Below are positions 1 to 60,255 of a DNA stretch of 60,255 bases, piece after piece. How positions within the stretch are numbered: position 1 is the stretch's first letter; each line of letters begins with the position of its first letter. Below the pieces are notes generated by a model. The model saw only the letters and a program-made list of their open reading frames with translations. It had not been told where the DNA came from and made no database searches. Made by a program: the position numbers and the translations under genes. The DNA comes from Candidatus Faecimonas intestinavium (GTDB lineage Bacteria; Bacillota_I; Bacilli_A; RF39; UBA660). The stretch is taken from the NCBI GenBank assembly GCA_018716045.1, contig DVKL01000079.1:1-60255 (forward strand). The letters are read 5' to 3'.

Positions 1-2456
1 GATTCATTATTAATATCAAAAACATTCTTACTAGTAGTCTGTCTTAACAAACTATCTAATTCTAACTCTCCATAAATACCAACATTAGTAACTATAGTAT
101 CTTGATAAATAATTTTATTTTCTTCAAATGTAGTATTATTATAACCAATATTATATTCTTCAACAATATAAGAGAAAGTATACTGTTCTTCCTTATTTAA
201 CTTATCTAAGGTAAACCTTTGATAATCACCATTAATCTCTAATTGATCAAAATAAACTAGACTACCATGAGAATCTCGTACCTCCAAACGAACAAAATCA
301 CTTTCAATAGCCAAATCATCATCTACTACTTTAGCATCAAAGTCTATTAAATTCTCATTAGAAAATTCATTAATAACTGAAACAAAAGCTTGTTTTTTAA
401 ATGTTTTTGCTTCCTTCAAATTAGTCAAAGCTTTTAACTCATAACTTTTATTTCCCTGTCGAATATAAGTAACAACATTAACATCATAAACAGAATTAGA
501 AGTTAGATTAGAAAAAGTCAAATCAACAGTATCACCAGATTGTAATAAAGTAATATCATCGCCATCAATAACTTTAGTCAAAACTTCATTTCCTGAAACA
601 GAATCAGTCAACGTAATCTCAATAGAATCCAACAACTCAACTAATCGAGAGTCAGTAACATCAGAATTTAATTTTAAATGATAATTAGCACTATCCTGTG
701 TAGTTTGTTCATCCTCAAACTCTAACCTTACATATCCTAAAACTGAAATTGGCTGGGTACTAAACTTAGATGTACTAAGTTTTTGATTTTTAACAACACC
801 ATTACCATTTTCCAAATCATAATCGCCATAAACTTGAATTTGATAAACTTCATTAACATCTAAATCAGAAATTAAAGTATCTTTATTATTAACAACATCA
901 CCTTTAGCTACAATTTTACCATCACGATTAACAACAATATAATATAAATTAGAAAAAGAAACATTATCCTTATTATCCACAGTAAATTCAACTGTCGCAG
1001 TTGTTAAATCTGTTTTAAGCACATCAATAGATACCTGAGGTTCTTCTTTTGAGGTAATTGCATTAAAAGCATCTTTCTTAATCTTTAAAGAATTCCCCGC
1101 AACATCTTCTGCTACAATCTGATATGTATATTTAGAGTTAGAATCAAGACTCTTTGGAGTTTCATAATCAATAGATTTTAACTGCTTTAAATACGATACC
1201 TGCGAACTAGACAAAGTATATTCACTATCATTAAGTAAAATTTTAACTGTCTTTAGTCCTTTTAAGACCTCATCATCTGAATCATTATCTAATTTCATAT
1301 TTTGAATAAACAAATGATGAGGAAAAGTTTGAGTATTATCCAAAGAAAAAATAAGTGGTTCAACTCCTGAAATGTCTTTCGTACTAATCGTTTGTTCAAA
1401 AAAAGTTTTCTTAATTTGAACATCTTCCTCATTCAAATAAGTAAAACTACCAACAATAGTATATTCTGTATTAGGTAAAAGTCCAGTAATTTCAAAATCT
1501 CCGCTTGCACCTATACTTTTTCGCAAATAAATACTATTATTAATTTTTATTTCAAAAGTAGGACTCTTCTTTATCCTAAAAGCAGGATCATTAATATTAA
1601 GAGTAGAAGTCATAGAATAAATATTAGATTTAAAATGACTAACACTAACCTCTGGCTTTACATAAGTGATTTCTGAAGGCTCATTAGATACTCCACCATT
1701 ATCTTCTTTTTTATCACCATTATTAGTATCTTCATTCGGAGTATCGATAACATCCTGTACAAGTTCTTCTTTTTCTTTTTGATTAGAAAGAAGTTCCAAC
1801 AGAATACGTAATTGTTCATAACTAAAATTCTGCTTCAAAATACTAACTTCACTATCAGCATCTACTCCATCAATACGTTCATATCGAAATTTATCATTCT
1901 TTAAATAATAATACCTAATTTCATTTTCATCAAAATAAATAAAACTATGAACAGGAATATTATAAGTATACTGATGATCAGTAATACTAATAGAATTTAA
2001 ATTAATAAAAACATTATTTTCCAACTCTAAAAAATAATAAATATCATTATCAGCACGTTCTAAACTCAATTGATTATATAGCTCGCCGTTAGCCAAAACA
2101 CTATTAGCATAACTTTTCGTTTTTTGAAATCTATAATCAATCAAATAACCATTTTCTGTAAAATTATACAAAGTAGAACCATCACTAGAAAGCAAAGGCA
2201 AAGAAGCATTAATTTTAACTTTTTTTGTCTCGCCAACAAACAAGTCGTCTCTTTGTTGATAAATAACATCATTAACTTTAACTTTCTCATATTCTATTTT
2301 ATCTTTTTGGTTTTCTTGCAATAAGTTTTCAACAATTTGATTAGATGTAAATAAATATCCTCCTACATCAACATTCATAACAGGAGAAAATTTTATATAA
2401 CTAAAATAAATAAGAATAATCGAAATAACAACAATAGGGATGACAATTTTTTTCAA
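1..2456 (-). CDS. Large membrane-anchored surface protein, N-terminal 818 aa only (gene runs off the left edge); TM helix followed by tandem FN3/Ig-like repeats
   Basis: Absent from the ORF track because it has no stop inside the window. The reverse strand is open from TTG 2456-2454 (SD GGGAG at 2470-2466) to base 1. It starts LKKIVIPIVVISIILIYFSYIKF (TM helix). Units of ~100 aa recur, each ending in an FN3-like strand motif: LLPNTEYTIVGSFTY, SKYTYQIVAEDVAGN, LDVNEVYQIQVYGDY, LTSNSVYDVNVVTYI, EEQYTFSYIVEEY. I checked the frame at both ends. Confidence 0.7.
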   Translation of the reverse strand, partial: MKKIVIPIVVISIILIYFSYIKFSPVMNVDVGGYLFTSNQIVENLLQENQKDKIEYEKVKVNDVIYQQRDDLFVGETKKVKINASLPLLSSDGSTLYNFTENGYLIDYRFQKTKSYANSVLANGELYNQLSLERADNDIYYFLELENNVFINLNSISITDHQYTYNIPVHSFIYFDENEIRYYYLKNDKFRYERIDGVDADSEVSILKQNFSYEQLRILLELLSNQKEKEELVQDVIDTPNEDTNNGDKKEDNGGVSNEPSEITYVKPEVSVSHFKSNIYSMTSTLNINDPAFRIKKSPTFEIKINNSIYLRKSIGASGDFEITGLLPNTEYTIVGSFTYLNEEDVQIKKTFFEQTISTKDISGVEPLIFSLDNTQTFPHHLFIQNMKLDNDSDDEVLKGLKTVKILLNDSEYTLSSSQVSYLKQLKSIDYETPKSLDSNSKYTYQIVAEDVAGNSLKIKKDAFNAITSKEEPQVSIDVLKTDLTTATVEFTVDNKDNVSFSNLYYIVVNRDGKIVAKGDVVNNKDTLISDLDVNEVYQIQVYGDYDLENGNGVVKNQKLSTSKFSTQPISVLGYVRLEFEDEQTTQDSANYHLKLNSDVTDSRLVELLDSIEITLTDSVSGNEVLTKVIDGDDITLLQSGDTVDLTFSNLTSNSVYDVNVVTYIRQGNKSYELKALTNLKEAKTFKKQAFVSVINEFSNENLIDFDAKVVDDDLAIESDFVRLEVRDSHGSLVYFDQLEINGDYQRFTLDKLNKEEQYTFSYIVEEYNIGYNNTTFEENKIIYQDTIVTNVGIYGELELDSLLRQTTSKNVFDINNE

Positions 2457-2472
2457 AATAACCAACTCCCAA

Positions 2473-3237
2473 CTAAGACTTTAATTTAGGCAAATAAGAA
2501 AAATTTTTCATAAGAAGTCTAGATTTATCATTATCACGTTCTAAACTATCAATACTTAGATTAACTGTATAAGAATCTGCTTTTGCTAAGACCACATCAG
2601 ACACATCTGAATAATAGTTCATAACATCGCTTTCAAAATCATATACATATAATTCTTTATTAAAATTATAAGTAACATAAGAAAAAGGAGAAAGAGAAAT
2701 TTCTGTACTACCAAATTGAATAACAACAGGATTAATAAAGAAATATAAATCCGCACCATCATACAAAAAGGCAGTATCCAAAGAATAATTTAAATTATTA
2801 TTTTTTAAATAAATTCCACCCTCAGATGCATCTATTTCACTAAATTTAGGAATAACCTTCTGTTGACCGCTAGAAAGAGGAAAAACAACAGACATCTGTA
2901 CAGGAAGAATTGCCTTTTTCAAACCAGAATAATATAAAGGCTGAGAACCCAACTCAACTTCTTCTCCGTCCAATTTTAATTTTGTAATACCATTGCTTTC
3001 ACCCAAAGTGACAGCAGTGTCGTATTCAAATTTAATATCTCCAAAATAAACATAAGTTTTAACGTCTTCTGTTTTAAATTCTGATAACTGTTTTTGAGAG
3101 ACTAACACTAATATAGTCACAACAACTAAAACAACAACAAAAAGAACAGCTAATATAAATTGCACAAAATGTGCTTTTATATAATCTTTTATTCGTTGCA
3201 CTGCTAACATGAACTTCCAAATCTTTAAATTGGTCAT
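2473..3237 (-). CDS. Hypothetical N-terminally membrane-anchored extracytoplasmic protein
   Basis: 254-aa ORF with SD AAAGGTAGGGGA upstream and one TM helix (FVQFILAVLFVVVLVVVTILVLV). Its stop lies 16 nt before the start of the large surface-protein gene, so the two are probably co-transcribed. No recognisable catalytic motif. Confidence 0.6.
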   Translation of the reverse strand: MTNLKIWKFMLAVQRIKDYIKAHFVQFILAVLFVVVLVVVTILVLVSQKQLSEFKTEDVKTYVYFGDIKFEYDTAVTLGESNGITKLKLDGEEVELGSQPLYYSGLKKAILPVQMSVVFPLSSGQQKVIPKFSEIDASEGGIYLKNNNLNYSLDTAFLYDGADLYFFINPVVIQFGSTEISLSPFSYVTYNFNKELYVYDFESDVMNYYSDVSDVVLAKADSYTVNLSIDSLERDNDKSRLLMKNFSYLPKLKS

Positions 3238-3315
3238 AGCAAGTCCCCTACCTTTTTAATCTTATTATATATGAAATTGTAGAAAAAAACAATTATATTT
3301 TATAAATAAATATGA

Positions 3316-3341
3316 CAAAAAAAGAAAGAACGCGTCTCTCT
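3316..3341 (-). terminator. Intrinsic terminator after the 145-aa gene
   Basis: Minus-strand RNA forms AGAGAGA-CGCGU-UCUUUCU (7 bp, one G-U) followed by UUUUUUUG. The wobble pair works only on the minus strand. Confidence 0.5.
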
Positions 3342-3342
3342 T

Positions 3343-3780
3343 TTACAAAAAATCTTTCAAATCTTTTTGGGCTTTTTTTTGAAATTTCAGAAAATCTTTA
3401 GCCAGCTTAAGATCATCCTTACTAATTTCATCGCTTGCATTTTCCACTCTCTTTTCCATTTCTATCTCTCCCATAGATAATCCTTGAATTAACAAATCCG
3501 CAATAGCTGCATCACTATTATCTGCAAGAACTTCCTTATAAATTCCCATAGAAGACATAATTTTTGCTATATTTCCTTCTTCTTCTAACTTCATATCTTT
3601 AGAAAGTAAAGATTCTTTAGCCTTTTCTTCATAAGACGAATATTCTTTAAAAATTTCTTCTACTTTTCCGGTAATTTTATTATCTTTACCTTTTAAATTA
3701 TCTAATAACTTTTGAGTAGAAAATCTTCCCATAGAAGCATTCTTATAAATCTTTTCAATTAGCTCACATTGCTTATTCAT
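3343..3780 (-). CDS. Hypothetical cytoplasmic all-helical protein
   Basis: 145-aa ORF with a strong SD (GAGGTGATG). Composition is charged and helix-prone, with no TM helix and no motif I can name. Confidence 0.55.
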   Translation of the reverse strand: MNKQCELIEKIYKNASMGRFSTQKLLDNLKGKDNKITGKVEEIFKEYSSYEEKAKESLLSKDMKLEEEGNIAKIMSSMGIYKEVLADNSDAAIADLLIQGLSMGEIEMEKRVENASDEISKDDLKLAKDFLKFQKKAQKDLKDFL

Positions 3781-3815
3781 TTACATCACCTCAATACTAG
3801 TATGAAAAAAATTAT

Positions 3816-5213
3816 TTATTTTATACTAGTTTTTGTTAAAGATTTAGTGGCTGGTCCTTTAATTAATTTTCCATCTAAAGAAAATCTTGATCCATGGCAA
3901 GGACAATCCCAAGTTTTATCATAAGAATTAAAAACCAAATGACACTTCATATGAGGACATAATAAACAAATTTTATGGATTTTATGTTCTTCATCTTCAT
4001 AAATCGCATGTAAAACACCATTAATCCTAACATAAGAAGGATTGTTTTTTTTCAAAAAAGCTTGCGTTGTTGCTTTCATATAATGAAAAGTTCCTAAAAA
4101 AGAATGAATAGCTAATCCCAAATTCATCCTTGTTGGAGAAAATAAATCTTGGTATAAAGCCGCCTGATATAAAATAAAATTAGAAATAATCTTACCGGAC
4201 AAAACACCATTAGTCATTCCCCAACCTCGATAAGCTGCTCCCACATAAAGATGACTATCAAGTCTTCCAATAAACGGTAACAAATCATGGCTGACAATAT
4301 CTTGATTATCCCATGTCACTTCAGGAATTTTATCAAATAACCTCTTAAAGTCAGAACGACTTTTATCATAATGCTTTCCAAAATCAATTTTTTCAGTCAA
4401 CCGATGACGGTTAGACCCATATAATAAATAATCTTTATAATAACGAATCGAATGTAAATCAGAATCAATATTTATAGCTGTAAAAGATGAAGAATGAGAT
4501 ACTTTCGCAGCATTTACATATTCTCTTTGTACATAAGTTTTAAGAGGAAATAAATTAGGAAGTAAAAAGAAAGGATAATGATTTGCAATTACAACATTCT
4601 TCGCAAAAAAATCTCCATTTGTAGTATGAATAAGATAACGACCATTCTCTTTTTTCATATCAAACACCAAAGTATTTTCATAAATAAGAACTTTGGAAAT
4701 CAAAGTGTTAGAAAGCCCAGATAAAAATTTTAAAGGATGAAAAACATAAGAATCAGAAATCCCAATACCAGAAGAAATATTTGGATGCTCCACTTCATAA
4801 GGATGAGCACCAAAACTTTCTAGCAACTGTTTCTCTGCTCGAATCTTTGAATCATTTTCCTTATTCAAACAAAAAAGAATAGATGGAACTTCTTCCAACT
4901 CACAAGAGATATTCCCGTCTTCAATGATTTTTAACAATTCCCAAATAGCCTCTTTCTGCGACAAATAATAAGATTTTGCCTTATCTCCTAACCTTTGATA
5001 TATATCACCCTGTAAATATGTAATTTTAGCTGTCGACCTACTAGTTACTCCCATTCCAATCTTTCCCTGTTCAAAAACAGCAACCTTCAAGTTAGAATCT
5101 CGCAAATAGTAAGCTGTACTAAGACCAGTAATACCTCCACCAATAATCGCAACATCTAATTCTCTAACAAATTTATCCGTAGTTAAAGAAGGAAAGTTTG
5201 TATTCCAAAACAT
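3816..5213 (-). CDS. FAD-dependent oxidoreductase with C-terminal Rieske [2Fe-2S] domain (YhfW-like architecture)
   Basis: Dinucleotide-binding motif VAIIGGGITGLSTAYYL near the N-terminus. C-terminal Rieske ligand boxes are CPHMKCH ... CPCHGSRF. The track ORF starts at TTG 5258, inside the upstream terminator, so I prefer ATG 5213 (MFWNTNFP...); this start is uncertain. Confidence 0.75.
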   Translation of the reverse strand: MFWNTNFPSLTTDKFVRELDVAIIGGGITGLSTAYYLRDSNLKVAVFEQGKIGMGVTSRSTAKITYLQGDIYQRLGDKAKSYYLSQKEAIWELLKIIEDGNISCELEEVPSILFCLNKENDSKIRAEKQLLESFGAHPYEVEHPNISSGIGISDSYVFHPLKFLSGLSNTLISKVLIYENTLVFDMKKENGRYLIHTTNGDFFAKNVVIANHYPFFLLPNLFPLKTYVQREYVNAAKVSHSSSFTAINIDSDLHSIRYYKDYLLYGSNRHRLTEKIDFGKHYDKSRSDFKRLFDKIPEVTWDNQDIVSHDLLPFIGRLDSHLYVGAAYRGWGMTNGVLSGKIISNFILYQAALYQDLFSPTRMNLGLAIHSFLGTFHYMKATTQAFLKKNNPSYVRINGVLHAIYEDEEHKIHKICLLCPHMKCHLVFNSYDKTWDCPCHGSRFSLDGKLIKGPATKSLTKTSIK

Positions 5214-5256
5214 AACATCACCAATAATAGCATATCCTGTTTTTTTTAATACATAC

Positions 5257-5278
5257 AAAAAAAGCCAAATCTGGCTTT
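5257..5278 (-). terminator. Intrinsic terminator closing the ATPase/Cys-rich operon
   Basis: Minus-strand RNA forms AAAGCCA-GAUU-UGGCUUU followed by UUUUG. It overlaps the stop codon of the Cys-rich gene. Confidence 0.65.
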
Positions 5279-5966
5279 AAAAATTCATAATCCATTTAAT
5301 AATTTCTTTTTTTATAGCAAAATACTCTTCTTTTTCAAACTGCATATTACAAATACAATACTTTTTATTAGAAATATGAGCACAAAACATACATTCATGT
5401 AACGAACCACAGTCCTCTATAAAAAAAGAATTACTAATTTTTGAAGAGCAAGAAACATTATAACTATTAGAACAACCAGAAGAATCATCACAACGAATGC
5501 AAAAGCTACAATGACCAGATCTTTGAGATGCAAGTAAATATTCACTTCCCTGACAACCATCAGAAAAAATCAAATTTTTGCTATCACTAGAATCACAAGA
5601 ACGATATATGTTTTCAGAACGATAAATAGTATCACTTTCAGATACATTAGTAGAATCATATACTCTTTCAGTAGTACGATAATTAAGTTGATTCCATAAA
5701 GTAACCAACTGTTCCAAGTTTTCTATTTCTTGTTTTGGCTGTTCCCAAGTTTTCCATTTCCAAGTGTTTTTTTCTGTAATATACTTTGTTGGATTGACAG
5801 AAGTAGCCCAAGTAACTTCTCCCGTAATAGAATCATTTACCTGCTGTGGCAACTTAACATCAAACGCAAATTTAGTTAAAAGTTCATCAATAGTAAATGG
5901 ATTCTTACAGTCAAAAACATTAGAAAAAATCTTATCTACTGTTTCCAACACTTGTGTTTTATTCAT
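5277..5966 (-). CDS. Cys-rich protein of unknown function (13 Cys; CxxCxxCx5C and CxxCx8CxC clusters)
   Basis: 229-aa ORF. Its ATG lies inside the last codons of the upstream ATPase gene (8-nt overlap) behind SD GAGGTGATG. The C-terminal half is Ser/Cys/Asn-rich with a roughly 8-residue beat. Confidence 0.7.
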   Translation of the reverse strand: MNKTQVLETVDKIFSNVFDCKNPFTIDELLTKFAFDVKLPQQVNDSITGEVTWATSVNPTKYITEKNTWKWKTWEQPKQEIENLEQLVTLWNQLNYRTTERVYDSTNVSESDTIYRSENIYRSCDSSDSKNLIFSDGCQGSEYLLASQRSGHCSFCIRCDDSSGCSNSYNVSCSSKISNSFFIEDCGSLHECMFCAHISNKKYCICNMQFEKEEYFAIKKEIIKWIMNF

Positions 5967-7836
5967 TTACATCACCTCTCATATTTCTTCTACTAGAAGA
6001 TTGTTCTAACAATAATTCTGTCAATTTAATATTTGGTGTAATTTCAAATTTCTTCTTAGGGGGAGATACTGTAACTTTACTCTTAGGAACTGGTTTAGAT
6101 ATCTTTGTTTTCTTAACTCCTTTAATAGGAACAAAATCAACAGTTCTTCCTTTGAACGCCGGAAGCAACACACCTCGACTTCCAAGACGTACAACGCATT
6201 CTCTATCTCCTAAATTAATTAACATCAATATACGATTCTCTTCATTATCATCACGAGATAATTTCATAGATATATTACTAGATAATATAGTAGCATCTCT
6301 TCTAGAAACCCTAAACACATAATAATTAATTACATTAGCAAAAATGGCATCTTGTAATTCTTTACTAATTTGCTCAAAATATTGTTGTGCTAAAATTAAA
6401 GATAACCCAAATTTTCGTGCCTCTGATAAAAATTTAAGCAAAATAGGATTTTCTATCGTAGAAACCTCATCTACAATAAATATAATATGTTCATCTATTT
6501 TTCTTTCTTGAATCAATGCCATTAATTGCTGCATAATAAGACCAGAAATCGTCTTAACACAAGAGTCTCCCAATACATTACGATTTAAAGAAAACAAAGT
6601 TAGAAAACTTTTCTGAATAACGTCTTGTAAAGATGAGGCATTAGTATTTTCCTCTTGAAAAACAGGAATTAATTCCATCTCATCTAGAAAAGCAATAATA
6701 GGAGCAATTGCCTCATTATAATACTTATTTTTCATTTCATTAAAATCAGTCAAAAAGAAACTATAAATACTATCTGGCAATTTCTCTGATAACAAAGATT
6801 CTCGGTACTCAACCTCTAATAATAACTTACGTAAATGTTTAAAACTAAAACTATTATGATATAAAAGCAATAATAAACTATGGCGTAAAACTCTTTCTAA
6901 CTTAGAATTATATAAATCGCTCATATAAGAAGAAAGTAAAGACATCAATAATTCTGAAGCAACCACGACATTATCCGTAGAATTAACAAACAAATTAATA
7001 CTTTGTTCAATGGATTGAAAATCAACAATAGAACTATTAGGTAAACCACCAATATCTTCTTCTAAAGAAGCATGTGGATCAATAACAACAATTTTATATT
7101 TCAATTTATAATCAAGCGTTGTTGCTAATCGACTGATAAGCAAACTAATAAACTTAGACTTACCACTACCACTAGACCCTACAATAAGAGAATGTTTATC
7201 AAAAGAATAGGTAGATAAGTTTAAATAATAATCCTTAGAAAAATAAGGAAAGGTGGAAACAGAAAGTAAAGCTTGAACAGACTCACTTTGCAACAATGGT
7301 AGAGCTTTTTGGAAATCTAAATATTTAGGTTGAGACTGATAGATATATTTTTTGTTTTTCGAAAAATCAACACTAAGTAATACCTCTGGTAAGCTTTTAA
7401 ATAACTTACGACGAATAACACTGTCCCGTTCACTTATATATAAATAACCACGACTAAGAAGTTTATCACCAGTAACATTACGAAAATATAGTTCTAACAT
7501 TTTAATATTACGAGATTTCTTTAATGATTCTCTATCCATAAGATCAACAATTGTATCTGTCAACTGATTTATATAAGGTAAACCACGCTCATAAGCAAAC
7601 GACCAATGAACATCTGAAACCTTGAACAGAAAATCAGACAATTCTCCTAATACAGTTGGCAAAACTTCTTCTGTACGAACATAATAATGAATTTTATTCA
7701 TATCGCAAACAACAAATATTTGAAAACGAGAAAAAGAGCCTAAATAACTAGAGAGTTTTAAAAGCATAGAATGCCAAGACTCTCTAGATACAAATTTGGA
7801 AGTTAAATAAATTTCTGAAACGATACTCTTCCGCAT
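5959..7836 (-). CDS. FtsK/HerA/VirD4-class P-loop NTPase (DUF87-like), orphan
   Basis: Walker A is VGSSGSGKSKF and Walker B is IIFIVDEVS, followed by SEARKFGLSLILAQQ, which is typical of HerA and type IV coupling ATPases. The track ORF start (7956) overlaps pflA. ATG 7836 (MRKSIVSE...) has SD AAAGGAG 8 nt upstream. No TM helix; Lys-rich C-terminal tail. Confidence 0.75.
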   Translation of the reverse strand: MRKSIVSEIYLTSKFVSRESWHSMLLKLSSYLGSFSRFQIFVVCDMNKIHYYVRTEEVLPTVLGELSDFLFKVSDVHWSFAYERGLPYINQLTDTIVDLMDRESLKKSRNIKMLELYFRNVTGDKLLSRGYLYISERDSVIRRKLFKSLPEVLLSVDFSKNKKYIYQSQPKYLDFQKALPLLQSESVQALLSVSTFPYFSKDYYLNLSTYSFDKHSLIVGSSGSGKSKFISLLISRLATTLDYKLKYKIVVIDPHASLEEDIGGLPNSSIVDFQSIEQSINLFVNSTDNVVVASELLMSLLSSYMSDLYNSKLERVLRHSLLLLLYHNSFSFKHLRKLLLEVEYRESLLSEKLPDSIYSFFLTDFNEMKNKYYNEAIAPIIAFLDEMELIPVFQEENTNASSLQDVIQKSFLTLFSLNRNVLGDSCVKTISGLIMQQLMALIQERKIDEHIIFIVDEVSTIENPILLKFLSEARKFGLSLILAQQYFEQISKELQDAIFANVINYYVFRVSRRDATILSSNISMKLSRDDNEENRILMLINLGDRECVVRLGSRGVLLPAFKGRTVDFVPIKGVKKTKISKPVPKSKVTVSPPKKKFEITPNIKLTELLLEQSSSRRNMRGDVNE

Positions 7837-7868
7837 AATAAGACTCCTTTTATTAAAAACAGTATAAC

Positions 7869-7896
7869 AAAAAAAGATATTATTTAAAATATCTTT
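7869..7896 (-). terminator. Weak AT-rich hairpin/terminator at the end of pflA
   Basis: Minus-strand RNA forms AAAGAUAUU-UUAAAU-AAUAUCUUU followed by a U-run and G. The pflA stop codon lies at the loop/3' arm junction of the hairpin. The stem has only one G-C pair. Confidence 0.35.
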
Positions 7897-8590
7897 CTTT
7901 AAAATAATCATATAATTGATTACACTTTTCTTTATCCATATCCTGTTTATCTTCATATGGATATGAAAGCCCTAATTTAATATATTTTTCACGTCCTAAA
8001 CGATGGAATGGAAGAAAATCTACTCTTTCAACATTATGGATATGTTGTAAATAATTTACTAAACTATCCATATATTCATAATTATCCATAATACCTGGAA
8101 CAATAACTTGACGAATCCAAATCTTTTTATTCATCTCGTTGCAAACATCAATAAAATGTTCCACTTCCTTCATTTCTAGACCAGTAATATTGTGGTATTC
8201 TTCTGGGTCAGTATGTTTAATATCTAAAAGAACTAAATCGACGTAAGATAAAAGTTCACGATAATCACCCAATCCAACGCCAGAAGTATCTATCGCAATA
8301 TGAATATTATCTTTTTTTAATAGTTTACAAACTTCAATAATAAATTCACTGTGTAATAAAGGTTCTCCTCCAGAAAAAGTAACTCCACCATTTTTCTTAA
8401 AGTAAGGTTCACACCTCTTAATTTTCTTTACTAATTCCTCTGGCGTATAATTTTCTTCTCTCTTCTTCCACATTTCAGGATTATGACAATATTTGCATCG
8501 TAACATACATCCATTAAAGAAGACTACACATCGTATACCAGGACCATCAACTAATCCAAATGTTTCTATCGAATCAATACTTGCTTTCAT
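7880..8590 (-). CDS. pflA: Pyruvate formate-lyase activating enzyme (radical SAM)
   Basis: Radical-SAM cluster CMLRCKYCHNP, a GGVTFSGGEPLL box, and a position immediately downstream of pflB. Confidence 0.9.
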   Translation of the reverse strand: MKASIDSIETFGLVDGPGIRCVVFFNGCMLRCKYCHNPEMWKKREENYTPEELVKKIKRCEPYFKKNGGVTFSGGEPLLHSEFIIEVCKLLKKDNIHIAIDTSGVGLGDYRELLSYVDLVLLDIKHTDPEEYHNITGLEMKEVEHFIDVCNEMNKKIWIRQVIVPGIMDNYEYMDSLVNYLQHIHNVERVDFLPFHRLGREKYIKLGLSYPYEDKQDMDKEKCNQLYDYFKERYFK

Positions 8591-8592
8591 AA

Positions 8593-10827
8593 TTACATTT
8601 TCTCATGGAATGTTCTAGCAATAACTTCCTCTTGTTGCTTTCTAGTTAATTTATTAAAACGTACTGCATATCCAGAAACACGAATAGTAAGTAATGGATA
8701 TTTATCAGGATTGTTCATAGCATCTACTAACATTTCACGATTTAATACGTTAACGTTTAAGTGATGTGCTCCTTGAACAAAGTATCCATCCATTAAATTA
8801 ACTAAATTTTCTACTCTTTCTTCTTCAGTTTGTCCTAAAGCACTAGGTACAACAGAGAAGGTATTAGAAATACCATCACGGCAACAATTTGCCCAGTCTA
8901 ATTTAGCAACAGAGTTTAATGAAGCAATAGCACCACTTTGATCTCTTCCATGCATTGGATTAGCCCCTGGAGCAAAAGCAACACCAGCTTTTCTACCATC
9001 AGGAGTAGCACCAGTATTAGAACCATATACTACATTAGATGTAATAGTAAGTACTGATAATGTTGGATGAGCATTTCTATAGCAAGGATGAGAACTTAAT
9101 TCTTTATAGAATACATCTAATATTTCTTTTCCAATTTCATCTACTCTATCATCATCATTACCATATTTAGGGAAATCTCCTTCGATTTCAAAATCAACAG
9201 TGATTCCATCCTCATCACGAATTGGTTTAACTTTTGCATATTTAATTGCAGAAAGTGAATCTACTGCTACAGAGAAACCAGCAACACCATAAGCCATTAA
9301 ACGATTTACATAAGTATCATGTAATGCCATTTGTCCAGCTTCATAAGCATATTTATCATGCATGTAATGAATAATATTCATAGCATCAGAATAGATTCTA
9401 GCAACTTCATGCATCATTTTGAAGTAAGCATCTTTAACTTTATCATAGTCAAGTACTTCATCAGTCATCTTTTCAAATCCAGGAATAACTAATTCACGTT
9501 TAACTTCATCAACACCACCATTAATAGCATAAAGTAATGTCTTAGCTAAGTTACAACGAGCTCCAAAGAATTGCATATCTTTTCCAACACGCATAGCAGA
9601 TACACAACAAGCAATTGCGTAATCATCTCCCATGCTTGGACGCATAACATCATCATTTTCATATTGAATAGAATCTGTTGCAATACTAACTTTGGCACAA
9701 TATTTCTTCCAAGCCTCTGGTAAATTTTGAGCCCATAAAATAGTCATATTTGGTTCTGGAGCACTCTCTAAATTCTCTAATGTATGAACGATACGGAAAG
9801 AAGTCTTATTAACCATAGACTTACCTTCAGTGGTAACACCACCTAAAGAGCATGTTACCCAAGTTGGATCTCCAGAGAATAATTCATCATAATCAGGTGT
9901 TCTTAAATGACGAGCAGCTCTTAATTTAATAACAAAATGATCAATAATTTCTTGAGCTTCCTCTTCAGTTAAAGTACCATTCTTAAAATCTCTTTCAAAA
10001 TAAATATCAAAGAAGGCATCCACTCTACCTAAAGACATAGCAGCACCATTATCTTCTTTAATAGCTGCTAAATAACCAAAGTAAGTCCATTGAACTGCTT
10101 CTTTAGCATTTTTAGCTGGTAAAGAAATATCAAAACCATATCTTGCAGCCATATCTTTAATTTCTTTTAAAGCTTTATATTGCATAGAGATTTCTTCACG
10201 TAAACGGATAGTTTCATCATCCATTACTGTGATTTTCATATTATCCCAGTCACTCTTCTTTTGTTCCATTAAATAATCAATACCATAAAGAGCAATTCTA
10301 CGATAATCACCAATGATTCTTCCACGACCATAAGCATCAGGAAGACCAGTTAATAATTTATTATGACGAGCTTTTCTAATTTCGCTAGTATAAGCATCGA
10401 AAACTCCATCATTATGAGTTTTAACTAAATTAGTTCCTTTAATAAAATTTTCAAGAGCTTCATTCATTTTATATCCATAAGCTTTAAGCTCTTGATAAAC
10501 CATCTTTATTCCACCTTTAGGAACAATACTTCTCTTACCTAACTTATCAGTTTGAAGACCTACAATTACATCATCATCTTCACTAATATATCCAGGTTCA
10601 AAAGCATTAATTCCTGCTGGATGATCTACATCAATATCAATAACATGTTTTTTAACTTCTTCTTTACACATATCCTCATATACTTTTAAAACACGTTTTG
10701 TTTTTTCCGTAGGACCACTTAAAAATAATTCATCACCATCGTAAGCTACATAGTTTTTCTTAATGAAATCGCTAACATTAATTTCATTACACCATGCACC
10801 TTCTTTAAAATCTTTCCATTGTTCCAT
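8593..10827 (-). CDS. pflB: Formate C-acetyltransferase (pyruvate formate-lyase)
   Basis: Glycyl-radical motif [11 protein letters not shown] near the C-terminus and an active-site Cys pair (IACCVSAM). ATG 10827 (MEQWKDF...) is preferred because of SD GAAGGTGAT. Confidence 0.92.
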
Positions 10828-10952
10828 CAATCTATCACCTTCCCAAAACATATTATACCATAAACCATATAATTTTTATGCACATATTATTAAGTTTTGC
10901 ACAATTTTACATATAGATTTTTGTAAGAAAATATGATATACTCTATCTATCT

Positions 10953-11332
10953 GGGGCTGACACGGTTTCGACGGGAATAGTAGAGCATAGATGGCAAGTC
11001 GAATGTCCACGTCACGGGCACAAAAAAATAAACGCAAACAAAATTAAAAATGCAGTTGCTAACATGTTTGGTGGAAACCAAGCTGTAGCATTTGCCTAAT
11101 AATATAAAGGCCTGCGCTTTCTTTTATTTCTTACCTAGGAAATAATCGAAGGTTCATATTTTATAGGTTATAGCTATTTTCTTCCCAGAAAATAGAAAGA
11201 ATTAAAGGGATAATATATTATCTTGGTCGTTAACTACTTGGATAGTATATGAATGAAATTAGTTAACTAAACTTGTAGAAGTTTATGTAGCTCTATTTTC
11301 GGACAGGAGTTCGATTCTCCTCAGCTCCACCA
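10953..11332 (+). ncRNA. ssrA: tmRNA
   Basis: The 5' end is GGGGCUGACACGGUUUCGACGGG. The 3' tRNA-like end is GGACAGGAGUUCGAUUCUCCUCAGCUCCACCA. The internal tag frame 11034-11099 reads ANKIKNAVANMFGGNQAVAFA followed by TAA TAA. Confidence 0.93.
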
Positions 11333-11423
11333 GATTGATAATTGCTCGAACTGAGTTATATATAGAGGACTTGTCAAAAGTTCTTTTTTATGTTATTATG
11401 AATATGTCAAGGAAACTTGCATA

Positions 11424-11468
11424 AAATAAAAAAGAGGAACATTCGATTCCGAAAGCGAATGTCGCCTC
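11424..11468 (-). terminator. Intrinsic terminator of the small hydrophobic-peptide transcript
   Basis: Minus-strand RNA forms GAGGCGACAUUCG-loop-CGAAUGUUCCUC followed by UUUUUUAUUUUAU. The plus strand has no U-run after the same hairpin. Confidence 0.6.
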
Positions 11469-11510
11469 TAATAAAATTATGGTCGACACTCAATCAGAGA
11501 TGAAAGAGTG

Positions 11511-11603
11511 TCATATTTTTATTGCTATTACCAATAAGGTAAGGAGTAATAAAATGATAGCAATGTATCGAAGGACTTTTATAATAAAAGTTCTTTTCTT
11601 CAT
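11511..11603 (-). CDS. 30-aa hydrophobic peptide, candidate type I toxin
   Basis: Below the ORF-track size cut-off. The peptide is MKKRTFIIKVLRYIAIILLLLTLLVIAIKI with TGA stop. SD is AAAGGAGGG, 6 nt before the ATG. An upstream CCUCC (11636-11632) can pair with the SD. The unit has its own -35/-10 (TTGTTT-17-TATAAT, 11695-11667) and its own terminator. Confidence 0.5.
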   Translation of the reverse strand: MKKRTFIIKVLRYIAIILLLLTLLVIAIKI

Positions 11604-11747
11604 TTTTATCCCTCCTTTCTTTCTCAAGATTGGAGGACGACACCCACATCAAATGTTCCTGTTAAAATTATATAATAAATGGATTCATAAAACAATCGAA
11701 CAAGAAATGTTTTTGATAAATTTTCGAAAATGTATATTATAATTTGA

Positions 11748-11878
11748 ATAGTGATTGCTTCCTATATTAAATTGTTAATAAGTTGTAGATAACTTTCCCA
11801 ATGGCACCATAAAAAAAGTCGTTCACAAAGCTGAACTTGATATATAAGACCAATCAAAGTCGATTGGTCTTTATTTTT
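11748..11878 (+). ncRNA. Candidate small RNA (promoter-to-terminator unit without a credible ORF)
   Basis: Possible promoter TTGATA (11713-11718), 16-nt spacer, TATTAT (11735-11740). Plus-strand-specific terminator GACCAAUC-AAAGUC-GAUUGGUC followed by UUUAUUUUUAU (11848-11878). The only internal ATG opens a 3-codon ORF. Confidence 0.3.
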
Positions 11879-12111
11879 ATTTACAAAACACCATGATTTC
11901 TTCTATTTACAGCTATAAAAAAGAATATCAAAAATAAACTATACTATGACTATAAAATGAGAAAAATGAAAGACTAAAAGTCATAAAAACCGAAAATTTA
12001 ATATGGGTAATCTACATTGGAATTATTATTCTAAGTTGGTATGCAAACAGTAAAGAAAAACACTTTATACTTTATAAAGATAATAAAAGCAAAAAAGAAT
12101 ATCAAAAATTA

Positions 12112-12330
12112 ATGATTCTAATATTCTCTATCCTAGTAATTGCCTATTATTATTTTGCAAAAGATAGTCTAGAAGATTATCAAAAGTTAACACCTTTCGA
12201 CAGTAAAAAGAAAAGAAATCTCACTACTGCATCTCTAATAGCCTCTTTATTTATTTTGGTAAGTGGGCTAATTCTCTTAGGAATAGCCATAGAAGATGAT
12301 GATATTGATATAGAAATAGCCTTCAATTAA
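12112..12330 (+). CDS. Small membrane protein; the reading frame is open upstream to 11956 without a canonical start
   Basis: The 72-aa ORF has two TM helices. The same frame stays open for another 52 codons upstream and encodes a further TM helix (LIWVIYIGIIILSWY), but contains no ATG, GTG or TTG there. Confidence 0.4.
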   Translation: MILIFSILVIAYYYFAKDSLEDYQKLTPFDSKKKRNLTTASLIASLFILVSGLILLGIAIEDDDIDIEIAFN

Positions 12331-12403
12331 TACCATTAATCAATCTAATTGCTTTCTTTACAAAAAAGCTATATAATATACCACAACCTAAAGGAGAAAT
12401 AAT

Positions 12404-12850
12404 ATGAAAAAAATAAGCAATCTAAATATTCCCAAAGTAATTATTAAAAAGAAAGAAGCAAAAAAAGTATTCGGAAACTGGCTAGGAAAAACGATACCGC
12501 AAAATGAAATAGCAACAAAATTAGGATTTCTATTATATCAAACAGGTATTCCAAATACAGAAACATGTATTTTAGAACAAAACAAAGAAAATGAATTACA
12601 ATTTAATTGTCGTCTAAAAAAGCAAAAAAGAAATATCGGCATATCACTAATATTTGAAGATGTAGAAAACTTTGGAGACTTAATTATCTCAACAAAAGAA
12701 GAAATAAGAACTTATGAATATCATAAGCAAGAAAGCAAACTATTATTAAGAAACAGAAAGAAAATAAATGAATTAATAAAACCAAGTGAACAAGCACAAC
12801 TCCAAAAGCCATTGATAAAGCAGTATTCTAACCCTACTGGACAAAATTAA
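12404..12850 (+). CDS. Hypothetical Lys-rich protein
   Basis: 148-aa ORF with SD AAAGGAG 8 nt upstream. No recognisable motif. Confidence 0.5.
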   Translation: MKKISNLNIPKVIIKKKEAKKVFGNWLGKTIPQNEIATKLGFLLYQTGIPNTETCILEQNKENELQFNCRLKKQKRNIGISLIFEDVENFGDLIISTKEEIRTYEYHKQESKLLLRNRKKINELIKPSEQAQLQKPLIKQYSNPTGQN

Positions 12851-12857
12851 ATATTAG

Positions 12858-12866
12858 TGATATAAT
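12858..12866 (+). promoter_or_regulatory. Extended -10 promoter element (TGATATAAT) in front of the Thr-rich leader ORF
   Basis: TG-A-TATAAT at 12858-12866. The same 9-mer recurs at 13023-13031 and at 25669-25677 (femAB promoter). Confidence 0.45.
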
Positions 12867-12894
12867 ACAAGTACTTTTTGAAAGGGAGATAATT

Positions 12895-12951
12895 ATGAAA
12901 AACAATCAAACGACAACTACAACATTAAAAATTAAATCAACGAAAATTTGA
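12895..12951 (+). CDS. 18-aa leader peptide with five consecutive Thr codons
   Basis: The ORF reads MKNNQTTTTTLKIKSTKI with TGA stop. SD GGGAG lies 6 nt upstream. The Thr codons ACG ACA ACT ACA ACA occupy 12910-12924. Confidence 0.55.
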   Translation: MKNNQTTTTTLKIKSTKI

Positions 12952-12981
12952 TTGTTTTAGTTATGAAAATATATAAATTAT

Positions 12982-13011
12982 GACTATTACAATCAAGTAA
13001 TAGTCTTTTTT
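12982..13011 (+). terminator. Intrinsic terminator (segment 3:4 of the proposed attenuator)
   Basis: GACUAUUAC-AAUCAA-GUAAUAGUC (perfect 9 bp) followed by UUUUUU. Confidence 0.75.
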
Positions 13012-13039
13012 ATTTAAATAAATGATATAATAAATATAA

Positions 13040-13240
13040 ATACAAAAATATAGGATACGACAATTAAACATTTATTTCAAAGAGAGTTATCATATGGTGA
13101 AAGATAATAAATAAAATTAATTGCCACTACCTATTAGTTGGACCAGAAATGGATTCCCCGAATAACGGTTATAAAAATAAAGAAAACGAAAGGATGGTAC
13201 CGTGCTATATGCACTCCTAAGGTATCATCTTTTTTGTTTT
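13040..13240 (+). promoter_or_regulatory. T-box leader, probable Thr specifier (ACU)
   Basis: Stem I elements AGAGAG (13081) and GGUGAAAG (13096). Candidate specifier ACU-A at 13126-13129. T-box sequence AAAGGAUGGUACCGUGC at 13189. Terminator GAUGGUACC...GGUAUCAUC followed by UUUUUU, ending near 13236. Extended -10 TGATATAAT at 13023-13031. Confidence 0.8.
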
Positions 13241-13318
13241 AAAGGAGATGATAATATGACGGAAAGTGAAACGATTTACTCCCATTCAAAAAGAAAATAA
13301 AAGAAAGAAGGAATTTTT

Positions 13319-14857
13319 ATGATAAATAAAGAAAGCGCTGAATTACTAAAACAAGTAATTCACAACAATTACAAAAATATAAAATATGAAAATATAAATG
13401 CTAATGAAAAAGAATTCTATTATGAATTTAAAATAGAAGAAAAAATAAGTGAAAATGATTTTGAAAAATTAGAAAAAGAAATGAAAAGCCTAAAAAAAGA
13501 TACTTTTGTCAAATTAATAAGAATCAGTGGTGTCTATCTAGACAGTAACAGCAACAATGAAATGATTACAAGAATAACAGGAAAAGGCTTTAATAGCAAA
13601 GAAGAACTATCTGAGTATAACAAATTTGTAGAAGAAGCGAAAGAAAGAGATCATAGAAAAATTGGTCAAGACTTAGATCTATTTTGTTTTTCAGACTATG
13701 TAGGGCCAGGATTACCACTATATACTCCAAGAGGTACAATCGTAAAAGATGAACTACAAAAAGAAATAGAACGAGTTTGTAGAAAATATGGATTCGAAAA
13801 AGTAAGCTGCCCTTCGCTAGCCGACATATCGCTATTCGAAACTTCAGGACATGCAACAAAATTTAATGATGAATTATTTAGAGTGTCCTCTCCAAAAGGC
13901 CATAAGTTTGTCTTAAAACCCGTACAATGTCCACATCATACTCAAATATATGCCTCTAAAATTAGAAGTTACAAAGAATTACCAATTAGATACATGGAGT
14001 CAGATAAACAGTATCGTGCCGAATTACAAGGTGCTGTTGGTGGATTATCTAGAGTATACGCAATTACTGTAGAAGATGGACATTCATTCTGTAGAATAAG
14101 CCAAGTAAAAGAAGAAGTAAAAAATATGTGCAATCTAATTAAAGAATTTTATACAAGAATGGGTCTATGGAACAACAACTGGGTATCACTATCTGTAAGA
14201 GACAAAAATCACCCAGAAAAATATATTGGCAGTAAAGAAGATTGGAACTTATGTGAACAAATGCTTCAAGAAGTATCAGACGAACTTGGATTAAATGCCA
14301 AAAGATGTGAAGGAGAAGCTGCCCTATATGGTCCAAAACTAGACTTCATGTTTGAAGATGCTCTAGGTAGAGAAATTCAAATACCAACTGTACAATTAGA
14401 CTTCTCTACTCCAAAAAGATTTGAACTATTTTATATTAATGAGTATGGAGAAAAAGAAACTCCCGTTATGGTTCATAGAGCAGTATTAGGTTCTTATGAA
14501 AGATTTTTAGTACTCCTTTTAGAACAAACAAAAGGAGTACTTCCTCTATGGCTATCACCAGTACAAGTAAATATCGTGCCGGTAAATATGAAATACCATG
14601 ACGAATATTGTAAAGAATTAAAACAAAAATTTATAGAAGAAGAAATTCGCGTCAACTACGATACTGAAGAAATCAGTATGAATAAAAAAATAAGAAATAG
14701 CAATATAATGAAAAATCCATATACAATAATTATTGGAGATAAAGAGCGAGATAACAATTTAATTAGTTATCGTAAATACGGGAGCGAAAAAACTATTTCC
14801 ATGAATATAGAAGAATTCATAAATCAACTAAAAAAAGAAAGTAGAGAAAGGAAATGA
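13319..14857 (+). CDS. thrS: Threonyl-tRNA synthetase, short form lacking the TGS domain and the editing motifs
   Basis: Class II core motifs are present: ERDHRKIGQDLDLF, FRVS..KPVQCPHH, HRAVLGSYERF. An anticodon-binding domain is also present. Only 109 aa precede RDHRK. A Thr T-box lies upstream. Confidence 0.9.
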   Translation: MINKESAELLKQVIHNNYKNIKYENINANEKEFYYEFKIEEKISENDFEKLEKEMKSLKKDTFVKLIRISGVYLDSNSNNEMITRITGKGFNSKEELSEYNKFVEEAKERDHRKIGQDLDLFCFSDYVGPGLPLYTPRGTIVKDELQKEIERVCRKYGFEKVSCPSLADISLFETSGHATKFNDELFRVSSPKGHKFVLKPVQCPHHTQIYASKIRSYKELPIRYMESDKQYRAELQGAVGGLSRVYAITVEDGHSFCRISQVKEEVKNMCNLIKEFYTRMGLWNNNWVSLSVRDKNHPEKYIGSKEDWNLCEQMLQEVSDELGLNAKRCEGEAALYGPKLDFMFEDALGREIQIPTVQLDFSTPKRFELFYINEYGEKETPVMVHRAVLGSYERFLVLLLEQTKGVLPLWLSPVQVNIVPVNMKYHDEYCKELKQKFIEEEIRVNYDTEEISMNKKIRNSNIMKNPYTIIIGDKERDNNLISYRKYGSEKTISMNIEEFINQLKKESRERK

Positions 14858-14867
14858 TAAAATAAGC

Positions 14868-15386
14868 ATGGAAAAATATACAATAGAAAAACTAAATCAA
14901 AATAATATAGAACATTATGCAAAAGTGAATGCCCTTGCATGGCTCCAATCATATAAAGGAATTGTCAATGATAAATTTTTAAAATTAATAAATACAGAAG
15001 AGGAAATACAAAAAGCAATTACAAACCTAAAAAACAATATGTATGATACTAGTAAAAGATTTCTATTAAAGGTAGATAACCAATATATTGGAATTTTAAG
15101 AATTCGCAAAACAAAATATAACAACTATTCTGATTATGGTGAATTAGGGGCCTTATATTTACTAGATAGTGCAAAGAAAAAAGGGTTTGGTAAAATTCTT
15201 TTCGAAAAAGCAATGGAAGAATTAAAACAAATGGGATATCAAAAAATGATTGTTGGGTGTTTAACAAAGAATTCTGCAAATGAATTTTACAAACACCTCG
15301 GTGGCAAATTTTTAGATACATCCCCTCTCACATTACCAAATGGAGAAAAAGTTATCGAAAATTTATACTCTTATGATATAAAGTAA
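14868..15386 (+). CDS. GNAT family N-acetyltransferase
   Basis: The acetyl-CoA motif A region is LYLLDSAKKKGFGKILFEKAMEEL. The 172-aa size is typical for the family. Confidence 0.75.
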   Translation: MEKYTIEKLNQNNIEHYAKVNALAWLQSYKGIVNDKFLKLINTEEEIQKAITNLKNNMYDTSKRFLLKVDNQYIGILRIRKTKYNNYSDYGELGALYLLDSAKKKGFGKILFEKAMEELKQMGYQKMIVGCLTKNSANEFYKHLGGKFLDTSPLTLPNGEKVIENLYSYDIK

Positions 15387-15448
15387 AGCTTGTATTCATA
15401 AAAACATTTCAATATAATAAGATTATAAACTAACAAAGGAGAAGAAAT

Positions 15449-16213
15449 ATGTATAAAGTAAAAAATTTTACAGATAATAATGACATTCAAATATTAAAAC
15501 AAATGGGACCGTTTACAGTAATTGAATATGTAAGAGATTTAAGCGTAACACCTATGACAGCACAAACAAGTTATTTTAGTAATTTAATGAACGTTAGAAA
15601 AAGACAAGTAATATGTAATCTAGCAAAATCCCCTGTAACAATACAAGCAGGAGCTATGCAATGGATGATAGGAAATGCAAATGCAACCACAGGAATCAAA
15701 GGAGCCGGTGATTTATTCTCTAAAATGGTAAGAGGAAAAGTAACTGGAGAATCAGCTATTAAACCAGAGTATACCGGTACTGGTGAAATTATTTTAGAAC
15801 CCACCTATAAACACATTCTATTAATTAATTTAGAAGAATGGAATAATTCTATTGTATTAGATGATGGTTTATTTTTAGCATGTGAATCTAATTTAAAACA
15901 AAAAGCTGTGATGAGAAGCAATATATCTTCTGCAGTTGCTGGTAACGAAGGATTATTCAATCTAGGAATAGAAGGAAAAGGTGTTATTTGCTTAGAGTCA
16001 CCATGTCCACAAGAAGAACTAATTGAAGTAGAGTTACAAAATGATGTGGTAAAAATTGATGGAAATATGGCCATTGCTTGGAGTGGCAGCTTAGAATTTA
16101 CAGTAGAACGCTCTGGAAAAACATTAATTGGATCTGCAGCCTCTGGAGAAGGCCTGGTAAATGTATTCCGAGGAACAGGAAAAGTATTAATTGCTCCAGT
16201 TGACAGAATATAA
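15449..16213 (+). CDS. AIM24 family protein (DUF124)
   Basis: 254 aa. Gly-rich beta-strand pattern (GAMQWMIGN, GTGEIILEP, GLFNLGIEGKGVICLES, GEGLVNVFRGTGKVLIAP) typical of AIM24/TIGR00266 proteins. Confidence 0.65.
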   Translation: MYKVKNFTDNNDIQILKQMGPFTVIEYVRDLSVTPMTAQTSYFSNLMNVRKRQVICNLAKSPVTIQAGAMQWMIGNANATTGIKGAGDLFSKMVRGKVTGESAIKPEYTGTGEIILEPTYKHILLINLEEWNNSIVLDDGLFLACESNLKQKAVMRSNISSAVAGNEGLFNLGIEGKGVICLESPCPQEELIEVELQNDVVKIDGNMAIAWSGSLEFTVERSGKTLIGSAASGEGLVNVFRGTGKVLIAPVDRI

Positions 16214-16276
16214 CAGATGTTAGTTTAAAATTCATTTGAAATGTGATAGAATAAGAATAATAAAGAGGTGAATTTT

Positions 16277-16801
16277 ATGGAAAAAGAAAATCATGGGGCA
16301 TTAACTTTTTTAGGAGTAGTAATGATTCTTTATGGATTAACATATGCCGTATTAGGAACATTAAGCTTAGCTGGAACAATTACAGGCGTTTTGCCAGGAC
16401 ACGAAAAGCAAGAAATCATAGTAATAGTGCTATCCTATATGATTACACTAATTTCTCTAATTGGTGGGGTTGCTAGTATTAAAGGAAAATATAAAAGTGC
16501 AAAGACAATTGGAATTATTTTTGCAATCGTTGGATTAGCATCATTAATATCTAACCAATTAACTCAAGACATGTTTAACAGTTTTGACTGCATTGCGATG
16601 GTATTAGGTGCTGGAATTTTCTACCTAGCATCAGCAGCAGAAATTAGACACAAAGAATTAGAAAAAGCTAGAGCAAGACAAAAACAAAAGAAAGCAAAAG
16701 AAGCTACTAAAAAAGAAGAAAGGAAAAAGCCTTCAACAAAAAAAACTACTACAAAGAAAAGCACAACAAAAACAACAAAACAAAATAAAAAAGAAAAGTA
16801 A
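16277..16801 (+). CDS. Membrane protein (4 predicted TM helices) with a Lys-rich C-terminal tail
   Basis: ATG 16277 is preferred, with SD AGAGGTG 7 nt upstream. Four hydrophobic helices are followed by RARQKQKKAKEATKKEERKKPSTKKTTTKKSTTKTTKQNKKEK. Confidence 0.6.
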   Translation: MEKENHGALTFLGVVMILYGLTYAVLGTLSLAGTITGVLPGHEKQEIIVIVLSYMITLISLIGGVASIKGKYKSAKTIGIIFAIVGLASLISNQLTQDMFNSFDCIAMVLGAGIFYLASAAEIRHKELEKARARQKQKKAKEATKKEERKKPSTKKTTTKKSTTKTTKQNKKEK

Positions 16802-16819
16802 AAAATTACTTTTCTTTTT

Positions 16820-17260
16820 TTAGCCATAATTTTTAATATTACGTAAGGCTTCTCTTTTCATATCACGTTCTTTAATAGATTCTCGTTTATCATAATCTTT
16901 CTTTCCTCGGCAAACACCTAAAGAAACTTTTAAAATATTATCTTTAAAATATAATTTAATAGGAATCAAAGTTAACCCTTTCATTTGTACAGCATCTTCT
17001 AGTTTTTTTATTTCTTTTTTATGAAGCAATAATTTACGATTTCTAGTTTCTTCATGATTAAATAAATTACCTTCTTTGTATGGAGAAACAAACATATTTA
17101 AAAGATATACCTCATGGTCACGTATAATTCCATAACAATCCTTGATATTGCAATTACCTTGACGTATAGATTTAATTTCTGTACCAGTTAAAACAATTCC
17201 TGCTTCATACACTTCGTCAATAAAATAATCATGATATACTTTTCTATTTAAAATTTCCAC
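16820..17260 (-). CDS. smpB: SsrA-binding protein
   Basis: VYHDYFI..YEAGIVLTGTEIKSIR...RKLLLHKKEI is diagnostic for SmpB. Confidence 0.93.
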   Translation of the reverse strand: MEILNRKVYHDYFIDEVYEAGIVLTGTEIKSIRQGNCNIKDCYGIIRDHEVYLLNMFVSPYKEGNLFNHEETRNRKLLLHKKEIKKLEDAVQMKGLTLIPIKLYFKDNILKVSLGVCRGKKDYDKRESIKERDMKREALRNIKNYG

Positions 17261-17264
17261 TTAA

Positions 17265-18458
17265 TCAACTCCTACTAAGTCCCCAGACAAGTTCTGGATA
17301 ACGAGAACTAACAACACTTTTATACTCATCATAATAACTTTGATAATCCGAAAGAATAGAACCATCCAACTTAGAATAAGGGTAAACTTTAAAATTTCGC
17401 TTACCGCCATAATTAGAATGTGTATAAATAAGCTCCGCCTTAGGACTATCTACAGAAACAGTAATATCTTCTTCCGTTTCTACTTTATTTATTGTAACTT
17501 CCATCATCAAACCTGTCAATCTTTCAACACCAACTTGATCAGAAATAAAATTTCCTAAAGAATAAATAACTAAAGTTTTTCCATCATTAATATATTCTAT
17601 AGGCTCCACGACATGTGGATGTGTTCCAATAATAAGCTGTACCCCTAAAGATGACAAATAATTAGCAATTTCAACTTGCTCATCAGAGACTCCCATAGAA
17701 TACTCGGTACCCCAATGCATCGCAACAATAATAATATCCACTTGTCCTTTAACCTTATCGATATCATTTTTAGCCTTCTCTGGAGTATAAACATTACTTA
17801 AATATTCTTTTCCAACCGGTGTTTCTAAACCGTTTGTCCAAGTTGTATATGAAAAGAAAGCATACTTAATACCATTACACTCATAAATACGAGTTTTATC
17901 CCTTTCCTCCCAAGAAGTACGTTGTCCATCCCAGATAACATCTTTTTTAGTAGACCAATAATTAACAGAATGAATAACCCCTGCCTCTCCTTTATCCATA
18001 GTATGATTTGTTGCTAGAGAAACAAGATTAAAACCCGCATCAATAAATGCATCTCCTACTTCATCTGGAGAATTAAACTGCGGATAATTAGAATAACCCA
18101 GATTAGCACCGCCTAAAATAGTTTCCTGATTATAATAAGCAATATCATAGGTAGAAGAAATAGGTTTAATATACTCTAGCATCGGCTTAAAATCATAAGA
18201 ATTAGCAGCTACTTTTGCATCTTCATAAATAGAGCTATGTATAAGCGCATCACCCACCATAAACAAATCAAAACTATATCGCTTAGGATACTCTTCGTTT
18301 TTTATAACATTTTTATCCTGTTGCTTTGAAACATCTTTAGAACGAAATAAAAAAAAGTTAAAAAGACAAAAACTTGTACTAATAAGAACTAATAAAATCC
18401 CGCAAAGAATAAATATTTTTCCACCACGTTTTAATCTTCTAACTTTTCTCACTACCAT
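17265..18458 (-). CDS. CapA-family (PGA_cap) metallophosphatase-like membrane-anchored protein
   Basis: N-terminal TM helix. Motifs include FMVGDALIHSSIY, ATNHTMDKG, VAMHWGTEY and IIGTHPHVV. It sits 1 nt after the rnr stop and 4 nt before the smpB start. Confidence 0.7.
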   Translation of the reverse strand: MVVRKVRRLKRGGKIFILCGILLVLISTSFCLFNFFLFRSKDVSKQQDKNVIKNEEYPKRYSFDLFMVGDALIHSSIYEDAKVAANSYDFKPMLEYIKPISSTYDIAYYNQETILGGANLGYSNYPQFNSPDEVGDAFIDAGFNLVSLATNHTMDKGEAGVIHSVNYWSTKKDVIWDGQRTSWEERDKTRIYECNGIKYAFFSYTTWTNGLETPVGKEYLSNVYTPEKAKNDIDKVKGQVDIIIVAMHWGTEYSMGVSDEQVEIANYLSSLGVQLIIGTHPHVVEPIEYINDGKTLVIYSLGNFISDQVGVERLTGLMMEVTINKVETEEDITVSVDSPKAELIYTHSNYGGKRNFKVYPYSKLDGSILSDYQSYYDEYKSVVSSRYPELVWGLSRS

Positions 18459-18459
18459 A

Positions 18460-20568
18460 CTACAACTTCCTTATTATCTCAAAATCAATCGTCTTCTCCT
18501 CTTTAGAAGCACGAACTACTTTGACTAATACTCTCTCACCAATTGTATATTTTACATGACTTCTTTCACCAGTTAAAGTCATATGCTCTTCATCATAATG
18601 AAAAAAGTCTTTCATATCACGAAGAGGAACTAACCCCTCAATTAAATTATCAAGTTCGATAAACATCCCGAAACTAGTAACAGAAGATATCATACCCTCA
18701 TATTCCTCTCCAATATGATCCTCCATATATTCTGCCATCTTCATATCTTCTACTTCTCTTTCACAATCAACACTCGCTCTCTCACGATCAGAAGAATGTT
18801 CAGAAATATAAACTAATTTTTGCTCCCATTTACGAATAGTACCCATATCTAATTCTTTATTAAATAAATACGTCCTAAGCAAGCGATGTACCGTTGTATC
18901 AGGATATCTTCTTATAGGTGAAGTAAAGTGGGTATAACATTGACTAGCCAAACCATAATGTCCTAAATTTTCTGGTCGATAAACAGCTTTTTGCATGCTT
19001 CTAAGTAAAAGACTAGATAATATCTTAAACTCAGGTTTATCTTCCAAATATTTAATAATTCTTTGGACAGTTTTAGGGCTAGTATCTTTTAAATCACCAG
19101 GAACCTGATATCCAAGACTACCAACAAAACTCAAATAACTACGTAACTTTTCCTCTTTTGGCACTTCATGTACACGATAAATAAAAGGTAACGACATAAA
19201 ATAAATATGTGTCGCAACGCACTCATTAGCAGCAATCATAAAGTCTTCGATTAACTTCTCTCCAGTTCCTCTATCTCGAAGAATAATCTCAGTAGGTTTA
19301 CAATTCTCATCCACTAATATTTTAGGTTCATCTACTTCAAAATCAATATAACCACGTTTTACTTTCATCTTTCTCAATATATCTGCAAGCTCTGCCATTA
19401 AACGTAAAGATTGTTCATATGGCTCATATCCCTCAGGAATATTATTATCTTCCAAAATACTATTTACCTTCTTATAAGTCATTTGGATTCGTGAACGGAT
19501 TACACTAGGAAAAATTTCATAATCCAATTGTCTTCCATCATGATCAAATTCCATCACACAAGAAATAGCTAAACGATCTACATTAGGATTCAAAGAACAA
19601 ATTCCATTAGAAAGTTCATGAGGAAGCATTGGAATAACACGATCTACTAAATAAACACTAGTACCACGTTCCATTGCTTCATTATCTAATGGACTTTCCT
19701 CTTTTACATAATAGCTAACATCAGCAATATGAACACCTAATTTATAATGACCATTACTCATCTTCTCAATAGAAATAGCGTCATCAATATCTTTCGTATC
19801 ATCCCCATCAATAGTAAAAATTTCCATATTACGCAAATCTCTACGACCAATCATATCAATATCACGAACTTCCATAGGAAGAGTCTTTACCTCTTCTTTT
19901 ACATCAACAGGGAACTCAGTATTAATTTTATACTTATAAACAATAGATAAAATATCAACACCAGGATCATTTTTATGGCCTATAATTTCTACAACCTTAC
20001 CAGAATATCTTAAATTATTATTAAGTTTCTTTAAAAGTTCAACTACTACTTTATGACCATCAACTGCGTTTAGAGAATCCTCTTTTGCTACTTCGATATT
20101 TAATTTAATCTTAGAATCATCTAAAGTAATATGACCTTTACCCTTAGAATCAAAATTAATCTCACCAATATATCTTTCAACTTGTCTCTTTATTACTTTT
20201 AAAATACGACCCTCTAATCGATCTAAATTCATTTTACTAGTAATTTCAACCAAAACAATATCATCGTGAATTGCACCATTCATATTTTCAGGAGCAATAT
20301 AGACATCATCTTCCATATTTTCAATTTCAACAAAACCAAAACCTTTTTTATTAGCTCTCAAAGTTCCTTTTCTTAAGTGACTATCTTCAAGCATCATATA
20401 TCTTCCTTTATTAGAACAATAAATAACTACTTCTTCCTCTAATACTCGAAGCTCATCACTTAACTTTTTTACTTCATCAACATCATGCAAATCTAACTTT
20501 TCTTGCAACTCATAAATAGTAAGAGCCTTATCACTATTTTTTAATATATTTATAATATCATCTTTCAT
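18460..20568 (-). CDS. rnr: Ribonuclease R
   Basis: RNB catalytic region (FTIDGDDTKDIDDAIS, HIADVSYYV, FTSPIRRYPD) and a C-terminal S1 domain. ATG 20568 is preferred, after SD GAAGGTGAT. Confidence 0.92.
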   Translation of the reverse strand: MKDDIINILKNSDKALTIYELQEKLDLHDVDEVKKLSDELRVLEEEVVIYCSNKGRYMMLEDSHLRKGTLRANKKGFGFVEIENMEDDVYIAPENMNGAIHDDIVLVEITSKMNLDRLEGRILKVIKRQVERYIGEINFDSKGKGHITLDDSKIKLNIEVAKEDSLNAVDGHKVVVELLKKLNNNLRYSGKVVEIIGHKNDPGVDILSIVYKYKINTEFPVDVKEEVKTLPMEVRDIDMIGRRDLRNMEIFTIDGDDTKDIDDAISIEKMSNGHYKLGVHIADVSYYVKEESPLDNEAMERGTSVYLVDRVIPMLPHELSNGICSLNPNVDRLAISCVMEFDHDGRQLDYEIFPSVIRSRIQMTYKKVNSILEDNNIPEGYEPYEQSLRLMAELADILRKMKVKRGYIDFEVDEPKILVDENCKPTEIILRDRGTGEKLIEDFMIAANECVATHIYFMSLPFIYRVHEVPKEEKLRSYLSFVGSLGYQVPGDLKDTSPKTVQRIIKYLEDKPEFKILSSLLLRSMQKAVYRPENLGHYGLASQCYTHFTSPIRRYPDTTVHRLLRTYLFNKELDMGTIRKWEQKLVYISEHSSDRERASVDCEREVEDMKMAEYMEDHIGEEYEGMISSVTSFGMFIELDNLIEGLVPLRDMKDFFHYDEEHMTLTGERSHVKYTIGERVLVKVVRASKEEKTIDFEIIRKL

Positions 20569-20633
20569 TAGTATCACCTTCTATCTTTATTATACCTTAT
20601 TTTTATCCATATAACTAGAAATATTTACATATG

Positions 20634-20656
20634 AAAAAAAGACTCTGTAAAGAGCC
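20634..20656 (-). terminator. Intrinsic terminator after secG
   Basis: Minus-strand RNA forms GGCUCU-UUAC-AGAGUC (one G-U) followed by UUUUUUU. Confidence 0.55.
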
Positions 20657-20664
20657 TTAATAAC

Positions 20665-20880
20665 CTATATAAACATAGATACTAAACAAATAATAAAAAA
20701 CGCTAATCCTAATACCCAAGTAAGACGAGTAATAACTAACTCAGATCCTCTTTCCTTACGATGCGTAAACAATTCAGAAGTACTTCCAGAAATAATTTGA
20801 GCCGCACCTTCCGCTTTACTACTTTGTAATAGAACAATCACAATAAGTAAAATTGATATAATTAAGAGCGCTGTCTCCAT
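20665..20880 (-). CDS. secG: Preprotein translocase subunit SecG
   Basis: 71 aa with two TM helices and the LLQSSKAEG motif. It lies upstream of rnr, as in Bacillus. Confidence 0.85.
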   Translation of the reverse strand: METALLIISILLIVIVLLQSSKAEGAAQIISGSTSELFTHRKERGSELVITRLTWVLGLAFFIICLVSMFI

Positions 20881-21024
20881 AGCACACCTCCGTTAACAAT
20901 ACCAATATAATACCATAGTTTTTTATTTATTGCAACTAACAGAATAAAGTTCCCTATACAACCAATAAAAATCTATAATCATCCAATATAATTTTTATAT
21001 TCATAAGATTAAATAAGAAAAATT

Positions 21025-22701
21025 TTAAATTTTTTCTAAAAGCATACTTACTTCAACTTCTAAAACATCAGAAGAATTTCTTTCTTTATACTCAACAATA
21101 CCCTCGCTTGCTTTTCTACCAACAGTAATTCTCTTAGGAATACCAATCAAATCCATATCTTTAAACTTAACACCTGCTCGTAAGTCTCGATTGTCTAAAA
21201 GAACTTCTAAACCACGAGACTGTAATTCACGATAAATTTCTTCAGCTAATGCAACCTGAACATCATCTTTCGCATTAGCAATCACAATTGCTACATCATA
21301 TGGAGCTAGTTCATTAGAGAACATAATACCATTATCATCATGATGTTGCTCGACATAAGCAGCTAGAATTCTAGCAATTCCAATTCCATAACATCCCATA
21401 ACAACAGGTTTTAATTGATTATCTTGATCAGTATAATATAATCCTAAAGATTCGGAATATTTAGTACCAAGTTTAAAAGTATTACCAACTTCAATTCCTT
21501 TCTTAAAGTGCAACTTCCCTCCACAATGAGGACAAACATCATCTTCAGTAACCATTCTAAGGTCAGCCACCTGATCATACTGAAAATCTTTTAAATTAAC
21601 ATTAATATAGTGGTAATCAGACTTATTGGCACCAACTAAAAAGTTTTTCATAGACAAAAGTTCATAATCTATAATAACAGGAATATCCAAATCAATAGGA
21701 CCTGCAAATCCTACTTTTGCATGAGTTATTTCTTCGTCCTCCTCTGGCGTTGCCATAACTACTTCTTTTGCTTTTAATAGTTTAACAATTTTAGCTTCAT
21801 TTAATTCTCTATCACCCCGAATTAAAAAAGCATAAAACTTTCCATCAACTTTGTAGATAAGTGTCTTTACTGTATCAACAGGCTCAATCTTATATTGATC
21901 ATATAAATCTTGTATAGTACCAACATTAGGAGTGTGAAGTAACTCTTTTTCTTTTTCAATTACATCATTAGAAACATGAGATTCCATACATTCACAAACT
22001 TCTATATTAGTAGCATAGCCACAATCATCACAAATTACTAAAACATCTTCGCCAATATCGCAAATGGCTTGGAATTCTTCAGATAAACTTCCTCCCATCG
22101 CGCCTGTATCAGCTTGAACTACTTCATAAGTAAGACCAAGTCTTTGAAATATCTTATGATAAGCATGAAACATTGCTTGATAAGCCTTAGAAAGATCTTC
22201 TTCATCTTTATCAAAAGTATACGCATCTTTCATAACAAATTCACGTGTACGAATTAATCCATAACGACTTCTAGGTTCATCTCTATACTTATTAGCAATC
22301 TGATATAAACTAAGTGGCATATCTTTATGAGATTGAATCACGTCTTTAGCAACTTCAACAAACAACTCCTCATGAGTAGGGCCTAATACATAACGTCTAT
22401 CATAACGGTCAGACAAATGAAACATATCATCACCAAAAGCTTCTACTCGACCACTTTTTGCATAAAGTTCTTCCGGAAGGATACTGGGCATTACTAATTC
22501 ATTAGAAGAAATCGCGTCCATTTCTTCTCTAACAACATTTTCAATTTTCTTAAGAACACGAAGTCCCATAGGTAAAAAAGTATAAATACCACTACCTACT
22601 TTCTTAATCATTCCAGCACGAACTAATAAATTCGCACTAACACTTTCCTCATCTTTTACATCTTCTTTTTGTGTAAAAAAATAATTTCCTTGTAATTTCA
22701 T
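21025..22701 (-). CDS. proS: Prolyl-tRNA synthetase (bacterial type with INS editing domain)
   Basis: Class II motifs (YQIANKYRDEPRSRYGLIRTREF, GCYGIGIARILA) and an internal insertion of about 180 aa. A Pro T-box lies upstream. Confidence 0.92.
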   Translation of the reverse strand: MKLQGNYFFTQKEDVKDEESVSANLLVRAGMIKKVGSGIYTFLPMGLRVLKKIENVVREEMDAISSNELVMPSILPEELYAKSGRVEAFGDDMFHLSDRYDRRYVLGPTHEELFVEVAKDVIQSHKDMPLSLYQIANKYRDEPRSRYGLIRTREFVMKDAYTFDKDEEDLSKAYQAMFHAYHKIFQRLGLTYEVVQADTGAMGGSLSEEFQAICDIGEDVLVICDDCGYATNIEVCECMESHVSNDVIEKEKELLHTPNVGTIQDLYDQYKIEPVDTVKTLIYKVDGKFYAFLIRGDRELNEAKIVKLLKAKEVVMATPEEDEEITHAKVGFAGPIDLDIPVIIDYELLSMKNFLVGANKSDYHYINVNLKDFQYDQVADLRMVTEDDVCPHCGGKLHFKKGIEVGNTFKLGTKYSESLGLYYTDQDNQLKPVVMGCYGIGIARILAAYVEQHHDDNGIMFSNELAPYDVAIVIANAKDDVQVALAEEIYRELQSRGLEVLLDNRDLRAGVKFKDMDLIGIPKRITVGRKASEGIVEYKERNSSDVLEVEVSMLLEKI

Positions 22702-22714
22702 AATATCCCTCCTA

Positions 22715-22935
22715 ATAAAAAAGAATGATACCCAAGGAGTGCATATAGCACGGTACCATCCTTTATTACTTAATTATTTAACGGTTAACACCGGAAGCAA
22801 AACTTCACCTAGAAAGGTAGGAATATAACTAGATTATAATTGAGTTCACACTATCCTCAAATCACTGATATAAGAGCTAATTATATTATGGTCTTTCCAT
22901 TGGTTTTAAACGATTACAAATAGAATAATATAAGA
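22715..22935 (-). promoter_or_regulatory. T-box leader, probable Pro specifier (CCU)
   Basis: The minus strand carries AAAGGAUGGUACCGUGCUAUAUGCACUCCU (plus-strand coordinates 22740-22769). The terminator ends in UUUUUU at 22722-22717. Candidate specifier CCU-A is at 22821-22818. Confidence 0.8.
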
Positions 22936-22964
22936 AAAACAAATTGTCAATAAAAAAAGAGTTA

Positions 22965-24215
<1,251 letters not shown>

Positions 24216-24231
24216 CTAATCCCATTGGATT

Positions 24232-25584
24232 TTAACTATTTTTTAATGCTTTAACGCAATCTTTAAACTCAGCACCTCGAATTTCACACTCTTTATATTG
24301 ATCCCAAGAAGCTGAGGCAGGACTTAATAAAATTACATCTCCAGAATCAGAAACTTCATAACATTTTTGAAACCCATCTCTTAAAAACTCATAACTATAA
24401 ACAGGAATTTTCATGGTATCAGCAAACTGAACGACTCTATCACGACACTCCCCTATCGCAACAATACATTTTACATGTGCTAAATAATCAGAAAGTTCAA
24501 AAAAGTCTTGACCGCGTTCTAAACCACCTAAAATCAAAATCGTAGGTTCATCAAAAGATGCTAAAGCAATTTGTGTACACTTAATATTTGTAGCTTCTGT
24601 ATCATTATAAAACTTTCGTCCATTAACAGTATCAACATACTCTAAACGATGCTCAACACCTTTAAAATTACGTACTACTTGACGAATAATATCATCAGAA
24701 ATTTTTAACTCCTTAGCTACCATAACTGCAGCCATTACATTTTCTACATTATGAATTCCAGCAATACGAATATCATCGCGACTCAATATTTTTTTATCAT
24801 AATAATAAATATCTCTACCATCTAAGTAACAACCATTAATAGAGTTTTCACTAGAAAAGAATTTTTTAGTAGATAAGATTCGTTTAGTCTCATCTAAAAC
24901 ATCTGCATTTTCAACATTCAATATCGCAACATCGTCTTTAGTCTGATTCTGAAATAGCTTAGCCTTAGCTTTCTTATAAACTTCATAACTACCGAAAAAA
25001 TCAATATGAGCAGGACTTAAATTAGTCATCACTGCAATATTGGGATGAAATGCAGATAAGTTGGCTAGTTGTTGACAAGAAACCTCCATCACTACTACAT
25101 CGCCCTCTTTCAACTCCCTTAAAACACCAGAAAGGGGAAAACCTATATTGCCAGCTAAAAAAGCCCTATCTCCAAATGCCTCTTTTACAATAGCATAAGT
25201 AAGAGAAGTAGTTGTAGTCTTACCATTAGTACCTGTAATACCAATAAGCGTAACATTCTTAGGAAATAAACGATAAGCCATTTCCACTTCATTAATTACT
25301 TCTATTCCTAATTCTCTAGCCTTAAGCACATACTTATGGTGGATAGGAACACCAGGATTCTTAATGAGATAATCAAAAGTAGAATCAAGTAAATCATCAG
25401 GATGAGAGCCAAAAACAAATTCCACTCCTAGCTCTCTCAATTCCTTAACTTTTTCTGCATCTTGTAGCTCCTCTTGCTTACTATCATTTAAAACAACTTG
25501 ATTTCCTCTTTGTATCAAAAACTTCGCAGCCTCATAACCGCTTCTAGCAAATCCTAAAATTAAAATCTTTTGATTTTCAAACAT
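24232..25584 (-). CDS. murD: UDP-N-acetylmuramoylalanine--D-glutamate ligase
   Basis: N-terminal Rossmann motif ILILGFARSG and Mur ligase P-loop GITGTNGKTTT. The overall layout matches MurD. Confidence 0.88.
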   Translation of the reverse strand: MFENQKILILGFARSGYEAAKFLIQRGNQVVLNDSKQEELQDAEKVKELRELGVEFVFGSHPDDLLDSTFDYLIKNPGVPIHHKYVLKARELGIEVINEVEMAYRLFPKNVTLIGITGTNGKTTTTSLTYAIVKEAFGDRAFLAGNIGFPLSGVLRELKEGDVVVMEVSCQQLANLSAFHPNIAVMTNLSPAHIDFFGSYEVYKKAKAKLFQNQTKDDVAILNVENADVLDETKRILSTKKFFSSENSINGCYLDGRDIYYYDKKILSRDDIRIAGIHNVENVMAAVMVAKELKISDDIIRQVVRNFKGVEHRLEYVDTVNGRKFYNDTEATNIKCTQIALASFDEPTILILGGLERGQDFFELSDYLAHVKCIVAIGECRDRVVQFADTMKIPVYSYEFLRDGFQKCYEVSDSGDVILLSPASASWDQYKECEIRGAEFKDCVKALKNS

Positions 25585-25647
25585 AATATCACCAATATAA
25601 GTATACTATAAAGGAGAAATTTTGACTACCGAAATCTAGAGAATATA

Positions 25648-25677
25648 TTGAAAGAACTGGCAAAGCTATGATATAAT
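25648..25677 (+). promoter_or_regulatory. Promoter of the femAB-family gene
   Basis: TTGAAA, 18-nt spacer, TG-A-TATAAT (extended -10), about 25 nt upstream of the ATG. Confidence 0.5.
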
Positions 25678-25701
25678 GAACAGAGAATAGGAGAAGCGTC
25701 T

Positions 25702-26940
25702 ATGAAGATTGTAACCATTACCCCTGAACAATTTGATAGATATGCCAGTAAGCACAGATATCGTAATTATTATCAAACATCTGTCTATGGTAATACTATG
25801 AGAAAATTTGGTTTTAATATCCATTTTTTAGGTATTGCAGACGACTCCAACACTTTAATAGGAGCATCACTAATTATCTACCGCGAAGTATTTATGGGAC
25901 ATAAAATTGCATATGCACCTAGAGGAATTTTATTTAACTATGATAATCCAACACAACTACAAGAACTTGCAGAAAAACTAAAAAAGGTCTTAGGAAAGCA
26001 AGGATTCATGCTATTAAAAATAGATCCCTATATTCCATCAACCATTAGAGACCATGAAGGAAATATTATGAATTTTAATAATCAAGTAAATCTAATCATG
26101 GCAAATTTACAAAATGCTGGTTTTGTTCATCAAGGAAGAACTTTATTCTTTGAAGGAGAAAAACCAAGATGGGAAGCCTTAGTACTACTAAATAAAGACA
26201 TTAGAAGCCTATTTAATAGTTTTGACAAAAGAACTAGACATAAAATAAGAAAAGCTGCAAACTGCGGAATTGAATGTTATAAAGATCCAAGTAAAAACTT
26301 AAATACACTATATAATTTTGTAAAAAGAAAAACACCAAAACCCATTGAATTTTATAGAGAATTAGTAAGCAACTTTGGAGATAATGCTGAAGTATATTAT
26401 GGTAGAATTAACACTGAAGTATATGTAATCAATAGTAGAAAAGCATACGAAAGAGAAATGGAAAAAAACGACAGAATAGCCGAAAAAATACAGCAAATAG
26501 ATATTTCTCCAGAAATGAAAAATGCTCTTTTAAATAAAAAAATGGAATCAGATAAATTATTAAATACCTACAAAAATAGTATGGTTCAAGCTACAGAATT
26601 ATTAAAACAACATCCAAATGGAATTGTTGTAGCTGGAGCAATTGTAATAAAATACGATAACTCAGCATTCTTGTATATTGATGGATTTGATACAAACTAT
26701 TCAAGCTTAAATCCTAATTATCTACTAAAATGGCGTATGATAGACGATTACAATAAACAACATTTAAAATATTTAAATCTGAATGCCATAGTAGGAGAAT
26801 TTGAAAGAAAAAATAAGTTTAGCGGATTAAATGAAATGAAATTAGGATATAATTCAACTATTACCGAATACATTGGGGAATTTGATATTGTATTAAATAA
26901 CTTTTCATACAACTTATATAAGAGTTTCGGAAAAAAATAA
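25702..26940 (+). CDS. FemAB-family peptidoglycan interpeptide-bridge aminoacyltransferase
   Basis: 412 aa. The N-terminal region (FDRYASKH...YYQTSVYG, IAYAPRGILF) and a central coiled-coil insertion are typical of FemX/MurM proteins. It is divergent from murD. Confidence 0.75.
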   Translation: MKIVTITPEQFDRYASKHRYRNYYQTSVYGNTMRKFGFNIHFLGIADDSNTLIGASLIIYREVFMGHKIAYAPRGILFNYDNPTQLQELAEKLKKVLGKQGFMLLKIDPYIPSTIRDHEGNIMNFNNQVNLIMANLQNAGFVHQGRTLFFEGEKPRWEALVLLNKDIRSLFNSFDKRTRHKIRKAANCGIECYKDPSKNLNTLYNFVKRKTPKPIEFYRELVSNFGDNAEVYYGRINTEVYVINSRKAYEREMEKNDRIAEKIQQIDISPEMKNALLNKKMESDKLLNTYKNSMVQATELLKQHPNGIVVAGAIVIKYDNSAFLYIDGFDTNYSSLNPNYLLKWRMIDDYNKQHLKYLNLNAIVGEFERKNKFSGLNEMKLGYNSTITEYIGEFDIVLNNFSYNLYKSFGKK

Positions 26941-26962
26941 ACAACAAAACTAGGGGGATAAA

Positions 26963-27349
26963 ATGAAAAAGACAGTAGTAGTACTCTGTGGAAGTATGAA
27001 AGTAAAAGACGAAATAATAAAAATAAAAGATGAATTAGAAAAAAAAAACTACAAAGTATTATTACCTATCGAATGCATGCAAGGATTGCCAAAAGAAATA
27101 GCCTCACGTGCCCATTTTGATAGAATTCAAGATAAAAAAACAGATATCGTTTTAATAGTAAACGCAACAAAAAACGGAATAAAAAACTACATTGGACCTA
27201 ATTCATTTGCCGAAATAGCATTTGCTTTCTATTTTAAAAAAGAAATATATGTTTTAAATGACTATTATGAGCCCTATCTAGATGAATTAGAAGGCTGGAA
27301 AGTAAAAGAATTACATGGAAATTTAGATAATATTAAAAAGATTGATTAA
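26963..27349 (+). CDS. Small Rossmann-like protein, possibly of the nucleoside 2-deoxyribosyltransferase-like superfamily
   Basis: 128 aa. The N-terminal VVVLCGSMK strand-loop and a late acidic residue (FAEIAFA) resemble that fold. Weak assignment. Confidence 0.3.
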   Translation: MKKTVVVLCGSMKVKDEIIKIKDELEKKNYKVLLPIECMQGLPKEIASRAHFDRIQDKKTDIVLIVNATKNGIKNYIGPNSFAEIAFAFYFKKEIYVLNDYYEPYLDELEGWKVKELHGNLDNIKKID

Positions 27350-27374
27350 TATCAATCTTTTATTTTTTGCAATA

Positions 27375-27401
27375 AAAAACTAAGGGGTCTCCTTAGTTTT
27401 T
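27375..27401. terminator. Bidirectional intrinsic terminator between the convergent 128-aa gene and tuf
   Basis: AAAAACUAAGG-GGUCU-CCUUAGUUUUU, with A and U runs on both sides. Confidence 0.8.
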
Positions 27402-27408
27402 ATAATCA

Positions 27409-28593
27409 TTATTCAACGATTTCAGTAACGTTACCAGCACCTACAGTACGTCCACCCTCACGAATAGAGAATTTAGTTCCTTGTTCAAGTGCAATTGAGT
27501 GAATTAATTCAACTTCCATGTTAACGTTATCACCTGGCATTACCATTTCAACACCTTCTGGTAAAGAGATAACACCAGTTACGTCTGTAGTTCTGAAATA
27601 GAACTGAGGACGATAGTTTGTGAAGAATGGAGTATGACGTCCACCTTCTTCTTTGCTTAAGATATAAACAGCAGCTTTGAATTTATGATGAGGTGTAACA
27701 CTTCCTGGTTTAGCAAGAACTTGTCCACGTTCAACTTCTTCACGAGAAATACCACGTAATAATACTCCGGCATTATCTCCTGCTTCAGCAAAGTCTAATT
27801 GTTTACGGAACATTTCAATTCCTGTAACAACTGTTTTCTTAGTAGGTTTGATACCAACGATTTCAACTTCATCATTAAGTTTTAACATACCACGTTCAAC
27901 ACGTCCTGTAACAACAGTTCCACGTCCAGTGATAGTAAATACATCTTCGATACTCATTAAGAAAGGTTTGTCATTATCTCTCTCAGGAGTTGGAATCCAA
28001 GTATCAACAGCATCCATTAATTCATCAATCTTAGATACCCAAGCAGGATCTCCTTCAAGAGCTTTAAGAGCAGAACCACGGATGATTGGAGTTTCATCTC
28101 CATCGTAACCATATTCACTTAATAAGTCACGAACTTCCATTTCTACTAAGTCTAATAATTCTTCATCGTCAACCATATCACATTTATTTAAGAATACAAC
28201 CATTTTAGGTACTCCAACTTGACGAGCAAGTAAGATATGTTCACGAGTTTGAGCCATAGGACCATCTGTAGCAGCAATAACTAAGATAGCTCCATCCATT
28301 TGAGCTGCACCAGTAATCATGTTCTTAACATAGTCAGCATGTCCTGGACAGTCAACATGTGCATAATGTCTCTTTTCTGTACTATATTCGATGTGTGCAG
28401 TATTAATAGTAATACCACGTTCTCTTTCTTCTGGTGCTTTATCGATATTAGCGAAATCAACAGCTTCATTACCGTTTTTACCAGCTAAAACTTTACTAAT
28501 AGCAGCAGTTAAAGTAGTTTTACCATGATCTACGTGTCCAATTGTACCAATGTTAACATGTGGTTTTGAACGATCAAATTTTTCTTTTGCCAT
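27409..28593 (-). CDS. tuf: Elongation factor Tu
   Basis: Motifs [17 protein letters not shown] and NKCD. ATG 28593 ([12 protein letters not shown]...) follows SD AAGGAGG. The track start 28656 is an artefactual extension. Confidence 0.97.
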
Positions 28594-28676
28594 ATTATAA
28601 TTTCCTCCTTTTTCATTTACAACATATATTTTATCTAATAATTGAAAGATTTTCAACTATTTTGATACACTTTTAA

Positions 28677-30746
28677 TTAATTTCCACTCTTTTTGATAAT
28701 TTCATCAGCAATGTTTTTAGGAACCTCTTCATAGTGGTCAAAGAACATAACAAATGTTGCACGACCTTGAGTATTAGAACGAAGATTAGTTGCATAACCA
28801 AACATTTCTGCAAGTGGTACCATAGCACTTAATTTAACAGCATTACCTTGAGATTCTTGACCTAATGGACGACCACGACGGCTAGTCAAATCACCCATTA
28901 CATTACCAAAATATTCATCTGGTGTAGTAACATCAACTTTCATAATTGGTTCAAGTAAAACAGGCTTACATTTGTTCTTAGCTTCTTTTAAAGCCATACT
29001 AGCAGCAATCTTGAATGCCATTTCATTAGAATCAACGTCATGATAACTACCGTCAAATAATGTACATTTAACATCAATCATAGGATATCCAGCTAAAACA
29101 CCAGATTGCATAGCTTCTTGTAATCCCTTGTCAACAACTGGAATGTATTCACGAGGAACAACACCACCAACGATTTGATCAACAAATTCATATCCTTTAT
29201 CTGTGTTAGGTTCAAATTTAACCCATACGTGTCCATATTGTCCACGTCCACCAGATTGTTTAATATACTTACCTTCACAGTCACCAGCTTGTTTAATAGT
29301 CTCACGATAAGCAACTTGTGGAGCACCAACATTAGCTTCAACATTAAATTCACGTTTCATACGATCCACTAATACGTCTAAGTGTAACTCACCCATACCA
29401 GCAATAACTGTTTGACCAGTTTCATGATCAGTATGAACTTTAAATGTTGGATCTTCCTCAGCTAACTTTTGTAATGCTAATGCCATCTTATCTTGATCAG
29501 CTTTAGATTTAGGTTCAACAGCTAATTGAATAACTGGTTCTGGAACTACTAAACTTTCCAAAATAATAGGTTTCTTTTCATCACATAAAGTATCTCCAGT
29601 AGTTGTATTCTTAAGTCCAACAGCAGCAGCAATATCTCCTGTATACACATCACTAATTTCTTTACGATTATTAGCATGCATTTGAAGAATACGACCAATT
29701 CTCTCTTTAGAATCTTTAGTTGAGTTTAAAACATAACTACCACTTGATAAGTGACCAGAATAAACTCTAAAGAAAGTTAAACGTCCAACAAATGGATCAG
29801 TCATAACTTTAAATGCCAATGCTGCAAATGGTTCATTATCGCTTGGATGACGAACTGCATCATTTCCATCTAAATCAGTACCTGTAATAGATGGAATATC
29901 TAATGGACTTGGTAAATAATCAATAACAGCATCAAGTAATAACTTAATACCCATATTACCTAAAGCAGTACCACACATTACTGGGAAAAATTCTGCTTTT
30001 AACGTACCTGTTCTGATAGCTTTCTTTATCATATCAATAGAAACTTCTCCACCATCAAGATAAGTCATCATCATTTCATCATCAAATTCAGCAACTGCTT
30101 CAATTAATTCTGCACGTTTTTCCTCAGCAATGTCTTTTAAATCTGCAGGAATTTCAATTTCTTTAGCATTTTCAGCTTGTTGTCCATCATATTCATAAGC
30201 CTTCATTGTAACTAAATCAATAACTCCACGGAATTGATCTTCAGCTCCAATAGGCCATTCAATTGGTTTAGAATTAACACCTAAACGATCACTAATAGTT
30301 TTTAAACTATATTCGAAATTAGCTCCCATTTTATCCATTTTATTTGCAAAAATAATTCTTGGAACTTTAAATTCAGAAGCTTGTCTCCAAACAGTTTCAG
30401 TTTGTGGCTCAACACCAGCTTGGGCATCAATCAATGCAACTGAACCATCTAATACACGTAAAGAACGAGAAACTTCAATTGTAAAATCTACGTGTCCTGG
30501 AGTATCAATAATATTTAAACGATAACCCTTCCAATGAGCTGTCGTTGCTGCAGAAGTGATAGTAATACCACGTTCTTGTTCTTGTTCCATCCAGTCCATT
30601 TGACTAGCTCCATCATGAGTCTCACCAATTTTATGAGTAACTCCAGTATGGAACAAAATTCTTTCGGTACAAGTAGTTTTACCTGCATCGATATGAGCCA
30701 TAATTCCTATATTTCTTGTCTTTTCTAAAGACGTATCTCTTGCCAT
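28677..30746 (-). CDS. fusA: Elongation factor G
   Basis: Motifs [17 protein letters not shown] and NKMD. The protein is full length at 689 aa. Confidence 0.97.
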
Positions 30747-30761
30747 ATAATGACTCCTTTC

Positions 30762-31229
30762 CTACCATCTATAATGTGCGAAAGCCTTATTAGCTTCTGC
30801 CATTCTATGAGTATCTTCACGTTTTTTAACAGCTGCACCAGTACCATTAGATGCATCTATAATTTCATTAGCCAAATTATCAGCCATTCCCTTACCACCA
30901 CGATCACGAGAATATTTAATTAACCATCTTAATGCCAAAGCTTGGCTTCTTGCTGGAGAAACTTCAATTGGTACTTGATAGTTAGATCCACCAACACGAC
31001 GGCTTTTAACTTCTAATTGTGGTTTAATATTTTCCATAGCTGTCTCGAATACTTCAAGCGCATCTTTACCAGTTTTATCTTTTACTTTATTAAATGCTTC
31101 ATACACGATTGTTTGAGCAATACCTTTTTTACCATCCAACATAACAGTATTAACTAACTTAGTAACAAGTTTAGATTTATATATTGGATCTGGTAAAACG
31201 TCTCTTTTTACTGCACGTCTTTTACGCAT
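30762..31229 (-). CDS. rpsG: 30S ribosomal protein S7
   Basis: The sequence is typical of S7, and the gene sits within the str operon order. Confidence 0.95.
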
Positions 31230-31257
31230 TTTTACTTCCTCCCTTCAAAAATTCTAA

Positions 31258-31677
31258 TTACTTACTATCTTTTGGCTTTTTAGCACCGTATTTACTACGA
31301 CCTTGTTTACGATCTTTAACACCAGCAGTATCTAATGTACCACGAATAATGTGATAACGAACTCCGATTAAGTCCTTAACACGGCCTCCACGAATTAAAA
31401 CAACGCTGTGTTCTTGTAAGTTGTGTCCAATACCAGGTATATAAGTATCTACTTCCTTACCATTAGATAAACGAACACGAGCATACTTACGTAATGCTGA
31501 GTTAGGCTTCTTAGGGGTCTTAGTACCAACACGAGTACAAACACCACGTTTTTGAGGAGAGCTAGTATTAGTAGTTTTCTTAGTTAAAGTATTTAATCCA
31601 ACATTTAATACTGGAGCGCTACTCTTTCTAACCTTTTTCTTACGTTTGTTGTGAACCAATTGGTTTAATGTAGGCAT
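31258..31677 (-). CDS. rpsL: 30S ribosomal protein S12
   Basis: MPTLNQL... and [11 protein letters not shown] promoter TTGACT-17-TATATT lies at 31800-31772. Confidence 0.95.
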
Positions 31678-31839
31678 AAAATATATCTCCTTTCTTTACA
31701 CATATCCAGGTGTATCATCATAGCTTCTAAATAAAACTTTGCTCATGCAAAGTCATTTAATTAGCAGATATAATATATCATTACAAAAATAGAAAGTCAA
31801 GTAATATTAGAAAAAAAGACAGACTTTTTAATTAATAAA

Positions 31840-32004
31840 TTAAGATAATAGAATAACCTCTTCTTGAACTAACTGAATATCTGAATCTTTCTCATGGTCA
31901 ACATCATAAACCAAAAACGCAACAATTAGAATGAATATAATAAAAATAATTAAAAATGCTATCATATTTGAAACACCCCAACCGCTATTATTTAATTTTG
32001 CCAT
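31840..32004 (-). CDS. 54-aa single-pass membrane peptide between rpoC and rpsL
   Basis: Below the track cut-off. The peptide is MAKLNNSGWGVSNMIAFLIIFIIFILIVAFLVYDVDHEKDSDIQLVQEEVILLS. SD is GAAGGTGAT. A promoter-like TTTACT-17-TACAAT lies at 32051-32023. Confidence 0.45.
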   Translation of the reverse strand: MAKLNNSGWGVSNMIAFLIIFIIFILIVAFLVYDVDHEKDSDIQLVQEEVILLS

Positions 32005-32043
32005 GTCATCACCTTCAACTACATTGTACTAAATTTAAAAATA

Positions 32044-32076
32044 AAAGTAAAGAAAAGGAGTAGTCTTAACTACTCC
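32044..32076 (-). terminator. Intrinsic terminator after rpoC
   Basis: Minus-strand RNA forms GGAGUAGU-UAAG-ACUACUCC followed by UUUUCUUUACUUUU. It overlaps the rpoC stop codon. Confidence 0.75.
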
Positions 32077-35000
32077 ATAAATTCATCTTCTAATTTGTCT
32101 AATGGTTCTTCATCAATAAATTGAGAAGCTAAATCATAGTCCACATTACGATAAACTTTACTACCAGTACCAGCTGGAATTAATTTACCAATAATAACAT
32201 TTTCTTTCAATCCTTCTAAGTGGTCTACTTTACCTTTAATAGCAGCATCGGTTAAGATACGAGTCGTCTCTTGGAATGATGCAGCTGATAAGAAGGAATC
32301 AGTTTCAAGAGCAGCTTTTGTAATACCAAGAAGAATTGGTTTACCAAGAGCTGGTTTTTTACCTTGAATAACCGCTTCTTTATTACTATCAGTAAACTCA
32401 CGGAAATTAACAAGTGCTCCAGGAAGAAGTCTAGTATCTCCACCTTCGATGATACGAATCTTACTAATCATACGACGAGCAATAATTTCAACGTGTTTAT
32501 CAGCGATATCAACACCTTGTGAACGATAAGTATGTTGAACTTCTTTCAAGATATATTCTTGAGTAGTAAGTGGATCTGTAACAGCTAATAATTCTTTTGG
32601 ACTAATAGCACCTTCTGTAAGTTTATCTCCACAAACCACTTCATCACCTTTTTCAACACAAAGCTTAGCACCATAATTAGTAACATGCTCTTTAGTTTCT
32701 AATTTATTTGTAACACTAATTTTATATTTACCATGATCTTCTTTAATCTTAGTAACTTTACCATCAATTTCAGCGATAGTTGCTTTACCTTTTGGATTAC
32801 GTGCTTCGAATAGCTCTTGTACACGAGGAAGACCTTGAGTAATATCTTCTCCACCAGCAACTCCACCTGTATGGAAAGTACGCATAGTAAGCTGTGTACC
32901 AGGCTCACCGATAGATTGTGCAGCCATAACACCAACAGCCTCACCAATCTCAACTAAGTTACCAGTTGCTAAGTTACGACCATAACATTTTTGGCATACA
33001 CCATTAACAGTATTACATGTAAGTACCGTGCGGATTTCCACTTCAGTAATTCCAGCAGCAATAATTTTATCAGCTAAAGATTCCGTAATCATTTGTAATT
33101 TATCAACGATTACTTCTTTAGTTTCTGGATGAATTACTTTTTTATTAGCAAAACGTCCAACGATACGATCACGTAAACTTTCAATAACAGCACCAGTTTT
33201 TTCATTGATAAAGTCGCGAACAACAACACCTTGATCAGTACCACAATCTTCTTCACGGACAATAATGTCTTGTGAAACATCAACTAAACGACGTGTTAAG
33301 TATCCAGAGTCTGCTGTCTTTAATGCTGTATCAGCACTACCTTTACGAGCACCATGTGTAGATAAGAAGAATTCAGCAACAGAAAGTCCTTCTTTAAAGT
33401 TTGAAAGTACTGGAATTTCAACAGATGATCCATCTGGTTTTGCCATGATACCACGCATACCAGCAATCTGTGTAAAGTTTGAAATATTACCACGTGCTTT
33501 AGAATGCATCATCATAAAGATTGGGTTATCTACTTCTTTATTAGCAATCTCTTCAAGTTCAGCTTGAACTTTATCTTTTGCTTCATTCCATGTTTCAATA
33601 ACCTTATTAAATCTTTCATCTTCAGTAATAAGACCACGTTTATATTGTTTATTAATCTTATCAACTAATTTCTGACTTTCACCAACAATTTTATCTTTAT
33701 CATTACTAGTAACAACATCTGCCATACTAATAGTAATACCAGCGATAGTAGAATATTTAAATCCTAAATCTTTTAAACTATCAAGCATAGTAGAAGTTTC
33801 AGTCGTTTTATAACGTTTAAATACTTGATCAATAATCTTTTCTAAAGTTCCCTTAGCAAAAGGTTTTACTAAAGGCATATCTTTAATAGCAGATTTTATA
33901 TCAGTACCTTTTTCTAAGAAATATTTATTAGGTGTAATATTTTGAATATTATCATCACTAGGCTCATTAATATAAGCAAATGAATCAGGTAAAATTTCAT
34001 TAAATTTAATCTTACCAGCTGTAGTAACTAAATATTTACCTTTTTGACTTTCAGTAAATAATTTATGTTTAAATGAATCAACTGGAACAGCAATACGAGT
34101 ATGTAATGTAATTTCTCTTCTCTCATATGCCATTAATGCTTCATTAGTATTTTTAAATACTCGACCTTCACCATCTTCTCCTGCCTTTTCCATAGTAATG
34201 TAATAGTTACCCAATACCATATCTTGTGCAGGAGTAACGATTGGTTTTCCATCAGAAGGTTTCAAGATATTTCCAGAACCTAACATTAAAAGTCTAGCTT
34301 CTGCTTGAGCTTCCTCAGAAAGTGGAACGTGTACTGCCATCTGATCTCCATCGAAGTCAGCATTAAATGCAGGACAAACTAATGGATGCAAGCGAATAGC
34401 TTTACCGCCAACTAAGATAGGTTCAAATGCTTGAATACCTAAGCGGTGTAATGTAGGAGCACGGTTTAATAATACTGGATGCTCTTTAATTACTTCTTCT
34501 ACAATATCCCAAACAACAGGATCTTGATTATCAATTAATCTCTTAGCAGCTTTGATATTGTGAGCAATATCTTTACTTACTAACCCATGAATAACATGAG
34601 GCTTAAATAGTTCTAGTGCCATTTCTTTAGGAATACCACATTGATACATCTTAAGACTTGGTCCAACAACGATAACTGAACGACCAGAGTAATCAACACG
34701 TTTTCCTAATAAGTTTTGACGGAAACGACCTTGTTTACCTTTTAACATACTAGAAATAGATTTTAATGGTCTATTTCCTGCTCCAGTAACACTTCTACCA
34801 CGACGTCCATTGTCAAATAAAGCATCAACAGCTTCTTGTAACATACGTTTTTCATTTTGAATAATGATACCAGGAGCACCTAAATCAATAAGCTTCTTTA
34901 AACGATTATTACGGTTAATAACACGACGATATAAATCATTTAAATCACTAGTAGCAAAACGTCCACCATCAAGTTGAATCATAGGACGTAATTCCGGTGG

Positions 35001-35702
35001 AATAACTGGAATACAATCCATAATCATCCACTCAGGCTTATTTCCAGAATGATAGAATGCATCAAGTACATCAAGTCTCTTAAGCAAGCGGGTTCTCTTT
35101 TGTCCTTGGGCTGTTTCTAATTCTTTTTCTATTTCATCAATATCTTTCTTTAAATCAACTTTCTTTAATAATTCTTTAATAGCTTCAGCACCCATACCAA
35201 CTTTGAAACCAGTACCATATTTTTCATAATATGCACGGTATTCTTTTTCTGATAATGTTTGCTTATTTTCAAGTGGAGTATTTCCTTTATCAATAACTAC
35301 ATAACTAACAAAGTATAATACTTCTTCCAAATCTCTAGGACTCATATCAAGAACTAATCCCATACGAGAAGGAACACCCTTAAAGAACCAAATGTGAGAG
35401 ACAGGAGTTGCTAACTCAATATGTCCCATACGTTCACGACGAACTTTAGAACGAGTTACTTCAACTCCACAACGGTCACACACGATATTTTTATAACGAA
35501 CTCTCTTATATTTACCACAAGCACATTCAAAATCCTTTGTAGGTCCAAAAATCTTTTCACAGAATAATCCATCACGTTCAGGACGAAGAGTACGATAGTT
35601 AATAGTTTCAGGTTTCTTTACTTCTCCATAAGACCATTCACGAATTTTTTCAGGTGAAGCGATTCCAATTTTTAATGCGTCAAACTTATTTACTTCTATC
35701 AT
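32070..35702 (-). CDS. rpoC: DNA-directed RNA polymerase subunit beta'
   Basis: NADFDGDQM catalytic loop and a zinc-binding Cys cluster near the N-terminus. 1210 aa. The start overlaps the rpoB stop by 1 nt (TAATG). Confidence 0.97.
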
Positions 35703-38700
35703 TAAAGATCAGCTCCTTCCTCAAAATCTTCTTCCATTTCTAAGTCTTCATCTAATTCTTCTTCAAAGTCAGCATCTTCCTCTTCTTCATCCATCTCTGC
35801 AAACTCATCATCGTCATCAGACGAAGATATTGGAACAGCCGGAGACTTATCGATTTCATCAATATTCAATTTTGTGTCTTCTTTATCTTCCGCTTCTTCG
35901 ATTTCTTTTAATTCTAATGTTTTACCATCATCATCAATAATAGAAACGTCTAAACCTAAAGCTTGGAATTCCTTCATAAGGACTCTGAATGATTCAGGAA
36001 CTCCAGCATGATCAATTTCTTGACCTTTAATAATTGATTCATACACTTTAACACGACCAACAACATCATCAGATTTAGTAGTCATCATTTCTTGCAATGT
36101 ATGAGCAGCACCATAAGCATATAATGCCCAAACTTCCATCTCTCCAAATCTTTGTCCACCAAATTGAGCTTTACCTCCAAGTGGTTGTTGTGTAACTAAA
36201 GAATATGGACCAGTAGAACGAGCATGAAGTTTATCATCAACCATGTGATGAAGTTTAATCATATACATAACACCAACGGCGATACGATTATCAAAAGCTT
36301 CACCAGTACGTCCATCATAAAGAACGGTTTTACCATCCTCATCCATACCAGCTTCCTTCATCATAGCTTGGATATCATCAATATGAGCACCATCAAATAC
36401 TGGAGTGGCAATATGAACACCTAACTTCTTAGCAGCCATACCCATATGAATTTCAAGAATTTGTCCTAAATTCATACGAGAAGGAACACCTTGTGGATTT
36501 AACATAATATCAACTGGTGTACCATCTGGCATATATGGCATATCTTCTTGAGGTAAGATAAGTGAAATAACACCCTTATTACCGTGACGTCCAGACATCT
36601 TATCTCCAACTTGAATCTTACGTTTTTGAATGATGTAAACACGAATTACTTTGCTAACACCAGCTGGTAATTCATCATTATCTTTACGAGAATAAATTTT
36701 AATATCATGAACAACACCATCTCCACCATGTGGAACACGAAGTGAAGTATCACGAACTTCTCGAGTTTTCTCTCCGAAAATTGCATGTAATAATTTTTCT
36801 TCTGAAGTAAGTTCTGCCATACCTTTAGGAGTAACTTTACCAACTAAGATATCTCCTTCTTTTACTTCAGTACCTATGGTAATAATACCATTTTCATCTA
36901 AGTTACGACGAGCTTCTTCGCTAACATTAGGAATATCACGAGTAATTTCCTCAGGTCCCAATTTAGTTTCACGACATTGCATCTCATAATCTTCAAGATG
37001 AAGTGAAGTGAATTTATCATCTTTTACTAAATTTTCATTTAAAATTACTGCATCCTCATAGTTATATCCATTGAATGTCATAAAAGCAACTGTCATATTT
37101 TTACCTAAAGCAAGCTCACCTTTATCTGTAGAATTACCATCAGCTAAGATGGTAACGCCAGCCTTAACTTTATCACCAACATGTACAATTGGTCTTTGAT
37201 GTGAACAAATACTAGAGTTAGCAAGTTCAAAGTTAGCTAAACGATAAGTATCTTTACCATTTTTAGTTTTAACAACAATTTTTCTAGCATCAACATATTC
37301 TACAACACCATCAGCTTTACAAATAATTTCAACTCCAGAATCTTTAGCCGCAATAAACTCAACACCTGTACCAACAAATGGAGCTTCAGTCTTAATTAAA
37401 GGCATAGCCTGACGTTGCATGTTAGCACCCATCAATGCACGAGTAGCATCATCATGCTCTAAGAATGGAATACAACTAGTAGTAACAGATACAACTTGTT
37501 GTGGACTAACATCAATATAATCTACTTGTTCAGGTTTAGCTAAAATGTTGTCCCCACGGAAACGTGCATTAACCATATCATCAGTAATAACATTATCTTC
37601 GTTAGTACCAACAGTAGATTGTGAAATAATATAATCAAGTTCTTCATCTGCAGTTAAATATACAACTTCATCTGTAATCTTTTTATCTACCACTTTACGA
37701 TATGGAGTCATAATAAATCCATATTCATCGATTTTTGCATAACTTGCAAGTGAAGTAATAAGTCCGATATTAGGTCCTTCAGGAGATTCAATAGGGCAAA
37801 TACGTCCATAGTGAGAAGCATTAACGTCACGTACTTCTACACCGGCACGATCTCTAGACAATCCACCAGGTCCTAAAGCTGATAAACGACGTTTATTAGT
37901 AAGTTCTGCAATAGGGTTAGTTTGATCCATAAATTGAGATAATTGTGATGAACCAAAGAATTCTTTCATAGCTGCAGTAACAGGACGAATATTGATTAAA
38001 GTCTTAGGAGTAACTTCTTCCATCTCTTGAGTAGTCATACGCTCACGGATTACTCTTTCCATACGAGAAACACCAATTCTAAATTGATTTTGTAAAAGTT
38101 CCCCAACTTGACGAATACGTCTATTTCCTAAATGATCGATTTCATCATAATTACCAACGCCATGTAATAAATTTAAGTAATAAGAAACAGAAGCATAAAC
38201 ATCAGAAATAGTTAATCTCTTAACATCAATACTTTGATCATTACCAATAACAATAAGTTTTTTCTTTTTATCAGTAGGATCAACAATCTTAATTACTTGT
38301 ACTTTATTATAAATATCTAATTCATCATTGACTGTAACTTCTTGTAGTCCAAATCCTGCATTCAATGCAGCTTTTAATACGTCTAAGTTAGCCTTAGTAA
38401 TTTGAGTTCCTTTCTCAAGAACAATAACGCCATCAGCATCGCAAACATCCTCAGCCAATGTTTGATTTAATAAACGATCAGCTACATTAAGTTTACGATT
38501 AAATTTGTAACGTCCAACTCTTGCCAAATCATATCTAAATTCATCAAAAAATCTAGTAATAATCTGGTTTTTAGATGAGTCCAATGTAGCAGGCTCACCA
38601 GGTCTTAATTTTTCATAAATTTCAATTAAAGCTTCATCCGTATTCTTAGTAGAATCTTTAGCAATAGTATTTTTTAGATAATCATCTTCCCCAAACATAG

Positions 38701-39325
38701 ATAGAATTTGATCATCACTAGAAAGACCAAAAGCACGAAGTAAAGTAGTTAAAGTTACTTTTCTAGTACGATCGATTCTAACATACAAGACATCTCTTGC
38801 ATCTACCTCAAACTCAAGCCAAGTACCACGAGTTGGAATAATTTGAGATGTAATTAATTCACGTCCATTTTTATCAACTTCACGATTAAAGTAAACACTA
38901 GGAGAACGAACTAATTGAGAGACAATAACACGTTCTGCACCATTGATAACAAAAGTTCCACTTTCAGTCATCATAGGCATATCACCCATAAAGATTTCTT
39001 GCTCTTTTACTTCTCCTGTTTCGCGATTTAAAAGACGTACTTCTACTCGTAGTGGTGCTGAATAAGTAGTTTCCCTGTCCTTGCTTTCCTTGATAGAATA
39101 ACGTGGTTCATCAAAATGATAATCTCCAAATTCAAGCGATAAAGTTCCAGAGAAATTTTCTACTGGAAATAAATCTTCAAACACTTCTTTAATACCAAAA
39201 TTGATGAATTTTTCATAAGATTTTTTTTGGATTTCTAACAAATCTTTTAACTCATAAGTATTTCTAATACGTGAGAAATTTCTTCTTTCTCGATAGTCGC
39301 CATATTTTACGTTTTTATAAGCCAC
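35702..39325 (-). CDS. rpoB: DNA-directed RNA polymerase subunit beta, with an acidic C-terminal extension
   Basis: Conserved beta-subunit blocks are present ([29 protein letters not shown]). GTG 39325 ([17 protein letters not shown]...) follows GGGGTG. The track start 39421 runs to the stop codon of the upstream methyltransferase gene and is an artefactual extension. Confidence 0.95.
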
Positions 39326-39421
39326 TGAATTCACCCCTAACACTAATTTTTTTAAAGAAAATACCAATAACAAAATATATTGCCAATTTATATTAATAGC
39401 ACAACGTTGACAATAAGTCAA

Positions 39422-40009
39422 TTATAAATGGCACTGAATAATGAAAAAGCCTTTCTTTTTTTCTAATACCTTAACAGTATAAACTTTTTCTAAGTCGACA
39501 ATTAGCGATTTAGCACCTTGCTCTTTTCTTATAACTAAATAAAGATTACCGCCATCTTCCAAATAGTTTCTAGCATTCATCACTATGTCATAAACAATTT
39601 TCTTACCAGCCCTTATTGGAGGATTAGTAATAATTGTAGAATACTTCTCTGAAATATTACTATAACAATTACTTTCAAAAATGGACACTAAATCAGAAAC
39701 ACCGTTTAATTTAGCATTCCTTTTTGAAAGATGCAAAGCACGATGATTAACATCGACCATGTCTACCCTATGAGAAGTTACTCTAGCCAATACGATACCA
39801 AAAACTCCATAACCACATCCCATATCCAGAATTTTGCCTCCAACCTCTTCTCGCGGGATTACTTCAAGAAGAAGTCTACTGCCAAAATCCAAACCGTCTT
39901 TTGAAAACACACCATTATCTGTTAGAAATTTAAAATGGTTTCCTAAAACTACACAAGTAGTCTCTTTAATATCACTAGGTAATTGCTCGTTTGTAAAATA
40001 ATGCCCCAT
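39422..40009 (-). CDS. Class I SAM-dependent methyltransferase (YbxB/RsmC-like small-domain MTase)
   Basis: Motif I is ILDMGCGYGVFG and motif IV is ITNPPIRAGK. It occupies the same position before rpoB as B. subtilis ybxB. ATG 40009 follows GAGGGGA. Confidence 0.8.
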   Translation of the reverse strand: MGHYFTNEQLPSDIKETTCVVLGNHFKFLTDNGVFSKDGLDFGSRLLLEVIPREEVGGKILDMGCGYGVFGIVLARVTSHRVDMVDVNHRALHLSKRNAKLNGVSDLVSIFESNCYSNISEKYSTIITNPPIRAGKKIVYDIVMNARNYLEDGGNLYLVIRKEQGAKSLIVDLEKVYTVKVLEKKKGFFIIQCHL

Positions 40010-40020
40010 CTTATCCCCTC

Positions 40021-40068
40021 TAAACAAAAAAGAAGGAGAAAACTTTTAAATTTCGATAAGTTTTCTCC
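40021..40068 (-). terminator. Strong terminator-like hairpin inside the methyltransferase-rpoBC leader (possible attenuator)
   Basis: Minus-strand RNA forms GGAGAAAACUU, a 12-nt loop, and AAGUUUUCUCC (perfect 11 bp), followed by UUCUUUUUUGUUU. It lies downstream of promoter copy A and 12 nt upstream of the ATG. Confidence 0.6.
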
Positions 40069-40143
40069 CTTTCGTAAACATATAATACATGAATTGTTTT
40101 AATTTGTCAAACATTTTTTTATTTTTTGACGAAATTTTACTTT
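40050..40143 (-). repeat. Promoter-module repeat, copy A (TTGACA-17-TATTAT at 40110-40082)
   Basis: About three quarters identical over ~92 nt to 40394-40487, with perfect blocks tttcgataag and aatttgtcaa. Confidence 0.7.
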
Positions 40144-40164
40144 GAAATCACAAATTTTATAAAA

Positions 40165-40386
40165 TTATGATTTATTGTTACTCATTTTTTTCTCAAAAAC
40201 AACCGAAGATGCCTCTTTTTTATCCAAAATAGCACTAACTCTTTCCTGAGCATCTAAAATTTCCTCTACTAATGCAGAAGATGTTGGTATTGGACTTCCT
40301 ACATACCTATCCATAAGATTATTTAATTTCATCTGAGCAACACTTAATTCTTGATCATAACTTGTATTATCCATATATATTCTCAT
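40165..40386 (-). CDS. Hypothetical 73-aa protein
   Basis: The ORF is bracketed by the two promoter-module repeats. I found no convincing SD before either in-frame ATG (40386 or 40374), so expression is uncertain. Confidence 0.35.
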   Translation of the reverse strand: MRIYMDNTSYDQELSVAQMKLNNLMDRYVGSPIPTSSALVEEILDAQERVSAILDKKEASSVVFEKKMSNNKS

Positions 40387-40393
40387 TTGCCAT

Positions 40394-40487
40394 ATTTCGA
40401 TAAGTTTTCTTCTTTTCGCAAAAATATAATACAGAAAACATTTTAATTTGTCAAATATTTGTCATTTTCCACAAAATTTTACTAATT
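40394..40487 (-). repeat. Promoter-module repeat, copy B (TTGACA-17-TATTAT at 40454-40426)
   Basis: See copy A. It lies directly upstream of the 73-aa ORF. Confidence 0.7.
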
Positions 40488-40501
40488 TTTTAATTCTTTA
40501 T

Positions 40502-41041
40502 TTACTTATAATAATTATTTAAAATTCTTTCTAAAAAATTCCATGGGCCAACCTTTTCTGTAATGTTTTTATAATTATCATGAACCATATCCATAATTTC
40601 CTCTATAGTAAAAAAATGGACTTCTGAAACTTCTTCCTTTTGAAGTTTAATTTCGGATAGATCTATATTTTTAGTAATAATATAGCATTCATTAAAATGT
40701 TTATTAACAATATCCTTATGAGTATCTATAGAAGTAGAACCGATTAAATATTTAATATCACAATCATCAATATCAATACCAAATTCTTCTTTAGTCTCTC
40801 TAATTAAAGCTTCTCTACCAAATTCTCCTGCTAAAACATGTCCACCAATAGTAACATCCCATTTATTAGGCCACTGCTTTTTATTAGAACTTCGTTTTTG
40901 CAACAATATTTCCTTTTTATCATTAATAATGAAAGCATACACAGCCCTATGCCATAAGCCATTCTTATGACATTCTTCTCTAGTAGAAGTTTTACCAGTA
41001 AACTCTCCCCATTCATTTAACACATCAAATTCTTCTTTCAT
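40502..41041 (-). CDS. NUDIX hydrolase
   Basis: The Nudix box is GGHVLAGEFGREALIRETKEEFGI (GX5EX7REUXEEXGU). Confidence 0.88.
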   Translation of the reverse strand: MKEEFDVLNEWGEFTGKTSTREECHKNGLWHRAVYAFIINDKKEILLQKRSSNKKQWPNKWDVTIGGHVLAGEFGREALIRETKEEFGIDIDDCDIKYLIGSTSIDTHKDIVNKHFNECYIITKNIDLSEIKLQKEEVSEVHFFTIEEIMDMVHDNYKNITEKVGPWNFLERILNNYYK

Positions 41042-41081
41042 AACTACTCCTTTATAATAATTATTTTATCATAAAAATCAT

Positions 41082-41109
41082 AAAAAAAAGAAGTTAATTA
41101 CTTAACTTC
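41082..41109 (-). terminator. Intrinsic terminator after rplL
   Basis: Minus-strand RNA forms GAAGUUAA-GUAA-UUAACUUC followed by UUUUUUUU. The stop codon lies in the loop. Confidence 0.6.
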
Positions 41110-41466
41110 TACAGTAGCTCCAGCTTCTTCAAGCTTAGCTTTAATTTCATCAGCTTCAGTAGTAGAAATGTTTTCTTTAACTGCTCCGTTGTTATCAACG
41201 ATATCTTTAGATTCTTTTAATCCTAAACCAGTAATTTCTTTAACAACTTTGATAACAGCAACTTTAGCAGCTCCAGCATCAGCGATAGATACTGTAACAG
41301 TGCTAGGTGCAGCATCAGCTTGAGCTCCAGCAGCAGGTGCAGCTACAGCTACAGCAGATGGATCAACACCAAATTCTTCTTTCATTGCATCTACTAATTC
41401 TTTAATTTCTAATAAATTCATTTCTTTTAAACTACTGATAAAATCTTCTTTTGTTAATTTAGCCAT
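41098..41466 (-). CDS. rplL: 50S ribosomal protein L7/L12
   Basis: Ala-rich hinge and a C-terminal domain [24 protein letters not shown]. Confidence 0.95.
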
Positions 41467-41500
41467 TTTATTTCCTCCTTATTTAATATTTATTTGATTA

Positions 41501-41995
41501 TTAATTTTCTTCTTTTTGTTGACTATATAAATCTAATGCGATTGCTAAATCTCTTGGAATAGCCATCATACCACCAGCAAGCATAGTAAGTAATCCTTCT
41601 CTTGATGGTATAGTAGCATATTCAGCTAATTTAGCTTGATCTGCTTTTTCTCCATCTACAATCCCTACTTTTAATACTAATGCTGGATGATCTTTAGCAA
41701 AATCTGACAATACTTTAATTGGTGCGATTTGATCTTCACCAAAAGCAAAAGCACTAGGTCCATTTAATGATTCATTTAAATCTATATTTAAATCATTAAA
41801 AGCACGAGCCATTAAAGTGTTTTTATAAACTTTATAATCAGAGTTAGTTTCTCTTAATTTGATACGTAATTCTTTTGCTTCACTATCAGTAATACCACGA
41901 TAATCAAATAATACGATAGTATTAGCATTTTGAACACGCTCTTTGATTTCATCGATAATAGCTTGTTTTTGCTTTAAGATTGCTTCACTTGCCAT
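41501..41995 (-). CDS. rplJ: 50S ribosomal protein L10
   Basis: The sequence is typical of L10. ATG 41995 follows AAAGGAGGTG. Confidence 0.93.
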   Translation of the reverse strand: MASEAILKQKQAIIDEIKERVQNANTIVLFDYRGITDSEAKELRIKLRETNSDYKVYKNTLMARAFNDLNIDLNESLNGPSAFAFGEDQIAPIKVLSDFAKDHPALVLKVGIVDGEKADQAKLAEYATIPSREGLLTMLAGGMMAIPRDLAIALDLYSQQKEEN

Positions 41996-41999
41996 CAAA

Positions 42000-42150
42000 A
42001 CACCTCCTTTATTATTTAGGGATGCCATAAAAAAGATTCTCTACACAGACGCAAGAGAACCTTTTCCTATTCACTTAAGATTAAGTCCTCGGTAGGATTT
42101 ATTTTTACACCTACTGTCTATGGCACCTACAAATTGTCTTTATTATATCC
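42000..42150 (-). promoter_or_regulatory. Probable ribosomal protein L10 leader (autoregulatory structured 5' UTR)
   Basis: A ~150-nt untranslated gap between rplA and rplJ contains paired segments GACAGUAGGUG ... CCUACCGAGG. This is the location expected for the Firmicute L10 leader. Confidence 0.4.
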
Positions 42151-42159
42151 TATAACTAA

Positions 42160-42855
42160 CTATTTGTCAAAATTATTTTCAACTTTAATTCCAGGACCCA
42201 TAGTTGAAGCTATAGAAATACTCTTAACATAATCACCTTTTACTGTTGCTGGTTTAACTCTTAAGATAGCTGATACGAAAGCATTTAAGTTTTCCATCAA
42301 ATCTTCTTCAGAGAATGAAACCTTACCAATAACTCCATGAACAATTCCGAAACTATCAGCACGATATTCAACACGTCCAGCTTTTACTTCACTAACAGCT
42401 TTAGCAACATCTAATGTAACTGTACCAGTTTTAGGGTTAGGCATTAAACCTTTAGGTCCTAAAACTCTACCTAATTTACCAAGAAGAGGCATCATATCAG
42501 GAGTAGCAATCATAGTATCAAAATCAAACCAATTTTCTTTTTCGATTTTTTCTAACATATCAACGTCTCCAACATAATCAGCACCAGCTTCTTTAGCTTG
42601 AGTAGCTTTTTCTCCTTTAGCAATAACCAAAACTTTTGTAGTCTTACCAGTTCCTTTAGGAAGTACAATAGCACCTCTTAATTGTTGGTCAGCTTTCTTA
42701 GTATCGATATTTAATCTCATAGCGATTTCAACTGTACCATCAAAAGAACTAGTAGAAGTTTCTTTAACTAACTTAACAGCTTCTTCTTTAGTATATACTT
42801 TGTTACGTTCTACTTTAGACATAGCTTCTGTATATTTCTTACTTCTCTTTTTCAT
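42160..42855 (-). CDS. rplA: 50S ribosomal protein L1
   Basis: The sequence is typical of L1, and the gene follows the rplK-rplA order. Confidence 0.95.
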
Positions 42856-42922
42856 TTTTATTCCTCCTTACGTGGTAATAGCGGTTAGAACCTTCCACAT
42901 AGGTATAACCTACATAGAATAA

Positions 42923-43360
42923 TTACTTATCAGTATAACCAGGGATTGAAATACCCATATTTCTAGCAGTACCAGCAACAATCTTCATTGCAGCTTCTAC
43001 ATCATAAGCATTTAAATCTGGTAATTTGATTTCAGCAATTTCTCTTAATTGATCTTCAGTTAATGTAGCAACAACTTCGTTAGCTCCCTTAACTGCACCT
43101 TTATTGATTTTTGCATATTTCTTAAGTAAAAATGCAACTGGTGGAGTTTTAATTACAAAATCAAAACTTCTATCATCATAAATTGAGATTTCTACTGGTA
43201 AAATATCACCCATTTTATCTCTAGTAGCATCATTATACTTAGTACAAAAATCTTGTAAATTAATTCCTGCAGGTCCTAAAACAGTTCCAACTGGTGGAGC
43301 TGGTGTAGCTTTTCCTGCTGGGATTTGTAATTTAATCTTCTTTATTGCTTCCTTTGCCAC
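42923..43360 (-). CDS. rplK: 50S ribosomal protein L11
   Basis: KLQIPAGKATPAPPVGTVLGPAG is present. GTG 43360 is preferred, with AGGAGG 8 nt upstream. The track ATG 43369 lies inside that SD. Confidence 0.93.
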   Translation of the reverse strand: MAKEAIKKIKLQIPAGKATPAPPVGTVLGPAGINLQDFCTKYNDATRDKMGDILPVEISIYDDRSFDFVIKTPPVAFLLKKYAKINKGAVKGANEVVATLTEDQLREIAEIKLPDLNAYDVEAAMKIVAGTARNMGISIPGYTDK

Positions 43361-43512
43361 GAAAAACACCTCCTATAATTTTAGTTTTCGCGAGTGGTCC
43401 AAATAGCTTGATTCCCGCTTTCATAAATGCAAACCATGCTTCCCACTAAATCTATATTAATTTCAATATAGCCCCTAAATAATAACATAGAAATTATATT
43501 TTTGCAACTATT

Positions 43513-44046
43513 TTATGCTTTTTGAATTTGATTTAATTCAACCTCAACAGAAGTCTCTTGTCCAAATAAATCAACAAGTAACATAACTTTTTGATTAGGA
43601 AGGTCAACACTATCAATCTTACCAAACATTCCATTAAATGGTCCATCAACGATTTTAACAGTAGCTCCTTCTACTAAATCAGTATCAACATCCATGCGAC
43701 TGATTCCCATATTACCAAGAATCTTATCTACTTCGTATGGTTGTAATGGTGTAGGTTTAGCACCCTTTCCACTAGAACCAATAAATCCAGTAACACCTGG
43801 TGTATTACGAACAACATACCAAGCTTCGTCTGTCATTACCATTTCTACTAAAATATAACCAGGAAACATTTTCTTAACTTTTTCTTTGCGAACTCCATCT
43901 TTTTCCTCGATAACTTTCTCCTCTGGAATGACAACTCTAAAAATATAATCTTGCATGTCCATTGATTCAGCACGCATCTCTAATTTTTCTTTAACCTTAT
44001 TCTCATGACCAGAATAAGTATTAACAACATACCATTGTTTATCCAT
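43513..44046 (-). CDS. nusG: Transcription termination/antitermination factor NusG
   Basis: NGN domain (WYVVNTYSGHENKV) and KOW motif (VKIVDGPFNGMFGKI). Confidence 0.95.
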   Translation of the reverse strand: MDKQWYVVNTYSGHENKVKEKLEMRAESMDMQDYIFRVVIPEEKVIEEKDGVRKEKVKKMFPGYILVEMVMTDEAWYVVRNTPGVTGFIGSSGKGAKPTPLQPYEVDKILGNMGISRMDVDTDLVEGATVKIVDGPFNGMFGKIDSVDLPNQKVMLLVDLFGQETSVEVELNQIQKA

Positions 44047-44060
44047 AACTAAAACTCCTT

Positions 44061-44393
44061 CTATCTAAATATTGATTGAATTAATGCAAAAATAATGTCG
44101 ATGACATAAAAGAACAAAGAACAAAATACAATAAATAAAACTGTCGCAATAGAATATTTAACCATATCTTTTTTTGTTGGCCAATGAACTTTCTTTGCTT
44201 CTGACTTTACACCATGGCAAAAGATACGGAATCTTACCCATAAGCTTTTCTTCTCTGAAGAAACTTTTACAGAATTATCATTTTTTTCTTTTTTCTGTTT
44301 ATCCTTATTCTGCTTACTTTTTTCATTCTTATGAAACTGAGTCTCATCAACTTTATAGTTTTCTATTTCATCTCTTTTTCTAACTTCAGCCAT
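44061..44393 (-). CDS. secE: Preprotein translocase subunit SecE with a long Lys-rich N-terminal extension
   Basis: C-terminal segment VKSEAKKVHWPTKKDMVKYSIATVLFIVFCSLFFYVID. The gene lies immediately upstream of nusG. Confidence 0.85.
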   Translation of the reverse strand: MAEVRKRDEIENYKVDETQFHKNEKSKQNKDKQKKEKNDNSVKVSSEKKSLWVRFRIFCHGVKSEAKKVHWPTKKDMVKYSIATVLFIVFCSLFFYVIDIIFALIQSIFR

Positions 44394-44497
44394 ATTTCAC
44401 CATTCCTATTTTTTTATCAAAATAAAAACACTTTCCGTGTTCACCATTAAAATAGCATAAACACTAGAAAATGTCAACAACTAAAGATAAAAATATA

Positions 44498-45340
44498 TCA
44501 ACGCAACAAATAAGCAAGGAATAAAACAACAAAACCTAATACAAATACTAAAACTGGATAAATTAAAGCTCTAGCAAAAGCAGCCTCTTTTCTTGCCAAA
44601 CTAGCATAAATAATCTCATTTGCCTCTTCATTATGTGGAAGAAAATCTTCAGCAGTATAATTGGTACCATTTGTTTTTACTAAACTTTTTCCTTGACTTT
44701 CTCCACTATTAGACGAAACTTCTTTTTCTAAATTCTGTAAATCACGTTTCTTCCTTTCACCAACATATTCACTATAATAAACAGAAGCACCTTTTTCTAT
44801 AATACCAGAGTAATAAGGAACATCCTCAGGAGGTAAAAAGATACTAAAATCCTGGAAATTTTCTTTTAATGACGGAATAGTGTTCATCGTAAAATGCTGC
44901 AAGCACTTTGCATAAAGTCCTACTTGTAATACCGCTGACATAAAGATATTATCTCTAACAATTCTTTTCTTCTGCGAAATATCATAAGGCAAAGGCGCCA
45001 AATCTTGAAACTTAATTTGTCGAATAGACTGATTTAATAAAGTTACTCTATCAAGAGCAAAAGAAGAAATATAATATCCCTGATTATGAATATATTTCAT
45101 AGCAATATCCATATTCACAAATAAATTTTGCAATTGATCGTTGGTATGATAACCTTGCAACCATTCATTTAAGGTAATAAACTCTATTTCTTTGTGACGA
45201 AAAGGAACAATATTAGAACGCTTTAATTTCTTTAATTCCTGCTTATTTTGTCCGCCATCTATAACAGAAAAAGGAACAGTTGAATTCTGTTCTAAAGAAG
45301 AAAAATCTTCATTTTTAACCCATTGTTCCTGTCCTGCCAT
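44498..45340 (-). CDS. C-tail-anchored membrane protein with a degenerate protein-kinase C-lobe-like region
   Basis: 280 aa with a single C-terminal TM helix (LIYPVLVFVLGFVVLFLAYLL). The segment MDIAMKYIHNQGYYISSFALDRVTLLNQSIRQIKFQDL parallels the kinase HRDLKPxN ... DFG layout, but the catalytic residues are replaced. No Gly-rich loop or VAIK motif. Confidence 0.45.
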   Translation of the reverse strand: MAGQEQWVKNEDFSSLEQNSTVPFSVIDGGQNKQELKKLKRSNIVPFRHKEIEFITLNEWLQGYHTNDQLQNLFVNMDIAMKYIHNQGYYISSFALDRVTLLNQSIRQIKFQDLAPLPYDISQKKRIVRDNIFMSAVLQVGLYAKCLQHFTMNTIPSLKENFQDFSIFLPPEDVPYYSGIIEKGASVYYSEYVGERKKRDLQNLEKEVSSNSGESQGKSLVKTNGTNYTAEDFLPHNEEANEIIYASLARKEAAFARALIYPVLVFVLGFVVLFLAYLLR

Positions 45341-45384
45341 ATTCTATTCACCTATTATTATTGTAAAACAAACAAAGTCTTTTT

Positions 45385-45984
45385 TCAATTCAAATTATAT
45401 TTTTCAACAACTTTTTTAAAAAATCTTCTTGCCTTAGAAATTTTAGATTCAACAGAAGAAAGCTTTAAATCTAAAAGTTGAGCAATTTCCTTATATGAAA
45501 AACCATTATAACGTAATTCAAAAACACACCGAGTATCTAAATCCAAAGTATAAGAAGATAAAAAAAGCTCATAAGTTAAATCTTTTGAAAAAGACTGAAA
45601 AAAAGTTCCAAAATAAGAAGAATCAGGAATAATATTAGAAGAATATTCTTCATCCAAAAAAGAAGAATTTAAAATCTGATGCTTTTGCGCCGATAAAGAC
45701 CTACAATAAGTTCTCATATGCCGCTCTATACAAATACTAGCATACGTATAAAACATAGTATTAATATCATCACGATAATTAACAATAGCACTGTTAAGTC
45801 CTATATATCCTTCCTGAATTAAATCCTGATATTCTCCCCCGTGTAAAGAAGCAAAACGAAAATACTTTTTTGCGAGAGATTTAATAATAGGCAAATATTT
45901 TTGATATAAAATATCATAACTTACATCCATATCCTCACTAATCAAATATAGAACTTCATAATCATTCACAGTCTTATAATTCAA
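45385..45984 (-). CDS. sigH: Sigma-70 family sigma factor, SigH-like by sequence and position
   Basis: Region 2 is DLIQEGYIGLNSAI ... FYTYASICIERHM ... AQKH. The region 4 HTH is SYKEIAQLLDLKLSSVESKISKARR. It lies between rlmB and secE, as Bacillus sigH does. Confidence 0.7.
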   Translation of the reverse strand: MNYKTVNDYEVLYLISEDMDVSYDILYQKYLPIIKSLAKKYFRFASLHGGEYQDLIQEGYIGLNSAIVNYRDDINTMFYTYASICIERHMRTYCRSLSAQKHQILNSSFLDEEYSSNIIPDSSYFGTFFQSFSKDLTYELFLSSYTLDLDTRCVFELRYNGFSYKEIAQLLDLKLSSVESKISKARRFFKKVVEKYNLN

Positions 45985-45992
45985 AATATCAT

Positions 45993-46691
45993 CTACTTTC
46001 TATTTCGAATCACCTCATAAATCATTATTCCACTAGCAACAGAAGCATTAAGACTATTAGTAGTACCATACATTGGAATTTTTGCTATAAAGTCACACTT
46101 TTTCCTAACTAAATTTGAGATGCCGACACCTTCGTTTCCGATAACCAAAGCTATCTTACCAGAATAATCAATACTTCGATAATCAACACTATCTTCTAAA
46201 GCAGTGCCAACAACCCAGAAATCATTTTTTTTAAGATAGTCAATAGTAGAAGACAAATTAGCAACCCGAGAAACTTTCATAGTGTCAAGCGTTCCAACAC
46301 TAGTTTTCATAACAGTTGCATTTACTTGTACTTGTCTATCTTTAGGAATAATAATACCATCAACTCCAGCCGCTTCACAGGTACGAATAATTGCCCCAAA
46401 ATTATGTGGATCTTCTAAATGATCTAAAATAACTAAGAAAGAAGCATCTTCATTAACAATATCTGCTAATGGATAATATTGGTAATCTCGAACATATAGA
46501 ATTATACCTTGATGAACGCCTTCTGCCAAATGATCAATTTCCTTTTTTGGCTTAATAAAAACCGGAATTTTACTCTTCTCTAACAAAGTAAGAATCTTTT
46601 TATCATCAAAGCCATCCTGTAATAATACTTTTTGAACATTCTTTGGTTTTTTTAACACTTCTAAAGCAACATTTCTACCATATACTAACAT
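45993..46691 (-). CDS. rlmB: 23S rRNA 2'-O-methyltransferase, RlmB/YacO (SpoU/TrmH family)
   Basis: SpoU motifs DPHNFGAIIRT, LVIGNEGVGIS and NSLNASVASGI. Confidence 0.85.
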   Translation of the reverse strand: MLVYGRNVALEVLKKPKNVQKVLLQDGFDDKKILTLLEKSKIPVFIKPKKEIDHLAEGVHQGIILYVRDYQYYPLADIVNEDASFLVILDHLEDPHNFGAIIRTCEAAGVDGIIIPKDRQVQVNATVMKTSVGTLDTMKVSRVANLSSTIDYLKKNDFWVVGTALEDSVDYRSIDYSGKIALVIGNEGVGISNLVRKKCDFIAKIPMYGTTNSLNASVASGIMIYEVIRNRK

Positions 46692-47083
46692 ACACTATCC
46701 TCCAAAATAAATTTCATAATCATATCAATTCTATCTCTCTTATTATCTAAATCTAAATAACCAATTAACGCCTCCAACCCAGTCGCATATTTATATGTTA
46801 CAATATCACAATTTTTAGGATGTGACGTCGTCTTATAATTTCTAGCTCTCTTTACAATATCCATCTCTTCATCTGACAAAAAATTGACATTTATCATTTT
46901 CTTCAAATATGCAGCCTGACTTTTTGCACTAACATACTTTACAGCTTCCTTCTGTAATTCATCTACATGAGCAATTCCTCGACGAATTAAAAATTTACGT
47001 ACATAATTCTCATAGATAGTATCACCTAAATAAGCAAGAACTAAAGAATTAATTTCTATTACTTTCAAAAAAATCACCACCAT
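46685..47083 (-). CDS. mrnC: Mini-ribonuclease 3
   Basis: LAYLGDTIYE signature, ~130 aa, located between cysS and rlmB. The real start may be TTG 47068, behind GGTGGTGA. Confidence 0.8.
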   Translation of the reverse strand: MVVIFLKVIEINSLVLAYLGDTIYENYVRKFLIRRGIAHVDELQKEAVKYVSAKSQAAYLKKMINVNFLSDEEMDIVKRARNYKTTSHPKNCDIVTYKYATGLEALIGYLDLDNKRDRIDMIMKFILEDSVC

Positions 47084-47256
47084 TACAAAAATAAATGATT
47101 ATCATAATAATTCATATGTTCAAACCATCTATATATCAAAAGACTATTACTAATAAACAAAATAATAGAAAAAGAACAACACTTCAACTCATACTAATAA
47201 TAAGAGAAGCTCGTTCTTTATACACTAATAATATTTATTATTTATACATATCCCTA

Positions 47257-48645
47257 CTAAAGAAGCTCATAAGTAGTTCCTTCTCTACTATCAATTAAGC
47301 GAATTCCTTCTTTTAATAATTCATCACGAATAGAATCAGCCAATGCAAAATCCTTATTACGTTTAGCCTCTGCTCTTTTTTCTATTTGCTCCAATATATG
47401 AGCCTCGTTAGCAACCGCCTTCTTTTCTTGAATTAAATCTAAAGATAACACTTGATCAAACTCACGAATTAAAGAAAGTTTACTCTTTCCAGAAAGCTGA
47501 TCATCTTTTAAAACTTCATATAAAACAGAAAGTGCATTAGCAGTATTCAAATCATCTGATAATTCTAAAACAAATTTATTACGATATTTCTCTATTAATT
47601 CTTTATCCTCTTCTCCATCTTCTACAATAGAAGAGATACGATTACGCAATTTTTTCAAAGTAGCATAAGCTTGATCTAGTGCTTCATAAGAAAATACTAA
47701 TTGCTTTCTATAATGAGAATTCAAACACATAAAACGAAATGCTAAAGGGTCATACCCTTTTTCTTTTAAAGCAGTAACTGTTAAAATAGCTCCATTAGAC
47801 TTACTCATTTTACCTGTTTCATCTAATAGATGTTCGTTATGAAACCAATACTTACACCATGGATGTCCTAAATAAGATTCACTTTGAGCAATTTCATTTG
47901 TATGATGTGGAAAAATATTATCAACTCCACCTCCATGAATATCAAGATACTCACCTAAATATTTGATAGAAATACCGCTACACTCAATATGCCACCCAGG
48001 ATAACCACGTCCCCATGGAGAGTCCCATAACAATTCATGATTTTCAAATTTACTAGTAGTAAACCATAAAACAAAGTCAGCTTGATTCTTCTTATTACTG
48101 TCTTCTTCTACGCCTTCTCTAGCGCCTACTACCATATTATCCTCTTGATGATTAGTTAAAACATAATAATCTGATAACTTAGTAGTATCAAAATAAACAT
48201 TACCACCAGATAAATAAGCATATCCCTTATCGATTAAAGTAGAAATAATTTTAATATATTCATCTATATTATCGGTAGCAGGAGATACAATTTCAGGCAT
48301 TTTACAATTAACTAAACGAAAATCTTCAAAAAAGGCATCTGTATAAAACTTAGCAATCTCCATTGCTGACTTATGTTCTCTTTTACGAGCAACTTCCATC
48401 TTATCTTCCCCAGAATCAGAATCACTTGTTAAATGACCAACATCTGTAATATTCATAGCCCTAGTAACCTCATAACCAAGAAAGCGTAATGTCTTATCTA
48501 AAACATCATGTCCTATATAATTACGAATATTACCAATATGTGCATAATGATATACAGTAGGCCCACAGGTATACAACTTTACTTTTCCTTCTTCATGAGG
48601 AACAAATTCTTCAATTTTTCTTGTTAAAGTATTATATAATTGCAT
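47257..48645 (-). CDS. cysS: Cysteinyl-tRNA synthetase
   Basis: HIGH-type motif (HYAHIGNIRN) and KMSKS. ATG 48645 follows AGGTGA. Confidence 0.93.
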   Translation of the reverse strand: MQLYNTLTRKIEEFVPHEEGKVKLYTCGPTVYHYAHIGNIRNYIGHDVLDKTLRFLGYEVTRAMNITDVGHLTSDSDSGEDKMEVARKREHKSAMEIAKFYTDAFFEDFRLVNCKMPEIVSPATDNIDEYIKIISTLIDKGYAYLSGGNVYFDTTKLSDYYVLTNHQEDNMVVGAREGVEEDSNKKNQADFVLWFTTSKFENHELLWDSPWGRGYPGWHIECSGISIKYLGEYLDIHGGGVDNIFPHHTNEIAQSESYLGHPWCKYWFHNEHLLDETGKMSKSNGAILTVTALKEKGYDPLAFRFMCLNSHYRKQLVFSYEALDQAYATLKKLRNRISSIVEDGEEDKELIEKYRNKFVLELSDDLNTANALSVLYEVLKDDQLSGKSKLSLIREFDQVLSLDLIQEKKAVANEAHILEQIEKRAEAKRNKDFALADSIRDELLKEGIRLIDSREGTTYELL

Positions 48646-48697
48646 AAAATCACCTACTACTAGTATATCATACACAAAATAGAAAAAATACAGATTT

Positions 48698-50923
48698 TTA
48701 TTTATAAACTGTATTTAAATCTATTTGTTCTAATAATTTATCAATTTTTCTAGCACCATATTCCTGATACTGACAGTTTTTCTTAATTTCCTTTAATATA
48801 GATTTAGTCTGCTCTAAACTAATATCTGAAAACTTATTACGAATCTTTTGCAAGATAACTTTATCAATAACATCAGAAGAAAAAGGATAAAAGTATAGGA
48901 TAGCATCGATTCTATTGATAAGCTCAAGCCCAAAAAAATCTTTAAGATCTTTTTTTATAAAACTTTTATCACTTTCTAAGAAGCCAAGGGATTCTTTAGA
49001 ACTACCTAAATTAGAAGTCATAAAAATAACAACATTAGAAAAATCTACTGTATCTCCATAAGCTGTAGTCATAACTCCATCATCTAACACTTGTAAAAAC
49101 AACTTCAAAACACTAGGATGAGACTTCTCTACTTCATCCAATAACAAAACAGAATAAGAATGCATTTTAATTTTTTCTAAAACAGTATTCTTATCTTGAT
49201 ATCCAACATAGCCAGGAGGAGAGCCTAATATTTTAGAAACAGAATTAGAATCTCTATACTCGCTCATATCTAATTTTATAAAAGCATCTTTAGGATAAAG
49301 TAAGTTTGCAAATTTTCGTACTAATAAAGTTTTTCCCAACCCACTTTTCCCAACAAGAAGAAAACTTTTAGGAGTTTTTCTGTCATGAGACCTAGAAAAA
49401 ATCGTCTTTGACAAAATAGAAACAGCTTCATCTTGACCTAATACAACTCTTTCTAACTCTCTTTTCAAACTTTCTGAATTTAAATTAAGTATCTTCTTAA
49501 TTGGAATTTTAGTCTTAGAATAAATAACATCATAAATAACATCAATAGATAAAGTAGGCTTTAATGATGTCTGAGATTTAACTAACAAACGATTAATTTT
49601 AGACTGTAAAAAATGCTCTTTCTCACGTAACAAAGTTGCTTCTTTAAAATTATGTTCCACGATATACTTATTTTTAGACTCTATAATTTCGCTAAGTTCC
49701 AACTGCAACTGTTGAACTTTTTTATTTGTTAAAGTATTCATACTAACCAATTTAGAACAAGACTCATCTAATAAGTCTATCGCTTTATCCGGTTGCTTGC
49801 CATTAGATATATATCTTTCAGATAACTCTGCAACAGAAAACAAAATATCATCAGTTAATATAATTCCATAGAAATTTTCATAAATCTCTTTTAGATGTAA
49901 AAGAATAGATTTAACATTTTCCAAATTAGGTTCTTCTATAATAATCTTTTGAAATCTTCGATCAAAAGCCTTATCACCTTCTAAAAATTTCATATATTCA
50001 AGTTTTGTTGTCGCTCCAATAACTTTAATCTTTCCTCTAGCTAAATAAGGTTTTAAGATATTAGACGCATCAATAGCCCCTTCAGCCCCACCAGCACCAA
50101 TGATAGTGTGAATTTCATCAATAAATAAAATAATATTAGGAGCCTGTTCTAATTCTTCAATCATTTTATTAATTCTCTCCTCAAATTCTCCCCTATATTT
50201 AGTACCAGCAACTAAGGATGAAATTGCAACACTTAAAATTCTCATGTTTTTAAGTTCATTAGGAACAAGTCCCAAAACAATTCTTCTAGCTAATTCTTCT
50301 ACCAAAGCAGTCTTTCCAACACCAGCATCACCAATAAGCAAAGGATTACATTTCTTTCTCCGTAACAATATCTCTATCATATGACAAATTTCTTCATCTC
50401 TACCAATAACAGGATCAAAATTACCGTTTCTAGCTTCTTCTGTAAAATCAACAGCAAAATCCTCTATTGCCAATTTAGTAGATATAGATTTTCCTTCACG
50501 AATCAATTGATTAGAAAACTGTTCATATAAGCTATCCAAATCTATATCCATACTCATCATTATTCTATTAGCAACGCCTTCTCCTTCTTCTAACAAAGAT
50601 AAAAACAATTGTTCCACACTAACATCCGTATTTTCATCTTTACTATCCAAAATTGCATTCTCAATAATTTTTTTTAAAAGAGGTGTATATAAAAACCATT
50701 TTGTTTGTTTACTCCCCATTCCTATAACATCTATCAATTTATTTTTAAAAGAAGAATATGTAAGGTTATATTGTTCTAAAAAAGATAAAAAGTTTTTATT
50801 AGCATAATGTAAAATAGATAGCAATAAATGTTCACTGCTAACATATGGATGTTTTAATTCTTGCATCTCTCTTTTTGACATAATCAATATTTTTTGAGCA
50901 TCTTCTGTAAATTTTGAAAACAT
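48698..50923 (-). CDS. clpC: ClpC-like AAA+ ATPase (two nucleotide-binding domains)
   Basis: Clp_N repeat (FTEDAQKIL...). D1 Walker A is GDAGVGKTA and Walker B is ILFIDEIH. D2 Walker A is GKSGLGKTL and Walker B is LLLDEVEK. ATG 50923 follows AGGAGATG. No ctsR, mcsA or mcsB lies upstream. Confidence 0.85.
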   Translation of the reverse strand: MFSKFTEDAQKILIMSKREMQELKHPYVSSEHLLLSILHYANKNFLSFLEQYNLTYSSFKNKLIDVIGMGSKQTKWFLYTPLLKKIIENAILDSKDENTDVSVEQLFLSLLEEGEGVANRIMMSMDIDLDSLYEQFSNQLIREGKSISTKLAIEDFAVDFTEEARNGNFDPVIGRDEEICHMIEILLRRKKCNPLLIGDAGVGKTALVEELARRIVLGLVPNELKNMRILSVAISSLVAGTKYRGEFEERINKMIEELEQAPNIILFIDEIHTIIGAGGAEGAIDASNILKPYLARGKIKVIGATTKLEYMKFLEGDKAFDRRFQKIIIEEPNLENVKSILLHLKEIYENFYGIILTDDILFSVAELSERYISNGKQPDKAIDLLDESCSKLVSMNTLTNKKVQQLQLELSEIIESKNKYIVEHNFKEATLLREKEHFLQSKINRLLVKSQTSLKPTLSIDVIYDVIYSKTKIPIKKILNLNSESLKRELERVVLGQDEAVSILSKTIFSRSHDRKTPKSFLLVGKSGLGKTLLVRKFANLLYPKDAFIKLDMSEYRDSNSVSKILGSPPGYVGYQDKNTVLEKIKMHSYSVLLLDEVEKSHPSVLKLFLQVLDDGVMTTAYGDTVDFSNVVIFMTSNLGSSKESLGFLESDKSFIKKDLKDFFGLELINRIDAILYFYPFSSDVIDKVILQKIRNKFSDISLEQTKSILKEIKKNCQYQEYGARKIDKLLEQIDLNTVYK

Positions 50924-50993
50924 ATAATCATCTCCTATATCTATTTTAGAAATAAGAAAGATTAGATTCAAGAAATAGAGTACCCAAAAAAAA

Positions 50994-51020
50994 GACAAAA
51001 AAAGAGCCTTACGGCTCTTT
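50994..51020 (-). terminator. Intrinsic terminator after the yfcC-like gene
   Basis: Minus-strand RNA forms AAGAGCC-GUAA-GGCUCUU followed by UUUUUGUCUUUUUUUU. Confidence 0.8.
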
Positions 51021-51023
51021 CTG

Positions 51024-52538
51024 TTAGATTAAAATTAAAATTGTAAATACGATTAATAATACAACTAATAATTCTAATACTAATTTCCAAATTGCTTTAA
51101 ACCATTTAGAATATGGAACTTTCAAGTAAGATAACATACCCATTAAAACTAAACTAGTTGGAGCAACTAACATAGTCAATCCATAAGCTGCTTGATATAC
51201 AACTGCTATTATTGGATAATTATCAGCATTTGTCACAATACTAGCTAAATATGGTAAAGAGCTTTGGAATGCATAAGCTGCATCTCCATTAAATAATGCA
51301 GATAAAATTGCTACAATAAATGTAGTAAATACATTAAATCCATCAGTGATTCCTAAAATTGCTTTATAAATAACTAATTGGAATGGATGATAAGTAGTAA
51401 TTACTAAAATAGTATAAATCATAATAGCGATTACTGCAGGTCCTAACGCACGTTTAGCACCATTAACAAAACCATCTACTAATTCATCAAATTTAACTTT
51501 ATAAATTAAAGCTAAGATAAACATGAATACCATTAATACAACTACTAAATCAATTAAAGTCCAAGATCCAAAAGCATTGATAGTACCTAACAATTTACCA
51601 AATAAAGCAAATCCAAACACTTCAAATCCAGTAACTGCTGTAGTAGCTTCATCCATAGCAGTAAGACCAAAGGCTCCAGACCATGAAATAAATGCTAGTA
51701 CTAAGATAATAAAGACTACAGATAAAATAACAGCTAATGGCCAAACAATATGTTTTTTACCAGCAACTGTAGCAGGGATATAAGAATCTTCCTCTGCTTG
51801 ATCTTCTGTAACTACAACTACTTCTTCTTCTTTTACAGCTGCTTTTGTATTTTTAGAAGATTTAGTTTTCGAAGTTTTCTTTTCTTCTTTAGCAGTAACT
51901 TTTTTTACATTAGCTTTTTTATCACTCTTCTTTGACTTTTTGATATATAAAATAGTATTTACAATTAATAATACCAAACCTAAAAATAATAGAATACATT
52001 TAGGTAACATACCATCAGTAAATTCATTACCTAAAATACTAGGAATAATACCAGTATTATTATATCCGAAAGTAGTACCTAACATACCAATCATAGTAGA
52101 ACCAACAATAGTAAGTGCAGCTACGATTTTATCAAATCCCATAAGTAATATCAAAGATACTAACATTGGATAGAAAATAATTAAGCCAAGTTGTAACCCA
52201 CAAATAGATGTAAGAAGAGCAATAAGTACCATCATAATAGATAGAACAACTACTTCTTTACCCTTAAATGCAACTTTTAATTTATCTAACATTGTACGGT
52301 ATGCACCAATCTTGTTTAGCACACCATAGAAACCACCAACAACTAATATAAAGGCTGCAATATAACCAAAATATGAAATTGCTGTAACAGGATAATTAAA
52401 TAAATCAAATAGTCCCATTTGAATGCGTCCTTGATCAACGTAACTACCTGAATAATAAGCAGCTGGTAATATCCAAGTAAGTAACATGAACACTAATAGT
52501 GTAATAAGAACGACTTTAAATGTATTATGTTTCTTCAT
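51024..52538 (-). CDS. YfcC/DcuC-type polytopic permease with a Lys/Glu-rich loop insertion
   Basis: About 12 hydrophobic helices, with an N-terminus typical of the YfcC family (KVVLITLLVFMLLTWILPAAYY). ATG 52538 follows GGGAGG. A promoter TTGTAA-17-TATAAT lies at 52585-52557. Confidence 0.6.
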   Translation of the reverse strand: MKKHNTFKVVLITLLVFMLLTWILPAAYYSGSYVDQGRIQMGLFDLFNYPVTAISYFGYIAAFILVVGGFYGVLNKIGAYRTMLDKLKVAFKGKEVVVLSIMMVLIALLTSICGLQLGLIIFYPMLVSLILLMGFDKIVAALTIVGSTMIGMLGTTFGYNNTGIIPSILGNEFTDGMLPKCILLFLGLVLLIVNTILYIKKSKKSDKKANVKKVTAKEEKKTSKTKSSKNTKAAVKEEEVVVVTEDQAEEDSYIPATVAGKKHIVWPLAVILSVVFIILVLAFISWSGAFGLTAMDEATTAVTGFEVFGFALFGKLLGTINAFGSWTLIDLVVVLMVFMFILALIYKVKFDELVDGFVNGAKRALGPAVIAIMIYTILVITTYHPFQLVIYKAILGITDGFNVFTTFIVAILSALFNGDAAYAFQSSLPYLASIVTNADNYPIIAVVYQAAYGLTMLVAPTSLVLMGMLSYLKVPYSKWFKAIWKLVLELLVVLLIVFTILILI

Positions 52539-52627
52539 AATTAACCTCCCATTATCATTATACTGACATAGGAAATTTTTTACAAGCATTTGACTATTTT
52601 TTTTATGAAAATTTAGTGAAAAACAAA

Positions 52628-52652
52628 GAAAAAAGACTCTAATCTAAGTCTT
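52628..52652 (-). terminator. Intrinsic terminator after lysS
   Basis: Minus-strand RNA forms AAGACU-UAGAUUAG-AGUCUU followed by UUUUC. The stop codon lies in the loop. Confidence 0.45.
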
Positions 52653-54120
52653 CTTCTTGTTCATTAATTGGTCTCATTAAAGGGAACAAAATAACATCTT
52701 TAATATTTTGAGAATTAGTTAAAAGTTGAACTACACGATCGATTCCCATTCCCCATCCACTAATCGGTGGCATACCACATTCCATAGCAGAAATATAATC
52801 ATGATCCATCGGCATAGCCTCTTCATCACCTTGAGCTTTTAATTTTGCTTGTTCTTCTAAACGACGAGCCTGCTCCTGTGGATCAACAAGTTCTGAATAA
52901 GCATTAATAATCTCTGCACCGTTAATAACTAATTGAAAACGATCAGTAATAGTAGGATCCTCATCATTAGCACGAGCAAGAGGACTCAAACTAATTGGGT
53001 GTTCAGTTAAGAAAATAGGATTTACAATATGTACTCTTGCAACTTTCTTATATAATTGATCCACTAAATTACCGTAACCTAAATTTTCAAGTGGTGTTTC
53101 ACTATCAATTTCGATTTTATCTTCTTTAATTTTTTCTAATAATTTTTCCTTAGTATCATAAAGTTTAATATCTATATCACTATAACGTAAAATTAAATCT
53201 CTAAAACTAACTGCTTCCCATTCTCCACTTAAATCTACTTCTTTGTCACCAACTGTAATAGTTAAAGTACCAAATAATTTCATAATAATAGATTGAAGCA
53301 TCTCACGTAAAAACTTCATATTGTCTTTATAATTATAGAAAGCAGCATATCCTTCAATCATAGTAAAATCTTGCAAATGAGTAGCATCTATTCCTTCATT
53401 TCTAAAACATCTAGCGATTTCAAATACTTTAGTAAATCCACCTACAACAGCACGTTTTAAATATGTCTCGGGTGCAATTCTTAAATATAAATCAATATCT
53501 AAAGCATTGTGATGTGTAATAAAAGGTTTAGCGGCAGCCCCACTAGCTTTGTTATTTAAGATTGGAGTTTCAATTTCAATATATCCTGCTTCATCTAAAT
53601 AATTTCTAATTTCACGAATAAAGCGACTTCTAAATAAAAACTTCTTCTTTGATTCATCATTCATAATTAAATCTAAATATCTCTCACGATAAATAGTTTC
53701 AACATCTTCAACACCATGGAATTTTTCTGGTAATGGTTTTAATGCTTTTCCTAAAAATGTAATACTACTAGCACGAACTGTTTTTTCTCCAGTGTGAGTA
53801 GTAAAAGTCTCACCTTCTACACCTATAAAATCTCCAATATCATAATTTGCTTTAAACTCTTGGTATGCCTGTTCTCCAATCATGTCTAATTTAACAGAAA
53901 TTTGAATTTTCCCTTTAATATCTCCAATAGTTAAAAAGCTCATCTTACCCATTTTTCTCATTAAAATAATACGACCAGCCACTCTAACACCAGTAACGCC
54001 ATCTTCCAAATTACTGGCATCAGAAAGTTCATAATTAACTTCAAATCTTTCTGGATAAGGATGTTCAATATTTTTAAGCTTTTCTCTTCTTACTACCTCT
54101 TGTTCACTTAATTCTCGCAT
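52639..54120 (-). CDS. lysS: Lysyl-tRNA synthetase, class II
   Basis: OB anticodon-binding domain and class II motifs (FRNEGIDATHLQDFT, GWGMGIDRVV). Confidence 0.95.
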   Translation of the reverse strand: MRELSEQEVVRREKLKNIEHPYPERFEVNYELSDASNLEDGVTGVRVAGRIILMRKMGKMSFLTIGDIKGKIQISVKLDMIGEQAYQEFKANYDIGDFIGVEGETFTTHTGEKTVRASSITFLGKALKPLPEKFHGVEDVETIYRERYLDLIMNDESKKKFLFRSRFIREIRNYLDEAGYIEIETPILNNKASGAAAKPFITHHNALDIDLYLRIAPETYLKRAVVGGFTKVFEIARCFRNEGIDATHLQDFTMIEGYAAFYNYKDNMKFLREMLQSIIMKLFGTLTITVGDKEVDLSGEWEAVSFRDLILRYSDIDIKLYDTKEKLLEKIKEDKIEIDSETPLENLGYGNLVDQLYKKVARVHIVNPIFLTEHPISLSPLARANDEDPTITDRFQLVINGAEIINAYSELVDPQEQARRLEEQAKLKAQGDEEAMPMDHDYISAMECGMPPISGWGMGIDRVVQLLTNSQNIKDVILFPLMRPINEQEEDLD

Positions 54121-54839
54121 GTTTCCATCTCCTTTACTAAGTCACATTTAACTACATCAGTATGAGCAATTAAATCATGAATACCTTGTCTTTTCTCACT
54201 AAACATAACCATAAATCCACTAGCTGCAATAATTGTAAATTGAATCATACTCAAAATACCAACACCATAAAAATAAGCCATTTGATTAGTAAATAATAAA
54301 ACACAGAAATTTACCATATCAATTAAAATGGAATTGATAATTAAAGATCTAAAAATCATCTGATTCATAGTAAGTTGATTTCCATCATTACTGCTAACTT
54401 TTATTTTTAGTAACTTTTTACCAATAGTTTGACCATCATTTTTAATTTGAAAAACCACAAAATATAAAATATTCAAAAATATAGTGATTAAAGAAAGGAT
54501 ACCTTGTTTTCTTGCCATTTCATAACTAACACTAATACTTTCATTAGTGTATTCTTCAATACTGATTTCTTGTTTCATATAATCTTCTACTATCTGTGTA
54601 CTAGATTCACTCAATTTATCAATAGAATTCATATCTAAAAAAGGATATGCAATCATAGACGCAACCATAGATACAATAAAAACGTCTAATATAAATGCAG
54701 CAAATCTTTGAATAAACAAAGCTTTTTCAGGTTGCTTTTCTTTTACCACTTTCTCAATAGTTGTTCTTTTCTTTGACTTGGTATTTTTATTTTCTTCTTC
54801 AACGATTGATGCTTCTTCTACTTTTTTACTTTTTGCCAT
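54108..54839 (-). CDS. RDD family membrane protein
   Basis: The first TM helix follows [12 protein letters not shown], there is a late GKKLLKIKV segment, and there are 3-4 TM helices. It overlaps both dusB (14 nt) and lysS (13 nt). Confidence 0.6.
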
Positions 54840-55812
54840 CTAATTCCTCCTTAAATACATTTAATATAGAAATTATATCACGAATTTTAGTTGTTTGATA
54901 GATTTTATTTTTAACTATCGTACCACCAGGAACCCCTTTTAAATACCATCCAATATGGTTTCTAATTTCCAAAGTAGCAATATGCTCACTTTTAAGATGA
55001 GTCAAATAATCTAAATGATGCAAAATCATAGCTATTTTATCATCTATAGAAATATCAGAATCATAAAAATTAGTTTCTAAATAAGAAATAGTATTTTTAA
55101 TAAGCCAAGGATTTCCTAAAACCCCCCGACCAATCATCACAGCATCACATCCAGTTTCATCTAACATCCTTTTAGCATCCTCTGGTGTTTTTATATCTCC
55201 ATTTCCAATAACTGGAATAGAAACTACCGCTTTAACAGCTTTTATAATAGACCAATCGGCTTTACCACTATACCCTTGACTCCGAGTACGAGGATGAACA
55301 CAAATTGCAGAAGCCCCTGCAGATTCTATAACTTTAGCAACTTGAATAGCATTAATATGATTTTGATCCCATCCACTACGAATTTTAACGGTAACCGGAA
55401 TAGGTACTGATTTAACAACAGCCGCAACAATCTCATAAATCTTATCTGGGTCTTTCAAAAGAGCACTACCAGCCTGAGCCCTAACTGCCACCTTAGGAAC
55501 GGGACACCCCATATTAATATCAATAATATCAGGTCGCATTGTCTCATAAATATATTTAGCAGCTTCCACAAAGGATTCCTTATCACTACCAAAAATCTGT
55601 TGTACTAAAGGACGTTCCTCGTCTGTCATATATAACATATCTAAAGTTTTTTGATTTTGAAAAGTAATGGCCTTATCACTAACCATTTCCGCATAAATAA
55701 GACCACAGCCCATCTCTTTACAAATACGACGAAAAGCAGAATTACAAATTCCTGCCATAGGAGCAAGAACAACTTGATTTTTAATAGTAATATTACCAAT
55801 TTTCCATTCCAT
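54826..55812 (-). CDS. dusB: tRNA-dihydrouridine synthase
   Basis: Motifs [22 protein letters not shown] and VHPRT. ATG 55812 follows AAGGAG. Confidence 0.9.
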
Positions 55813-55868
55813 ATTTCCAACTCCTTTTTGCAAGGCTTAATATACCATAAGAAAGAAAAAAAAGAAAG

Positions 55869-56303
55869 CTATTTACTCTCTTTTACTTTATTTTTTAATA
55901 AATCTCTAATTTCTTCTAATAATACTACTTCATCAGCCTTCTTTATTTCTTCTTTCTTTTCTTCCTTCTTCTTAAACTTATTCAATATCTTAATCATCAC
56001 AAAAATAGAAAGTGAAATAATCAGAAAATCAACAATAGACTGAAGAAAAGCACCATATCGAACACTAGCACTACCTACTTGAATAGACAAATCACTAAAG
56101 TTAAGACCTCCTAAAACAACACCTATCACAGGCATTAAAATATCTTGAACCAAGCTGGTAACAATTTTACCAAAAGCTCCTCCAATAATAACACCAACAG
56201 CCATATCTACTACATTTCCTCTGGAAATAAATTTTTTGAATTCACCAGCCTCTTTTTTTATTTTCTTAATTTCTTTAGTTTCATTTATTTCAATTTTCTT
56301 CAT
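55869..56303 (-). CDS. mscL: Large-conductance mechanosensitive channel
   Basis: [31 protein letters not shown] is present. ATG 56303 follows AAGGAG. Lys/Glu-rich tail. Confidence 0.9.
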
Positions 56304-56349
56304 TTTACTACACTCCTTATAAAAATTATAACATAAAAAAAGAAGCAAA

Positions 56350-58332
56350 TTATTTATTTGCTTCATCTAATTCTTTTAATAATTCTGCTTTACTCATTTT
56401 TGAATAGCCCTTAACACCTTTTTCTTTAGCAATCTCTTTTAACTTAGTAACAGACATCTTTTCATAGCTAGTTTCTTCTTCCTCATCAGGCATACGACCA
56501 TTCTTTACTAAATAATCAATTTGTTCTTTTGTTAAAGTCTCATATTCTAATAAAGTATTAGCAATTAATTCTAACAAATCTTTATGTTTGTTAATAATTT
56601 CTTTTGCTTTTTTATGGCAATCGTTAATGATTTTTCTCATTTCCATATCAATCTCATTTGCTACTTCATTAGAAAAATGTTGTGCTTTATTATAATCTCT
56701 TCCTAAGAATACACTACCTTCTTGTTGTTCAAATTGAAGTGGTCCCAAATCACTCATACCATATTCTGTAACCATAGCACGAGCAATCTTTGTTGCTTTC
56801 TCAAAGTCATTATGAGCTCCAGTAGTAATTTCTCCGAAAATAATTTCTTCAGCGGAACGACCACCTAAAAGTCCAGTAATTTCCTCAAGCAAATCCGTTT
56901 TCGTAGAACATAACTTTTCCTCGCTTGGAACCATCATATTATATCCACCAGCAGAGCCTCTTGGAATAATAGTAACTTTTTGAACATCATTTGCATGAGC
57001 AAGCTTTAATCCTATAACAGCATGTCCTGCTTCATGGTAAGCGACAAGCTTACGATCATTTTCACTATACTTATGTGATGTTTTAGCAGGCCCCATAAGG
57101 ACACGATCAGTAGCTTCATCAATTTCACTCATAGTAATTTTATCTTTATTACGACGAACTGCTAAAAGTGCAGCTTCATTAAGTAAATTTTCAAGATCAG
57201 CGCCACTAAAACCAGGAGTACGTTTAGCTAAATTACTTAATGTAATACCATCAGCTAAAATCTTATTTTTAGCATGAACAGCTAAAATTTCTTCACGACC
57301 TTTTACATCAGGCAAATTAACTGTAACTTGTCTATCAAAACGTCCAGGACGAAGTAATGCTGGATCCAATACATCAGGACGGTTAGTAGCTGCTATAATA
57401 ATAATTCCCTCATTTGCACCAAATCCATCCATTTCAGTAAGTAATTGGTTAAGTGTTTGTTCACGTTCATCGTGTCCTCCACCTAAACCAGTACCACGTT
57501 GACGACCTACAGCATCAATCTCATCAATAAATATTAAACATGGAGCATTTCTTTTTGCTTGCTGGAACATATCACGAACACGACTAGCTCCTACACCAAC
57601 AAACAATTCTACAAAGTCAGAACCACTAATAAAGTAAAATGGAACATTAGCTTCTCCTGCAACAGCCTTTGCAAGCAATGTTTTACCAGTTCCTGGAGGA
57701 CCAAATAATAATACTCCTTTAGGAATTCTTGCTCCAAGTTTTTGGAACTTCTTAGGATTTTTTAAGAAATCAATTAACTCTTTTACCTCTTCTTTTTCTT
57801 CTTTTAACCCAGCAACATCTTTAAATGTCACTTTATTAGCATCACTATTTAATCTAGCCTTACTCTTTCCAAAATCCATAGAACTTTTATTACCAGCCAT
57901 CTGGCGACTAAAGAAGAAGAAAGCAAAACCAATTAATAACACAAAAGGCAAAACATTGATTACTAATAGCCAGAAAGAAGAAGAATCAGGATCAGCTTCT
58001 GCCTCTAATTTGAAATTTCTCTCTTCACTAGCATTTACAATTTTTTTCATAACTTCGTCACTAAGTGGTAAACGAGCAAAGAAAGTTTCATTACTGTCAT
58101 AGTCTTTTAAACTACCTCGTACTTCATAAGTATAAGCACTACCACGAGCAGTAATTTGTACTTCTTCAATGTTTCCTTTATTTAATTCCGACATGAACTC
58201 ATTATACGTTAATACATTCACATCATTGTTCATTACATTAACAACGTAAAAAACACCAAGCATAATTAATGCTAAAAATAAATAAGGTAACAATCCTTTT
58301 TTAATTGTTTTTTTATCTATTGTTTTATTCAC
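56350..58332 (-). CDS. ftsH: ATP-dependent zinc metalloprotease FtsH
   Basis: Two N-terminal TM helices, [17 protein letters not shown], and the zinc site HEAGHAV. Confidence 0.96.
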
Positions 58333-58344
58333 GACATTTCCTCC

Positions 58345-59655
58345 TTAACTATATCTCAGTATTATATCATATTTTTCTGTTTTTTTCTTATCATATTTAG
58401 ACTTTTTTAAACCTGGAAGCCAAACAACAACACCTTTAGCATCAACAACAACTGGCCAAGTATCTCGGTCACTTAATTTAACCTTCTTATCAATAAAAAT
58501 ATCTTTAATTTTCTTGGTACCATTTCCTTTTATAGACATACGATCACCAAATCTACGTGTTCTAACTGTAAGTGGCAAACTAATTTCTGAACTAAGTAAA
58601 CGGCAAGTATCATTTCCATTACCAAGAACATCATCAACCTGTTCAATCACATGATGGTTAGGAAGAAGAACATATTTAGATAGTTCAACTTCATAAGTTG
58701 TAATTTCGGTTGTAATCTTCTTTAACTCTAATTCTTGATAGGTTTTTATCGCAATGACTTCGTTAGGCAAATTAACAAAGGCATTCGCTCTATTACTATA
58801 TATTAAATTTAATAAAAGTTCAATATGTTTATCATTAATTAATATTAAATCATCCTGATAAAAATCATTCATCATATAATATAAAACTTCCTTTTGAATA
58901 AAAGCATCCAATTCTTTAAATAGGTCTATCTTTAAAAAATTATGATGAATAACTTTTTTTAATGCTTTATCTCTTTCATGTTCAATAAACTGATTAGCTT
59001 CATTTAAAACAGTACTAAATTTTAAATATTTCAAATGAATATTAGGATCTTCTTCTTTTAAAAAAGGCAAAACATATTTACGATAACGATTTCTAGTATA
59101 TTTATCTTTGGCATTAGAATCATCAACATAATACATAACATGATTACACTTATCGTAGTCCTCTAGTTCTTGTTTCGTATATCCAAGCAATGGACGAACA
59201 ATTTTATAATCACCTTTCGCTACTACTTTCTTAAATCCACTATACCCGTTTAAATTAGAGCCACGAGTAATACGCATCAAAACAGTTTCTACTAAATCAT
59301 CACCATGATGAGCAGTCATTAAATAATTAGCATGATATTTATATACCACTTTTTCAAAAAAGTCATAACGAATATTTCTAGCTTCATTATGAAAATTATC
59401 ATCACCATATTCTGTAATCATCATACATTCAAACATAATCTGATTCTTTTCACAATAATTTCTTAAATATTCTTCCTCCTGCACACTTTGTGCACGCAAA
59501 TTATGATTAACATGAGCTACGATTAAACTTAATGAGTATTTCTCTCGAATTTTTAATAACATATCTACTAAAGCCATAGAATCAGGTCCTGCAGAGCAAC
59601 CTATAACAATAATATCTTGTTTATGAAAAGTAAAATTATCTTCTATTGACAACAT
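58345..59655 (-). CDS. tilS: tRNA(Ile)-lysidine synthase
   Basis: PP-loop IVIGCSAGPDSMAL, followed by VAHVNHNLR, and a C-terminal TilS domain. Confidence 0.9.
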   Translation of the reverse strand: MLSIEDNFTFHKQDIIVIGCSAGPDSMALVDMLLKIREKYSLSLIVAHVNHNLRAQSVQEEEYLRNYCEKNQIMFECMMITEYGDDNFHNEARNIRYDFFEKVVYKYHANYLMTAHHGDDLVETVLMRITRGSNLNGYSGFKKVVAKGDYKIVRPLLGYTKQELEDYDKCNHVMYYVDDSNAKDKYTRNRYRKYVLPFLKEEDPNIHLKYLKFSTVLNEANQFIEHERDKALKKVIHHNFLKIDLFKELDAFIQKEVLYYMMNDFYQDDLILINDKHIELLLNLIYSNRANAFVNLPNEVIAIKTYQELELKKITTEITTYEVELSKYVLLPNHHVIEQVDDVLGNGNDTCRLLSSEISLPLTVRTRRFGDRMSIKGNGTKKIKDIFIDKKVKLSDRDTWPVVVDAKGVVVWLPGLKKSKYDKKKTEKYDIILRYS

Positions 59656-59697
59656 AACATACCTCCTATAGTAACCTCAGAAAAAAAGAAAACCCCT

Positions 59698-59997
59698 TTA
59701 CTCTTCAGGAATTTTCAAAATAAACTCTCCATCTTTAGAATAAAGATATTTTTCTCTAGCATATCTAGCTATATAATCCGGATCTTGCAACTTATTTGCA
59801 TCTACCTTCAATTTTTTTTCCTTATTTTTTAAAGAAATTAATTCTTCTTCCAAATCTTTTTTTTCTTGGTATTTATCATAAATTTCTAACCAGTACTTAC
59901 CAATAGTAAAAGTAGTAAATCCTATGACAATAACAGAAGACAGACCTAAAAAGAGCATTCTTCTACGCCTTTTAGTCTTTGCTTTCGACTTTGCCAT
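59698..59997 (-). CDS. Septum formation initiator family protein (DivIC/FtsB-like)
   Basis: Basic N-terminus, one TM helix, a coiled coil (EEELISLKNKEKKLKVDANKL), and DPDYIARYAREKY. ATG 59997 follows AGGTGA. Confidence 0.75.
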   Translation of the reverse strand: MAKSKAKTKRRRRMLFLGLSSVIVIGFTTFTIGKYWLEIYDKYQEKKDLEEELISLKNKEKKLKVDANKLQDPDYIARYAREKYLYSKDGEFILKIPEE

Positions 59998-60082
59998 AAT
60001 GATCACCTACTCTTTCACCATAAATTATAGACCAGTTTAAAGTATAGAGCAAGAATACCAAAAAAAAAAGAGAAATTTGACA

Positions 60083-60255
60083 CTATTTTTTACGGATTTT
60101 TTTAAAGAATGGAAAGCTAATATAAAATCCTAAAAATAATAGACAATAAAAGTAGACATGAATAATTCCATGATTAATTTTCTGAAGGATTAAAAAATAC
60201 AATAATGCCATATCTAATAAAAATAACAAAGTAATTAAAATTTGAACTACTATTT
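60083..60255 (-). CDS. C-terminal fragment of a small membrane protein (yabQ-like by position); the gene starts beyond the right edge
   Basis: The reverse frame is open from 60255 to TAG at 60085-60083. It is hydrophobic (...LLFLLDMALLYFLILQKINHGIIHVYFYCLLFLGFYISFPFFKKIRKK). Assignment rests on position only. Confidence 0.35.
   Translation of the reverse strand, partial: IVVQILITLLFLLDMALLYFLILQKINHGIIHVYFYCLLFLGFYISFPFFKKIRKK

Follow-up and report, generated by a model that had tools for sequence, protein, structure and literature searches.

In archaea and in Deinococcus, the ATPase HerA and the single partner encoded beside it, NurA, form a chromosomal housekeeping system for DNA end resection in which NurA docks as a dimer on the HerA ring. 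Two-gene modules of a HerA-class ATPase and one partner are also found in the anti-phage systems Sir2-HerA (Nezha) and DUF4297-HerA, whose partners are recognised effectors (a Sir2 NADase and a Cap4-like nuclease). The coupling proteins VirD4, TrwB and DotL have an all-alpha domain inserted in the nucleotide-binding domain, and the flexible C-terminal tail of DotL serves its adaptors. One of these adaptors, DotN, binds zinc through cysteines. The defence system MADS, which includes an ATPase gene similar to the one described below, is an operon of eight genes, mad1-mad8 (bioRxiv 10.1101/2023.03.30.534895). A survey of Patescibacteria has further described thousands of VirD4-like ATPases encoded far from any virB4, which may be 'exapted for other functions' (PMC12102498).

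Here we analysed an ATPase gene (gene 1) and its partner (gene 2) in a stretch of 60,255 nucleotides from Candidatus Faecimonas intestinavium, referred to below as the window. Strict co-inheritance of the pair in many bacteria, and its recurrence in ultrasmall archaea, lead us to regard it as an uncharacterised conserved cellular machine and not as a mobile anti-phage cassette.

The locus and its two products

The flanks of the pair in the window are housekeeping genes, with pflA and pflB immediately upstream, a gene for an FAD-oxidoreductase/Rieske fusion immediately downstream and, farther out, genes for a class II aminoacyl-tRNA synthetase, a GNAT acetyltransferase, an AIM24-family protein and RNase R. 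Genes for a relaxase, an integrase, a T4SS, a T7SS or a nuclease were not found in the window, and there are no defence genes, integrases or transposases near the pair. Both reading frames are real and lie where the first-pass annotation had placed them (Table 1); each is under purifying selection and has more than 1,000 homologue clusters. The mechanical open reading frame of gene 1 is 7956-5959, and the start was set at the ATG at 7836 from the starts of the homologues (M-RKSIVSEIYLT). Gene 2 overlaps gene 1 by 8 nt (ATGAATAA). The hairpins annotated on both sides of the pair were recovered, the downstream one by the terminator scan and the upstream one by folding, since it consists of A and T only and the scan requires G+C. 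The upstream hairpin is a probable terminator insulating the pair from pflBA. An extended -10 (TGnTATAMT) similar to that of the promoter-like site was found at the equivalent position upstream of the ATPase gene in other lineages.

Table 1. Positions of the genes, motifs and expression signals of the pair, counted from the first letter of the window
Feature	Position	Strand	Remarks
Upstream hairpin, A/T-only, followed by a U run	7868..7901	-	Over the pflA stop codon; -13.4 kcal/mol, z = -2.57 vs shuffles
Promoter-like site TGTTATACT	7861..7888	-	TTTAAA-16-TATACT with TG extension (extended -10)
Shine-Dalgarno AAAGGAG of gene 1	7844..7850	-	Read from the sequence
Gene 1, soluble HerA/VirD4/VirB4-class P-loop ATPase	5959..7836	-	625 aa; ORF, homologues, Pfam, AF2 model, Foldseek
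N-terminal region of the ATPase	7222..7836	-	aa 1-205; alpha/beta domain (aa 1-146) and less confident connector
Walker A GSSGSGKS	7156..7179	-	aa 220-227
Walker B IIFIVDEVS	6460..6486	-	aa 451-459
Sensor/Arg block ARKFGLSLILAQQ	6420-6382	-	aa 473-485, after Walker B
C-terminal short motif F-x-I/L-x5-L-x-D/E-L/I-L-x3-S-S-S-R-K/R	5986..6048	-	aa 597-617; conserved
Shine-Dalgarno GAGAGGTGA of gene 2	5972..5980	-	Within the 3' end of gene 1; read from the sequence
Gene 2, partner protein of a new family	5277..5966	-	229 aa; 13 Cys
Beta-solenoid region of the partner	5355..5654	-	aa 105-204; about 8-9 coils of 12 residues
Intrinsic terminator AAAGCCAGATTTGGCTTT and T run	5261..5278	-	Begins at the gene 2 stop codon; terminator scan

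The catalytic motifs of the ATPase are intact. The homologue alignment shows mostly invariant positions in Walker A, Walker B and the sensor block (in Walker A, G220, S222, G223, G225, K226 and S227 are invariant and S221 is conserved in at least 90%). The assignment to the HerA/FtsK/VirD4 class made at first pass holds, as a Walker A, a Walker B ending in DE and a sensor/Arg block place the protein in the FtsK-HerA superfamily together with Pfam DUF87 (PF01935; 38.1 bits, above the gathering score of 23.2, spanning only 45 residues), and TrwB_AAD_bind (PF10412; aa 207-511) also exceeded its cut-off (34.2 bits, cut-off 20.5). The Pfam search also shows similarity to TraG-D_C. The protein is not a member of FtsK/SpoIIIE proper: PF01580 reached 20.8 bits against a cut-off of 24 and covered the P-loop only, there are no transmembrane segments, and no gamma (KOPS-reading) domain was found among the matches listed. 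The AF2 model (pLDDT 72.6) has a helical insertion at aa 290-410, and the best Foldseek matches were HerA (4d2i, E = 2e-11), Sir2-HerA, DotL (6sz9, 3e-8), TrwB (1e9r, 1e-6) and VirB4 (4ag5, 3e-6), with a probability of 1.00 for HerA, TrwB and VirB4.

The alpha/beta domain at the N-terminus is modelled with a pLDDT of about 80-90, and the N-terminus is basic (pI 9.4 for aa 1-150); the sole sequence hint for this region was a non-significant one to archaeal ribosomal protein L1 (E = 0.04). Neither the ATPase nor the partner has a transmembrane segment or signal peptide. For the ATPase this agrees with the first reading: the Kyte-Doolittle mean over 19 residues peaks at 1.34, and in the model the N-terminus forms a soluble alpha/beta domain. 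The conserved C-terminal motif is joined to the rest of the protein by a linker that varies and is Lys-rich or disordered (aa about 566-596, in a region with pLDDT <50), and the motif is retained in Saccharibacteria despite a linker of ~180 aa. The Lys-rich tail (aa 566-625) has a pI of 10.2, a basicity that is not universal, as the linkers are acidic and Pro-rich in Saccharibacteria.

Three parts make up the partner in an only moderately confident structure model (pLDDT 66.7): an alpha/beta domain at the N-terminus (aa 1 to about 95), then the solenoid (aa 105 to about 204), and a helix at the C-terminus (aa 212-227). In the solenoid, Asn occupies coil position 3, while Ser, Cys or small hydrophobic residues occupy positions 1, 4, 7 and 10; Ser and Cys interchange at the inward-facing positions, and the 12-residue register was confirmed. 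Among 41 bacterial members, only C165, C192, C195, H197 and C204 are invariant, in a CxxCxH-x6-C arrangement. The Cys richness, first taken as a possible sign of Fe-S or metal binding, is mostly a Ser/Cys ladder inside a narrow beta-solenoid with no obvious Fe-S motif. As annotated, the partner belongs to no recognisable family: no match was obtained in Pfam, NCBIfam, PHROG, PADLOC or the PDB, and no nuclease or DNA-binding fold was recognised. The sole Foldseek match in the PDB was the beetle antifreeze beta-helix 1ezg, which was not significant (E = 7), and similarity to PsaC had E = 0.67. The family itself is large, with about 1,040 representative clusters at 50% identity and >1,100 at 90% identity.

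Co-inheritance, regulation and archaeal arrays

The ATPase gene lies directly upstream of the partner gene on the same strand in all 86 informative bacterial loci, from Bacilli/'Tenericutes' MAGs, Clostridia and Saccharibacteria, so that the two are co-conserved, which the first-pass annotation had named as the test of its proposal. The gap between them is mostly -8, -4 or -17 nt, i.e. the reading frames overlap. Identities of the two proteins drop together across lineages, and the partner is 55-58% identical where the ATPase is 42-43% identical. Both genes are under purifying selection; the dN/dS values were 0.067 for the partner, 0.17 for the ATPase, 0.054 for pflA and 0.19 for the neighbouring oxidoreductase. 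The partner, which had been taken for a variable effector, is more constrained than the ATPase by both identity and dN/dS, and about as slow-evolving as pflA. The order pflA-ATPase-partner is kept across the nine genomes compared (dS up to about 1); the synteny of the pair is stable within clades and its genomic context differs between lineages. When about 100 bacterial loci were clustered, no recurrent neighbour family was found across lineages other than the ATPase and an AraC gene. Note that UvrA or UvrD adjoins the pair in two lineages, which is lineage-specific and could be a coincidence.

In 49 of 80 loci, a gene for an AraC HTH_18 and GyrI-like protein lies immediately upstream of the pair, and a conserved palindrome and an extended -10 are present in the gap between regulator and ATPase, mostly 65-85 nt. 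Both the regulator and the palindrome are absent from the clade of the window. In most lineages, the pair would be switched on by this adjacent regulator, which is probably small-molecule-sensing; in the clade of the window, a promoter of its own between two terminators may take the place of the regulator.

The pair recurs in Micrarchaeota (DPANN), where the three arrays examined contain 7-10 divergent, intact partner paralogues, mostly of two domains (10 in L024, 30-56% identical to one another; 8 in L113; 7 in L016). The arrays L024 and L113 each adjoin one ATPase gene of the same family, and the third begins at a contig end. The archaeal ATPase matches gene 1 by BLASTP (5e-45 over aa 150-559) and HMM (2e-50) searches, and its tail is Lys/Ala-rich and histone-H1-like. 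In the archaeal partner, two copies of the domain are fused in tandem; the C-terminal halves have a CxxC motif every 9 residues, SF replaces CxxC in the N-terminal halves, and other residues stand in place of H197 and C204 in the archaeal domains. Partner paralogues use >1% of a ~1 Mb ultrasmall archaeal genome. Solitary paralogues are also scattered in Micrarchaeota genomes, two of them close to SecDF and another next to a type IV pilus-like locus.

Proposed machine and rival explanations

We tentatively favour an obligate complex of ATPase and adaptor that acts as a translocase, with DNA as the likeliest substrate. The two genes would encode an obligate, vertically inherited cytoplasmic machine, in which the product of gene 1 may form a ring, probably hexameric, and work as an NTP-driven translocase of the HerA/VirD4/VirB4 class; its basic N-terminal domain is specific to the family, and its flexible tail ends in the conserved short motif. 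The partner is co-produced with the ATPase through translational coupling; it is probably dimeric, because it is fused in tandem in Micrarchaeota, and may dock on the ATPase as a dedicated adaptor or substrate-engaging subunit, a role that we propose by analogy with NurA on HerA and DotM/DotN on DotL. The polymer moved or remodelled would be a nucleic acid, most likely DNA. Nucleic-acid binding is hinted at by the basic N-terminal domain and tail, the H1-like tail of the archaeal ATPase and the UvrA/UvrD neighbours, and DNA is only a default guess because ATPases of this class also move proteins (EssC, VirD4, VirB4). Further points against this reading are that no nuclease or DNA-binding fold was recognised in the partner, that the tail is not basic in all lineages, and that the UvrA/UvrD neighbours may be coincidental.

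In Micrarchaeota, one ATPase gene stands beside 7-10 paralogues, a ratio that a stoichiometric adaptor explains less well than cargo or structural subunits would. In the main rival explanation, the solenoid proteins are clients of the ATPase and not its subunits, with the ATPase acting like the coupling or secretion ATPases VirD4 and EssC (of the T7SS) and the clients being recognised and fed to a membrane channel encoded elsewhere, or a solenoid polymer being assembled or disassembled; in that case, the archaeal arrays would represent a set of exported or structural subunits. We regard this explanation as somewhat unlikely. It draws on the single ATPase gene beside 10 or 8 divergent, intact paralogues and on the further array of 7, on the solitary paralogues near SecDF and the pilus-like locus, on the all-alpha insertion of the ATPase, which is typical of coupling proteins (TrwB_AAD_bind), and on the conserved C-terminal helix of the partner, which could be a recognition signal. 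The narrow Cys-rich solenoid is also reminiscent of proteins that are secreted and braced by disulfides, like the beetle antifreeze protein, carriers include host-dependent lineages with reduced genomes (Saccharibacteria and Micrarchaeota), and the orphan VirD4-like ATPases of Patescibacteria (PMC12102498) may belong to this ATPase family. However, neither protein has a transmembrane segment or signal peptide, about 100 bacterial loci show no conserved neighbour that is a membrane protein, a single-copy bacterial partner with a dN/dS of 0.07 is unusual for a secreted or surface protein, and the 1:1 gene ratio and translational coupling in bacteria suit a complex better. A wider form of this explanation, to which we give a low probability, is a hitherto unrecognised cross-domain system common to low-GC uncultured Firmicutes, Saccharibacteria (CPR) and Micrarchaeota (DPANN), in which a HerA/VirD4-class motor exports or assembles Ser/Cys-ladder solenoid clients and the DPANN arrays form a cell-surface or host-interface repertoire. 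If true, organisms without the classical secretion or assembly machineries would have one of a new kind.

The anti-phage architecture suggested at first pass, in which the ATPase ring would scaffold and, upon infection, activate a Cys-rich toxic effector or sensor against phages or plasmids, now appears quite improbable. The two-gene arrangement is that of Sir2-HerA and DUF4297-HerA, whose HerA structures are among the best Foldseek matches; PADLOC gave a match to mad8 (4.5e-14) and weak HerA matches; PHROG 5156, of unknown function, was matched (4e-15); the genomic context of the module varies among lineages; and the diversification of the Micrarchaeota paralogues could reflect an arms race. 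Nevertheless, the partner itself has no PADLOC, PHROG or Pfam match, the curated anti-phage HerA models were missed widely (NF042944, 23.2 bits vs 850; NF042943, 19.0 vs 800), and the PADLOC HerA matches were mostly limited to about 25-90 residues around the P-loop. The evolutionary rate of the partner is below that of the ATPase and near that of pflA; synteny within clades is stable, with no defence genes, integrases or transposases nearby; and no copy of the partner occurs in 50,697 phage records, 72,556 plasmid records or IMG/VR. In addition, a ligand-sensing regulator of the AraC/GyrI type is not typical of defence islands, and the N-terminal domain of the ATPase is modelled as alpha/beta, not as the HAS barrel of HerA.

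Still less probable, in our judgement, is that the partner is a Zn- or Fe-S-binding protein or a redox or electrophile sensor, served by the ATPase for loading, repair or turnover and controlled by a xenobiotic-sensing regulator. The 13 Cys in 229 residues, the invariant CxxCxH-x6-C residues, the CxxC every 9 residues in the archaeal C-terminal halves and the GyrI-like ligand-binding domain of the regulator are consistent with such chemistry, but most Cys positions alternate freely with Ser, as expected of small core residues in a narrow solenoid. The archaeal domains do not retain H197 and C204, with SF for CxxC in the N-terminal halves, no Fe-S or metallochaperone family was matched (PsaC included), and no FtsK/HerA-class ATPase is known to be a metallochaperone partner. 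Finally, the idea that the pair is what is left of a conjugative or integrative element, with a coupling protein that has been orphaned and an accessory gene, is largely refuted and hardly credible: in spite of the TrwB_AAD_bind and TraG-D_C similarity, and of a TraC-like gene, a VirB4-like ATPase and a ParA-like gene 2-5 kb downstream in the L026 lineage, the ATPase has no transmembrane anchor, relaxase, integrase and T4SS genes are absent from the window and from the other ~100 bacterial loci except L026, both genes are intact under strong purifying selection, none of the 72,556 plasmids carries the partner, and the NCBIfam TraD, VirD4 and CD1115 models scored far below cut-off, in line with the earlier view that the pair is not the edge of such an element.

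Comparison with described systems

The partner family has no name, domain model or structure, yet it is constrained like a core metabolic enzyme, and in human-gut bacteria, Saccharibacteria and DPANN archaea it is tied to a distinct clade of putative ring ATPases. Finding what the proposed machine moves would assign a function to two large 'hypothetical' protein families, and its role would show what ultrasmall archaea gain from the paralogue arrays. The machine could also explain many of the orphan VirD4-like ATPases reported in Patescibacteria, and the conserved regulator and operator offer an experimental handle on when the system is used.

With MADS, the pair shares only the mad8-like domain, the best PADLOC match of the ATPase (aa 213-514); the remaining operon was not found, and the pair stands alone between housekeeping genes. 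The antifreeze protein of Tenebrio molitor likewise has a 12-residue coil with small Ser/Cys residues in a very narrow core, but the partner has no signal peptide or TxT ice-binding face, its Cys residues are spaced 3 apart and interchangeable with Ser, and it has additional N- and C-terminal domains; the two are structural analogues, not homologues. Sir2-HerA and DUF4297-HerA are alike in being two-gene modules of a HerA-class ATPase and one partner, whereas the partner here is without a recognised enzymatic domain and is more conserved than the ATPase; the pair shows vertical inheritance, is not located in defence islands and does not occur in the mobile-element collections.

Similarity to VirD4, TrwB and DotL extends to the nucleotide-binding domain with its inserted all-alpha domain, above the Pfam cut-off, and, for DotL, to the flexible C-terminal tail with a conserved motif. 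Unlike these proteins, the ATPase has no N-terminal transmembrane anchor and no linkage to a relaxase or T4SS, and the partner has no detectable similarity to any PDB chain, including those of the T4CC entry 6sz9. HerA-NurA differs in its partner, as no NurA-like or other nuclease fold was recognised here, in the N-terminal domain of the ATPase, which is modelled as alpha/beta without a HAS barrel (HerA_Thermprot, 14.8 bits vs a cut-off of 800), and in the Mre11/Rad50 genes, which are not linked to the present pair. It is similar in that an ATPase gene of the same superfamily lies beside a single partner gene in a chromosomal, housekeeping setting, and HerA of S. solfataricus is the best structural match of the ATPase.

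The gene pair and its signals in the window

Our analysis firmly established that the pair forms a self-contained two-gene module, extended to three genes in most lineages, in which a HerA/VirD4-class ATPase, catalytically intact as judged by its motifs, is encoded with a beta-solenoid protein whose family is new, and that both proteins are co-translated, co-inherited and strongly constrained. The two open reading frames and their 8-nt overlap agree with the first-pass annotation. The mechanical reading frame of the ATPase gene reaches back to position 7956; this long start was rejected since the homologue alignment begins with the ATG at 7836 (M-RKSIVSEIYLT) behind AAAGGAG. The start of the partner gene, which lies 8 nt within the ATPase gene, is preceded by GAGAGGTGA. 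In the homologue alignment, Walker A, Walker B and the ARKFGLSLILAQQ block of the ATPase are largely invariant. No transmembrane-like segment was found in either protein, as had been proposed for the ATPase.

The pair had also been described as flanked by terminators, and the downstream one was called by the terminator scan. The upstream hairpin was not called because it consists of A and T only, but it folds and is followed by a U run. Upstream of the pair lie pflA and pflB. Downstream, a gene encodes an FAD-dependent oxidoreductase (DAO) fused at its C-terminus to a Rieske [2Fe-2S] domain; its called start, a TTG, shares a few bases with the terminator of the partner gene, and sister genomes (L002-L006) have one more gene, of ~320 aa, between this gene and the pair. 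Two more downstream ORFs are without a Pfam match, the longer having a hydrophobic stretch at its N-terminus and the shorter being kept in sister genomes. Genes for a class II aminoacyl-tRNA synthetase, a GNAT acetyltransferase, an AIM24-family protein and RNase R are located farther out, and no genes typical of mobile elements or defence systems were seen around the pair in the window.

Features of the pair in the window and of related loci (L numbers) from other genomes and metagenomes
Feature	Locus	Position	Strand	Remarks
ATPase gene (gene 1)	window	7836-5959	-	625 aa
Partner gene (gene 2)	window	5966-5277	-	229 aa, 13 Cys
Walker A	ATPase	aa 220-227
Walker B	ATPase	aa 451-459
ARKFGLSLILAQQ block	ATPase	aa 473-485
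Downstream terminator	window	5278-5261	-	called by scan
Upstream hairpin	window	7901-7868	-	-13.4 kcal/mol, z = -2.6
Promoter-like extended -10	window	7888-7861	-
DAO/Rieske gene	window	3816-5258	-
ORF	window	3343-3780	-	145 aa
ORF	window	2473-3237	-	254 aa
Split ATPase	L018-L020	6124-8035		449 + 198 aa
Split ATPase	L026-L027	5106-7011		526 + 115 aa
Palindrome	L008-L011, L018-L021, L026-L027, about 40 metagenome loci	e.g. L055:5068-5097
Paralogue array	L024	408-16555		ten tandem two-domain genes, 30-56% identical, all intact
ATPase gene	L024	16571-18742	-	723 aa, abuts array
Paralogue array	L113	7663-20675		eight genes; same-family ATPase from 20827
Paralogue array	L016	170-5258		seven tandem one-domain genes, nearer to bacterial form

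An ATPase outside the characterised families and a new beta-solenoid protein

The assignment of the ATPase to the HerA/FtsK/VirD4 class was confirmed by Pfam matches above the cut-offs for DUF87/HerA and TrwB_AAD_bind, together with the top Foldseek matches of its AF2 model (pLDDT 72.6), which were Sulfolobus solfataricus HerA (2e-11), Sir2-HerA, DotL (3e-8), TrwB (1e-6) and VirB4 (3e-6). It belongs to none of the characterised families, because the curated models were missed: scores for Pfam FtsK_SpoIIIE and TraG-D_C were below the cut-offs, and those for the NCBIfam equivalogs of anti-phage HerA, archaeal HerA, TraD, EccC and EssC fell short by hundreds of bits. In PADLOC, mad8 matched the whole ATPase domain (4.5e-14), and the HerA matches were weak and mostly confined to the P-loop region. 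In the model, a well-predicted alpha/beta domain occupies aa 1-146 at the N-terminus; next come the nucleotide-binding domain, with helices inserted at aa 290-410, and a disordered tail. A profile of the N-terminal region (aa 1-205, window 7222-7836) matched three archaeal ribosomal protein L1 sequences and nothing else (1mzp and 8hku among them, aa 27-92), and an L1-like domain was set aside since the match was not significant (E = 0.04).

The tail linker is Lys-rich in the window, Asn/Lys-rich in Clostridia, and acidic and Pro-rich (~180 aa) in Saccharibacteria, and the tail is closed by a conserved motif, F-x-L-x5-L-x-D/E-L-L-x3-S-S-S-R-K/R. This layout is typical of a putative tethered docking peptide. 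Homology of the motif to the linkers or C-terminal extensions of archaeal two-domain proteins was rejected, as an HMM of 120 ATPase tails reached a maximum of 2.6 bits on both real and shuffled archaeal sequences. Note that in two lineages the ATPase gene occurs as two overlapping ORFs, split at differing positions and beside an intact partner gene. The split recurs in independent assemblies; a genuine frameshift, a truly split gene or an ATPase in early decay might each account for it.

The partner, described earlier as having no recognisable family, represents a new one. Sequence and profile searches of Pfam, NCBIfam, PADLOC, PHROGs and PDB and Foldseek searches of PDB and BFVD gave nothing significant, and assignment to a known family was dropped. 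Its homologues form more than 1,136 clusters at 90% identity, nearly all of 229-235 aa, and an exhaustive profile search gave 1,040 representatives at 50% identity. In the AF2 model (pLDDT 66.7, pTM 0.74), an alpha/beta domain at the N-terminus and a helix at the C-terminus flank a beta-rich region (aa ~100-195); the model's sole Foldseek match in PDB, not significant (E = 7), was a beetle antifreeze beta-helix. This 12-residue type of beta-helix is the nearest structural analogue, not a homologue. The periodicity of the sequence independently supports the predicted solenoid: from residue 105 on there are 8-9 coils of 12 residues each, with Ser, Cys or a small hydrophobic residue at positions 1, 4, 7 and 10, Asn at 3 and a hydrophobic residue at 5. 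Because Ser and Cys exchange freely among homologues at the inward positions, the bulk of the Cys richness is a structural ladder inside a very narrow solenoid. Only C165, C192, C195, H197 and C204 are invariant in the bacterial partners, and H197 and C204 are not retained in the archaeal domains; a structural zinc site is possible.

Two analogies were rejected: a capsid protein with its packaging ATPase (single and double jelly-rolls for the one- and two-domain forms) by the solenoid model, the lack of capsid matches in BFVD and PDB, the lack of viral context and an ATPase three times as large as PRD1-type packaging ATPases; and a SufBCD-like Fe-S scaffold (beta-helix plus ATPase) by the lack of a SUFBD match and the different ATPase class.

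Co-inheritance, regulation and archaeal arrays

Bacterial loci were collected from species-representative genomes, metagenome contigs and exact look-ups of encoding contigs. Wherever enough upstream DNA was available (86 of 86 loci), a same-strand ATPase gene lies directly upstream of the partner gene, mostly with a gap of -8, -4 or -17 nt. The carriers are MAGs of Bacilli/'Tenericutes' (about 30% G+C) and of Clostridia and Erysipelotrichales (25-27%), and Saccharibacteria (49-53%). The partner is consistently the better conserved protein (55-58% versus 42-43% and 50-53% versus 37-38% identity), and among nine genomes of the window's clade (dS up to about 1) its dN/dS was 0.067, that of the ATPase 0.17, that of pflA 0.054 and that of the neighbouring oxidoreductase 0.19. 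No relatives of the partner were found in IMG/VR, 50,697 phage records or 72,556 plasmid records, and a mobile-element origin was rejected. The pair thus appears to behave as a vertically inherited cellular function and not as a defence cassette. Human-gut contigs are 99-100% identical to the window. A partner 99-100% identical to that of the window is encoded on metagenome contigs L031 (UMHA01073515.1, 192 kb), L032, L033 and L037, at least one of which is labelled human gut; the window therefore probably comes from a common uncultured gut lineage of Bacilli (labelled 'Tenericutes').

In 49 of 80 loci the ATPase gene is directly preceded by one for an AraC-type HTH_18 plus GyrI-like/Cass2 protein, mostly at 65-85 nt, and these regulators are 55-61% identical between lineages. 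The gap holds a conserved palindrome, AAACTGAY-N(8-22)-RTCAGTTTTTT, behind which come, in order, an extended -10, the SD and the start codon ATG of the ATPase; 52 of 110 loci show the pattern, almost all of them at that spot only, and Rfam gave nothing relevant on the leader regions. Because its arms are conserved and its loop varies, the palindrome looks less like a plain terminator than like a candidate protein-binding site or a terminator under regulation. The pattern is not present in the window, whose clade has lost both regulator and palindrome; there, the pair has a comparable extended -10 beyond the pflA hairpin.

Among the matches of the exhaustive search, many proteins measure 515-540 aa and contain the partner domain twice. 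They gave no Pfam match and belong to Micrarchaeota and related DPANN archaea, where one genome encodes several paralogues. In Micrarchaeota, paralogues of the partner form arrays of 7-10 divergent, intact paralogues, mostly two-domain fusions of ~530 aa. Two of three arrays adjoin an ATPase of the window's family, the third (L016) beginning at a contig end, so that adjacency was judged in L024 and L113 only; for the L024 ATPase, the match to the window's ATPase covers aa 150-559 (5e-45) and that to the family HMM reaches 2e-50. Since two arrays adjoin an ATPase of this family, the link between ATPase and partner is, on sequence grounds, one that crosses two domains of life, and the tandem fusion of two domains suggests that the one-domain partner may work as a dimer. 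Other paralogues stand alone at further sites, in some cases close to SecDF or to a type IV pilus-like locus (L030, L023 and L111).

Proposed function and relation to known systems

We tentatively prefer a reading, held at somewhat less than even chances, in which the ATPase would be a ring translocase and the solenoid dimer its dedicated adaptor or substrate-engaging subunit, acting probably on DNA. HerA-NurA offers an analogy for an ATPase ring with a dedicated partner, and DotL with its adaptors for an ATPase with an adaptor subunit. Support for DNA as the substrate is limited, comprising the default of the class, the basic N-domain and tail of the ATPase, the Lys/Ala-rich tail of the archaeal ATPase and lineage-specific UvrA and UvrD neighbours.

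In the main rival reading, which we consider rather doubtful, the ATPase would handle the solenoid proteins as cargo or as building blocks. The Micrarchaeota, where a single ATPase gene stands beside many paralogue genes, favour this; the lack of both a membrane component and a signal peptide, and the extreme conservation of the partner in bacteria, speak against it. The anti-phage system originally proposed by likeness to HerA plus effector is unlikely, given the invariable co-occurrence, the low dN/dS and the absence from phage, plasmid and IMG/VR collections. A role in metal or thiol chemistry is quite improbable. A conjugative remnant, the least credible reading, was rejected since L026 is the only locus with VirB4-, TraC- and ParA-like genes near the pair, and the pair in the window indeed stands outside any obvious conjugation or secretion locus. 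Directly downstream of the pair in L026 (7821-13402) lie a large membrane glycosyltransferase-like gene (GT_STM0557_N), a TraC-like gene, a VirB4-like P-loop_TraG ATPase gene and a ParA-like gene, a set not seen at any other locus.

No description of the ATPase-partner pair was found in the literature. In a survey of Patescibacteria (PMC12102498), 2,918 genomes were reported to encode 5,713 VirD4-like proteins, most of them far away from virB4 and perhaps 'exapted for other functions'. The ATPase superfamily of gene 1 is already known; new here are the two-gene HerA/VirD4-class module, its novel and highly conserved partner, the conserved regulator and the cross-domain spread. The ATPase has the defining features of this well-known superfamily and is a new clade within it: it falls outside the curated models of FtsK, archaeal HerA and anti-phage HerA, and it lacks the TM anchor and the T4SS/relaxase linkage of coupling proteins, although it shares with them the nucleotide-binding domain and the all-alpha domain.

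Follow-up and report, generated by a model that had tools for sequence, protein, structure and literature searches.

What does the DNA directly downstream of ssrA encode? The window, i.e. the whole 60,255-nt stretch analysed here, is AT-rich and corresponds to contig C26 of a 1.53-Mb MAG (G000). On its plus strand lies ssrA, the tmRNA gene (10953-11332; ARAGORN; Rfam RF00023, 176 bits), and in the adjoining DNA the first-pass annotation had seen a candidate type I toxin-antitoxin (TA) locus, wherein a minus-strand gene for a small membrane peptide converges with a plus-strand antisense gene. Our comparison with relatives leads us to consider the cassette that contains this locus as probably a working type I TA-like module, and in silico the case for a new type I TA-like family is well supported.

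The longest ORF in the interval is a different one, with 87 codons on the plus strand (11479-11742). Were it a real gene, the minus-strand peptide would be its shadow. However, the frame lacks a Shine-Dalgarno (SD) sequence, measures 53-98 codons with frameshifts in relatives, and has no counterpart of at least 40 codons in G024b, G017, G006, G009, G007 or the truncated G002 locus. What the relatives have kept instead is the 30-codon ORF on the minus strand. We therefore rejected the 87-codon frame as a gene and give this explanation almost no chance of being correct.

The ssrA site and its cassette

Comparison with same-genus loci and with ssrA flanks delimits a cassette of 477 bp (11333-11809), whose insertion point is the CCA end of ssrA. 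The cassette starts directly 3′ of the ...CTCCACCA of ssrA and itself terminates in ...AATGGCACCA (11809), with CACCA on either side: at 11328-11332, the end of ssrA, and at 11805-11809, the cassette's own end. When the G000 region was compared within the genus, similarity was confined to 11320/11328-11809/11817. The DNA 3′ of ssrA differs in each of the 14 other genomes of the genus and a module follows ssrA in none of them (0/14), while the flanks of the cassette, once joined, resemble the empty sites of relatives. The same cassette adjoins tRNA-Arg in G002, and was found beside ssrA in no relative. These observations bear out the accessory origin that had been proposed from the position beside tmRNA.

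Beyond the cassette, a terminator scan and comparison with G001 and G020 revealed what is probably the displaced native trailer and terminator of ssrA (11810-11880, plus strand), consisting of a small palindromic hairpin, GTTCACAAAGCTGAAC, then TTGATATATA, and a terminator at 11846-11871 with its T-run. This architecture and a CCAATC...GATTGG stem match the regions downstream of ssrA in G001 and G020; identity of the trailer to the relatives' ssrA downstream regions is only 43–57% over ~90 nt. The 477-bp cassette thus appears to have inserted at the CCA end of ssrA and to have pushed the native-looking terminator 477 bp downstream. An insertion of this length that brings its own terminator would account for the ORF-less promoter-to-terminator unit at 11713-11878.

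The cassette-borne terminator is a plus-strand hairpin followed by U6 (11364-11389; −7.8 kcal/mol, z −2.8), which would now serve as the terminator of ssrA. Its loop contains the −35 element of the predicted antisense promoter, and its U-run forms the promoter spacer. Because this terminator-promoter composite recurs away from any tRNA—it is found in tRNA-adjacent and in many non-adjacent modules—and because a native-looking ssrA terminator lies 477 bp further on, we assign the composite to the cassette and not to ssrA.

At the opposite end, the cassette carries AAGTTGTAGATAACTTTCCCAATGGCACCA (11780-11809, plus strand), an element that by its sequence resembles a tRNA 3′ end and shows same-genus similarity. 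In relatives, this element directly precedes the GATTGATA linker of the neighbouring module. We considered it as a universal cassette end and discarded the idea, as the element lies beyond the peptide promoter in only ~5 of 96 modules and is hence subtype-specific.

Two predicted convergent genes and their relatives

The minus-strand ORF of 30 codons (11511-11603; ATG at 11603, TGA at 11513-11511) was recovered by an ORF scan. Its product, MKKRTFIIKVLRYIAIILLLLTLLVIAIKI, would have a basic N-terminus (KKR), one hydrophobic helix of ~20 residues and a K-I end. The ORF has its own promoter, SD and terminator. The promoter, TTGTTT-17-TATAAT (11667-11695; −35 at 11695-11690, −10 at 11672-11667), is embedded in a conserved motif termed P1 (TGTTCGATTGTTTT) that recurs in several peptide classes, and TATAAT is the −10 element in 71 of 95 modules of the family described below. 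The intrinsic terminator (11421-11469) consists of a stem at 11469-11433 (−14.3 kcal/mol, z −3.8) and UUUUUUAUUUUAU, with the U-run at 11432-11421; read on the plus strand, the same hairpin (11433-11469) is followed by AAUAAAAUU, not by a U-run. Neither terminator of the module was picked up by a consensus terminator scan, owing to a bulge and long loops, and the two were folded directly instead. Taking the transcript ends from promoter and terminator, we predict an mRNA of ~240 nt (11424-11662). The promoter, the ORF and the strong minus-specific terminator of the first-pass annotation are thus all in place, the ORF being conserved in relatives and under coding constraint. A hydrophobic, membrane-type peptide of fewer than 60 residues on a dedicated mRNA would be in keeping with a type I toxin. 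Pfam gave no match to the peptide family at E ≤ 10 and NCBIfam noise only, the Rfam search returned nothing except tmRNA at E ≤ 1, and exact family peptides are absent from a collection of 15 billion predicted proteins.

Hexamer matches by themselves are at chance level in AT-rich DNA: between 10700 and 12500 we found 9 promoter-like sites, with 10.5 expected from shuffles. What raises the present observation above chance is that, in over 100 related loci, every element has been conserved and keeps its position. The G000 locus is conserved in 13 of the 20 genomes of its genus, and 18 matches come from another genus. The alignment of the 13 loci shows conservation of the ORF, of the SD/anti-SD pair and, on either strand, of promoter and terminator, and the start of the antisense unit is the most conserved stretch. 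From the latter we took a marker pattern, TTTTTATTTTATGCAAG-N3-6-CTTG, which is present on at least 120 contigs from MAGs of uncultured gut 'Bacilli/Tenericutes/Mycoplasma sp.'. The resulting set comprises 158 distinct modules in 140 loci, counts that refer to related sequences, not to independent events. An SD-led hydrophobic ORF of 24–30 codons, situated 152–186 nt upstream of the marker motif, is present in 107 modules.

The encoded peptides fall into five classes with the N-termini MKKRTFIIKVL... (class A, to which the window copy belongs), MKKKDLLISFL... (class B), MTKREFSLFII... (class C), MSKKDFLILSL... (class D) and MRKSEKYLCTII... (class E). In all five, the synonymous share of single-base codon differences (0.46–0.71) exceeds the expected 0.23; third codon positions are the most variable, save in class E, where position 1 varies about as much as position 3. 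Common to the classes is a design of SD-led ORF, sequestered SD, covarying 5′-3′ helix, convergent TTGnnA-17-TGnTAnnnT promoter and three-hairpin antisense RNA.

On the plus strand, the predicted antisense promoter reads TTGTCA-17-TGtTATTAT (11371-11399), with the −35 element at 11371-11376, the −10 element TATTAT at 11394-11399 and TG at 11391-11392. The first-pass annotation had the hexamers and their spacing right and placed them, at 11374-11402, 3 nt too high. The TG that turns TATTAT into an extended −10 was missing from that description. Across the family, TGnTAnnnT is positionally fixed in 149 of 158 modules, with TTGnnA 17 nt upstream in 131; among the ORF-bearing modules, 106 of 107 have the extended −10.

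Does this promoter drive a separate RNA? An alternative holds that it is simply the loop and U-run of the ssrA terminator, and that plus-strand transcripts are read-through from ssrA or tRNA genes. The first-pass annotation had itself named this possibility, and the physical overlap is real: the G000 promoter shares DNA with the hairpin terminating ssrA, whose loop contains the −35 and whose U-run makes up the spacer. Moreover, one ORF-bearing module, L124, with a tRNA gene directly upstream lacks the promoter, and adjacent tRNA or tmRNA genes point in the same direction as the antisense unit in 51 of 51 cases. But the composite belongs to the cassette and recurs away from tRNAs: TGnTAnnnT is kept in 103 of the 107 modules without a nearby tRNA or tmRNA gene, 94 of which have a −35 that matches at four or more of six positions, which argues that the promoter is not a by-product of the ssrA terminator. 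In the 13-locus alignment, it is retained where the upstream DNA is unrelated, as TTGACA-17/18-TGnTATNAT in G024, G017 and G007, and a conserved stem-loop (SL1) begins at the transcript start expected from this promoter. We hence regard mere read-through as very improbable and favour a dedicated antisense gene.

The antisense RNA predicted from this promoter would be ~115 nt long (11406-11521, or about 11404-11523, the ends being inferred rather than mapped) and would comprise SL1 (11408-11419; CAAG-GAAA-CUUG), an A-rich linker, SL2 (11433-11469) and the terminator SL3 (11485-11512). Folded as a 120-nt RNA, it forms these three hairpins at −32.6 kcal/mol (z −4.5). SL3, GACACUC...GAGUGUC, contributes −13.0 kcal/mol (z −3.85) and is followed by AUAUUUUUAUU, with the U-run at 11513-11523. 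Over 98 nt (11424-11521), the antisense RNA is perfectly complementary to the 3′ UTR, the terminator and the last 3–4 codons of the peptide mRNA. Both the plus-strand terminator and the convergent 3′ overlap had been proposed for the window copy; we find the overlap in all five classes, and in each of them the SL3 hairpin with its U-run overlaps the stop codon or the last codons.

The three-hairpin layout, too, recurs across classes, wherein SL1 retains the form CAAG-loop-CUUG with stem-preserving variants and SL2 is the complement of the mRNA terminator. RNAalifold, applied to a crude MAFFT alignment of 43 antisense RNAs, recovered SL2 only in part (8 pairs, 6 with compensatory changes), with SL1 and SL3 misaligned between classes, and per-sequence folding with strand comparison was used in its place. 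By this measure, stability is greater on the antisense than on the sense strand in 65 versus 21 modules for SL2 and in 49 versus 21 for SL3, an asymmetry that points to selection on an RNA made from the antisense strand. At the level of sequence, the module would thus contain what is expected of a type I antitoxin, namely an antisense gene with a promoter and a terminator of its own.

The predicted mRNA lock in the light of known systems

How might the peptide mRNA be kept silent? Our models suggest two locks. The first is an anti-SD/SD hairpin (11611-11636, minus strand; −12.2 kcal/mol, z −2.65) in which CCUCC (11636-11632) pairs with GGAGG (11615-11611), as had been read from the two motifs. 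In the modelled full-length G000 mRNA, the SD is paired with a probability of 0.81; the family mean is 0.75, compared to 0.45 for SD-bearing control genes in the same loci. The SD is predicted to be buried in all five peptide classes, through hairpins of different sequence.

The second lock is a 5′-3′ clamp. The mRNA region (251 nt) folds at −73.2 kcal/mol (z −5.8), and in the minimum free energy fold its 5′ segment AGGAACAUUUGAUGUGGGUGUCG (11638-11660, minus strand) pairs with both arms of the hairpin at 11433-11469. Likewise, the first ~25–30 nt of the family mRNAs show complementarity to each arm of the 3′ terminator region, and the helix is specific, with energies of −32.0 kcal/mol within the own module, −24 to −32 kcal/mol within the same class and −17.3 kcal/mol with other classes. 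In 79 of 94 modules, the sense strand gives the better 5′-3′ pairing, with 230 G-U pairs. Together, this preference and the G-U pairs argue for a helix in RNA rather than an inverted repeat in DNA.

When the antisense-paired region was blocked in the model, the probability of SD pairing was 0.81 in both states, whereas that of the first 25 nt dropped from 0.81 to 0.54. That the SD remains buried in every modelled state weighs against the TA reading, as regards the route by which the peptide would be translated. With the SD still buried and the 5′ end freed, the model favours destruction of the mRNA over translational unmasking.

We propose the following mechanism. A minus-strand sigma-A-type promoter would give rise to an mRNA of ~240 nt for a 30-residue, single-helix membrane peptide. 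This mRNA would be compact and translationally inert, its SD buried in the anti-SD hairpin and its first ~23 nt paired with both arms of the terminator region. From the convergent extended −10 promoter, a three-hairpin antisense RNA of ~115 nt would be made, whose 98 complementary nt could pair with the mRNA into a long duplex and thereby provide a substrate for RNase III, as with RatA, SR4, SR5 and SR6. The duplex would strip the 5′ end of the mRNA from its 3′ partner and leave the SD buried, such that the main effect would be destruction of the mRNA; cleavage of the duplex and loss of 5′-end protection as the mode of control are suggested by analogy with the B. subtilis systems. Should antisense RNA levels fall, surviving or processed mRNA would be translated and the peptide would enter the membrane and arrest growth. 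Production of both RNAs, decay by RNase III or from the 5′ end, an activation step and toxicity are the parts of this scheme that we infer.

[quoted passage not shown] In type I systems of this species, duplex formation is followed by RNase III-dependent decay, and TxpA/RatA-type systems reside in prophages or the skin element. The module shares with the TxpA/RatA group a small, single-helix hydrophobic peptide and a partly or fully sequestered SD, and the likeness to TxpA/RatA and BsrG/SR4 noted for the window copy extends to all five classes, the antisense RNA overlapping the mRNA 3′ end and the end of the ORF in each. Yet neither peptide nor RNA sequence is similar (Pfam, NCBIfam, Rfam), the family is located at tRNA/tmRNA 3′ ends, with no match to phages, a long 5′-3′ closing helix is additional, and the 5′ part of the antitoxin gene (promoter, SL1 and A-rich linker) is common to five unrelated-looking classes. 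The layout of Gram-positive type I systems with a 3′-overlapping antisense RNA has been summarised (PMC8594479).

Long-distance 5′-3′ closure of a full-length mRNA, predicted here, is also a property of hok/Sok (plasmid R1) and AapA1/IsoA1 (Helicobacter pylori), with an activation step needed. For AapA1, metastable and long-distance structures render the full-length toxin mRNA inert (PMC6733600, PMC9841398), and fold-back inhibition of hok is described by Franch et al. 1997, as related in PMC8594479. In both systems, however, it is the 5′ region that the antisense RNA pairs with, and 3′ trimming brings about activation, whereas the antisense RNA of the module would cover the 3′ partner of the clamp. 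The two systems come from a different phylum. With a match to neither the Hok_Gef nor the AapA family, the modelled closure would be a likeness in mechanism only.

As in Fst/RNA II (par of pAD1, Enterococcus), transcription converges across a terminator region present in both RNAs, the SD is hidden in a 5′ structure and a small membrane peptide would act as the toxin. In par, a single bidirectional terminator serves both RNAs, and the decisive pairing takes place at 5′ direct repeats outside the overlap (PMC8594479). In contrast, the module has two separate strand-specific terminators, and there is no match to the Fst family. A second antisense contact at the 5′ UTR, in the style of Fst or SprA1, was considered and rejected: the own-module energy of −29.4 kcal/mol is only ~1 SD (standard deviation) better than the cross-class value of −25.0 kcal/mol.

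The E. coli toxins of tisB/istR-1, dinQ/agrB and symE/symR are type I toxins under SOS control. Comparable to these, 34 of 95 toxin promoters in the family contain a putative LexA-type box in the interval from −35 to −10, its end lying 2 nt short of the −10. These boxes match those upstream of lexA and recA in G000 and G024, which suggests SOS induction of the toxin mRNA in these relatives. Unlike the E. coli systems, the window copy has a P1 promoter without a box, and antitoxin position and toxin sequences differ. LexA control of the G000 copy was accordingly dismissed, its P1 promoter having merely a half-site-like TGTTCG and no full [AG]AAC-N4-GTT[CT] box. Judged by sequence, the module matches none of the known type I families. 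Nor do we know of a family that combines an antisense RNA covering the 3′ side of a clamp, an invariant front end for five classes, two toxin promoters and insertion at tRNA/tmRNA 3′ ends.

Distribution, mobility and decay of the modules

Within its order, the marker motif was found in 113 of 301 genomes (61 of 127 genera), in 1–10 copies each, while a reversed control pattern gave zero matches. Of 137 genomes representing 25 other families of the class, none had the motif, and searches of phage records, plasmid records and IMG/VR contigs likewise gave no match. Taken together, the sequence data indicate a large, undescribed family in uncultured gut Bacilli.

A third of the modules (51/158) follow a tRNA or tmRNA gene at a distance of up to 250 nt. 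In every case (51/51), this gene has the orientation of the antisense unit, and the CCA end and the marker motif are most often 104–106 nt apart. Tandem arrays occur as well, with a period of 388–588 nt. Could the modules then mainly be miniature mobile or recombining elements at tRNA/tmRNA 3′ ends, wherein the 5′/3′ complementarity is a DNA inverted repeat and promoters and ORF are secondary? The exact placement of the cassette behind the CCA of ssrA, flanked on either side by CACCA, the uniform orientation, the pseudo-tRNA ends and tandem accretion of some modules, and the many copies located at contig ends all fit such a view. The repeat, however, is internal to a conserved unit instead of terminal, and forms better as sense-strand RNA, with many G-U pairs. 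The ORF bears a coding signature, and both promoters and both strand-specific terminators are conserved. Since mobility is compatible with TA function, it would add a property to the TA-like module more than replace it, and we deem the element-only reading highly unlikely.

A TA pair further predicts that the toxin ORF may be lost while the antitoxin is kept, and that the reverse is rare. Searching by tblastn without the motif, in DNA near known motifs only, we found the antisense motif downstream of 135 of 141 peptide-like loci; the six motif-less loci break down into one cut by a contig end, two with a diverged motif, two with broken ORFs and one true exception. Conversely, no ORF was called in 43 modules that carry the motif: in ~15 of these, the ORF is gone entirely while the 3′ hairpins and the antisense promoter persist, and further copies show a lost start codon, in-frame stops or truncation. 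In all, the antisense unit has outlived the ORF in ~30 or more modules, the genomes G016 and G006 of the window's genus providing examples. The asymmetry is as expected of a TA pair, though suggestive rather than decisive, because the sampling was seeded on the antisense motif and so biases the count of lost ORFs with retained antisense units.

The main competitor to the TA reading is a harmless small membrane protein, such as one that modulates a transporter or the envelope, under cis-antisense control and with no TA relationship. The family peptides are without the polar C-terminal tail that many known toxins possess, the purifying selection seen on the ORF would suit a functional peptide of any kind, and there are weak matches to MgtR or MacP-like transmembrane segments, albeit at noise level. 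Set against this are the multicopy, patchy and tandem-arrayed occurrence of the family, the frequent decay of the ORF with the antisense unit kept, the elaborate double lock predicted for the mRNA, the five interchangeable peptide classes on one regulatory chassis, and a conserved partner gene that is never present. Such traits are typical of selfish TA cassettes, not of housekeeping micro-proteins. We therefore judge a harmless peptide to be unlikely, though less so than the other alternatives, and retain the type I TA-like module as our working interpretation.

Few lineages are known to contain type I TA systems, and homology searches are biased toward known families (PMC12390103, PMC8594479). 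If true, our interpretation adds a large new family, with hundreds of unannotated loci in a family-level lineage of uncultured, small-genome gut Bacilli, and accounts for unannotated 'empty' intergenic DNA and contig breaks in MAGs of this lineage. A further consequence would be a link of type I TA cassettes with tRNA/tmRNA 3′ ends as insertion sites and, for one third of the family, with an SOS-type operator. The diversity of the family—a single chassis with five toxin classes, promoters of two types, numerous decayed copies—constitutes a covariation data set that bears on the locking of toxin mRNAs by 5′-3′ pairing and on their unlocking or destruction by a 3′ antisense RNA. Class structure, covariation and strand tests, decay asymmetry, the LexA-type boxes of relatives and the exact insertion at ssrA are what the present analysis has added.

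A bolder generalisation, which we put forward tentatively and hold to be somewhat doubtful as a whole, would be a 'plug-and-play' type I TA superfamily of integrase-less miniature cassettes that accrete at tRNA/tmRNA CCA ends. An almost invariant antitoxin front end would be combined with at least five interchangeable bodies of toxin and 3′ UTR, each with its own clamp, and with either of two exchangeable promoters for the toxin, of which one would be LexA-controlled (SOS), while read-through antitoxin transcription from strongly transcribed, co-oriented stable-RNA genes might provide a safety margin. The front end would here consist of the terminator-embedded promoter, a 5′ cap hairpin and the A-rich linker. 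An orphan antisense front end is found in the window's own genome, on contig C76, behind a tRNA cluster.

A LexA-type box in toxin promoters of relatives

Of 95 toxin promoters in the family, 34 carry a box of the form [AG]AAC-N4-GTT[CT], and these include members of all five peptide classes (for example the modules at L022, L040, L047, L051 and L074). The box ends 2 nt upstream of the -10 element, with exactly this spacing in 33 of the 34 promoters; the background expectation for such boxes is ~0.0014 per window. The same box, as AAACAATTGTTCG or AAACATTTGTTTG, lies upstream of both lexA and recA in Candidatus Faecimonas intestinavium (G000) and in a second genome, G024 (upstream regions compared: L163, L164, L167 and L168). 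Together, the fixed position relative to the -10 and the occurrence upstream of lexA and recA make the box-bearing modules look like predicted SOS members, whose toxin promoters would be under LexA control. The copy in the window, in contrast, has the other promoter type, TGTTCGATTGTTTT, with a conserved half-site-like motif. At the start of its peptide ORF, a near-palindrome, GAACUUUUAUUAUAAAAGUCC (11556-11610), forms a hairpin immediately past the start codon; because of it, tblastn reports a mirror-image pseudo-match to the peptide on the other strand.

Antisense units beside tRNA genes

One ORF-bearing module, L124, which adjoins tRNA-Ala, lacks the antisense promoter; in its place, SL1, the 5′ hairpin of the antisense RNA, is preceded at a distance of 65 nt by the tRNA gene. 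This arrangement suggests that the antisense RNA can arise as a tRNA 3′ trailer. At L074, the linker from tRNA-Leu to the antisense promoter includes AAGCAAATATAA repeated five times in tandem. A tRNA cluster also precedes an orphan antisense front end on another contig of G000 (C76; L002, 1-620), which is 94% identical (L002 507-583) and retains terminator, promoter and SL1 without a toxin ORF. At the contig end, this orphan adjoins a 43-nt perfect inverted repeat, GGCAGCCCGAGAATGTCATTTTTTTCGCGCGAACTCGAGGTGC (L002 1-43 and 380-422), with ~340 nt of AT-rich sequence between its arms. The inverted-repeat segment could be an insertion replacing the toxin part or, alternatively, an assembly artefact.

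The distal cassette end and the ssrA 3′ flank

Within window positions 11780-11880, the sequence with which the cassette terminates, AAGTTGTAGATAACTTTCCCAATGGCACCA, is similar to the 3′ end of a tRNA and contains a small T-arm-like hairpin (AAGTT-GTAGAT-AACTT). Transcription from a promoter-like site on the plus strand (TTGATA-16-TATTAT, 11713-11740) would cross this element, which may be a source of a tRNA-like small RNA or may have a role in cassette insertion. The sequence beyond the cassette appears to be the native trailer of ssrA, with its terminator (11846-11871), in a displaced position. Across 14 same-genus genomes (L170-L185), the DNA downstream of ssrA differs in every genome, and all versions share three features: a short palindromic hairpin with GTTCGAAC/TTCGAAC-like arms, a run of ATATATA, and a terminator. 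The ssrA 3′ flank is a hot spot of recombination whose trailer architecture is conserved.

Follow-up and report, generated by a model that had tools for sequence, protein, structure and literature searches.

The thrS gene in the window, the whole 60,255-nucleotide stretch of a Candidatus Faecimonas intestinavium contig analysed here, is probably controlled by a ribosome-mediated leader-peptide transcription attenuator that senses the supply of threonyl-tRNA and sets read-through from an upstream promoter, P1. The mechanism itself, classical attenuation, is known; the family, the host lineage and the stacking are new. Attenuation of the trp/thr-operon type had been proposed from this sequence before (hereafter the original prediction), and conservation, Thr enrichment, terminator covariation and constrained folds all support that reading.

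Organization of the leader region

The extended -10, the SD and the 18-codon ORF with five Thr codons described by the original prediction are all present at the coordinates that it gave:

12838-12866, forward strand: promoter P1, with the -35 element TGGACA (12838-12843), a 17-nt spacer and the extended -10 TGATATAAT (12858-12866)
12874-12888, forward strand: conserved 5' UTR CUUUUUGAAAGGGAG, containing the SD GGGAG (12884-12888)
12895-12951, forward strand: leader ORF MKNNQTTTTTLKIKSTKI, 18 codons, with the stop codon TGA (12949-12951) inside segment 2
12910-12924, forward strand: regulatory Thr run, the five codons ACG ACA ACT ACA ACA

P1 is the top sigma-70 match within 11300-13500, with 11 of the 12 consensus positions plus the TG, and relatives keep the arrangement TTGACA-17-TGnTATAAT at an unchanged distance from the leader. 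The P1 transcript would start near 12873. The columns of the 5' UTR are almost invariant in alignment A1, and constrained folds of the window predict that a small hairpin may form over the SD. The SD lies 6 nt 5' of the ATG at 12895. A homologue of the leader ORF was found in 70 distinct relatives, and both SD and ATG are conserved over this aligned set, with a TTG start in L030. A sixth Thr codon occurs at 12940-12942; given a Thr frequency of 4.9% in the window, the probability of at least six Thr in 18 codons is 1.6e-4. Reading of TGA as a sense codon (code 4), which would shift the leader stop, was ruled out because code 11 leaves ORFs of the size of rpoB and rpoC (1210 and 1239 aa) uninterrupted.

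The RNA elements that overlap and follow the ORF are:

12901-12910, forward strand: segment 1 AACAAUCAAA, the anti-antiterminator partner of segment 2 and the exact reverse complement of 12947-12956
12935-12940, forward strand: segment 1b, AAUCAA, the third copy of this motif, forming a local hairpin with UUGAUU (12948-12953), then the invariant GUUUUA
12946-12966, forward strand: segment 2, with the core UUGAUUGU (12948-12955) plus the inner 5' strand of the antiterminator, its columns invariant or nearly so
12978-12998, forward strand: segment 3, the 3' strand of the antiterminator, overlapping the 5' arm and loop of the terminator
12982-13011, forward strand: intrinsic terminator of the attenuator, a 9-bp stem (12982-12990 with 12997-13005), the loop AAUCAA and U6 (13006-13011)

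The perfect complementarity claimed for segments 1 and 2 was thus verified, as were the position of the leader stop within segment 2 and the terminator stem with its U6. Helix 1:2 can be extended to 18 bp (12893-12910 with 12947-12966) in the free-leader MFE, where it then covers the AUG. The pairing of 12948-12961 with 12983-12996 at 8+4 bp was also correct as first described, and the predicted antiterminator is longer (12946-12966 with 12978-12998, 10+9 bp, -15.6 kcal/mol versus -10.8 kcal/mol for the terminator). Segment 1b was absent from the earlier scheme. Its hairpin has a predicted energy of -2.2 kcal/mol in the window and is a candidate pause hairpin or second anti-antiterminator hairpin.

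These elements are not due to chance. Three terminator-like sites were observed against 0.5 expected; the composite AATCAA..TTGRTTGTTTTR turns up a single time in the window and not at all in 100 shuffled sequences; and the fold z-score is -2.6.

Predicted folding and a model for attenuation

When ribosome footprints were imposed so as to mask segment 1 or segment 2, a check suggested together with the original prediction, the window sequence reproduced the proposed logic. The probability of the terminator was 0.76 in the unmasked leader and 1.00 with a footprint at the stop codon, and the probability of the antiterminator was 1.00 with a footprint over Thr codons 6-10. The state energies were -19.5 versus -18.6 kcal/mol. 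In equilibrium folds of the complete terminator with segment 1 masked, the antiterminator did not win in about half of the relatives, so the attenuator model needs co-transcriptional kinetics. Truncation of the transcripts before segment 4 gave a clearer result than equilibrium folding with the complete terminator. In such transcripts and with no ribosome, segment 2 was predicted to pair upstream in 49 of the 70 leaders; with a ribosome on a Thr codon, it paired with segment 3 in 56/70 when only the footprint was masked, and in 67/70 when everything 5' of the leading edge of the ribosome was masked.

We propose that P1 would initiate a transcript near 12873 and that a ribosome, loading at the strong SD, would translate the 18-codon leader alongside ongoing transcription. 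Segment 2, with its core UUGAUUGU, would have a choice of three partners that carry AAUCAA: segment 1, directly 5' of the Thr run, segment 1b, directly 3' of it, and segment 3, which supplies the terminator with its loop and 5' arm. With plentiful threonyl-tRNA the ribosome would reach the stop codon in or beside segment 2 and cover that segment, leaving segments 3 and 4 to pair; transcription would then end in the U tract and release an RNA of about 138 nt. With scarce threonyl-tRNA the ribosome would stall at the Thr codons and cover segment 1, and segment 2 would pair with segment 3 on its emergence, blocking the terminator and allowing the polymerase to read on. In the window and in most relatives, the polymerase would next meet a Thr T-box that checks uncharged tRNA-Thr, then a Thr-rich uORF (uORF2) and then thrS. 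We infer from the sequence the stalling of the ribosome, the coupling of transcription and translation and the response in vivo, and likewise the role of segment 1b as a pause hairpin and the use of a second promoter, P2 (see below).

Conservation across thrS loci

The comparison covered 80 thrS loci of related gut Bacilli, all of them from uncultured MAGs; the same ThrRS search found 173 relatives. The conserved segment 2 motif lies upstream of thrS in 75/80 loci, which yielded 70 distinct full-length leaders with the consensus peptide MLNNQLTTTTYTTTLKSIxxIDCFSIA. In relatives, the region before thrS retains the leader ORF with its Thr run, segment 2, the terminator and the antiterminator pairing. 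The genes 5' of the leader vary among loci, while thrS is constant on the 3' side. In a metagenome scan, 35 contigs extended far enough past the leader to be informative, and in 34 of them the leader precedes thrS; one metagenome contig, L091, has it before a gene of the Zeta_toxin family instead. The search pattern was loose, about 80 of its 120 matches being chance hits in unrelated DNA, and only matches with an SD plus an ORF were kept.

Thr accounts for 21.5% of the codons in the 70 leaders versus 4.9% in the genes of the window, and the rare ACG makes up 22% of the leader Thr codons versus 5% in genes. Thr codons are retained while their third positions vary. The median is six Thr per leader of about 25 codons, and runs of 3-9 Thr are found in 48/70; a subclade has only one to three scattered Thr codons (L015, L052, L053, L055, L058, L059, L062, L064, L065, L069, L074 and L076). 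In each of the 70 leaders, the stop codon falls between -7 and +29 nt relative to the first position of segment 2. Segment 2 itself is read in three different frames according to clade (IDCF, Y-stop and NWLF-stop), and segment 1b always uses TCA in the relatives; therefore, the constraint acts on the RNA. The C-terminal frame of the leader peptide is not conserved among relatives.

The strength of the evidence for pairing differs between the helices. Terminator positions are paired in 99.2% of cases, with compensatory changes in eight of the nine pairs, and none of 500 shuffles reaches the observed values. A scripted terminator finder miscalled or missed about 15 loci, its unreliability stemming from A/U pairs that run into the U tract, and these figures rest on the alignment and on pair counts. 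Helix 2:3 is 88.7% paired (A1), with limited covariation, the score being matched by 4 of 500 shuffles; one of its pairs occurs as AU in 53, GU in 13 and GC in 4 leaders. Helix 1:2, in which the first Thr codon marks the end of segment 1, is paired in 92.7% of cells (A1), with covariation no higher than in shuffles. The MAFFT columns understate its pairing because segment 1 is offset by 3 nt in some sequences (L018, L028, L050 and L070). All six pairs of helix 1b:2 are present in 70/70 sequences, and the changes in the RNAalifold consensus are only of the G-U-compatible kind. Helices 1:2 and 1b:2 are thus supported by conservation and G-U-compatible changes and not by covariation, and the conservation of segment 1 could in part be coding (N-N-Q). 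An alignment of orthologues had been suggested as a check on the original prediction. In that alignment the Thr run and the pairings proved to be conserved, but compensatory changes were strong in the terminator and scarce elsewhere.

The T-box, P2 and the loss of modules

As the original prediction stated, the next elements downstream are a Thr T-box and thrS (13319-14857). The T-box is real, with the specifier ACU, and it starts 25 nt downstream of the attenuator in the window:

13023-13031, forward strand: candidate internal promoter P2, of putative function, with the extended -10 TGATATAAT
13036-13235, forward strand: Thr T-box leader (RF00230), with the specifier ACU at 13126-13128 and the T-box sequence AGGAUGGUACCGUG at 13191-13204

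The region 13036-13221 is a full-length match to RF00230 at 56.5 bits (E 2.3e-11), which is below the Rfam gathering score of 93; the T-boxes of the relatives score 55-71 bits. Relatives share the specifier context UUACUACCUA, in which ACU is followed by A. Residues 13193-13201 and 13221-13229 form the T-box terminator, followed by a U run.

The two modules are lost separately. About 20 loci have no T-box and the attenuator is the sole terminator before thrS; L017, for example, gives no Rfam match. Such loci fall in up to eight separate places on the ThrRS tree, and several of them (L047, L055, L062 and L074-L076) are also without a promoter between the attenuator and thrS. The attenuator was lost and the T-box kept at three loci. 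L035 and L071 show a clean deletion of the leader, with P1 fused directly to the T-box; since P1 then runs into the T-box, P1 is a thrS promoter. Joint loss of both modules was seen in none of the 80 loci.

TGnTATAAT is present at the P2 site in 36/75 loci and absent in 12 listed loci with a T-box. The T-box of these 12 relatives begins about 20 nt past the attenuator terminator (at 2716 in L003), and with no promoter in between, attenuator and T-box lie in series there. In the window, thrS probably receives transcripts from P1, through attenuator and T-box, as well as from P2, through the T-box only; P2 could give rise to attenuator-independent transcripts there and at about half of the loci.

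Alternative explanations

The original prediction carried the caveat that P2 might drive the T-box alone, in which case the leader would be a free-standing gene for a small peptide or sRNA beside thrS, with thrS transcribed only from P2 through the T-box. The copy of the extended -10 at 13023-13031 is real, the window does hold a complete promoter-ORF-terminator unit in front of it, and terminated attenuator RNAs such as rnTrpL are known to act in trans elsewhere (PMC6614838). We nevertheless regard this explanation as very unlikely. It is disfavoured by the 12 relatives in which the T-box closely follows the terminator with no P2, by T-box-less loci, L047 and L055 among them, that have no promoter from the terminator to thrS, and by the leader-deleted loci that retain P1 and use it to drive the T-box. 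The unconserved C-terminal peptide frame and the variable upstream genes beside a constant thrS downstream also argue against it.

Granted that the leader belongs to thrS, it might report leader translation or its speed in general (ribosome availability, global stress), with the Thr run incidental or serving for tuning. The subclade that retains the RNA switch with one to three Thr codons would fit such a general attenuator, as would the stricter conservation of the structural segments than of the exact number of Thr codons, and in equilibrium folds termination often depends on a ribosome placed at the stop codon, regardless of codon identity. The fourfold Thr enrichment at the same place of the ORF across clades, with variable third positions, speaks against it, however, together with the over-use of the rare ACG, the almost exclusive linkage of the element to thrS and the Thr specifier of the neighbouring T-box; we consider a general sensor improbable. 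Slighter still are the chances of a switch operated by a protein or a tRNA, be it ThrRS binding to the leader of its own gene, in the manner of E. coli thrS, or a degenerate T-box, with the ORF irrelevant. Genes for aminoacyl-tRNA synthetases (aaRS) are often autoregulated or T-box regulated, and the RNA segments are very strongly conserved, yet 12300-13035 gives no Rfam match at E up to 10, the SD, the ATG and the in-frame Thr run are conserved, and ribosome-footprint masks suffice to flip the fold. Operator mimicry of the E. coli thrS type was rejected, the terminator loop AAUCAA having no NGU triplet like a Thr anticodon. The reading that we favour remains attenuation in response to threonyl-tRNA.

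Relation to known systems

Apart from the T-box, a cmscan of 12300-13500 against Rfam at E up to 10 returned only a chance miRNA match, so the attenuator does not belong to Thr_leader (RF00506) or another curated family; at gathering thresholds, the whole window gave only tmRNA and the L10 leader. The leader of the E. coli thr operon (thrL, RF00506) likewise combines a short Thr-rich peptide (its own also rich in Ile) with mutually exclusive terminator and antiterminator, and stalling at Thr codons gives read-through. It differs in being proteobacterial and in controlling the biosynthetic genes thrABC instead of thrS; no sequence or structure homology between the two was found (Rfam, E up to 10), and here three copies of AAUCAA compete for one UUGAUU.

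The original prediction called leader-peptide attenuation classically enterobacterial. This was too narrow, as examples are already known from Firmicutes (PMC2965389, PMC5794164) and from further aaRS genes (PMC1262725, PMC8079986). The pheST attenuator of E. coli (leader pheM) controls an aaRS gene through cognate codons in another phylum. The same principle underlies the predicted trpS and leuS attenuators and the alaS and thrS leader peptides of Streptomyces, again another phylum (PMC1262725, PMC8079986); S. lividans thrL contains no more than two Thr codons and lacks a clear terminator (PMC8079986). Unlike the element described here, none of these aaRS leaders is reported to be stacked on a T-box. 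Closer in phylogeny are the Firmicutes His leader, upstream of hisS paralogues and of hisZ in bacilli (PMC2965389), and the Leu-rich ilv-leu attenuator of S. aureus (PMC5794164). Both are classical attenuators from the same phylum, occupying sites at which T-boxes serve in other Firmicutes, but they concern other amino acids and genes and replace the T-box, whereas the thrS leader usually coexists with one. A 2016 study found no reliable data for attenuation in tenericutes (PMC4833913).

The B. subtilis-type thrS T-box (RF00230) shares with the attenuator its gene, its tRNA-Thr charging signal and its output through an intrinsic terminator. However, a T-box binds uncharged tRNA directly and without translation, while the attenuator shows none of the features of a T-box and requires translation of its ORF. 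Tandem T-boxes, or two riboswitches in series, act as independent terminator switches that must both permit read-through. Here, in contrast, two mechanistic classes, one ribosome-mediated and one tRNA-binding, sense one amino acid. In the literature searched, we found no description of an attenuator combined with a T-box for the same amino acid, nor of the thrS leader-peptide element of this lineage.

An aaRS gene under leader-peptide control is not a textbook case in Bacillota, and with the attenuator in series with the Thr T-box, two mechanistically different sensors of one signal would sit on one transcript. All combinations (both modules, attenuator only, T-box only) occur among the relatives, together with a rare-codon uORF. 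These loci make it possible to compare directly how ribosome-based and tRNA-binding regulation back each other up and replace one another; a switch between the two was earlier inferred only between distant phyla (PMC2965389).

uORF2 and a possible stack of sensors

Between the T-box and thrS lies a second short ORF:

13256-13300, forward strand: uORF2 MTESETIYSHSKRK, with the SD GGAG at 13244-13247, ending 18 nt before the thrS ATG
13319-14857, forward strand: thrS, threonyl-tRNA synthetase, 512 aa, with the Pfam domains tRNA-synt_2b and HGTP_anticodon

The thrS orthologues of the 80 genomes are 68-96% identical. uORF2 is conserved in 61 distinct loci as MTETExDTI..S..., with Thr at 19.8% of codons; ACG makes up 53% and ACC 27% of these Thr codons, versus 5% each in genes. 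RNAalifold predicted no conserved secondary structure at the uORF2 region in the relatives. Pairing of uORF2 through SD/anti-SD (GGAGA/UCUCC) or with the thrS SD was inspected by eye and was not convincing. As a rare-codon element, uORF2 may gate the translation of thrS.

Ribosome-mediated attenuator, ACU-specifier T-box and an ACG/ACC uORF that abuts the ribosome-binding site of thrS would together make a stack of three sensors. We put forward only tentatively, as a possibility that falls somewhat short of an even chance, that thrS in this lineage of reduced-genome gut Bacilli carries a modular stack of up to three independent and partly redundant threonyl-tRNA sensors, lost in differing combinations. 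If so, the clade would be a natural experiment on the choice between ribosome-based and tRNA-binding sensing, and it could show how readouts of charged tRNA (by the ribosome) and uncharged tRNA (by the T-box) are combined, possibly for different isoacceptors.

The conserved short ORF deserves annotation as a leader peptide in RF39-like MAGs. At about 140 nt the attenuator is compact and well defined, which suits it to heterologous testing; a mutant design for the core of segment 2 changes UUGAUUGU to UUCAUUGU.

A putative threonine attenuator upstream of thrS

We regard the element upstream of thrS as probably a Thr-specific ribosome-mediated attenuator of the classical kind, which would act on transcripts from P1, the promoter before the leader ORF; this reading draws on sequence comparison and on folding models. 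The extended −10 of P1 (TGATATAAT, 12858-12866) was found as in the original prediction, but its −35 element (TGGACA, 12838-12843; spacer of 17 nt) was absent from that description. P1 was the top sigma-70 match of a promoter scan within 11300-13500 (11/12 positions plus TG). The predicted SD, GGGAG (12884-12888), lies 6 nt 5' of the ATG at 12895, and the leader ORF (12895-12951) reads MKNNQTTTTTLKIKSTKI, with the expected Thr codons at 12910-12924; given a Thr frequency of 4.9% in the window, 6 Thr per 18 codons has a P of 1.6e-4. The stop codon, TGA at 12949-12951, falls inside segment 2 as proposed. Intact rpoB/rpoC-sized ORFs indicate that this genome uses code 11, under which the TGA is a true stop.

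Segments 1 (12901-12910) and 2 (12947-12956) are exactly complementary. The terminator (12982-12990 with 12997-13005, plus T6) was recovered by a terminator scan, in which three terminator-like sites were observed versus 0.5 expected in the scanned region. The proposed pairing of 12948-12961 with 12983-12996 (8+4 bp) also holds, but the antiterminator is predicted to be longer (12946-12966 with 12978-12998; 10+9 bp, −15.6 kcal/mol; terminator, −10.8 kcal/mol). In the predicted fold, helix 1:2, the anti-antiterminator, can be extended to 18 bp (12893-12910 with 12947-12966), then taking in the AUG. The ribosome-free state (1:2 plus terminator, −19.5 kcal/mol) is almost equal in energy to the antiterminator state (−18.6 kcal/mol). 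AAUCAA is present a third time as seg1b (12935-12940), which can pair locally with UUGAUU at 12948-12953 in a small hairpin; thus, one UUGAUU has three possible partners, two flanking the Thr run and one in the terminator loop. Across the 60-kb window the motif AATCAA..TTGRTTGTTTTR has a single occurrence, and it appears in 0/100 shuffles; the leader folds more stably than its own shuffles (z = −2.6).

Modelling of ribosome stalling

To model ribosomes, we masked as footprint the nucleotides from −15 to +12 relative to the A-site codon. For the window, the free leader gave a P(terminator) of 0.76. With the A site at any of Thr codons 6-10, P(antiterminator) was 1.00, and with the A site at the stop codon, P(terminator) was 1.00. 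These constrained folds match the predicted logic, whereby stalling at the Thr codons would favor the antiterminator and arrival at the stop codon the terminator. Among 70 leaders of related loci, full-length equilibrium folding gave the flip in about half, because the complete terminator is often too stable relative to the antiterminator. We also folded transcripts that stop short of segment 4, the point at which the choice would be made. In ribosome-free folds, segment 2 was mostly paired upstream in 49/70; with a ribosome at a Thr codon, 2:3 pairing was found in 56/70 under the footprint-only mask and in 67/70 when everything 5' of the leading edge was masked. Relative to the first nucleotide of segment 2, the stop codon is at −7 to +29 nt in all leaders, so that a terminating ribosome always covers segment 2 at least partly.

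Conservation of the leader in relatives

A ThrRS protein scan, with one genome per species, yielded 80 loci (68-96% identity), all from uncultured gut MAGs labelled Bacilli, Mycoplasmatota, Tenericutes or 'Mycoplasma sp. CAG:776/877', which we take to belong to GTDB order RF39. This order is described as having reduced genomes and many auxotrophies (PMC6784871). Motif searches found segment 2 upstream of thrS in 75 loci; those without it are mostly contig-truncated, L035 and L071 being exceptions. About 50 loci have, in the same place, an ATG-initiated short ORF with at least 3 consecutive Thr, in line with the original prediction; the peptides share the consensus MLNNQLTTTTYTTTLKSIxxIDCFSIA. 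Of 120 matches in a metagenome pattern scan, about 37 were true leaders by the criterion of an SD plus a Thr-rich ORF; thrS was on the contig in 34, and 4 had too little downstream DNA to tell. On one metagenome contig (L091:2620-3824), a typical P1-leader-terminator (MLNNQVTITTKTKKLKSIRYIGCFSVA) stands immediately before genes for a Zeta_toxin-family P-loop protein and a CtpA-like S41 protease, which replace thrS and uORF2, a second short Thr-containing ORF; this could reflect rearrangement or co-option.

We aligned 70 distinct leader regions (A1) and scored the helices.

Helix pairing and covariation in A1
Terminator, 3:4: 99.2% of cells paired; double changes in 8/9 pairs; any measure reached by 0/500 shuffles
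Antiterminator, 2:3: 88.7% of cells paired; one pair AU 53, GU 13, GC 4; score matched by 4/500 shuffles
Helix 1:2: 92.7% of cells paired; covariation not above shuffles
Helix 1b:2 (seg1b with segment 2): all six pairs kept in 70/70; changes G-U-compatible only

Of the three helices to be checked for compensatory changes, the terminator showed them in 8/9 pairs and 2:3 showed limited covariation, with one AU/GU/GC pair; 1:2, for which slid registers gave 25-58% pairing, showed none beyond shuffles. At the level of sequence, these counts leave the terminator proven by covariation, and support for both putatively competing helices rests on strict conservation. In L050, segment 2 is changed to UUGGUUGU jointly with segment 3 to ACAACCAA. 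Segment 2 (AUUGRUUGUUUUAG) reads I-D-C-F in most clades, Y/I-stop in the window's clade and four others (TGA inside segment 2), and N-W-L-F-stop in a third group. Segment 2 and seg1b tolerate A-to-G transitions only, preserving pairing with U, and Ser in seg1b is always TCA. We see here evidence that the conserved blocks would be constrained at the RNA rather than the peptide level. An invariant GUUUUA lies directly 3' of the 1b:2 hairpin, which we propose may be a pause hairpin.

Thr makes up 21.5% of leader codons (median 6 per leader) versus 4.9% in window genes. In A1 the SD and ATG are conserved (one locus has a TTG start), and the ACN codons retain AC while the third base varies; ACG accounts for 22% of Thr codons in leaders versus 5% in genes. 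We read these features as evidence for translation of the ORF and for Thr as the probable signal. Ile is also raised in the leaders of 70 loci (13.6% versus 7.8%). Since ATH is one transition from ACH, some Ile codons are possibly decayed Thr codons, and the excess may simply reflect such transitions. Leader Ile is often interleaved with Thr (ITIT, TTITT), resembling the Thr/Ile mix of E. coli thrL.

Arrangement in series with the T-box

Downstream, the predicted Thr T-box and thrS were both found:

13023-13031, second TGATATAAT, the next element 3' of the attenuator terminator
13036-13221, T-box, full-length RF00230 match (E 2.3e-11; 56.5 bits, below the curated 93)
13126-13128, T-box specifier ACU
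13256-13300, uORF2, 14 codons, between T-box and thrS
13319-14857, thrS, 512 aa, class II core plus anticodon-binding domain (Pfam)

The T-box carries the T-box sequence plus its own terminator, ending at about 13235. Pfam detected no TGS or tRNA_SAD (editing) domain in the first 186 residues of ThrRS; the length of 512 aa is the same in all 80 relatives. At Rfam gathering thresholds, the whole window gave no matches beyond tmRNA (+ strand, 10953-11332; tag ANKIKNAVANMFGGNQAVAFA) and a ribosomal protein L10 leader (− strand, 42020-42141).

P1 (TTGACA-17-TGnTATAAT) is conserved in relatives, and its spacing to the leader is constant. It had been cautioned that the second TGATATAAT (candidate promoter P2) could drive the T-box independently, leaving a free-standing small gene or sRNA. 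The motif is indeed present in the window, and an internal extended −10 occurs in 36/75 loci, but it has no counterpart in 12 (L002, L003, L005, L006, L024, L038, L044, L054, L059, L064, L067, L080). There the T-box starts about 20 nt 3' of the attenuator U tract (in L003 at 2716-2901, 71 bits, Rfam), and the two switches are necessarily in series. We consider an independent small gene or sRNA quite improbable. One subclade with few Thr codons in its leader and 1:2 helices lacking covariation count among the main weaknesses of the attenuator reading; set beside the Thr excess elsewhere, a translation-coupled switch lacking Thr specificity seems unlikely, and a protein- or tRNA-operated switch, beside a conserved SD and ATG, highly improbable. 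The window attenuator stands upstream of a Thr T-box that is probably also fed by P2.

The T-box is absent in about 20 loci (L017 gave no Rfam match at E up to 1), at up to eight separate places on the ThrRS NJ tree, adjoining sisters with both elements. L047, L055, L062 and L074-L076 have neither T-box nor promoter between attenuator and thrS, which makes the leader-peptide attenuator their only terminator-based control. Conversely, a clean deletion has removed the leader ORF together with the attenuator in L035 (−380..−260) and L071 (−340..−250 relative to thrS), with P1 and the 5' UTR fused to the T-box; L043 (−470..−300 relative to thrS) has AAG instead of ATG and a deleted terminator, with segment 2 kept. 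No locus of the 80 with sufficient sequence lacks both attenuator and T-box. The 5' UTR at 12874-12888 (CUUUUUGAAAGGGAG) is near-invariant among relatives and retained in L035 and L071 despite the deletion of the leader ORF. A small hairpin is possible there (CUUUU / GGGAG around GAAA), covering the leader SD, and may stabilise the 5' end or control initiation.

Relation to known attenuators

Leader-peptide attenuators of aminoacyl-tRNA synthetase genes are known for pheST in E. coli and trpS and leuS in Streptomyces (PMC1262725), and in S. lividans for alaS, plus a weak thrL-thrS case whose thrL lacks a clear terminator and has two Thr codons (PMC8079986); none of these is reported stacked on a T-box. 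The mechanism had been called classically enterobacterial, but attenuators are already described in Firmicutes, where hisS paralogues have a His leader (PMC2965389) and the ilv-leu operon of S. aureus is a further case (PMC5794164). For tenericutes, Korolev et al. described attenuation as being without reliable data (PMC4833913). In the literature searched, which the Lopatovskaya 2010 survey lies outside, we found neither a Thr leader described for thrS of Bacillota nor the serial combination of a leader-peptide attenuator and a T-box, and Rfam Thr_leader did not match the attenuator. The novelty lies in the family, the host lineage and the stacking, and not in the mechanism.

A second uORF before thrS

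uORF2 (SD GGAG, 13244-13247; ORF 13256-13300) reads MTESETIYSHSKRK. Its conserved form, M-T-E-T-E-x-D-T-I-x-S.., is shared by 61 distinct loci, T-box-less ones among them, and in the T-box-less clade L053-L076 it is longer, with 6-8 Thr. Thr accounts for 19.8% of its codons, and 80% of these are ACG or ACC, which among Thr codons are the rarest two of the window genes (5% each). It ends 12-36 nt 5' of the ATG of thrS or overlaps this ATG, its end lying at the thrS SD or across it; no conserved structure was detected in this region among relatives. We suspect that uORF2 may add a third layer of Thr sensing, at the level of thrS translation. In the T-box terminator, the 3' arm (UAUCAUC, 13223-13229) is complementary to GAUGAUA (13247-13253), which spans from the last base of the uORF2 SD to just before its AUG. 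This SD region, AGGAGAUGGUA in relatives, is similar to the T-box motif AGGAUGGUAC, and GAUGAUA is also conserved in T-box-less loci.
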